Part shown: positions 1-32,000 of the stretch, piece after piece | How the letters are laid out: the number at the start of each line of letters is the position of its first letter | How positions within the stretch are numbered: the stretch's first letter is position 1 | NCBI RefSeq assembly: GCF_001306055.1 | Contig: NZ_LGHJ01000007.1 | Span: 66,645 to 98,644 of the forward strand | DNA length: 32,000 nt | Source: Bellilinea caldifistulae | Lineage (GTDB): Bacteria; Chloroflexota; Anaerolineae; Anaerolineales; Anaerolineaceae | Reading direction: 5' to 3' | Position numbers and translations under genes: made by a program | The notes under the pieces: model-generated | What the model saw: the letters and a program-made list of their open reading frames with translations, nothing else | What the model was told of the DNA's origin: nothing | Database searches by the model: none

Positions 1-7
1 AAGCAGG

Positions 8-271
8 TCATTGAGAAACAACACCTTTCATCCGAAGGTAATTCGCCAGATTCCTAACCGAATCGAAGTTGGCCGGAATAATTTCCCGATCCTCGACCCG
101 AACCCCGAATGTCTCTTCGACATAAGCAACAATCTCCATGACGTTCATCGAGTCAACAATACCATTTTCAAGGAATGAGGTCTCTTCAGAGTAAGGATAT
201 CCATCGTTTGTAAACAGAATGTTTTCCGCAATGTAGTCTTTGATCTTTTGTTCAATAGGTTGATTCATCAT
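8..271 (-). CDS. Small acyl/aminoacyl carrier protein (phosphopantetheine-attachment type, ACP/DltC-like), about 87 aa
   Basis: ORF 8..352 on the minus strand. Tandem ATG-ATG at 271/268 is preceded by GGGAG (rc of 276-280), and the upstream gene stops at 303, so the first 27 codons of the track ORF are probably not translated. Carrier-protein serine motif 'NGIVDSMNVMEIVAYVE' sits in an acidic helical protein of ACP size. Confidence 0.75.
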   Translation of the reverse strand: MMNQPIEQKIKDYIAENILFTNDGYPYSEETSFLENGIVDSMNVMEIVAYVEETFGVRVEDREIIPANFDSVRNLANYLRMKGVVSQ

Positions 272-302
272 AAAACTCCCAACGATTGAGGTAGGATGAT
301 GC

Positions 303-1958
303 TTACGACTCGCTTTTCCCGGTTTGCCACTGGAAATGCTGCAGACCGACACTGATCGCTGATTTCATAGTAGAAAAATCAGAGAAGACCATTTTCAGGT
401 ATGTCAAAATAGGGCCAGGTCGAAGTGCCCACTCCCGAAAAGCGCGTTTTTGCCAGTAAAGGAGTTTTTCAGCCGGCAAACCGGGATAATCCAACACGGT
501 GCCTTTGTCCATATCCACCTGTTCCCAACGCGTTCCGGGGCGGAACCAATTTTCCCGAACGACTTCAAAGAAAAACGGCGTTCCAGGATAGGGTGCAGCC
601 ACATGAAACAAGGCGATATCCAGAGGAAGTTTTTTCGAAAACTCGATGGTTTGACGAATTGACTCTTCGGTTTCGGTTGGCAAACCTATAATGAAGTATC
701 CCCAATTCTTGATGCCGGCTTTCCTGGCCCATGTAAGGGATCTCAGAGCAGTTTCCGGATAAGCACCCTTTCGTGCATGACGTAATACTTGCTCGCTGCC
801 CGATTCTATTCCCCAGGTCATCAAGAAACATCCCGCTTTTGCCATCAGATTGAGCATTTCCTCGTCCACGTAATCAACCCGGCTATTGCAAGTCCATTTC
901 ATGTTGATTTTGGCATCAATCATTGCTTTACAAATTCCGATAACCTGATCGCGATTTGCCGTGAACAAATCGGCATACATGTTCACGTTATTAATTCCCA
1001 GTTTTTTCAACACCCACAGTTCTTCAAGAACCTTTTCTGGGGAACGCAAACGAACGGTGTACTGATAACTCACATGCTTGATGCAGTAGATGCAACCAGC
1101 GGTACAGCCACGACTGGTGACAATAAAGGTAAAAGGTCCTTTCATCAAAGGCATGACGTACTTTTTATAGGGCAACATTTCGTGTAGTGGAATCGGGAGA
1201 TCGTCCAGATCCTTGATGAAGGGACGGTTTTTGTTTAATATGATCTCATCCCCCTTGCGCCAAACAATCCCCTTGATTTCATGCATATTGACGGTTCCGT
1301 CTGCATTCAGAGCAGGGCGGTATTCAGGATCGTGCTCATTAATCAATTTTTGTATGAGGGGAGGCCGTTCATCAATTTTCCCTTCTAGATGATCAATCAG
1401 GTCTCGAAGGGTCAAATCCGGTTCTCCGACCAGCCCAATATCCAGAGCGGGGTAGGGGCGCATTGTTTCTACGGGAATCGGTGTGATATGCGTCCCGAAA
1501 ACCATGGTTGTCGCCCCTCTGGCTTTTGCAAGAAAAACACCGTACATGTCATTTTCAAGTGTTGGGGCGGTGAGTTGTGAAAGATAATACTTTGGCTGAT
1601 ATTTTGAGATCAGGTTAGCAAATTCTTTCCAGCCCATTCGTTCTGCATTCGCATCAATAATTTGAACCTTATAGGTAGGCACGAGCAAAGCAGCCATCTG
1701 AGCGAGCGAAACTTGCGGCCACACCATGTTCTCTCTCGTTCGTCGGCCAACCCGATGTTGAGTCCGAATCCACAAGCCACCATCTGGCGTTGGAGGATTG
1801 ACCAGTAAAACATCTACAGCGTCTTTACCACGCGGCTGGCTTAATAGACCGTTACGCACGATGTCATCGGCGTTGGGGAATTTTGCCATTTTCAACGGAG
1901 CTACTCGATGTGCCCCCAGATTTTTGTATTTCATTTCCATTTGCGGCTTTTCGTTCAT
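303..1958 (-). CDS. B12-binding-domain radical SAM enzyme (class B rSAM, BchE/P-methylase-like)
   Basis: 551-aa ORF. The N-terminal 'VLLVNPP...' Rossmann-like region is typical of the cobalamin-binding domain. Radical SAM cluster motif CxxxCxxC is present in 'TSRGCTAGCIYCIKH', followed by 'WGIESGS'. SD GAGAGG lies 7 nt upstream of ATG 1958. Confidence 0.85.
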   Translation of the reverse strand: MNEKPQMEMKYKNLGAHRVAPLKMAKFPNADDIVRNGLLSQPRGKDAVDVLLVNPPTPDGGLWIRTQHRVGRRTRENMVWPQVSLAQMAALLVPTYKVQIIDANAERMGWKEFANLISKYQPKYYLSQLTAPTLENDMYGVFLAKARGATTMVFGTHITPIPVETMRPYPALDIGLVGEPDLTLRDLIDHLEGKIDERPPLIQKLINEHDPEYRPALNADGTVNMHEIKGIVWRKGDEIILNKNRPFIKDLDDLPIPLHEMLPYKKYVMPLMKGPFTFIVTSRGCTAGCIYCIKHVSYQYTVRLRSPEKVLEELWVLKKLGINNVNMYADLFTANRDQVIGICKAMIDAKINMKWTCNSRVDYVDEEMLNLMAKAGCFLMTWGIESGSEQVLRHARKGAYPETALRSLTWARKAGIKNWGYFIIGLPTETEESIRQTIEFSKKLPLDIALFHVAAPYPGTPFFFEVVRENWFRPGTRWEQVDMDKGTVLDYPGLPAEKLLYWQKRAFREWALRPGPILTYLKMVFSDFSTMKSAISVGLQHFQWQTGKSES

Positions 1959-2002
1959 TTTTTTTACCTCTCTAAACCCGTAATAAGTTTGAAACCGAAA
2001 AA

Positions 2003-3208
2003 TTAACCATTCAAATCTTGACGGATAAGTAACTCGCGCTGACTAAGGTCTTCCAAGACCCGCATCAATGCCCAATAGAGAATAAGTTGAACACCAACAA
2101 GAATCATCATTGCGCTGCCAAGCAAGTACAACCAGAGTCTCTCAATTTCCCATCCAGAAATACCTAATGTCAGGCTAACGATACTGAGAACCAAACCGGC
2201 TAAAAAGGTTATGCTGCCTAATAAACCAAACCGGCTTTCCAGGGGCTTTTTAAAAATCGGTTTACCAAACAACCCTTGCCGGATATTCTTTTTGTAAAAA
2301 AGGGACACCAGGTAATTCGACGTTGCACCGAGGGCAAAGAGTGCCACTCCGGTTACTCCTGCAACCATCCCTGCAAACAAAGCGGCCACTCCCCATGGGC
2401 CAATCGTGGTATCCCCGGACAATCGAGCAACAATTAATCCGAAAATTGAGAGTAATGCGAGGAAAACACCTGCCAGTCCCATGATCCCCAAAACCCGAAC
2501 TGGGTTATAGGCCATTACTGTCCACACCATAGATTGAAGGAAAAGCAATCCATCCCGTATAACACTTAACTTGGATCGTCCTATCCGTTCGCTGTATGGG
2601 ATAGGAATTTCACACATGCGAATACCTTCATGAACTGCTCGGGTGCTCATGACAGGCGTTAGATTTAACCCGTTTGGCAAAGGATAAATCTGGGTTAAGA
2701 TTTCTCGTTTTACCACCCGCATTCCGCTTGCCGAGTCGGTAATTTTCTGCCATCCCAGCATGGTCAATAAACCAGCAAAGAAAATATTGCCCACTCGGCG
2801 GGTTGCTGGCATTTGACTTTGTTCGCCTGCCATTCGCGAACCGATGACTAAATCCGCGCCATTGAGAGCTTGTTCACAAAGCAAGGGGAAATATTCGGGC
2901 GGGTAGGTGCCGTCAGCATCTAAGAAACCAATGAGCTCACCTTTAGCTCTGGAAAAGCCGGTCTTTAATGCCCCGCCATAACCTTTGTTGACTTCATGTT
3001 TAATAATGACCACATTGTCATCTTGGTCCGCAATTTTCTGAGCAATAACGGCAGTGTTATCCTTTGAACCATCGTCAACCACCAAAAGCTCGAGATCATC
3101 TATGCCAACTTTTCGGAGAGCCGGTCGAATTGACAGAACTCTTTCCATGATTTCAGCAATACCATTTTCTTCATTATAAGCAGGAATAACAACGGATAAG
3201 GTGCACAC
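2003..3208 (-). CDS. Family 2 glycosyltransferase, polyprenol-phosphate (DPM1/GtrB-like) type with a C-terminal multi-TM domain
   Basis: 401-aa ORF with a GTG start at 3208 and AAGGATGG upstream. GT-A motifs 'VVIPAYNEE', 'VDDGSKDNT' and DxD 'FLDADG' are present. The C-terminal third is hydrophobic, with about 4 predicted TM helices. Confidence 0.85.
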   Translation of the reverse strand: MCTLSVVIPAYNEENGIAEIMERVLSIRPALRKVGIDDLELLVVDDGSKDNTAVIAQKIADQDDNVVIIKHEVNKGYGGALKTGFSRAKGELIGFLDADGTYPPEYFPLLCEQALNGADLVIGSRMAGEQSQMPATRRVGNIFFAGLLTMLGWQKITDSASGMRVVKREILTQIYPLPNGLNLTPVMSTRAVHEGIRMCEIPIPYSERIGRSKLSVIRDGLLFLQSMVWTVMAYNPVRVLGIMGLAGVFLALLSIFGLIVARLSGDTTIGPWGVAALFAGMVAGVTGVALFALGATSNYLVSLFYKKNIRQGLFGKPIFKKPLESRFGLLGSITFLAGLVLSIVSLTLGISGWEIERLWLYLLGSAMMILVGVQLILYWALMRVLEDLSQRELLIRQDLNG

Positions 3209-3222
3209 CTCTTACCATCCTT

Positions 3223-3999
3223 TCAAAAATAAACCTTTTTATCGGCGGATAATTTGACTTCTCCACTCTCTCGAATGACACGGGCAGGAACACCGCCAAC
3301 AACTGTATGGGCGGGAACATCCTTTGTAACAACTGCCCCCGCTGCGACAATAGCCCCCTTTTCAACGCGAACCCCGTCCGTGATAATTGCACCCGCACCT
3401 AGCCAGACATCATCCTCTATGGTGATTCCCTCCGCAGTAATTCCCTGATCTACAAAAGGTAATTCGGGATTGCTGAAAACATGATTGACCGCTAACAATT
3501 GTGTGAACGGTGAGGTGAACACGCGATCTCCAATGTTTACACCCCCTTGCCCTCGAATAACACTGTATTCTCCGATAAGACAATTTTTTCCAATTTTTAT
3601 TCCTGAGTTGGGTATTCCGCGAAAATTATAGACATGCAAGATGGCCCCATGCATTACGATGGTGTTCTCGCCAATTTGAATTCCATTGGGGCAAGCATGA
3701 AGATAAGCCCCCTGGTCGAGGTAAACCCCCTGGCCGAGATGGATTTTGTCTGCAAACCGCAAACGTACCCCATTTTCAATTGCCGCCAGACCATCCATGC
3801 GCATAATCAACCGATATAAAACCGCACGAAGTGCGATTCCGATAATTGTCGGCACCCAACCGACACTCAGGTATAAAAATTGTTCCAAAATATAGCGGAA
3901 CGGATTTGAAGCCTGACGGCTCAAATAAAGACGGATTGAATTATTCTTTGAAGGGGTCAAATTTGAATGATGGTTTTTCAAAAAGGCATGCTCCGCCAT
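3223..3999 (-). CDS. Left-handed beta-helix (hexapeptide-repeat) sugar O-acyl/acetyltransferase with an N-terminal membrane anchor
   Basis: 258-aa ORF. Repeated [LIV]-G-x4 hexapeptide units occur ('[13 protein letters not shown]', '[13 protein letters not shown]', '[27 protein letters not shown]', 'VGGVPARVI'). A hydrophobic helix '[21 protein letters not shown]' lies near the N-terminus. Confidence 0.8.
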
Positions 4000-4102
4000 T
4001 ACGACACAGGATCGTAATGGCTATTGCAGTTATTACCCCTTGCCGGATGGTGTGTTACCTCACACGCATACGGTAGGTTTTTTCGTGAAGAGATAAACCT
4101 TC

Positions 4103-5254
4103 TTACTTTTCGATTAAATGTGCAGCGGCCAAAATGGAGGGGGTTAATGAAGTTGCCATTTTTGAAACATAATCCAGGTCTTCTTTAGAGAATTCGCCAC
4201 CTTGAGGGTGAACAAGGGTGATTGAACCGAGCACCCGATCGTTTACTGATAGCGGAACAGAAACCGCAGATCGGCTCTTGGCAGGATCGCCATCCCAAGG
4301 CCTTCTCAACCACCGTTCATCTTTCGACGTATTACTTACCAGCGCTGGCTTGCGGTTCTTAATTACCCAACCTGCCAAACCGTGCTGGCTGATTTCAGCC
4401 AGTTGTTCCATTGGGGGGTTTGACACCTGACCTTCACGGACAGTCGCACCTGCAATCACATTTCCCTTTTGATCCAGTAAAATCAGTGTTCCACTGCTTG
4501 CTCCAGTGCTACATAATGCAATTTGCAGCATGTAACCCAAACTATGTTCTTCTGTGACAGAGGGAATCATTTTTACATCTGGATTTCCCTCCACATCTTC
4601 ATTGCCGTGAATTGCGCTATCGAATAAAGATTCAGCCAGTGATTTTGGCTCTTTTAGAGGGGTATCAACCGGTTCAGAGAACTGAGAGACCGTAATTTCT
4701 GCCATCCTTAACAATGAATAACAGATGACATGTTCAATCGAAAGGTGCAGGTCCTCGATATGCTGGACATTCTGAGAAGGTACACGAATTTCCAGATTGG
4801 CAATTTTTCCAAGTTTTCCACCGTTGTAACCAGTCATACCTACGGTAAAAGCACCGACCTTATTGGCTAGCTCAACCGCATGGATTACATTCTCAGAATT
4901 ACCACTGGTTGAAATCCCAATGACGATATCATTGGGCTGAACAAAATTTCTTAATTGATCCACAAAAACATTCTCATATCCATGGTCATTTGCAAGGGCT
5001 GAAAAGATGGACATGTTATCGGACAAGCCAATCACCTTGAAACCGGGTAAATCAGGGAAGGCGGTATTTTTGGCCAGGTCACATACAAAGTGAGATGCGG
5101 TAGAAGCGCTTCCGCCATTACCCATGATGAAAATCTGCCGGCCGTTCAATCGCGCATTGTGAAGAATATGCACCAATTGATCAATTTTTTCTGCAGGTAG
5201 TTTCTGAATTGTTTGATCTAACTCTGACATATATTCTCGAATGTACTCGATCAT
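4103..5254 (-). CDS. Fusion protein: N-terminal SIS domain (GmhA-like sedoheptulose-7-phosphate isomerase) plus C-terminal GAF domain
   Basis: 383-aa ORF with SD GGAGGAGG before ATG 5254. N-terminal motifs 'IFIMGNGGSASTASHFVCDL' and 'GISTSGNSENV' are typical of GmhA/SIS. The C-terminal roughly 150 aa ('GASSGTLILLDQKGNV...GLAGWVIKNRKPALVSNTSKDERW...SRSAVSVPLSVNDRVLGSITLVH...FSKEDLDYV') follow the GAF pattern. Confidence 0.8.
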   Translation of the reverse strand: MIEYIREYMSELDQTIQKLPAEKIDQLVHILHNARLNGRQIFIMGNGGSASTASHFVCDLAKNTAFPDLPGFKVIGLSDNMSIFSALANDHGYENVFVDQLRNFVQPNDIVIGISTSGNSENVIHAVELANKVGAFTVGMTGYNGGKLGKIANLEIRVPSQNVQHIEDLHLSIEHVICYSLLRMAEITVSQFSEPVDTPLKEPKSLAESLFDSAIHGNEDVEGNPDVKMIPSVTEEHSLGYMLQIALCSTGASSGTLILLDQKGNVIAGATVREGQVSNPPMEQLAEISQHGLAGWVIKNRKPALVSNTSKDERWLRRPWDGDPAKSRSAVSVPLSVNDRVLGSITLVHPQGGEFSKEDLDYVSKMATSLTPSILAAAHLIEK

Positions 5255-5289
5255 TTCAACCTCCTCCAGACAATGCAGCGTTCAGTCTG

Positions 5290-6264
5290 CTAGCGTCGGT
5301 AATTGAATATGGTTTTTGAACCATCCGGTTCAAGTCGAATGGGTACTTCGCGTAGACCATTCAGCGAACTTCGTACCGCATCACGTTTTTCGTAAGGACA
5401 ATACAGAAGTAAAAAACCACCTCCACCGGCTCCGGTCACCTTACCGCCTAATGCTCCGGCTTTGCGGGCAGTTTTGTAAATCTCCTCGATTTGACCGTTA
5501 CTGATTTTGCTGGCGAGTTGTTTTTTGTATTGCCAGCTTTCGTGAAGTAGAGTCCCGATTACATCAATGTTTCCCTTTTCGAGTTCTTCTTTTGCAACAT
5601 AAGCCAATTCTTTCAACTGACGTAAAGTTTTTTTATTTTCATGAATGTTATCTTGTTGTTCTGAAAGGATGCTTGCCGCTTGTCTTGTAGTACCGGTAAA
5701 GTACAACAGAAGGTTTTCATTCAAACGCGTCATTGAAACTTCATCCAACGGCAATTTATAATTACACACCTCACCGCTGTTTGAAAATTCAAAAAATCGC
5801 AATCCTCCGTAAGCAGCAATATACTGATCTTGCACTCCTATTGGTTTCTTCAGAATGTCAATCTCAATTTCACAAGCCTCTCTGGCCAATTGTTCAGCAT
5901 TGATGGAGCAATTAAGGTAAGTGTACATCGCGTGAAGAGCCCCAACAGTTACGGTACTGGAAGAGCCAAGCCCTGAACCGGAAGGAATATCACCCATGGT
6001 AGTGATCTCCACCCCTTTGGTGATTCCAACTTTTCTCAGGGCTTCACGAATCAATTCATGTTGGAGGTCATTGATGTCTTCAACAATTTCAGTTCGTGTG
6101 TAACCAACGCGCAGAAAATCATCAAACCTGCGCTTTATGGTTACAAAAATGTATTTGTCAATCGCAGATGACAAAACACAACCTCCTTCTTCCATGAAGT
6201 AAGAAGGAAAATCCGTTCCCCCCCCAAAAAAACTGATTCGTAAGGGAGTTTGAACAATAATCAA
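5290..6264 (-). CDS. hddA: GHMP-family sugar kinase, D-glycero-D-manno-heptose 7-phosphate kinase (HddA)-like
   Basis: 324-aa ORF. N-terminus '[18 protein letters not shown]', GHMP motif II '[10 protein letters not shown]' and motif III '[14 protein letters not shown]' are present. The TTG start at 6264 overlaps the stop of the upstream epimerase (TTGA). Confidence 0.75.
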
Positions 6265-7193
6265 TTCACCAGCTCCGTTTGTCTGAAAAACTCGACCGTT
6301 TTACTGAGACCTTGCAGGAGTGAAGTCTTCGGTTTCCAGCCCGTTTCAGCCTGAAATTTGGTACTATCCAGATAAATCCTTCGTGTTTCGCCCAACCTCG
6401 CAGGACCAAATTGAACCTCTTTTGTGTAATGGGTGATTACTTTCAGACCCTCAAAGATTTGAATCACGTTAGTTGGCTGCCCTGTTCCAAGGTTGTATAC
6501 ATAGCCACCGGAATTTAAAGAGAGAGCAAGGCGATTGGCTTCAGCAACATCGTCCACAAAAACAAAATCCCTCTCCTGCAATCCATCACCATGAATAGTA
6601 ACCGCTTCATTGCGAGACATCTGGCCAGTAAATATGGCTACTACGCCGGCTTCACCTTTGGGATCCTGACGAGGACCATACACATTCGGGTAACGAAAAA
6701 CGACATAATCCAATCCATACATCACGCGGTACATGTACAAATAAAGTTCAGTCATGTACTTGGTCGCACCATACTGGCAAATCGGCTGAATGGGATGTTC
6801 CTCGTCGCAAGGAAGATACTTTGGCTCGCCATAAACCGTTCCTCCAGAGGAAGCATAAATGAATTGCCGTACATCATATTTACGAGCGCATTCCAACACA
6901 TTCAGAGATCCCTTCACATTTACATCCGCATCATAGAGAGGGTCAGCGACAGACCGCCGTACATCCATCTGAGCCGCATGATGATTGACAACGTCAGGGC
7001 GCTCCTTCTCGAATATCTGGGAAAGGTTTGAACTGCGAATATCCAGCTGATAGAAAGTGGCTGCAGGATTGATGTTGGTGTATCTGCCGGTCACCAGATT
7101 GTCTACAATGACAACATCATGCCCATCTTGAAGGAGCAAGTCAACTACCGTTGACCCAATAAAACCAGCCCCGCCTGTTACAAGAATTTTCAT
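6261..7193 (-). CDS. NAD-dependent nucleotide-sugar epimerase/dehydratase (GalE-like SDR)
   Basis: 310-aa ORF. It carries the '[14 protein letters not shown]' Rossmann motif and the catalytic YxxxK 'YGATK', and has extended-SDR length. Confidence 0.85.
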
Positions 7194-7207
7194 GATGGTT
7201 AGCCTTT

Positions 7208-8722
7208 CTAATATGCGCCGCGTTTGCTGAGTATAGCGGGTATGGTTTGGATGATCAACTGAATGTCCATCCAGATGTTCCAGTTGCGTATGTAATACAT
7301 ATCAAAACGTACCCGTTCTTGGTAACTGACATCCGAACGGCCCGAGACTTGCCATTTTCCGGTGATGCCGGGTTTTACAGTCAGCAGATTGATTCCCCAT
7401 TTTTTATACTCTTCCAATTCAGGGGCTGTAATCATTCGTGGTCCAACCAGGGACATCTCGTTTCTCAGAACATTAAACAATTGAGGAAGCTCGTCCAGAC
7501 TGGTTTTTCTTAAAATCCGGCCTATCCGGGTAATTCGAGGATCGTCTTTGATTTTATGGTATCTGACTAATTCCTCTTTTTTTTCTGGATACTGTTCTAA
7601 AACATCATCCCCATTGATGACCATGGTTCGAAATTTGAAGGCATCAAATTCTTTCCCATTTACTCCCAGAACACGCCTACGATGGATAACCGGGCCGGGA
7701 GAATCCAGTTTAATGGCTACTGCAATGAGTAGAAGCAGAGGGGATATCAATATGAGTAACGGGATAGACACCCCATAATCTAATGCAGCTTTTAGCACTT
7801 GTTCACTACCGGTCAATCTCACTTTGTTGACTTCCACAAGTGGGACCCACGCAAATTCCCGAACGCTCAAACCTGTTGTGATGATCTCGTAAAGGCCGGA
7901 AGATATTCGCAATTTGGCTTTATCCGAGGTTCCGAATTTTTCAAAAATATCCAGTAATTCTTCGCGGCTTAAGGCACTGCTGGTGAGAATCACTTCATCA
8001 ATGCGATGCCTTTCGATCAAGTCCCCCAATTGTCGAATCTCTCCCAAGATTCTAAGTCCTTTATCGTTACCTGTTGGATTGTCGGTATTTGTGACAAAAC
8101 CAAGCAGGCTCAATCCCGAATGACGAACATCGCTCAATTGTTGAGCCATTTCGGCAGATTCCTGGTTGTAACCTACAATTACAGCCCTTGATAAGAAGTA
8201 ACCATAAGTTCTCAAGAAGTAAGCCACACGCCGGAGCAGAAATCTTCCCAACGCCGTAAAGAAAAATGCCGAAAGCCAAGCTATCAAAATCCAACCCCGC
8301 GCAAATACAATGCGAGGCTCAAAATAGCCAACTGCAATGACAATAATCATCGCAAGGGTATTTGCTTCAAACAGCAGATGATATTCTCGCACCCCGCCAA
8401 GTAAGTTCTCCCGTTTATACAGACCCCTCAGTAGAAAAACTGCCAGCCAGGTGGGTATAATCAGTAAAATTAATCCTTCATAATAGTCAACAGATGTCAG
8501 GGCTCTTGGATCGAATATGGGCAAGGTCAACTCAAACCGAATTAAGTAAGCAAACCGGAGACCCAATCCAATATTCAAACCATCGCTGATCAACAATATC
8601 ACACTAAACAGCAACCACTCCCAATAGCGTGAACGAGTTTTGGTAGCAGTAGTAGATAATAAAGTCTTTTCACGGATTTGGTCTTTGGTTAATTCTTTTT
8701 CGGTCAGGTAAGAGGAACGCAT
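7208..8722 (-). CDS. Polyprenyl-phosphate glycosylphosphotransferase (WbaP/WcaJ-type initiating 'bacterial sugar transferase')
   Basis: ORF 7208..8746. I prefer ATG 8722 (AAGGTGG 5 nt upstream) over the GTG at 8746. It has N-terminal TM helices and a central Rossmann-like region. The C-terminal sugar-transferase domain carries 'DELPQLFNVLRNEMSLVGPR' and 'KPGITGKWQVSGRS'. Confidence 0.85.
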   Translation of the reverse strand: MRSSYLTEKELTKDQIREKTLLSTTATKTRSRYWEWLLFSVILLISDGLNIGLGLRFAYLIRFELTLPIFDPRALTSVDYYEGLILLIIPTWLAVFLLRGLYKRENLLGGVREYHLLFEANTLAMIIVIAVGYFEPRIVFARGWILIAWLSAFFFTALGRFLLRRVAYFLRTYGYFLSRAVIVGYNQESAEMAQQLSDVRHSGLSLLGFVTNTDNPTGNDKGLRILGEIRQLGDLIERHRIDEVILTSSALSREELLDIFEKFGTSDKAKLRISSGLYEIITTGLSVREFAWVPLVEVNKVRLTGSEQVLKAALDYGVSIPLLILISPLLLLIAVAIKLDSPGPVIHRRRVLGVNGKEFDAFKFRTMVINGDDVLEQYPEKKEELVRYHKIKDDPRITRIGRILRKTSLDELPQLFNVLRNEMSLVGPRMITAPELEEYKKWGINLLTVKPGITGKWQVSGRSDVSYQERVRFDMYYIRNWNIWMDIQLIIQTIPAILSKRGAY

Positions 8723-8828
8723 AAAGACCACCTTATCGAATTTCACATAAGCCGATTTGGAGAAGTTCTAAAGGATTGATAAATTTCCAAAATTCGGCGA
8801 GATAATAAAATTAATAATCTTTATAAAA

Positions 8829-8856
8829 ATTGTACAACACCCAAAAGCCCAGTCAA
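8829..8856 (-). promoter_or_regulatory. Candidate sigma70-type promoter of the glycan cluster
   Basis: Minus-strand reading is TTGACT (8856..8851), a 16-nt spacer, then TACAAT (8834..8829). This lies about 100 nt upstream of ATG 8722, inside an AT-rich spacer. Confidence 0.4.
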
Positions 8857-9207
8857 TCTTTTATAAACAAATTCTAAAAAAAGAATAAGAAATACCAAAC
8901 CAACTATAAGAATTGATGCGTAAAAAAGTATTATGAAAAGTTCAGAAAAAAGGGGGAGGGGGGATTAATAGATTAAATGCCACGAATAATAAAGTCTTTT
9001 TGGCAGTTTTTTCCCGATCGAAACCATTCAAAAATGTGTTTAAATCACGTGAAAAACGATTCGATGAATCAAAAATGAGCCAATGGGGCATGGATCGGAT
9101 AAAATATATACCCAATATAATATATCTTATCATGGGTTATACAAATGTTTTACCCTTTTTGTGTGTCCAAATGGGTCTATTTAGCCACAATTCGGCTTAG
9201 GAATCTT

Positions 9208-9969
9208 CTACCCAGCCAAACTTTTAATGAAAAACCCTGCTTCTTCTAAAGCCAATCGCACTCTCCAAACAATTTCTTTAGCACTCGGAGAATCTCCGTG
9301 AATACACAGTGTGTCCACCTTAAGGGTTGTGTTTGAATTTTCCGATTGGATTGCAATCCCCTCGCTTGCCAAACACACGGCTTGTTGAGCAGCTTTCAGC
9401 GGATCATGGATGATTGAGCCAGCCCAACCGCGTGGCATTAACCTTCCATCTTGAAGATAACCACGCTCTATAAACCCCTCATTTGCCGTTTTCATACCAT
9501 ATTCCAACCCCATTGTTACCAAAACCGACCCGGCCAGACCGACAATGATTAATTCACGGCTAAAACGCCTGACTGCAAGGACAATGGCCTTGGCTACTTG
9601 AGCATCCTCGGCTGCCTGATTGTAAAGCGCTCCATGTGGTTTAACGTGGGTCATTTCTGCGCCACTCGCCCGAACGAAACTCCACAAGGCTCCAATCTGG
9701 TACAAAACCATCGCTTCCACCTCTTCTGGTGCCATTTCCATCTTACGCCGCCCAAAACCTTGCAGGTCCGGATAACCGGGATGTGCGCCGATTGCCAGAT
9801 GATGTTTAACCGCTTTCTCGACCGTTTTTTGGATTACAACTGGATCACCCGCGTGGAAACCACACGCCAGATTAACTGAACTCAGAAAAGGCATCAGATC
9901 TTCGTCCATTCCCAATGTGTACCGTCCAAAACTTTCACCCATGTCGCAATTAAGATCAATCGTTTTCAT
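9208..9969 (-). CDS. pxpA: 5-oxoprolinase subunit A (LamB/YcsF family)
   Basis: 'MKTIDLNCDMGESFG...ACGFHAGDP...GAHPGYPD...VKPHGALYN' matches the PxpA pattern. ATG 9969 overlaps the pxpC stop (ATGA), so the 8 upstream codons of the track ORF are rejected. Confidence 0.85.
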   Translation of the reverse strand: MKTIDLNCDMGESFGRYTLGMDEDLMPFLSSVNLACGFHAGDPVVIQKTVEKAVKHHLAIGAHPGYPDLQGFGRRKMEMAPEEVEAMVLYQIGALWSFVRASGAEMTHVKPHGALYNQAAEDAQVAKAIVLAVRRFSRELIIVGLAGSVLVTMGLEYGMKTANEGFIERGYLQDGRLMPRGWAGSIIHDPLKAAQQAVCLASEGIAIQSENSNTTLKVDTLCIHGDSPSAKEIVWRVRLALEEAGFFIKSLAG

Positions 9970-10949
9970 TGAATAGATCCAGCCCTTTCCCAAAGTTCCG
10001 AGTTGTATGGATCAGTATCCAAAAATTCGAGCCTTCGACTCAAAACCATATACGCTTCTCTTGCTTGTTCAGGAGAAACCGAGCAAAACTGAATCTGACT
10101 TCTGAGAGGTTCGCATTGCGCTAACAGGGGTAAATCTGCCCGTATCACCACACCTATAATTGGATAACCACCGCTGGTTGGAGAATCCGCCATCATGACA
10201 ATTGGTTCTCCATTGGGGGGAATCTGAATTGCCCCAGGGAGCATTCCCAAGGAGATCAAATTGCCCGAGAAATTCACTGTTAATGGTTCGCCTTGCAGTC
10301 TGTACCCGCTTCGGTTAGACGAAGAAGAAATCACATAAGTTTTCTGAAAAAACGAATTATAAACATCTTGATTGAACCAACTGGAGTGCGGCCCAACCAC
10401 AACTCGGATAACAGGATCGGGTTGATAGTATTGAATCGCCTCGATTGAAAAAGAACGATCGCGTATCCCTTCCTGGCCCTTTACGGGTTCGCCAATTTTC
10501 AATTGATCCCCCTTCATGAGAAAGCGCCCAAACCCACCGCCGAAACCACCCACCAGGGATGTTGAGCGCGACCCCATGAGAGGCTTTACATCAATTCCTC
10601 CATGAAATGCAATGACTGCCCACATCCCACCCCCTTCGTGATCAACTTGGACGATTTGACCCGATTGCACTGCGATGGATTGCCACAGGCTCATCAATTG
10701 TCCATCCAGTCGAAGAGAAAACCCTTTCCCACACACGGCCATCAACAAATTTTTCAACGCTCGAAATCGAAAACCGCCCAATCCGATCTCAATACACGCC
10801 AATTCATCTGGATTTCCAACCAGCCTGTTGGCTGCTCGCAAGGCGAATTCGTCCACTGCACCGCTGCGCGGTACTCCAAACTGTCCCCAACCATATCGCC
10901 CCAAATCCTGGATTGTCGAGAAATAGCCGCCGTCTAAAATTTCAATCAT
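9966..10949 (-). CDS. pxpC: 5-oxoprolinase subunit C (KipA / allophanate hydrolase subunit 2 family)
   Basis: 'MIEILDGGYFSTIQDLGRYGWGQFGVPRSGAVD' is the typical family N-terminus, and 'SGGYPIIGVV' is also present. The start at ATG 10949 overlaps the pxpB end by 8 nt. Confidence 0.85.
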   Translation of the reverse strand: MIEILDGGYFSTIQDLGRYGWGQFGVPRSGAVDEFALRAANRLVGNPDELACIEIGLGGFRFRALKNLLMAVCGKGFSLRLDGQLMSLWQSIAVQSGQIVQVDHEGGGMWAVIAFHGGIDVKPLMGSRSTSLVGGFGGGFGRFLMKGDQLKIGEPVKGQEGIRDRSFSIEAIQYYQPDPVIRVVVGPHSSWFNQDVYNSFFQKTYVISSSSNRSGYRLQGEPLTVNFSGNLISLGMLPGAIQIPPNGEPIVMMADSPTSGGYPIIGVVIRADLPLLAQCEPLRSQIQFCSVSPEQAREAYMVLSRRLEFLDTDPYNSELWERAGSIQ

Positions 10950-11619
10950 GGCTAATGATGTCATTCCCAACAGGTATAAATCGTAGTCGGTCCCCTGGTT
11001 TGAGCAAAAAATAGGGAGCTTCTTCAGGATTGAACAATTGCACAGGAGTCCAACCAATCAATTGCCAGCCGCCAGCCGATTCGTTTGGATAAATTCCAGT
11101 TTGATTTCCAGCAATGCCCACCGAGCCGGCTGGTACACGGGTTCGGGGTGAAGAAAGACGCGGGGTGGCAATCCTTGGATTCATTCCGCCAAGATACGGA
11201 AAACCGGGACTAAAACCCATCATGAATACTGTATATTCCCCCTCACTATGAAGGCGGATTACCTCGGCGGGAGTTAAGCGGTTGTATTCAGCCACAAAAT
11301 CCAGATCAGGCCCATAATCTCCCCCATAAATTGTTGGTATCTCTATCATCTTGCCTCGACGATAGAATGCCATCTGTATTCGATCTAGCCCTTCAAATAT
11401 CATATTGTAAAGAGTATCTAAATCAACCTGAAAAGGGTCAAATTCGATAAGCAATGAGGCATAGGCGGGAATCAATTCCCTGATTCCATGGATATTTGAA
11501 AGGCGCAACCATTCACTTAAGTGGTGAACTCGCCGATTCACCTCGAAATCAATTTTATCTCCAAGAATGACCAGCAATCCGTATTCACCGAATGGCTCAA
11601 TGTGAAAATGGGTTCTCAT
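10942..11619 (-). CDS. pxpB: 5-oxoprolinase subunit B (KipI / allophanate hydrolase subunit 1 family)
   Basis: 'FMMGFSPGFPYLGGM...PRLSSPRTRVPAGSVGIAGNQTGIYP...GGWQLIGWTP' is colinear with the E. coli PxpB pattern as I remember it. ATG 11619 is preferred to the TTG at 11664, but no clear SD is present. Confidence 0.8.
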   Translation of the reverse strand: MRTHFHIEPFGEYGLLVILGDKIDFEVNRRVHHLSEWLRLSNIHGIRELIPAYASLLIEFDPFQVDLDTLYNMIFEGLDRIQMAFYRRGKMIEIPTIYGGDYGPDLDFVAEYNRLTPAEVIRLHSEGEYTVFMMGFSPGFPYLGGMNPRIATPRLSSPRTRVPAGSVGIAGNQTGIYPNESAGGWQLIGWTPVQLFNPEEAPYFLLKPGDRLRFIPVGNDIISHD

Positions 11620-11670
11620 GGAATTAAACCCGATTTTGCGTTTGTGTTCAAAACGCGCGATCAAATAGGG

Positions 11671-12933
11671 TCAGCGCCGCACGTGACCGTCACCCACAAT
11701 GACCCACTTGTATGATGTAAGTTCCTTCAATCCCATCGGTCCACGCGCATGAATTTTTTGCGTCGAAACCGCAACCTCGGCACCCAACCCCAATTGTCCT
11801 CCATCAGTAAACCGAGTACTGGCATTAACATAAACCGCGGCCGAGTCCACTCTTTGGATAAACATTTCGATATTTTCTGGGCTGGTGGATAGTATACCAT
11901 CGGAGTGAGCAGTTGAATGCTGTTCAATGTGCTCTATGGCTTCATCTATATTATCCACAATTTTTACCCCAAGCACCAGAGATAACCACTCTGTATCAAA
12001 ATCCCCTTCCCCTGCCACTTGATATACCCTCGATGGTTGTAAATTGAGCAGCTTTAAAACGGATTGATCTAAACGAAACGTCACGCCGGCATTACTCAAT
12101 TGCTCAAAAACCTTGGGTAAAATTGTGCGAGCGATACCACGATGGACAAGCAATGTATCCAAAGCATTACATACCGTTGGTCTTTGAACTTTCGCATTGA
12201 AGATGACCTCAACAGACTTTTCAACATCAGCGCTTTCATCAACAAATAAATGGCAGATTCCGATACCGCCAACGATTACCGGTATCTGGCTATTTTCTCT
12301 ACAAAATTGATGTAATTTTGCACCACCGCGAGGAATAATCAGGTCAACATAGGATGGCATCTTCAGTAAATCCAGTACATAACGACGCTCAGGACTCTCA
12401 ATCAATTGAACTACCTGTGAAGGTAAACCCTGCTTTTGCAATGCCATCTGGATGATTTCTACCAATGCCCGGTTGCTCTCAATCGTTTCACTCCCTCCCC
12501 TAAGAATAACCGCATTACCAGACTTGAGCGCAAGGCAAGAAACATCAATTGTCACATTTGGTCTGGATTCGTAAATCACTCCCAAGACCCCGATTGGTAC
12601 CCGCAGTTTACGAACTTGCAGCCCGTTTGGTAACACTTGTTCATCCAAAATCTCTTTGAGCGGGTCAGGCAGGTCTATGACTCGTTGAATATCGGCTACT
12701 ATTCCTTCCAATCGAGAAGGAGTAATCAATAGGCGGTCTATCATTGCATCTGAAAGACCCTGCTGACGAGCATTTTCCACATCTTTTTCATTGGCCGCCA
12801 ATATATTGGTTTGTTTCTCTAACAACAATTGGCCAATATCCCGTAAAACATTATTTCGTTGTTCGGTCGGGGTTATTGAAAGTATCCTCGCACTACTCCT
12901 GGCTCGTTTTCCGATTTCACTTAAGTCAACCAT
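11671..12933 (-). CDS. proA: Glutamate-5-semialdehyde dehydrogenase (gamma-glutamyl phosphate reductase)
   Basis: 420-aa ORF with full-length ProA-like sequence ('IYESRPNVT', 'AVILRGGSE', catalytic Cys in 'VCNALDTLLVH', 'HSDGI'). It overlaps proB by 8 nt. Confidence 0.95.
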   Translation of the reverse strand: MVDLSEIGKRARSSARILSITPTEQRNNVLRDIGQLLLEKQTNILAANEKDVENARQQGLSDAMIDRLLITPSRLEGIVADIQRVIDLPDPLKEILDEQVLPNGLQVRKLRVPIGVLGVIYESRPNVTIDVSCLALKSGNAVILRGGSETIESNRALVEIIQMALQKQGLPSQVVQLIESPERRYVLDLLKMPSYVDLIIPRGGAKLHQFCRENSQIPVIVGGIGICHLFVDESADVEKSVEVIFNAKVQRPTVCNALDTLLVHRGIARTILPKVFEQLSNAGVTFRLDQSVLKLLNLQPSRVYQVAGEGDFDTEWLSLVLGVKIVDNIDEAIEHIEQHSTAHSDGILSTSPENIEMFIQRVDSAAVYVNASTRFTDGGQLGLGAEVAVSTQKIHARGPMGLKELTSYKWVIVGDGHVRR

Positions 12934-14059
12934 TGCAATTCCTCTCGATGGATTGGATCATCACTAAATTATTGCGGTGGATTACCTCATCCCCGTAGGT
13001 ATACCCTAAAATTGTTTCTATTTCGGTGGATTGGTGTCCGATCAATTTTTCCAAATCACGAGCTGCATAATTGGTAATGCCCATTGCAACCGAACTGGCC
13101 TTTCCGCACAACACTTCAACGGCATCCCCCCGTTCAAAATCCCCCGACACTTTGGTAATCCCAATGGGCAATAAACTCCGTCCTCTAATCAGAGCCAGTT
13201 CTGCACCTGCATCAATGTAAATTTGTCCGTTGCCTTTTGCGGCAGTCAGAATGTATCGTTTTCTTGCTTCTATTTTGTTTAATACAGGTGAGAAATAGGT
13301 ACCGATTGGCTCGTTATTGACTATGCGCAATATATTAAGTGGCACACTTCCGGAAGCGACTACGACAGCACAGCCTGAGCGACGCGCCAGATCAGCTGCT
13401 TGAAGTTTTGTAATCATACCACCTGTACCCACCCCACTAACACTGCCACCAGCCGCAGCCCACATTTCAGGAGGTATTTCAGCGCTCTCGATTCGACCGA
13501 ATAGTCTTGCATGAGGATTTCGACGTGGGTCTTGATCATAAACGCCGTCCTGATCGGTTAGTAAAATCAACAAATCCGCCTCGATCAGACTTGCCACCTG
13601 AGCAGAAAGATTGTCGTTATCCCCAAAACGGATTTCTTCAGTAGCGACGGTGTCATTTTCATTGATGATGGGTATAACAGATTGATGGATCAGCGCCTCA
13701 AGGGTGCTGCGAGCATTCAGGTAACGCCGCCGGTCAGTTAAGTCTGCTCTGGTGAGCAGCACCTGGGCAACTTTTTCTTCGTAGATGGCAAAAAAGCGTT
13801 CGTACATTTCCATCAAACGAGGTTGCCCAATTGCAGCCAGCATTTGTTTCGCGGGTATGAATTTAGGTAATTCAGGGTACCCTAAAGCCTCTCTGCCGGC
13901 GGCGATTGCACCCGAGGAAACCAGCAAAACCTGAATCCCGCTTTGTTTTAATTGACAAATCGCTTTGACCAGATCAATCACCCTCGGGGGCGAAATGTGC
14001 CTTCCACCCGCTGTAAGTGTAGAAGATCCTACTTTTATTACGACTCGCTGATAATTCAT
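12926..14059 (-). CDS. proB: Glutamate 5-kinase with a C-terminal PUA domain
   Basis: 377-aa ORF with 'VIKVGSSTLT', 'LVSSGAIAAG', 'GDNDNLSA' and 'GTGGMITKLQAA'. The C-terminal PUA-like segment is 'GDFERGDAVEV'. Confidence 0.95.
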   Translation of the reverse strand: MNYQRVVIKVGSSTLTAGGRHISPPRVIDLVKAICQLKQSGIQVLLVSSGAIAAGREALGYPELPKFIPAKQMLAAIGQPRLMEMYERFFAIYEEKVAQVLLTRADLTDRRRYLNARSTLEALIHQSVIPIINENDTVATEEIRFGDNDNLSAQVASLIEADLLILLTDQDGVYDQDPRRNPHARLFGRIESAEIPPEMWAAAGGSVSGVGTGGMITKLQAADLARRSGCAVVVASGSVPLNILRIVNNEPIGTYFSPVLNKIEARKRYILTAAKGNGQIYIDAGAELALIRGRSLLPIGITKVSGDFERGDAVEVLCGKASSVAMGITNYAARDLEKLIGHQSTEIETILGYTYGDEVIHRNNLVMIQSIERNCNG

Positions 14060-14074
14060 TGGGCTTGTTCGATC

Positions 14075-15826
14075 CTAAGAGATGAGTTTCAATAAAGCCT
14101 TGGCAGCCATCAAAGGACCTTCCTGTTCCTTACCAGGGACACCCAGTTGGGTTCTTAATTCTCCGACAAACACATTTTGTTTAAATAACTGATCAAAATA
14201 TCGGACAGCCAATTCTTCATGCAAATCCTGATATTGAGGCGGGCCGAAGATATTTGCAAAGTAACTGTGCACCAGACCCTTTGTGTTGGTAGTCCCCTTA
14301 CTCATTACCGCTCCGGAGCGGAACACTTCAAGTGCATCTTGAGCATTTTCAAAACGGCGAATAATCGGATAGTCCTGATCAACCACCTCGTAGTTATTGG
14401 CATACAAGAATACATCCACTGGGTAGCCGCGCATGACTTCATCATACGTCGTAATCGGGATAACTACCCGAGCGTTGGTCTGATCCGGATTCATAATAAT
14501 CGTGCGGTCAATTTGCCCCCACGCATAACCCGACTGAAGGTCATCCAATCTCACAAACGCCCCAATTTCTGTACCAAAACCTGCAACTTTTCCACTCGAG
14601 TCAATTTGAAGAGAGCCCATATCATCTGCAATGGGAATTAATTCTTCAACCTCATCACCGGCTATTTGTCGTAACGCTTCCAGAGTTTCAGATTTTCCAG
14701 CACCTGTGTCTCCTACAATTAACACATTGGATTCCTTGCCTGAGCGCATGCGTATGTGAAAATAAGCCCCATGATAAGGCAGCCGGCCTCTTTTCATCAC
14801 AATAATATTATGCAAGGTCAACACCATTTTCTTTAGATAACCAAAATATCCAAATTCATCTCGACAAGGCACGGCAGCTACCAGCATGTGATTTTCTTCG
14901 TCGTCGTAGAAGATCGTTTGACTTTGACCCTCCATTAATCCGGGGATTTCTGGAACGCCAAACAGGTATATGGCATCGGGTTGCTGAGTAATCTGGTCAC
15001 TCTCGGCCAGCTCAAATAAATTACATAAAGAAAATCCCAGCTCAAAGAAGCGCATCGAAAAATAGATCATGACAACCAGATCACCAACCTTCGCTGGATA
15101 ACAGACCCATTCTTCCGGATCCAAATGCAAGCCCCGTACCGGATTGAAATTTACCCGCTCGAACATGCCTTTTCTTTTGTTTGAAGGTGAGTTGAAAATC
15201 ATTGGCGGGTAAATCATGATTTGTCGGATAATCGAGATGTTTTTTAAGGCGGTATAATCGCCATTCGGGTATGGAATTGGCGCAGGTAATGCAATTGCGC
15301 CAATTTCGACGCCCGCACTCACCTGCCGATAAACACGCGGATGACTTCCGGTAATGTTTTCCTGAATATCCCGATAAGTGCTGCGCACAACATGCATCAA
15401 CCGCTCAACCGTTTCGGCAAAGGTGCGGTAAGGACGCCGATCCATTTCATCCAGCGTTCGATCGCAAATCAGGACACGATGGAGACTCCGCCAGTAGTTG
15501 TATAAATTTTCAACAAAATCATAGATTAAATCGCGTTCGGTCAAGAACTTCCTGGCCGGTTCATGAACTTTAATCACCAAATCGGCGGGTAACTTGACCA
15601 GAAAGCGAAAAGTATCAATCATTTCGGTAATCGCCTTTTCGGAAACCTGACGATTTGGGAACAAATTCAAGAATCGGGATTCTCGCTTTTGTAAATGGCG
15701 TATAAAATCCCACAATACATCCCGGAACAAAGGACTGGTGAGCAGCTCCTCCGAATTCTCACAAATCTTCCCCCGTAATCTCAAAACAACTTTACCATCG
15801 TACATTTGATAGGACAATGCTTCCAT
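14075..15826 (-). CDS. Uncharacterised 583-aa protein: large unknown N-terminal region plus a C-terminal HprK/PEP-carboxykinase-like P-loop kinase core
   Basis: ORF with SD GAGGAG before ATG 15826. The C-terminal motifs are 'LPYHGAYF...VLIVGDTGAGKSETLEAL...IADDMGSL...GTEIGAFVRLDDL'. These parallel HprK/P ('LHG...ITGDSGVGKSETALEL...ADD...EIRGLG') and ATP-PEPCK kinase motifs. I recognise no family for the first roughly 350 aa. Confidence 0.55.
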   Translation of the reverse strand: MEALSYQMYDGKVVLRLRGKICENSEELLTSPLFRDVLWDFIRHLQKRESRFLNLFPNRQVSEKAITEMIDTFRFLVKLPADLVIKVHEPARKFLTERDLIYDFVENLYNYWRSLHRVLICDRTLDEMDRRPYRTFAETVERLMHVVRSTYRDIQENITGSHPRVYRQVSAGVEIGAIALPAPIPYPNGDYTALKNISIIRQIMIYPPMIFNSPSNKRKGMFERVNFNPVRGLHLDPEEWVCYPAKVGDLVVMIYFSMRFFELGFSLCNLFELAESDQITQQPDAIYLFGVPEIPGLMEGQSQTIFYDDEENHMLVAAVPCRDEFGYFGYLKKMVLTLHNIIVMKRGRLPYHGAYFHIRMRSGKESNVLIVGDTGAGKSETLEALRQIAGDEVEELIPIADDMGSLQIDSSGKVAGFGTEIGAFVRLDDLQSGYAWGQIDRTIIMNPDQTNARVVIPITTYDEVMRGYPVDVFLYANNYEVVDQDYPIIRRFENAQDALEVFRSGAVMSKGTTNTKGLVHSYFANIFGPPQYQDLHEELAVRYFDQLFKQNVFVGELRTQLGVPGKEQEGPLMAAKALLKLIS

Positions 15827-15872
15827 TTTTGCTCCTCGCCTGAGTGAAAATTTTGAAATATGTTTATTGCTG

Positions 15873-17177
15873 TCAAATGATCCCCACCCGCTCTTCTAAC
15901 ATCTGAGTCGTCAAGGATTTCGGGCGTTCAATCGGCTTGCCCAATGCGCGTGCCCAAATCGCATGGGCAGTCAGCCCTAATAATCGGCTCACGCCAAACA
16001 AAACGGTGTAAAAATCAACCTCCCGCACCCCGTAATAATACTGCAGACAGCCGTTGATTGCGTCCACATTCGGTCTTGGATTTTTGATCTTCCCATTTTC
16101 TCCCAGAATGGAAGGGGCCAGGCGGTAGACCTGCTTAACCAATTGGAATAATGGATCCTGAGGCAAAAATTGTTCCGCAAATTCCATTTGGGCGGTGAAG
16201 CGTGGATCAGTTACCCTCAATACCGCATGGCCGTAACCAGGGATCACATAGCCCGCCGACAACTGATTGCGAATGTACCCCTCCAATTCTTCGTCTGAGG
16301 GTAACCTTTGAAAATGATCATACACATTCAGCAGCCACCGAATACATTCTTGGTTGGCAAGCCCATGCAACGGGCCAGCCAGGCCATTCATTCCAGCGGC
16401 AGAAGAAAGGTAAATATCGGAGAGCGCTGAACTGACCAGATGGGAGGTATGAGCGCTCACATTGGCGCCTTCGTGGTCAGAATGGATGACAAGATACAAA
16501 CGCATCAATTCCTGATACTCCCAATCCGATCCCTTACCAATCATTTGCGCAAAACTGGCACTCCAATCCAGATTGGGATCTGGGGGTTCTACCTTGCCGT
16601 CCTTGTACTTCCAGCAGTATATGAACGCAGCAATTTGAGGAATTTTCGCCGTCAGATTCAAACTATCTTCTAAATAATATTCCCAATACTGCGATTTCTG
16701 CACGCCTTCCAGGTAAGCTCTGGCAAAGAGGGATTGTGGCTGCAACGCCATAATTGCCTGACTGAAAAGCGTCATCGGATGGGTTTCAGGGGGCATTGAA
16801 CAAATAACGTCCCAAACATATTGGGGTACTTCTGACCGGCAACGCCAGATTTCTTCCACCTCTTCTGCTTCTTTTTGGCTCGGCAATTCGCCGGTCAAGA
16901 GCAAGTGATACAAGCCTCCCGCCAGCGGCATTCGAGAGTTTTTTGCTTTTGGTAACAATGACAAAACCTGAGAAATCGTGTACCCCCTTAGACGAATCCC
17001 CTCATAGGGATCAACATAAGAAATATCACTGATGCTGATTTGCACACCCCGAATACCGCTGAGGATTTGTTCTATGGTTACCTCTCCAACCACAAAGTTG
17101 CTATATTCTTTTTTCAACCGCTGAATCCGCTCCATCCATCGCGGTATCTGTTCTTGAATTTTCTCCTTGATAATCAT
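15873..17177 (-). CDS. gltA: Citrate synthase, eukaryotic (mitochondrial)-like type
   Basis: '[28 protein letters not shown]...[15 protein letters not shown]' and '[17 protein letters not shown]' match the mitochondrial CS signatures rather than bacterial 'GFGHRVYK'. ATG 17177 has GGGAG 5 nt upstream, so the GTG at 17189 is less likely. Confidence 0.9.
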   Translation of the reverse strand: [434 protein letters not shown]

Positions 17178-17199
17178 CCCGACTCCCACTTGTTATGAG

Positions 17200-17946
17200 T
17201 TAATGACTCAAAATTTGAGAAAGAAAAGCCCTACTGCGCTCATGAGCCGGCTGGCTGAAAAACACCTCCGGGGTTGCCCGTTCGATTATTTTTCCATAAT
17301 CCATGAAAATCACCTCATCTGCGGCTGCGCGGGCAAAACCCATCTCGTGTGTTACGACCACCATCGTAATTCCCTCTTCAGCCAGGTTCAGCATCACATC
17401 AAGAACTTCCTTGATCATCTCCGGGTCAAGCGCACTGGTGGGTTCATCAAACAACATAATTTTCGGATCTTGAGCAAGAGCACGGGCAATTGCAACACGC
17501 TGCTGCTGTCCACCCGAAAGTTGAGCCGGATAGAAACGGGCTTTATCCGCAATTCCAACTCGTTCTAGATGATGCATTGCAATTGCTTCGGCTTGAGATT
17601 TTGGAATTTTGCGGACAATTCTTTGCGCCAGGGTCACATTCTCCAAAACGGTTAAATGAGGATAAAGGTTGAAATGTTGGAACACCATACCAATTTGGGA
17701 ACGAATGGCGTTCAATTGTCTTTGATTTCCGGTGATTTTCTGCCGCTCGATCCAAATCTCACCTTCGGTAGGAGTTTCCAAATGATTTATACATCGCAAA
17801 AGGGTGGATTTACCCGAACCGCTCGGGCCGATGATGACAATCACTTGTCCTCTACGAACCGTCAGGTTAACCCCATCCAACGCTACCAAACGCCCAAATT
17901 TTTTCCTGAGATTGATCACTTGAATCATTTCATGCGTTGCGTTCAT
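17200..17946 (-). CDS. Polar amino-acid ABC transporter, ATP-binding protein (GlnQ/HisP-like)
   Basis: Walker A 'GPSGSGKST', signature '[15 protein letters not shown]', Walker B '[11 protein letters not shown]' and H-loop 'VVTHEM' are present. It overlaps the permease gene end. Confidence 0.9.
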
Positions 17947-18817
17947 CTTGTCTTACTCTTCTTTCTATCCATTTGACCAAAGCAGATAACACTACCGTCA
18001 TCATCAAGTAAAGTACTGCAAGGGTGACATAGGCTTCTTGATATTGGAAAGACCTGCCAGCATACAACTTCGCGATTTGGGTAATATCCCTCACTGCCAG
18101 TACCGATACAAGCGAAGAATCTTTCAACATTGAAACGAAATCATTCCCAAGAGCGGGTAAAACATTCCTAATTGCCTGCGGAAGGATAATAAAACGCATT
18201 GCCTGCCAGTACGTCATCCCTTGTGCGCGGGCAGCTTCCATTTGGCCTCTCCCGATGGATTGAATTCCAGCCCGGAAAATCTCCGCCTGAAATGCACCAT
18301 AAGTGACAGAAAGAGCAATAATAGCACGGGTCGTCATTGGCACTGAGCTATTTTCCAGTTGTATCAACGGCTGGGCAATCAATTGCAAGCCTATTTGGGA
18401 AAACCACTCCCCAATCTGGTTCAAGAGACCGACCCCAGCAGGAACACCCACAAAAGCGATGAAAAATATCAGCACCAGCATGGGTATTCCGCGAATTAAC
18501 TCTACATACAAAGTACCCAGGTTTTGAATTACTATATTGTGCGAAATACGCCCCAGGCCAGTAAATAAACCCAAAACCAGGGCAATTCCATATGCAACCA
18601 GTGTTGTCTGAACAGTGACACCAACACCAGCCCGGATGAAGTTGAAGGCATCCTGATAACTGGGACGAGTCAAGATCAAATGCGCCGTCAGAACAAAAAC
18701 CCCAATCAATCCAACAGTCCACCAGGGAAAAAGACGGATCTTTTCTCTTATTTCAGCCCCAGTCAATTGAGGAGAGGCAATTTGCTGTTTTGCTTCAATA
18801 GTCTCTTTCACCGCCAT
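17930..18817 (-). CDS. Polar amino-acid ABC transporter permease (His/Glu/Gln/Arg/opine family)
   Basis: 295-aa hydrophobic ORF. The EAA loop '[34 protein letters not shown]' is present. SD GAGAGGA lies upstream of ATG 18817. Confidence 0.9.
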
Positions 18818-18834
18818 ACCTTTATCCTCTCATT

Positions 18835-18871
18835 GGCGTTGGTTGTAACTTTTTCAGCCACAACCAACGCC
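18835..18871 (-). other. Intercistronic stem-loop between the SBP and permease genes
   Basis: Perfect 12-bp inverted repeat ggcgttggttgt (18835-18846) / acaaccaacgcc (18860-18871) with a 13-nt loop. No U-tract follows on the transcribed strand. Confidence 0.5.
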
Positions 18872-18884
18872 TTATTCCTCAAAA

Positions 18885-19775
18885 CTATTTAATGTCCTCT
18901 TCGGTTACGTTAAAGGATGGGCCAAAATACTTTTCGTTCAACGCCGCCAGTGTGCCATCCGCTTTCATCGATTCAAGAGCCTTATTAACCGGTTCAACCA
19001 ACGGACTACCCTTTGGAAAGACAAATCCAAGTTCATCACTGGAAATCGAAGGGCCGATCAGCTCCAATTTATCTGCGTTTTGACCCGAATACCCCATCCC
19101 GACAATTTCGTCAATAATGACTGCATCCACATCCCCAGCTATTAATGCTTGAATAGCAAAGGGGAATTGCTCAAAAGCCTTGATTCGTCCTTCAGGTAAA
19201 AACTTAACAGCAGTTTCATAATTGGTAGTGCTGACCTGAGTTCCCATGATTAAAGCGTCATTCTGAGCAAATTCCTCAATGCTGGTGAATCGAGACTCAC
19301 CTTTTCGAACCAATAACCGTTGTTGAATCTGAATATATCCTATAGAAAAATCAACAATTTTCTGACGTTCAGGTGTATTGGTAATTCCATCCGCTGCTAC
19401 ATCGAATTGGCCATCCGAAACGGCCTGAATCATTCCATCCCAAGCTGTTTCAACAAATACAGGGATACAATGCAGGCGGGTACAAATTTCTCGCCAGGCA
19501 TCGTAATCCCAGCCTCCCGGTTCACCAGTTTGAATTGAAATGTAGTTAAAGGGAAGATAGGCATTTTCCACAGCAATGGTGACTTCACGGCATCCCAAAT
19601 CCACAATAGCTGTTTCTGCTGTTCCCAAACAACCTTCTGGCTGAGAAGGCGTGTTAATGCTTGGGCTTTCACCAACATCTCCAGTTGAAGTTGAGCTGGT
19701 ATCCGCTGGACTTCCACAAGCGCTCAAGAACAGCACGATTGCCAATACAAAAACCTTAATAAGTGAATTTTTCAT
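18885..19775 (-). CDS. Polar amino-acid ABC transporter substrate-binding lipoprotein (family 3 SBP)
   Basis: Signal peptide with lipobox 'LFLSAC', followed by a low-complexity linker. The PBPb-like body carries '[11 protein letters not shown]', '[16 protein letters not shown]' and '[11 protein letters not shown]'. SD AAAGGAGG precedes ATG 19775. Confidence 0.85.
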
Positions 19776-19873
19776 CTCTGCCTCCTTTGGTTTTCGATAC
19801 TTTATATTATGATATTATTTATCCAATTTCAATAATTGATTTCTAACTCTCGCACCTCCAGGAAAATTGGTTA

Positions 19874-19905
19874 TAAAAAAACCCTCCCGTTTGGGAGGGT
19901 TTTTG
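19874..19905 (-). terminator. Intrinsic terminator inside the 5' leader of the ABC/glutamate operon (structurally bidirectional)
   Basis: Minus-strand RNA reads CAAAAACCCUCCC-AAAC-GGGAGGGUUUUUUU. This gives an 8-bp GC-rich stem (19881-19888 / 19893-19900), a 4-nt loop and a U7 tail (A-run 19874-19880 on plus). Confidence 0.7.
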
Positions 19906-20010
19906 TTCTCAATTAACTGGTGTTAACCATTAAGGCTAAGCGCCAAAAACCGCTCCCTGTTTGTAGGTTCGGTTCTTTGGGGTACGCTTAGCATTGGTTT
20001 GGAAAAACAT
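19906..20010 (-). promoter_or_regulatory. Structured 5' leader RNA (candidate riboswitch/attenuator sensor domain)
   Basis: It lies downstream of the promoter at 20017-20045. A long imperfect rod hairpin spans 19927-19997 (8-bp GCUAAGCG/CGCUUAGC plus 10-bp CCAAA(G)AACCG/CGGUUUUUGG) and a 5-bp mini-hairpin spans 19913-19926. It contains GGGAGCGGUUUUUG, which can alternatively pair with the terminator 5' arm. Confidence 0.4.
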
Positions 20011-20016
20011 AGCAAT

Positions 20017-20045
20017 TTTATAGCACCATTGACAGGATATGTCAA
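20017..20045 (-). promoter_or_regulatory. Sigma70-type promoter driving the leader and ABC/glutamate operon
   Basis: Minus-strand reading is TTGACA (20045..20040), a 17-nt spacer, then TATAAA (20022..20017). Confidence 0.55.
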
Positions 20046-20149
20046 GAACAATTTCTGGCATTTTCCATCCAATTTTTCAGGTGTTTCGCTCAGGCTTATA
20101 CTTTTAAGTACCCGGTCAGATTTCTCCTGACAAAAACCAAAATTTTTCC

Positions 20150-20178
20150 TTGACGGTTATCCGACATACGACTAAAAT
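20150..20178 (+). promoter_or_regulatory. Sigma70-type promoter of rplY
   Basis: TTGACG (20150-20155), a 17-nt spacer, then TAAAAT (20173-20178). It lies about 85 nt upstream of ATG 20263. Confidence 0.6.
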
Positions 20179-20262
20179 AATCCGTCGGCTGTCAAGTCGA
20201 AAATCTAATTCATAGAGCGAGGGTAACCTGTCAAGGTGAGAGGCGCTCGAGGACGGAAAAAA

Positions 20263-20910
20263 ATGGAAAAGCTCGTAATTCAGGCAACTCGGCGATCGGT
20301 AACCGGTAAAAAGGTGGGAGCACTTCGAAGAGAAGGCAAGCTACCCGGCGTACTTTACGGTTATCAAACAGAATCTACTCCAATCCTAATGGAGCTGCGT
20401 GATGCCAGTCGTGTGCTTGCCCACGCATCATCATCTCAATTAATCACAATCAATTTAGATGGAAAAGAATTTGCCACTCTGGTCCGCGAAAAACAACGTG
20501 ATTTCATCAAAGGCACACTGCTCCACGTTGATTTTCAGGTGGTTTCTTTGACGGAAAAGATTCGCACCAATGTTGGCATTGAACTCAGCGGCACATCTCC
20601 TGCCGTCAAAGATTACAACGGCGTTATCGTGCAGGAATTGGATGAGATCGAGGTGGAGGCTCTTCCACAGGAACTGCCCGATAAGTTTGTCGTAGATATT
20701 TCAGGTCTAGCGAAAATTGGTGATGCGATATTTGTGAGGGACTTAACGGTTCCCAGTAGCGTCGAAATCCTCAACGACCCGAATGAAGTGATCGTCATAG
20801 TCACCGGTGCTGCTCCTGAAATCAGCGAGGAAGAAGAAACCGCCGAGGAGATCTCGGAGCCGGAAGTCATCGAACGCGGCAAGAAAGAAGAAGTGGACAT
20901 CGAAGACTAA
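20263..20910 (+). CDS. rplY: 50S ribosomal protein bL25, long Ctc (general stress protein) form
   Basis: 'MEKLVIQATRRSVTGKKVGALRREGKLPGVLYG' is the L25 N-terminal pattern, followed by the second beta-barrel domain and an acidic tail 'EISEEEETAEEISEPE'. ATG 20263 has GAGGA 9 nt upstream, so the 9-codon extension from 20236 is rejected. Confidence 0.9.
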   Translation: MEKLVIQATRRSVTGKKVGALRREGKLPGVLYGYQTESTPILMELRDASRVLAHASSSQLITINLDGKEFATLVREKQRDFIKGTLLHVDFQVVSLTEKIRTNVGIELSGTSPAVKDYNGVIVQELDEIEVEALPQELPDKFVVDISGLAKIGDAIFVRDLTVPSSVEILNDPNEVIVIVTGAAPEISEEEETAEEISEPEVIERGKKEEVDIED

Positions 20911-20933
20911 AACAATTCTTGATCAGGATTGGC

Positions 20934-20969
20934 GAGCAGCACAAATCGGTTTTGTGCTGCTCTTTTATT
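20934..20969 (+). terminator. Intrinsic terminator of rplY
   Basis: 12-bp stem gagcagcacaaa (20934-20945) / tttgtgctgctc (20951-20962), followed by TTTTATT. Confidence 0.8.
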
Positions 20970-21056
20970 AAAATCTACAACAACCAACAGAGAGCCTAAC
21001 GGCACAATCCTTGCACCTTCCCAAGCAAAATTCAACCTCAACAAAGGTTTTCGCAA

Positions 21057-23972
21057 ATGTCTCATCAAAGCCATTATCCTTTCTCGATTGATCTACTTCT
21101 CAAACTCAGCGAAGACGCTGTTCTGGTTTTTTCTCCCTTAACAAAGAAAGTAATTCGCTTTAATCATAAACTTGTTGACTTATTCAATGGGGAAACCATT
21201 GACCATATTCTTCTGGAGCGGTTGTTTTTCTCCAATCCTGCCGGTCGTGATGTGATTACCGCTCGGAGTGGCAGCATAATTCGGCTTAGAAATTTCAAAA
21301 TCGGCAAAGATAACCGCCATCTTGAAGTTCGTTTGAAAAATATCGAGGATAAAGACCTCGGAAATTTAACCATTGCCATCATCAAAGACTTGACCCAGCA
21401 ATTTAAGTGGCAAAAAACTCAGGAAGCTCTCTTAAAAATTGCCGAAAGCGTTGCCACCAGTAAGGATTTATCGGATTTACTGGTTCAATTCCATAACATA
21501 ATTCGCCAGATAATGCCCGCCAATAATTTTTATGTGGCACTTTACCATCCCGATCAAAATCAGATCTCATTCCCGTATTATGTAGATGAATTTGATTCCC
21601 CACCTCTACCTCAACCCCTGGGCAGGGGGTTGACCGACTATGTTATTCGCAGGAAAACTCCATTATTGGTAACGCCGGAAATCTTCGAAACCTTATTAAA
21701 AACCGGGGAAGTCGAAGCGATTGGCGCACCCTCAATTGACTGGTTAGGAGTACCTCTCCTAGCCCGGCAAGTAATCATTGGCGCAATGGCAGTTCAGAGT
21801 TACCAACACGAAATTCGCTACACACAGGAAGACCTCCAATTTTTGACCATTGTTGCACCTCATCTTGCGAATGCCATCCTCATCAAGCAAGCAGAAATCG
21901 AACAAAAACAACAACATGATTTAATAAAAAGTATTTTCGACAATTCACCAAATGCCATCGTTTTAACGGATTTGAAGGGAAATTTCATTGATTGTAACCC
22001 CGCATTTACCACACTATTGAACGTTCAGTCAAAAGATAGAATTATTGGGAAAAATGCACTTGAATTCATTATTCCCGAAGACCACCAAAAGGCTATTCGA
22101 TACTTCAATCAAGTCATCGCTTCTCACACACCACTTGAAGATGAATTCACTGGATTGACTTTAGATGGTCAAAGGTTAATTTTAAAAATAACAGCCTCGC
22201 CCATTAAAAACGAGAATCAACAACCCCAATATATCGTGGGAATTTTCAATGATATTACACAACAGCGAACTTCTGAAACGGCCCTCAAAATCAGCGAGGA
22301 AAGGTACAAGCTCGCTTCAGAAGGCGCGAATGATGGGATTTGGGATTGGGATCTTCTGGCTAATCGCATTTATTATTCACCCCGCTGGAAGAAACTCCTC
22401 GGTTATTCCCCAGATGAGATGTCCGATTCCCCCGAGGAGTGGTTCAACCGCATTCACGAAGATGATCTACCAGGCGTGAAATCAAACTTAGAAGCTCACT
22501 TATCAGGATTGATACCCCATTTCGAAACCGAACATCGCATTCGTCACCGCGATGGTGAATATCGCTGGGTACTCGCTCGAGGAATGGCCGTGAAAAGCGA
22601 GTTTGGCAACCCTCACCGTATCGCCGGCTCTTTGACCGACATCACCCGCCAAAAGGCGAACGAAGATCAGCTTATTCATCAAGCCTTGTACGACCGTCTG
22701 ACCGGCCTGCCTAACCGCATCTTATTCATTGAAAGGCTCGATCAAGCGATCAAACGTTCAAAAAGGCATGAAGAACCCACCTTTGCAATTCTCCTTTTAG
22801 ATTTGGATCGCTTTAAACTAGTCAATGATAGTTTGGGTCATCGTGTGGGAGATCAAATGATTGTCGAAGTTTCCCGCCGATTAGATGAATGCCTGCGGGC
22901 AGAAGACACCATTGCGCGACTGGGTGGCGACGAATTCGCCATTTTACTCAATGACCTGCACGATCCGTACGAAATTATCCAAATCATCAATCGCATTCAA
23001 AGGGAAATAAGCCGTCCGCTTGTTGTTGAAGGGAATAAAGTCTTTACCACTTGCAGCATAGGGGTTGCAATAGCCAATCCCGATACGGATTCCACAGAAG
23101 CCATGATGCGCGATGCCGATACTGCCATGTACGAAGCCAAAGCACAAGGAGGAAACGGCTATATGATTTTTGATAAAGTTATGCATGCTAAAGCCGTAAC
23201 CCTATTAGACATGGAAACGCACCTGCGGCAAGCGCTTTCCAGAGGCGAATTGGTGGTTTATTATCAACCCATCTTTGATGCTTTCACCCAAAGAGTGGTT
23301 TATGTTGAGGCTTTGCTCCGCTGGAATCATCCCAAACATGGAATTGTACTTCCCAACCAGTTCATTGATCTGGCAGAGGATACTGGTTTAATCCTTCCTA
23401 TTGGTGAATGGGTTCTCCGGGAGTCCTGTACCCAACTCAAGAAATGGCAGGCATCCGGGATGAAAAATCTGAAAGTCTCAGTTAATTTTTCTGCCCGGCA
23501 ATTCCAGCAAACCGATTTACCCTCAATGGTGCGGGACGCGCTTGTACAAACTCAACTCGACCCCGCCTCTCTGGTTATTGAAATTACGGAAAGTCGCAAT
23601 TTTTCACAATTCGAGAAATTCGAAACCATGTTGTGGGAACTTCGCGGTTTAGGTGTAAAAATATCCATTGATGATTTTGGAACCGGTTATTCATCGTTGA
23701 GCACCATTCAACGATTACCGGTCAACACCATCAAAATCGGACAAAATTTCATCTCTCAAATAGGGGTACAAAAAGAAAATGACTTAATCATCCAATCCAT
23801 GATTGAAATGGCGCATCGCCTCGGGTTAAGTGTCATTGCCGAGGGTGTTGAAACCGAAGAACAGCTGACAGCCTTGAGAAGATTTCATTGCGATATGATC
23901 CAGGGTTTTCATTTTAGTAAACCTGTAAAAGCAAATGAGATCGAAAATTATCTGAAACCAGCGGATTATTAA
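21057..23972 (+). CDS. Cytoplasmic c-di-GMP signalling protein: PAS-like - GAF - PAS - PAS - GGDEF - EAL
   Basis: 971-aa ORF with no TM segments. GAF region: 'LLKIAESVATSKDL...WLGVPL...IGAMAVQSY'. Two PAS domains: 'IFDNSPNAIVLTD', 'ASEGANDGIWDWDL'. The GGDEF domain has an intact 'RLGGDEFAIL' with RxxD 'RAED' exactly 5 residues upstream. The EAL domain has 'VEALLRW', 'EITES', 'DDFGTGYSSL' and 'IAEGVET'. Confidence 0.9.
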   Translation: MSHQSHYPFSIDLLLKLSEDAVLVFSPLTKKVIRFNHKLVDLFNGETIDHILLERLFFSNPAGRDVITARSGSIIRLRNFKIGKDNRHLEVRLKNIEDKDLGNLTIAIIKDLTQQFKWQKTQEALLKIAESVATSKDLSDLLVQFHNIIRQIMPANNFYVALYHPDQNQISFPYYVDEFDSPPLPQPLGRGLTDYVIRRKTPLLVTPEIFETLLKTGEVEAIGAPSIDWLGVPLLARQVIIGAMAVQSYQHEIRYTQEDLQFLTIVAPHLANAILIKQAEIEQKQQHDLIKSIFDNSPNAIVLTDLKGNFIDCNPAFTTLLNVQSKDRIIGKNALEFIIPEDHQKAIRYFNQVIASHTPLEDEFTGLTLDGQRLILKITASPIKNENQQPQYIVGIFNDITQQRTSETALKISEERYKLASEGANDGIWDWDLLANRIYYSPRWKKLLGYSPDEMSDSPEEWFNRIHEDDLPGVKSNLEAHLSGLIPHFETEHRIRHRDGEYRWVLARGMAVKSEFGNPHRIAGSLTDITRQKANEDQLIHQALYDRLTGLPNRILFIERLDQAIKRSKRHEEPTFAILLLDLDRFKLVNDSLGHRVGDQMIVEVSRRLDECLRAEDTIARLGGDEFAILLNDLHDPYEIIQIINRIQREISRPLVVEGNKVFTTCSIGVAIANPDTDSTEAMMRDADTAMYEAKAQGGNGYMIFDKVMHAKAVTLLDMETHLRQALSRGELVVYYQPIFDAFTQRVVYVEALLRWNHPKHGIVLPNQFIDLAEDTGLILPIGEWVLRESCTQLKKWQASGMKNLKVSVNFSARQFQQTDLPSMVRDALVQTQLDPASLVIEITESRNFSQFEKFETMLWELRGLGVKISIDDFGTGYSSLSTIQRLPVNTIKIGQNFISQIGVQKENDLIIQSMIEMAHRLGLSVIAEGVETEEQLTALRRFHCDMIQGFHFSKPVKANEIENYLKPADY

Positions 23973-24565
23973 TCGTTTGTTGAGACCAGACCGAGTTTTT
24001 CCAAAAAATCTAACAAAATTCGAGCAGAAATCCCCCACAATTGCTCCCCGTCATAAGGTCTGTAAAACACGACACCTCGCCGAAGACCAAAAGGCGAAAG
24101 CCAGTCCCGAATCACAAAATTCTCCTTCTTGATGAGCCAATCTAAAGGAATAGTAAATACCCGGCTGACTTCACTGGGATTAATTTTTAAAGGGACTGGC
24201 CATTGGATTTGGGCGACTACCGGAAAAATGGTGTAGCCAGTAACCGATTCGTGCGGCAAAAGCTGACCCAAAACCTGAACATAGTCTGGTTTCAAGCCAA
24301 TTTCCTCTTCAGCCTCTCGCAAGGCAGCCGTCAAGGGGCTGTCATCGGTTGGTTCGATCGCTCCTCCTGGAAACGAAACCTGTCCTTTGTGGTCATTGAC
24401 CGAGTCAGACCTGCGAGTGAAAAGGATGCTCCATTGGCTCTTTTCGTGGATCAAAGGCATTAAGACCGCTGCATATTTTCCCTTCACCGGAAAAGAGCGA
24501 ACTGGATAGTTTATTCTTGAATTGAGACGACTCTTAATTTGTTCGGCTGTCAAAGAAATTTTCAT
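23969..24565 (-). CDS. Nudix hydrolase, CoA pyrophosphatase (NudL/Pcd1-like) type
   Basis: The CoA-type motif 'ILFTRRSDSVNDHKGQVSFPGG' directly precedes the Nudix box 'GGAIEPTDDSPLTAALREAEEEIGL'. The start is uncertain: ATG 24565 or the TTG at 24589. Confidence 0.8.
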   Translation of the reverse strand: MKISLTAEQIKSRLNSRINYPVRSFPVKGKYAAVLMPLIHEKSQWSILFTRRSDSVNDHKGQVSFPGGAIEPTDDSPLTAALREAEEEIGLKPDYVQVLGQLLPHESVTGYTIFPVVAQIQWPVPLKINPSEVSRVFTIPLDWLIKKENFVIRDWLSPFGLRRGVVFYRPYDGEQLWGISARILLDFLEKLGLVSTND

Positions 24566-24585
24566 TTGAACCGACCACGTGCAAA

Positions 24586-25440
24586 TCAATCCTCAATGTC
24601 TTCTTCGCCGCCCTCTTCTAAATCATCTATTGAATCATTTGTGTTTTCGAGCAAAACCGGGCGCGCAAAAATCAAAAAACCCGTGTGAGCAACCATACGA
24701 TCAACAGGACGGAAACGTTCCGGCTCAGGTTTGTAATAGCGAAGCAAGACTTCACAAACATCCACAAAAGCAAAATCAAATTGACGTAAAGCCAGTAATA
24801 ACCGAGAAACCTGATTGGCTGTGGGTAGAATGCTTCCAAAAAAACCGCCCAATTTTAAGGCGCTCCGCGCATGATGAATATAATCATACGGATTTGGTAA
24901 ATCCAGAAAAAGCGCATCCACCCCCTCTTCATCAAAACCTTGTTCAGCAGTCAATTCCCGCAATTTGAATTCAACACGATCCTCAAGACCCAGTCGGCTG
25001 ATATTCTTGCGAGCCAGTTTTTGCATCTCTTCTCTGGCCTCATAGGTGATCACTTTACCGCTGTTCCCCACCGCAAACGCCATAGCAGAAGTCAACGAAC
25101 CTGACCCGGTTCCGGCCTCAAGAACAACCTGTCCTTCACCAATCCCCATCTGGATAAGGATAAAACCAATATCTTTTGGATAGAGGATTTGAGTATTCCT
25201 GGGTAATTCTTTTAACAAATCTCCCAAGGCAGGCTGCAACACATAAAACGGATTGCCCAGATGGCTTCTAACACGGCTGCCCCACGGTTTACCGATAATG
25301 TCATCAAATCGAACAATCCCCCGATGCGTCTGTAACTCACCGCCTTGTTTAATTCTGACGATAAAACTCTTGTGACGCAGCCCAACCAGCTGAGCCAAAT
25401 CACCATCATTCACCGTTGTACCATGTAAATTCCAGGTCAA
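24586..25440 (-). CDS. trmI: tRNA (adenine-N1)-methyltransferase TrmI/Gcd14 family (m1A58)
   Basis: 'LQPALGDLLKELPRNTQILYPKDIGFIL' and the SAM motif 'VLEAGTGSGSLTSAMA' are present, with an acidic tail. The track ORF reaches 25509 but would overlap the upstream membrane-protein gene by 62 nt. The TTG at 25440 lies 7 nt after that gene's stop, next to GAGGGA, and is my preferred start, though it remains uncertain. Confidence 0.8.
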   Translation of the reverse strand: MTWNLHGTTVNDGDLAQLVGLRHKSFIVRIKQGGELQTHRGIVRFDDIIGKPWGSRVRSHLGNPFYVLQPALGDLLKELPRNTQILYPKDIGFILIQMGIGEGQVVLEAGTGSGSLTSAMAFAVGNSGKVITYEAREEMQKLARKNISRLGLEDRVEFKLRELTAEQGFDEEGVDALFLDLPNPYDYIHHARSALKLGGFFGSILPTANQVSRLLLALRQFDFAFVDVCEVLLRYYKPEPERFRPVDRMVAHTGFLIFARPVLLENTNDSIDDLEEGGEEDIED

Positions 25441-25447
25441 AGTTCCC

Positions 25448-25738
25448 TCACAATTTTTTATTCGTTTTTCGTTCTGGTTCAACCTGAACAAGGCTAAGCC
25501 AGTATCCAACTGCTAAAGTAACAAAGCTTCCAATGGTCGCCGGGCCAATGTTTAATTGTCCAACCTTGAAAAATTCCCATCCAACCAGTCCCCCCAACCA
25601 ATGGCCACCCCAAAAACCAATCCATGCAAAGACCAGGTAAAGCCCAAGCCTGATCAGGCTTCCGCCACGCCAGAGATGAAATACAGATCCATAGAGGGTG
25701 GCAATGACCATTCCTAACAAAACCGATTGAAAGATCAT
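25448..25738 (-). CDS. Small integral membrane protein (about 3 TM, Gly/Trp-rich; possibly GlsB/YeaQ/YmgE-like)
   Basis: 96-aa ORF. It is translationally coupled, with ATG 25738 lying 2 nt after the mnmA stop. It has three hydrophobic segments with GxxxG-like spacing ('WIGFWGGHWLGGLVGW'). The family assignment is a weak impression only. Confidence 0.55.
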   Translation of the reverse strand: MIFQSVLLGMVIATLYGSVFHLWRGGSLIRLGLYLVFAWIGFWGGHWLGGLVGWEFFKVGQLNIGPATIGSFVTLAVGYWLSLVQVEPERKTNKKL

Positions 25739-25740
25739 TT

Positions 25741-26841
25741 TTATGCCTTTTCTTGGATGATAAAGGGAATTGCCTCGCGAATCATTCCCCCGCCAATGAC
25801 TTCATCCCCTTGGTAAAATACTGCCCTTTGACCGGGGGTTACATCTCTCACGGGTTGCTCAAACTTTACGTGAACGCGATGATCATCCATGATTTCGATG
25901 ATTGCGGGGACGAAACGAGCCTTATATCGAATCTTGACCTCAGCGGAAAAGCAAACCGCAGGCGGATTCTCTTCTATCCAGTTTACACCTTCAGCAATCA
26001 AACCGCCAAACCGTAAATCGGTTTCTTTCCCCACAATTAAGAGATTCTCCTCGACCTTTTTGTCAACCACATAATAAGGATGCGGCAATTGAAGTCCTAA
26101 ACCTTTTCTTTGTCCAATTGTATAAAATCCCAAACCCTCATGCTCCCCCACTACTTGACCTCCGGTCGTAACGATTTTTCCAGGCCTGATCACGTCTGGC
26201 GCGTTTCGTCTAAGAAAATCTCGATAATCCTGACCCGCCAGGAAACAAAGATCCTGACTATCCTGCCGTTCCGCAACAGGCAAGCCAAAATCTCTAGCTA
26301 ATTGACGGACCTGGGGTTTTGTAAATTCTCCAACAGGTAACAGAGTGTGTTGCAATTGATCTTGACGAAGGACACTCAAAACGTACGATTGATCCTTGTT
26401 TTCATCCAGACCTTTTAGAAGCTTTACGGTTTTGCTATTGGCTACACGCAATCTTGCGTAATGACCGGTAGCCATTTTTTCAGCACCCATCGCCTGAACA
26501 TGTTTCCACATATAATCCCATCGGATATATCGGTTGCACAGAAGGCAGGGATTAGGGGTAATTCCTGAACGATACCCTTCAAAAAAATATTCCACCACAA
26601 CTTGCCTGAAAATTTCCTGAGCATTGATCGCGTAAAAGGGAATTTTCAATTGTGCAGCAACGCGTCGGGCTTGAGCCATGGAGTCGGGAGTACAACAGCG
26701 GTTGCTATCTTCTTTTCCCGGCTCGCTCCACAATCTCAGCATCACGCCAAAAACTTGATAGCCCTGCTCCTTAAGTAATGCAGCTGCAACCGAGCTATCC
26801 ACCCCTCCGCTCATTGCAATAGCAACTTTCACGTCCTTCAT
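25741..26841 (-). CDS. mnmA: tRNA-specific 2-thiouridylase (tRNA U34 2-thiolation)
   Basis: PP-loop 'VAIAMSGGVDSSVAA' is present, with conserved 'CCTPD', 'NPCLLCNRYIRW', 'ATGHYAR', 'KDQSYVL' and 'DSQDLCF'. The ATG lies 1 nt after the desulfurase stop. Confidence 0.95.
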   Translation of the reverse strand: MKDVKVAIAMSGGVDSSVAAALLKEQGYQVFGVMLRLWSEPGKEDSNRCCTPDSMAQARRVAAQLKIPFYAINAQEIFRQVVVEYFFEGYRSGITPNPCLLCNRYIRWDYMWKHVQAMGAEKMATGHYARLRVANSKTVKLLKGLDENKDQSYVLSVLRQDQLQHTLLPVGEFTKPQVRQLARDFGLPVAERQDSQDLCFLAGQDYRDFLRRNAPDVIRPGKIVTTGGQVVGEHEGLGFYTIGQRKGLGLQLPHPYYVVDKKVEENLLIVGKETDLRFGGLIAEGVNWIEENPPAVCFSAEVKIRYKARFVPAIIEIMDDHRVHVKFEQPVRDVTPGQRAVFYQGDEVIGGGMIREAIPFIIQEKA

Positions 26842-26842
26842 C

Positions 26843-28030
26843 TTATCGGCCTTTCAACTCTAACGACATTTTTCGGATTTTATGAACCAGTAACGGTAAT
26901 ACGCTTACAAATTTTTCGACATCTTCTTGAGTGGTATATTTACCAACCGTAACCCGCAAAGATCCAAGCGCTAAAGGTGGAGAAATACCCATCGCCAACA
27001 GTACTTCCGAAGGTTTTGGATCACCGGTTTTACAGGCCGATCCGGATGAACAGGCAAAACCAGCAGCATCCAGAAGAATCAATAACTGATTTCCATCAAC
27101 ACCCTCAAAAACAAAACTGGCGTGATTGGCCAACCGCAATGTCGGATGCCCTGTCAAGTGGGAGCCTTTGATATTATCTTGTACCGAGGAAATTATACGG
27201 TCGCGGAATTGAATCAAGGAGGCGTGTATTTTCAAGCCCTCAGTCTGAGCCAGCTCAAAAGCCTTTGCCATCCCAACAATGTAAGGCACATTTTGAGTGC
27301 CCGAACGAATTCCATTCTCTTGCCCCCCACCGGTCAACATGGGAAGTATGGGTGTGCCTTTTCGAATGAACAAGGCGCCAACCCCTTTTGGCCCATAAAA
27401 CTTGTGAGCGCCAAAAGCAGCCAGATCACACCAATCTTCGAGCCCCTTCAAAGGCAAATGAGCTGCCGACTGGACAGCATCTACATGAAAAGGTACCTGG
27501 TAATTTCTGCAAATTTGCCCTAACTCTGCTACCGGGTTGATCGTACCAATTTCGTTATTTCCGTGAATCACCGAAACAATTGCCACATCGCGGTCAATAA
27601 TTTTTTGGAGGTAATCAGGGTCAACCATTCCAAAGGAGTCAACCCGTAAAAATTCCAGGCGAAAACCAAAATGATCCGCCAGTTGTCGGGCAGTATGAGA
27701 AACGGCATGATGTTCAACCGGGGAAATGAGGATCCGATCTGCTCCGTATCTTAATTTCCGCTCGAATGCAACACCTCGTAGAGCCAGGTTATCGCTCTCG
27801 GTACCGCAACCGGTAAACACAATTTCACTGGAAGAAACCCCCAATAATCGGGCAATGGTTTCACGGGCACCCTCAAGAGCAGCTTCTGCTTCTTGACCGA
27901 AAATGTGAACCGATGATGGATTACCAAATTGTCGGGTGAAATAGGGAAGCATCGCCTCTACCACCCGATCATCTACTGGTGTTGTGGCCGCATAATCAAA
28001 ATAGATCTTATCCAAAGATGCATTCATCAT
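26843..28030 (-). CDS. Class V PLP-dependent cysteine desulfurase (IscS/NifS family; YrvO-like partner of MnmA)
   Basis: 'YFDYAATTP', 'TGCGTESDN', 'NNEIGT', the PLP-lysine region 'FGAHKFYGPKGVG' and the catalytic Cys loop 'SSGSACKTG' are present. ATG 28030 follows AGGA; the GTG at 28033 is the alternative start. Confidence 0.9.
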   Translation of the reverse strand: MMNASLDKIYFDYAATTPVDDRVVEAMLPYFTRQFGNPSSVHIFGQEAEAALEGARETIARLLGVSSSEIVFTGCGTESDNLALRGVAFERKLRYGADRILISPVEHHAVSHTARQLADHFGFRLEFLRVDSFGMVDPDYLQKIIDRDVAIVSVIHGNNEIGTINPVAELGQICRNYQVPFHVDAVQSAAHLPLKGLEDWCDLAAFGAHKFYGPKGVGALFIRKGTPILPMLTGGGQENGIRSGTQNVPYIVGMAKAFELAQTEGLKIHASLIQFRDRIISSVQDNIKGSHLTGHPTLRLANHASFVFEGVDGNQLLILLDAAGFACSSGSACKTGDPKPSEVLLAMGISPPLALGSLRVTVGKYTTQEDVEKFVSVLPLLVHKIRKMSLELKGR

Positions 28031-28059
28031 CACAATCCTAATTCAGACAATCCGTGTAG

Positions 28060-28068
28060 ATTATAGCA
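28060..28068 (-). promoter_or_regulatory. Extended -10 promoter element for the desulfurase-mnmA operon
   Basis: Minus-strand TGcTATAAT (rc of 28060-28068) lies about 30 nt upstream of the start codon. There is no good -35. Confidence 0.4.
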
Positions 28069-28090
28069 CGCTTATTCTTGGACATTTATT

Positions 28091-28118
28091 TTGTGTCTGA
28101 TTAATCACCTGTTATAAT
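28091..28118 (+). promoter_or_regulatory. Candidate promoter for the pgm-tatD-polyprenyl synthase operon
   Basis: TTGTGT (28091-28096), a 16-nt spacer, then TATAAT (28113-18), with TG at 28110-11 giving an extended -10 TGnTATAAT. Confidence 0.5.
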
Positions 28119-28168
28119 TGAAGGAGATTGTTATTATTCTCACATGCATCTTTCAGGAGGAGAACTCC

Positions 28169-29593
28169 ATGACGACAAAAATCAAGTTCGGAACCGATGG
28201 CTGGCGAGGTTTCATCGCCGAAGATTATACCTTTGCCAATGTTCGACGTTGCGCACAAGGATTTGCAAGTTACCTGATTGAAAAAGGTAAACACGGACAG
28301 AGTGTTGTCATCGGTCATGATAAGCGTTTTCTCTCAGAGAATTTCGCGCTGGCTGCCGCGGAAGTGATGTGTGGCAACGGGTTTAAGGTGTACTTAACTC
28401 AAACCGCTACACCGACTCCGGTGATTGCATTTTCTGTGGTCAATAAAGGCGCAGCAGGCGCTATCAACATTACCGCATCCCACAACCCTCCAACCGACAA
28501 TGGTTTCAAAGTTCGAGACGAACACGGGGGTGCCGTTGATCCGGAAGGTCTGAAGCAAATCGAGTCCTTAATTCCCGACTCAGAAACCAACGTGAAACGG
28601 ATTTCAGCAGAAGAAGCCGAAAAGAACCAGTTGCTGGTTCGTTTCGACCCAGCCCCAGCGTACATGGATCATTTGAAATCCCTGATTGATGTGCAGCCCA
28701 TTCGCGACGCTGGATTAAAAATCCTGGTTGATCCTATGTGGGGCAATGGAGCCGGTTGGTTTCCTCAAATTTTAGCCGGGGGTAAAACTCAGGTCATTGA
28801 AATTCACAACCAAAGAAACCCTATTTTCCCCGAAATGTCTCGTCCCGAACCCATTCCACCAAACATTGATGCCGGCTTGAAAGAAACTGTCAAACAAGGC
28901 GCGGATGTCTTAATTATCACCGATGGAGATGCTGACCGGGTTGGCGTTGGTGACGAAAACGGCCGCTTTATAAATCAGTTACAGGTTTACGCGCTGCTGG
29001 CATTGTATTTACTCGAGGTCAGAGGAGAGCGCGGGCCTATCGTCAAAACCCTTTCAACCACCAGTATGCTTGAAAAACTGGGGAAAATTTATAATATTCC
29101 CGTCTACGAAACAGGGGTGGGTTTCAAATATGTCGCTCCAAAATTCCTTGAAACCAACGCGCTAATTGGTGGTGAAGAATCGGGTGGTTATGCTTTCCGT
29201 GGTAATGTACCCGAAAGAGACGGAATCCTCGCCGGTTTATATATCCTGGATATGATGGTGCGTTTGAACAAAAAACCATCCGAATTGATTGATTTACTCT
29301 TTTCCAAAGTAGGTCCCCATTATTACGATCGGATTGACTCGCGATTTACCGGCGACCGAGCCGAAAAAGAGAAAATGATTCTTGAAGCGAAACCAACAAC
29401 GATTGGCGGCTTAAAGGTTACTGGTTTAAATACTACTGATGGTTTTAAATTCATGCTGGAAGACGGTGGATGGTTGCTGATACGATTTTCGGGAACAGAA
29501 CCGATCATCCGCGTATATTGTGAAACGACCCATCAAGATCGCGTAAAACCAATTTTGGAAGATGGCTTAAGACTTGTTGGGTTGCAAAAGTGA
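28169..29593 (+). CDS. Phosphoglucomutase/phosphomannomutase (alpha-D-phosphohexomutase superfamily)
   Basis: The active-site Ser loop '[14 protein letters not shown]', the metal loop '[10 protein letters not shown]' and the sugar loop 'GGEESGGY' are present. ATG 28169 has AGGAGG 8 nt upstream. The track start at 28118 lies within the -10 box and is rejected. Confidence 0.9.
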
Positions 29594-30399
29594 TCGTTTA
29601 TCAAGACACACATTGTCATTTGAACCTTAACCAATTTGATAATGATTTGGAGCAGGTCATCCAGCGAGCTCAGCAGCAAGGCGTTAACCGGATTCTAGTA
29701 CCTGGCATTGATATGGAGACCAGCCGGCGAGCGGTTGAACTTAGTGAAAAGTTTGACCCGGTTTTTGCTGCGATTGGGGTTCATCCCAACAATGCAACTT
29801 CGTGGGAAACTGGCAGCCTACCGGGCTTGCGAGAACTGTGCAGCCATCCAAAGGTAGTTGCCATTGGCGAAATTGGTTTGGATTACTACCGTGATTTTGC
29901 CGAGCCGACCCTTCAGATGGAAATTTTTACATCTCAACTGGATCTGGCATTGGAAACCTCTAAACCCGTAGTGATCCACAACCGAAATGCCTTACACGAT
30001 CTTATGCCCATTCTCTCCGAATGGGTAAGCAGATGGCATCGGTCGGATAAAACCCAAGGAAAAAAGCCGGGTGTTCTTCACGCTTTTGACGGTGACCTTG
30101 AAAGCGCCATTCAAGCCATCAATTTCGGTTTTTACATTGGAGTAGCTGGGCCGGTCACATTTTCCAATGCCAAAGAGCGCCAAAGAGTCACAAAAGCAAT
30201 TCCATTACAAGCGATGATTGCCGAAACCGATGCTCCCTATCTGGCGCCTCATCCTTTTCGCGGAAAGCGGAATGAGCCGGCATGGGTAAGTCTGGTTGTC
30301 CAAAAAATCTCAACGCTTAAAGGGCTTTCGCTGGAAGAAACTACCCTTACGCTAGTGGATAACGGTAACTACTTATTTGGATGGAGATCGTCTGATTGA
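29590..30399 (+). CDS. TatD-family metal-dependent hydrolase/DNase
   Basis: 'DTHCHLN', 'GVHPN', 'AIGEIGLDY', 'PVVIHNRNA', 'GVLHAF' and 'ETDAPYLAP' are present. The GTG start overlaps the pgm stop (GTGA). Confidence 0.9.
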
Positions 30400-31367
30400 G
30401 CACTACAACATCCTTTATCATTCCCGTACAGGAACAGATCCATCAAGTGGAGAACTTGATGGAATCTCAAGCCGAAGGTCACCATGCCGACTTACAAGCC
30501 GCCCTGAGGCATATAATTACATCCGGTGGAAAACGCATTCGCCCCACCGTCACTTTACTGGTTGGAAGAATGTTAGGCGCAGCGCAGGATAAGTTGATCA
30601 CACTGGCCGCGGCCATTGAACTGTTACATACCGCCACTCTTGTCCACGACGATTTGATTGACGGGGCACTTTTACGTCGCGGTATCCCGACTCTCAATTC
30701 GCAGTGGTCGCCTGGCGCAACCGTTTTAACAGGAGATTTTCTTTTTGCACGGGCAGCCAAACTGGCTGCAGATACCGAATCCATACCGGTAATGAGCCTG
30801 TTTTCCAGTACACTCAGCGTCATCGTCAATGGAGAAATTTCTCAACTGTTTTCCAGCCGCTGCCAGGCAGACCGGCAAGGCTATTATCAGCGAATTTATG
30901 CTAAAACCGCCTCATTGTTCGAAACATCAGCCACATGTGCTGCGTTGATCAGCCCTGTTACGGAAGAAACCATCCAGACCATTCGAACCTACGGCTTCAA
31001 TATTGGGATGGCTTTCCAGATTATGGACGACGTCCTTGACTTCATCAGCGACCCGTCCAAGTTGGGTAAACCGGTCGGGAGTGATTTAAAACAGGGTTTA
31101 ATCACCCTCCCCACCATTTACTACATCGAAAATCATCCAGAAGATGAAATGGTTCAACAAATTTTAGATGGGCACTGCCCGCATTATGAAGAAGAGATCC
31201 AGAGCCTGGTTGAGCGTATTCGCAACAGCCCGTCAATTGACCAATCTATTGCCGAAGCAGAACGTTATGTCAATGAGGCATTTTTGTGCTTACAAAAGTT
31301 ACCGCCTTGTCCTGAAAGAACTCACCTGGAAGAATTGACCCTTTACATTACCCGCCGGGAGCTTTAA
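30396..31367 (+). CDS. Long-chain trans-polyprenyl diphosphate synthase (hepta/octaprenyl type, quinone side chain)
   Basis: The first Asp-rich motif is 'LLHTATLVHDDLID', with a small residue (Ala) five positions before DD, which is the pattern of medium/long-chain enzymes. The second motif is 'FQIMDDVLDF'. The TTG start overlaps the tatD stop. Confidence 0.9.
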   Translation: MSTTTSFIIPVQEQIHQVENLMESQAEGHHADLQAALRHIITSGGKRIRPTVTLLVGRMLGAAQDKLITLAAAIELLHTATLVHDDLIDGALLRRGIPTLNSQWSPGATVLTGDFLFARAAKLAADTESIPVMSLFSSTLSVIVNGEISQLFSSRCQADRQGYYQRIYAKTASLFETSATCAALISPVTEETIQTIRTYGFNIGMAFQIMDDVLDFISDPSKLGKPVGSDLKQGLITLPTIYYIENHPEDEMVQQILDGHCPHYEEEIQSLVERIRNSPSIDQSIAEAERYVNEAFLCLQKLPPCPERTHLEELTLYITRREL

Positions 31368-31382
31368 CCCGAGACGAAAAAG

Positions 31383-31417
31383 GGGCTGTCTGGAAAGAAC
31401 ATCTAGGCAGCCCTTTT
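31383..31417 (+). terminator. Intrinsic terminator after the polyprenyl synthase gene
   Basis: 8-bp stem GGGCUGUC (31383-31390) / GGCAGCCC (31406-31413, one G-U pair) with a 15-nt loop, then UUUU. The large loop lowers confidence. Confidence 0.5.
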
Positions 31418-31431
31418 GGTAAGGAAAAACA

Positions 31432-31492
31432 GGTCAAATAAACCCGTTTTGACCAGCAAAAAAAATTGGCTGTTGATCAGGCAGCCAATTTT
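31432..31492 (-). terminator. Two tandem hairpins with U-tracts downstream of, and overlapping, the transposase stop
   Basis: On the minus strand, an 11-bp stem (31492-31482 / 31472-31462) is followed by a U-run. A 7-bp stem GGUCAAA/UUUGACC (31454-31432) is then followed by UGUUUUUCC. Confidence 0.4.
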
Positions 31493-32000
31493 CGTAGATT
31501 GTGGGCTATGCTTACCAGCCCCCACTCGGTTTTGACCTTCTCTAACCCGCGCAGGTGGAATCGCCGGAAAGCCATGTTGTGTTTGATCTGTCCAAAAACC
31601 GTCTCGACCTCAATCGAGCGTGCAGCGCGCAGCCGCTGTCCCTCCGCGCTGGTCAGGTTCTCGCGTGCTTTGCGGCGGTATTCCAGTAAGCGGAAGGAGA
31701 TGCGCATCTTGCGGTTGCCCGTGGCTCGGGTGCACTGGCTTCGCAGCGGGCATTCGGCACAGTCGAAACATTCGTAGGTGTGCCGCTGGCTCTGGTAGCC
31801 GTTGTCGCTGGTGTAGCGGGAGGTGTACTGAAAATGCAGGCGTTTGCCCGCCGGGCAGATAAAGGTGTCGCTAGCTGGGTCATAGGCAAAGTGTTCGGCA
31901 CGGAACTGGTGAGCCCGCAGCACCTGCGGGTTGCGGTAGCGGTGGGTATCCTGGTAGAAGGTGTTGTACTTGAGGAAGTTCTCGACATGGTGCTGCTCCA
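31477..32000 (-). mobile_element. IS1182/IS5-like DDE transposase gene, C-terminal part (reading frame open to the window edge)
   Basis: The translation ends '...FICPAGKRLHF...CFDCAECPLRSQC...RSIEVETVFGQIKHNMAFRRFHLRGLEKVKTEWGLVSIAHNLRKLAA', the typical C-terminus of IS1182-type transposases. The frame upstream of the track's GTG at 31923 has no stop up to 32000 ('EQHHVENFLKYNTFYQDTHRYRNPQ'). G+C is much higher than in the neighbouring genes. Confidence 0.75.

Follow-up and report, generated by a model that had tools for sequence, protein, structure and literature searches.

Short translated leader ORFs are a common property of the proteobacterial trp, his, leu, thr and pheA attenuators (RF00513, RF00514, RF00512, RF00506 and RF01859), in which mutually exclusive segments (1:2, 2:3 and 3:4) are followed by an intrinsic terminator before the first gene, the control codons lie in segment 1 and the stop codon is in or next to segment 2. 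Leaderless versions of leader-peptide attenuators have been documented in Corynebacterium, mycobacteria and Deinococcus (PMC3890552, PMC11857589, bioRxiv 10.1101/834739, PMC4007540). As is the case for the trp, ilvBNC and leu leaders of C. glutamicum (PMC3890552, PMC11857589), the mycobacterial poly-Cys uORFs and the Deinococcus deserti system (PMC4007540), the transcript of the leader described here is predicted to start at the AUG of the small ORF, and translation of that ORF would govern the downstream operon. Leaderless genes are a small minority in the Chloroflexi, estimated at ~5% (PMC3160421), which counts against a leaderless model in this host.

This leader precedes an operon for amino-acid uptake (ABC transporter) and glutamate-proline metabolism in a 32,000-nucleotide stretch of Bellilinea caldifistulae DNA (hereafter the window). 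It shares with the classical attenuators the three exclusive pairings, the terminator before the first gene, the placement of its candidate control codons (segment 1) and the position of its stop codon, within or adjacent to segment 2. It differs from them in scoring below the Rfam Leu_leader and Phe_leader thresholds, with no sequence membership in either family, in having a leader ORF that lacks a Shine-Dalgarno (SD) sequence and begins at the predicted +1, in carrying a mixed basic codon cluster rather than a run of one residue, in controlling an importer first rather than biosynthetic enzymes, and in its host, a member of the Chloroflexota. Our analysis supports a promoter-proximal switch of three structures that controls read-through into the ABC operon, and the leader is probably a ribosome-mediated transcription attenuator with a leaderless leader peptide.

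Organization of the leader and of the operon it precedes

The features of the region are collected in Table 1. All the elements that an earlier note on this DNA had described are present where it placed them, including the near-consensus promoter TTGACA-17-TATAAA (20045..20017), apart from the end of the terminator: a terminator with its U7 does lie in the interval 19905..19874 that had been proposed, its true end being one base short of this, at 19875.

Table 1. Coordinates of the leader, its candidate regulatory segments and the downstream genes in the window
Feature	Position	Strand	Basis
-35 hexamer TTGACA	20040..20045	(-)	direct sequence reading
Extended -10 TGcTATAAA	20017..20025	(-)	direct sequence reading
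Leader ORF MFFQTNAKRTPKNRTYKQGAVFGA, 24 codons + UAG	19936..20010	(-)	sequence reading; conserved in 66 leaders
Rod hairpin, regions 1:2 (anti-antiterminator)	19927..19997	(-)	MFE fold, homologue folds
Candidate control codons AAG CGU ACC CCA AAG AAC CGA (K8 R9 T P K N R14)	19969..19989	(-)	rod 5' strand
Region 2 GGGAGCGGUUUUUG, antiterminator 5' strand	19944..19957	(-)	sequence, duplex prediction
5-bp mini-hairpin between rod and terminator	19913..19926	(-)	MFE fold
Region 3 CAAAAACCCUCCC, terminator 5' arm + flank = antiterminator 3' strand	19893..19905	(-)	duplex prediction
Intrinsic terminator AAAAACCCUCCC-AAAC-GGGAGGGUUUUUUU, regions 3:4	19875..19905	(-)	sequence, MFE fold
UGGAGG, 15-20 nt past terminator	19855..19860	(-)	conserved in Bellilinea clade
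Promoter-like TTGAAA-17-TAATAT, in extra AT-rich spacer	19804..19832	(-)	closest relatives only
SD (AAGGAGG) + ATG of first gene, family-3 solute-binding lipoprotein	19773..19787	(-)	
Controlled 10-gene operon	9208..19775	(-)	gene order, gaps <= 67 nt or overlaps

The promoter is conserved in relatives, TTGAC(A) with its 17-nt spacer occurring in nearly all 66 homologous leaders and the TATAAA -10 box being kept across them. In the window the -10 hexamer (20022-20017 on the minus strand) follows the -35 hexamer by 17 nt and is preceded by a TG (20025-20024), making it an extended -10, and the ATG of the leader ORF (20010-20008) stands 6 nt beyond it. The distance from the -10 box to the AUG is 6-10 nt in 58/63 leaders as first scored; in the other five the scorer had picked an upstream in-frame ATG, and the next in-frame ATG lies 9-10 nt past the -10 box. 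A spacing of 6-10 nt leaves no space for a 5' UTR, the ORF is predicted to start at +1 and hence to be leaderless, and no SD is found 5' of its ATG in the homologous leaders. Two elements escaped a consensus scanner, the promoter on account of its final base (A, not T) and the terminator since an A/U extension of the stem consumes the T-run; both misses are artefacts and have no weight as evidence of absence.

The rod of about 70 nt, with the basal and upper stems described earlier, was recovered both by the MFE fold and by the folds of homologues. Its basal stem pairs GCUAAGCG (19992-19985) with CGCUUAGC (19942-19935), flanked by CCA/UGG, and its upper stem pairs CCAAAGAACCG with CGGUUUUUGG below an apical hairpin ending in GGGAG. 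The 5-bp mini-hairpin, also part of the earlier description, is present in the window, and its sequence and fold differ among homologues; this unconserved segment is probably merely a spacer. Beyond it, the terminator reads (AAAAA)CCCUCCC-AAAC-GGGAGGG followed by U7 in the window, and a stem of the form CC(C/U)U(C/U)CC / GG(G/A)AGG is found in all homologous leaders. A GC-rich stem with a U-run of 3 or more lies between the leader ORF and the first gene in 65/66 leaders; in L060 the terminator stem is followed by UUAUUAUUU and was placed by hand. Region 2, GGGAGCGGUUUUUG, is a near copy of the terminator 3' arm plus its U-tract.

The operon encodes, in order, a binding protein, a permease, an ATPase, citrate synthase, an unknown P-loop protein, proB, proA, pxpB, pxpC and pxpA. 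The substrate of the binding protein is not set by its NCBIfam scores, those for the Lys/Arg/Orn, cystine and Gln families differing little and none reaching its cut-off; among solved structures, the reconstructed ancestors AncCDT-1 and AncQR, GlnBP and ArtJ come nearest. In relatives with a short spacer, the SD of the binding-protein gene occupies the position of the UGGAGG motif.

Conservation and alternative pairings of the leader

The leader is found upstream of the orthologous ABC binding-protein gene at 68/79 Anaerolineaceae loci having upstream DNA (67/80 loci via nhmmer and covariance model searches, L068 being added by eye), always immediately 5' of this gene and in the same orientation. 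Anaerolinea thermophila and Thermanaerothrix daxensis are among the species that carry it. Judged from sequence comparison, it is conserved beyond chance across this bacterial family. Rfam searches at the gathering threshold gave nothing in the window nor in 8 diverse homologous loci. Under permissive settings only sub-threshold Phe/Leu-leader and sRNA models appeared, mostly resting on the terminator: Leu_leader reached 29.7 bits against a threshold of 50 and Phe_leader 34.1 bits against 55, the latter match being mostly terminator, and His_leader was absent from the permissive match list. A T-box leader was rejected as well, there being no match to RF00230 between 19700 and 20300 even at E <= 10, and the leader measuring only ~135 nt. 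The suggestion that the leader holds no known riboswitch or T-box motif is thus borne out by the Rfam scan, and no described cis-regulatory RNA was found to match it at the gathering threshold or in a limited full-text literature search.

The MFE fold of the leader comprises rod, mini-hairpin and terminator at -50 kcal/mol, compared with an average of -29.7 +/- 3.5 kcal/mol for shuffled leaders (z = -5.83), 0/200 of which fold as well. RNAalifold on a plain MAFFT alignment of 22 leaders recovered the terminator and lost the rod, which is out of register between clades, and a hand-annotated seed and covariance model were then used. For rod and terminator together, 88.7% of cells are paired versus 80.5% in shuffles, double changes occur in 16/24 pairs and the covariation score was reached by 0/500 shuffles; in an alignment not fitted to structure, 93.5% are paired versus 39-63% for slid partners. 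Compensatory double changes affect 7/10 pairs of the terminator and 5/8 pairs of the basal stem of the rod, the latter likewise on the structure-agnostic MAFFT alignment.

The alternative pairing of GGGAGCGGUUUUUG (19957-19944) with CAAAAACCCUCCC (19905-19893) is complementary as described before, with one bulged C. RNAduplex predicts -20.8 kcal/mol for this antiterminator pairing in the window versus -13.6 for the core terminator stem, and the duplex has z = -5.6 against a shuffled partner; z is below -2 against a shuffled partner in 55/66 leaders. The strongest pairing partner of the terminator 5' arm begins 21-37 nt 3' of the Lys codon discussed below in each of the 66 leaders, and the antiterminator 5' strand falls in or beside the apical 3' arm of the rod. 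The complementarity of regions 2 and 3 tracks the lineages: swapped partners are ~3.5 kcal/mol worse than native ones (double-centred, z = -10.9), and a thinned set gives z = -8.2 with 0/5000 permutations as good as the native pairs. In a fixed-column covariation test the antiterminator core was 72.2% paired, equal to shuffles. The core is conserved and not covarying, and despite this null column test we retain the antiterminator, given its thermodynamic and swapped-partner results. The comparative analysis thus upholds three mutually exclusive structures: rod, antiterminator and terminator.

The leader ORF and the probable trigger of the switch

The 24-codon ORF MFFQTNAKRTPKNRTYKQGAVFGA runs from its AUG across the rod to a UAG at 19938-19936 (minus strand), and all 66 homologous leaders have an ORF in the same frame, with its AUG in the same position. 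Over 20 codons this frame is free of stops in 62/66 leaders, versus 16/66 and 11/66 for the other two frames, and the first 20 codons of the 66 leaders contain 4 stops in frame 0 versus 87 and 80 elsewhere. Variability along the ORF shows a weak codon-like periodicity, and the N-terminal codons have U at second position, i.e. hydrophobic residues. The peptides are 10 to 36 residues long, with 7 to 13 residues before the only conserved codons, Lys then Arg or His. The anchor codon is Lys in 61/63 non-redundant peptides and is followed by Arg in 35 of them and His in 23; subsequent positions are rich in His, Arg, Lys and Pro codons, and residues K..K+5 are 62% K/H/R versus 11.6% in the operon's own proteins. 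Two divergent leaders have an ORF of merely MM(S/A)RLELKR(H/P)-stop, which makes Lys-Arg the minimal conserved content.

The basic cluster is not a run of one regulatory residue. The cluster in the window is KRTPKNR, in a peptide with 3 Lys, 2 Arg, 1 Pro and no His codon, so that the sensed signal is not obvious; the earlier remark that the peptide is not enriched for any amino acid holds for the window, and not for the family, with its cluster of basic codons. The conserved Lys-Arg/His codons coincide with the conserved basal stem (UAAGCG), and constraint at the RNA level on this stem could mimic conserved codons.

Ribosome-mediated attenuation, which had been put forward as an alternative trigger, is favoured by the conserved AUG at the predicted transcript start, the open frame and the single-hairpin rod. 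Transcription from a strong constitutive sigma-70-type promoter would begin on the AUG of the 24-codon ORF or at most a few bases from it, and the UAG of this ORF would lie hidden within the rod's 3' strand. With no ribosome, or with a ribosome reaching the UAG, region 2 would be sequestered by region 1 or occluded by the ribosome; the terminator 3:4 would then form and transcription would stop at ~19875, yielding an RNA of ~135 nt. When charged tRNA is scarce, a ribosome would stall on the Lys-Arg-(Thr)-Pro-Lys-(Asn)-Arg codons and cover region 1, melting the rod and freeing the antiterminator strand. Region 2 would then pair with region 3 before the terminator 3' arm is made, and RNA polymerase would enter the 10-gene operon. 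Our guess is that the residues sensed are basic, Arg/Lys and perhaps Pro for the operon of the window, and His in transporter-only relatives.

Folding with a ribosome mask agrees with this geometry. When the transcript of the window is cut before the terminator 3' arm, the 5' arm is 0% paired upstream without a ribosome, 100% when one stands at K+1 or K+3, and 0% when it has reached the stop codon; the family means for the free, stalled (K+1/K+3) and stop-codon states are 0.59, 0.90 and 0.51. In these models a stalled ribosome would mask segment 1 and leave segment 2 exposed, the stop codon being in or near segment 2. In full-length equilibrium folding with region 1 masked, the very stable terminator of the window persists, and the model therefore relies on co-transcriptional kinetics.

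The three-structure logic would hold for any trigger, and the rod (UAAGCR...CAUCAU / GGAGCGG) might instead bind a metabolite or protein that stabilises or melts it, thereby choosing between antiterminator and terminator, the ORF being incidental. The most conserved bases of the leader, UAAGC and GGAGCGG, do lie within and beside the rod, the sequence of its basal stem is conserved besides its pairing, and a run of codons for one amino acid is lacking. We nevertheless regard such a riboswitch or protein-controlled attenuator as unlikely, as an RNA sensor leaves unexplained both the AUG at the predicted +1 in every leader and a frame that is open far more often than the other two. The rod is moreover one irregular hairpin, its upper part varies in length and sequence between clades, its conserved unpaired bases read as Lys-Arg/His-His codons, and the window and 8 diverse homologues have no Rfam match at threshold. 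Nor is L25/Ctc a candidate binding protein, since only the closest relatives have the L25 gene as a neighbour. Of the original formulation, riboswitch or attenuator, the attenuator logic stands, and nothing specifically supports the riboswitch option. The same RNA switch could also be set by the nascent peptide, a K-(R/H)-H-(H/R/K)-(P/K) motif arresting the ribosome from within its exit tunnel in the presence of a small molecule (for instance ornithine or a basic amino acid), as SpeFL and TnaC do. What is conserved of the peptide is indeed a short His/Arg-rich motif, similar to HIRRxxH, the ornithine-sensing motif of SpeFL; the 10-codon variants stop right after K-R-(H/P), as in TnaC, and the N-terminal residues are hydrophobic. 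In the speF system the nascent chain senses ornithine, a difference from the attenuator favoured here. We consider this peptide sensor quite improbable: the motif is loose, KRTPKNR in the window has no His, the number of residues before the motif varies, codon starvation is the simpler account of the data, and an inducer switching on an operon for uptake and biosynthesis would invert the logic.

The leader is also a complete promoter-to-terminator unit, and it could be an independent small gene (for an sRNA of ~135 nt or a 24-residue protein), the operon being driven from TTGAAA-17-TAATAT, a possible secondary promoter that the window and its closest relatives have between the terminator and the binding-protein gene. 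Trans-acting leader peptides and terminated attenuator transcripts are known from other bacteria (PMC6614838, PMC7298713). Against this reading, the leader always stands immediately 5' of one and the same gene, in its orientation, the complementarity of regions 2 and 3 would have no role in such a gene, and the peptide, 10 to 36 residues long, is poorly conserved beyond Lys-Arg/His. In L016, L032, L034, L048, L049 and L058 the first gene's SD and ATG follow the terminator at a distance of 28-44 nt, a gap too short, in three clades, to accommodate a second promoter. These six clear cases come from an SD-aware redo, a first estimate (17/66 leaders with <=46 nt) having been inflated by in-frame upstream starts; by the cruder measure of the first long ORF, the terminator-to-gene distances of L044 and L040 are 36 and 28 nt. 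An independent small gene is accordingly very improbable.

Within the favoured attenuator, Pro and Arg codons are more frequent, and His codons less so, in leaders of operons with citrate synthase and/or proBA than in those of transporter-only operons, in a comparison that ignores kinship. A broader reading, in which the family is a re-programmable attenuator chassis or a K-(R/H)-H-x-(P/K) nascent-chain sensor, seems to us rather improbable; in the chassis version, the control codons may have been swapped from His-rich to Pro/Arg-rich as the operon gained citrate synthase and proBA.

Significance and relation to described leader-peptide systems

If the model is true, the 68 orthologous leaders provide a concrete family-wide example of classical attenuation, leaderless leader-peptide attenuation reaches beyond Actinobacteria and Deinococcus, and the speed of translation on a few Lys/Arg/Pro codons governs a 10-gene operon that joins amino-acid import to citrate synthase, proBA and 5-oxoprolinase. 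The lineages, which seem to differ in codon content, would then offer a natural experiment on the evolution of attenuator specificity. For annotation, the leader adds a small ORF so far unannotated and a premature terminator, both of which gene callers and operon predictors will miss.

The leaderless peptides known from other phyla carry obvious cognate runs (Trp; Ile/Val/Leu; Cys), whereas the Bellilinea leader has none, and the mycobacterial Cys uORFs (bioRxiv 10.1101/834739) are not described as using a classical intrinsic terminator, which the Bellilinea leader has. RNA-level control of amino-acid transport is likewise found in the His-leader attenuators and His T-boxes of Firmicutes, which act on his operons and the hisXYZ histidine ABC transporter (PMC9413887). 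The 2-3 consecutive His codons of many relatives (KRHHP, KHHHP, KHHRK) come near the '3-5 His in a row' of those leaders (PMC9413887); unlike them, the window peptide has no His, the universal codons are Lys-Arg/His, and the leader is non-homologous and leaderless. In the speF leader of Salmonella and E. coli (PMC6386406), orf34 is likewise a small uORF, in which paired Arg codons report arginine supply and refold the downstream mRNA, and both SpeFL and the peptides of the Bellilinea family are basic and His/Arg-rich. The speF leader differs in using Rho-dependent termination and RNase G, an ORF with an SD and no intrinsic terminator/antiterminator pair (PMC6386406). It therefore seems most likely that the Bellilinea leader represents a known kind of control, leader-peptide attenuation, in an undescribed and widely conserved form.

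The leader and its neighbourhood

The leader stands at the head of a tight minus-strand operon in the window, and constitutes a genuine cis-regulatory element whose conservation extends across a bacterial family. The promoter, hairpins, terminator and reading frame described in the earlier note are all borne out by a fresh reading, except that its end coordinate is one base off. A covariance-model search finds a single copy of the leader in the window.

Features of the leader, its operon and the divergent neighbour (leader elements from -35 to terminator as read from sequence)
Feature	Position	Strand	Remark
-35 TTGACA	20045-20040	minus	followed by 17-nt spacer
-10 TGcTATAAA	20025-20017	minus	
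ATG of leader ORF	20010	minus	six bases 3' of -10
Leader ORF MFFQTNAKRTPKNRTYKQGAVFGA	stop UAG 19938-19936	minus	
Rod basal stem, GCUAAGCG with CGCUUAGC	19992-19985 with 19942-19935	minus	
Mini-hairpin	19926-19913	minus	5 bp
Terminator AAAAACCCUCCC-AAAC-GGGAGGGU7	19905-19875	minus	
Antiterminator duplex, GGGAGCGGUUUUUG with CAAAAACCCUCCC	19957-19944 with 19905-19893	minus	
UGGAGG	19860-19855	minus	
Promoter-like TTGAAA-17-TAATAT	19804-19832	minus	
Family-3 solute-binding lipoprotein	18885-19775	minus	first gene of operon
Permease, ATPase, citrate synthase		minus	in that order after the binding protein
583-residue protein	14075-15826	minus	between citrate synthase and proB
proB, proA, then pxpB, pxpC, pxpA	operon end 9208	minus	
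L25/Ctc gene	20236-20910	plus	divergent
Terminator of L25/Ctc gene	20934-20962	plus	its own, clean

Among 80 Anaerolineaceae loci from species-representative genomes, retrieved with 14 aligned binding-protein orthologues and oriented with the binding-protein gene on the plus strand, a single-sequence nhmmer search with the window leader matched just upstream of this gene in 22 loci, a profile search placed the leader upstream of it in 67, and a covariance model matched 49 at E < 0.01. The 13 loci (labelled L001 and so on) without a profile match comprise L068, which has a divergent copy, L067, which has no upstream DNA, and 11 with a different upstream region. Three of the loci lacking the leader (L036, L057 and L076) have in common another upstream block, GTTACCCG(C/G)TTTT...AGATTGACAA...TATACT, which suggests that the attenuator has been replaced by another promoter/operator arrangement in these GC-richer relatives. 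A weak covariance-model match (E = 0.005) just 3' of the ATPase gene in L045 (6549-6664, plus strand) ends in GAGCCCUCCGGUCGGAGGGCUUUUU, and could be either another attenuator-like element or a terminator that closes the operon and is built on the same CCCUCC/GGAGGG stem. At gathering thresholds Rfam has nothing in the 32 kb window and only a tRNA in eight homologous loci. Permissive searches return only Leu/Phe-leader and sRNA matches, all sub-threshold and mostly confined to the terminator, and membership in any Rfam leader family was rejected on this basis.

The binding protein of the window matches one from Bellilinea caldifistulae at 100% identity across 87% of its length, which puts the organism in the Anaerolineae (Chloroflexota). 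None of the retrieved loci has the three ABC genes apart, and 22 of them add citrate synthase, the 583-residue protein and/or proBA downstream. The 583-residue protein is without a match in Pfam, NCBIfam or PDB sequences, and apart from a weak Walker A (P-loop) signal at residues ~364-390 it is featureless. L001-L003, L038, L040 and L049 also have it, beside citrate synthase or ABC genes. Divergently, upstream of the leader, lie the L25/Ctc gene and a gene for a GGDEF/EAL protein. The former encodes a long-form protein of the general stress type whose C-terminal domain is TL5. Only L001-L003, the closest relatives, have it beside the leader.

Alternative pairings in the leader

The rod and terminator fold proposed in the earlier note is recovered as the MFE structure of the window leader, at -50 kcal/mol against a mean of -29.7 +/- 3.5 for dinucleotide shuffles (z = -5.8; 0/200 as stable). 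Its alternative pairing also holds up, the duplex of regions 2 and 3 being computed at -20.8 kcal/mol and the core terminator stem at -13.6 (numbering the strands so that 1:2 is the rod, 2:3 the antiterminator and 3:4 the terminator).

Rod and terminator show compensatory change across the family. With 36 leaders in a model-based alignment, 88.7% of the rod and terminator cells pair, compared with 80.5% in shuffles and 36-64% for slid partners; 16 of 24 pairs have changed on both sides, and none of 500 shuffles reaches the covariation score (0.338 versus 0.197). With a MAFFT alignment, which is fitted to no structure, the proportion of pairing cells is 93.5% for basal stem plus terminator and 39-63% for slid partners. 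Almost every terminator stem reads CC(C/U)U(C/U)CC / GG(G/A)AGG, and the rod apical hairpin is a near copy. In the window (19875-19905) and its homologues the terminator 5' arm (CCUCC/CCUUCC) is like the 16S rRNA anti-SD, while the terminator 3' arm and the rod apical 3' arm (GGAGG/GGAAGG) are SD-like, a likeness kept across the whole family while loops vary. The SD-like arms may be a mere product of four mutually constrained segments, or a pause site within the ORF.

For the antiterminator, RNA 3' of the putative stall site was paired with the terminator 5' arm plus 10 nt of flank in 66 leaders. The best duplex starts 21-37 nt 3' of the conserved Lys codon (K) of the leader ORF in all 66, with its upstream strand in or beside the apical 3' arm and usually extending into a clade-specific second helix (GGUUUUUGG:CAAAAACC in the window, CUUUCGC:GCGAAAG in L017, CGGGCG:CCGCCC in L018). 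Against shuffled partners its mean z is -2.9, with z < -2 in 55/66 leaders, and native partners are better by 3.75 kcal/mol than those from unrelated leaders. Once row and column effects are removed, the native-pair excess is -3.5 kcal/mol (z = -10.9), and in a thinned set of 44 sequences z is -8.2, with 0/5000 permutations as good. Fixed-column covariation over the 10-pair core gives 72.2% pairing cells, exactly as in shuffles; the core is held by conservation, and the co-variation signal comes from flanks that do not align column by column. It is plausible that the core is frozen by the need to preserve complementarity among four segments (1~3 and 2~4).

The leader ORF and a proposed ribosome stall

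A TTGAC(A)-17-TATAAA promoter is present in nearly all leaders. In a first scoring, 58 of 63 have an ATG 6-10 nt 3' of the -10; in the five others the next in-frame ATG is 9-10 nt 3' of it. The AUG thereby falls on the expected start site or no more than about 3 nt away. No SD precedes the leader ATG. All 66 leaders analysed have an ORF of 10-36 codons (typically 23-30) in this frame, which over its first 20 codons contains 4 stops in total, compared with 87 and 80 in the other frames, and remains open in 62/66 leaders, compared with 16/66 and 11/66. Variability along the leaders has a weak codon-like periodicity, clearest upstream of the rod. In L024 (~3730 onward) the ORF (MLFVVVCQKHQHHPAH...) has no stop before the terminator and continues for 74 codons, which may reflect an assembly indel or a truly different arrangement.

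With the peptides anchored on an invariant AAG, their pattern is M-x6-9-(A/P)-K-(R/H)-(H...)-(H/R/K/P)-(K/P), as in AKRHHP, AKHHHP, PKHHRK, KHHKH, AKRLHAH, AKRQPKPQPP and, in the window, AKRTPKNR. Lys, His and Arg make up 62% of residues K to K+5 and His 20%, versus 11.6% and 1.8% in the operon's own proteins. Two divergent leaders (L072, ~3568-3719, and L068) have a 10-codon ORF, MM(S/A)RLELKR(H/P)-stop, with the stop exactly where other leaders have the basic-codon cluster, so that termination would place a ribosome where stalling is presumed to occur. As these ORFs encode only up to KR(H/P), Lys-Arg is the minimal common content.

A ribosome whose A site holds any codon from K+1 to K+4 would be expected to protect the RNA as far as about +15 to +24 nt, counted from the Lys codon. 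Its footprint would then take in the basal, middle and apical helices on their 5' side and leave the antiterminator strand free. When each transcript is cut short of the terminator 3' arm and folded, to approximate the point at which the switch is decided, the terminator 5' arm of the window leader is paired upstream 0% in free RNA, 100% with a ribosome stalled at K+1 or K+3, and 0% with one at the stop codon (family means 0.59, 0.89-0.90 and 0.51). In full-length equilibrium folds, 31-32 of 66 leaders lose the terminator under the stall mask and 10/66 otherwise. The window terminator persists there with region 1 masked, and the switch must thus be kinetic, as in classical cases.

The universal codons are Lys, then Arg/His, with His-His added in most leaders of transporter-only operons. 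Over K to K+9, leaders of operons with citrate synthase and/or proBA, the window's type, have 0.70 His, 1.61 Pro and 1.70 Arg, versus 1.76, 0.71 and 0.94 in transporter-only operons (Mann-Whitney p = 3e-4, 1e-3 and 4e-4, a statistic that ignores phylogeny, each group spanning several clades by eye). The binding protein is nearest Lys/Arg/Orn-, cystine- and Gln-type families, none reaching cut-off, and among solved structures AncCDT-1, AncQR, GlnBP and ArtJ; such similarities are compatible with, though not diagnostic of, a cationic or amide amino acid as ligand. ProBA makes glutamate-5-semialdehyde, a proline precursor that can also feed ornithine and arginine, and citrate synthase and 5-oxoprolinase feed glutamate, so that a leader sensing Arg/Pro(/Lys) would be physiologically sensible. 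We infer that the window leader may do so, the identity of the signal being the weakest link of the argument.

Probable explanation, alternatives and known systems

Taken together, the leader is probably a ribosome-dependent transcription attenuator with a predicted leaderless leader peptide. A ligand- or protein-binding rod is an unlikely alternative, a nascent-peptide sensor a less likely one, and a free-standing small gene the least probable of all. The binding-protein gene has its SD and ATG 28-44 nt past the terminator stem in L016, L032, L034, L048, L049 and L058, and 36 and 28 nt in L044 and L040 by a cruder first-long-ORF measure. These short-spacer loci represent three clades and leave no room for a further promoter there; the leader most probably acts in cis rather than as a separate gene. 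The Bellilinea clade has UGGAGG at the position that the binding-protein gene's SD has in its short-spacer relatives, followed by about 65 extra AT-rich bases. These bases resemble an insertion and contain the promoter-like sequence, so that a secondary promoter may have been gained and is possible in this genome.

A full-text literature search on leader-peptide attenuation in Chloroflexi did not find such a leader described, and the main points of interest are the phylum, the predicted leaderless design and the mixed, apparently evolvable candidate control codons. Leaderless genes have been estimated at about 5% of genes in Chloroflexi, with a -10 signal TAtaaT (PMC3160421). In Firmicutes, his operons and the histidine ABC transporter are under His-codon leaders and T-boxes (PMC9413887), and in the speF leader ORF arginine supply is reported by paired Arg codons (PMC6386406). 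The leader is probably of the same functional type as the trp, his and leu attenuators, although its sequence belongs to none of the Rfam leader families, and it shares its predicted start-at-AUG arrangement with the leaderless regulatory ORFs that precede operons in Corynebacterium, mycobacteria and Deinococcus (PMC3890552, PMC11857589, bioRxiv 10.1101/834739, PMC4007540).
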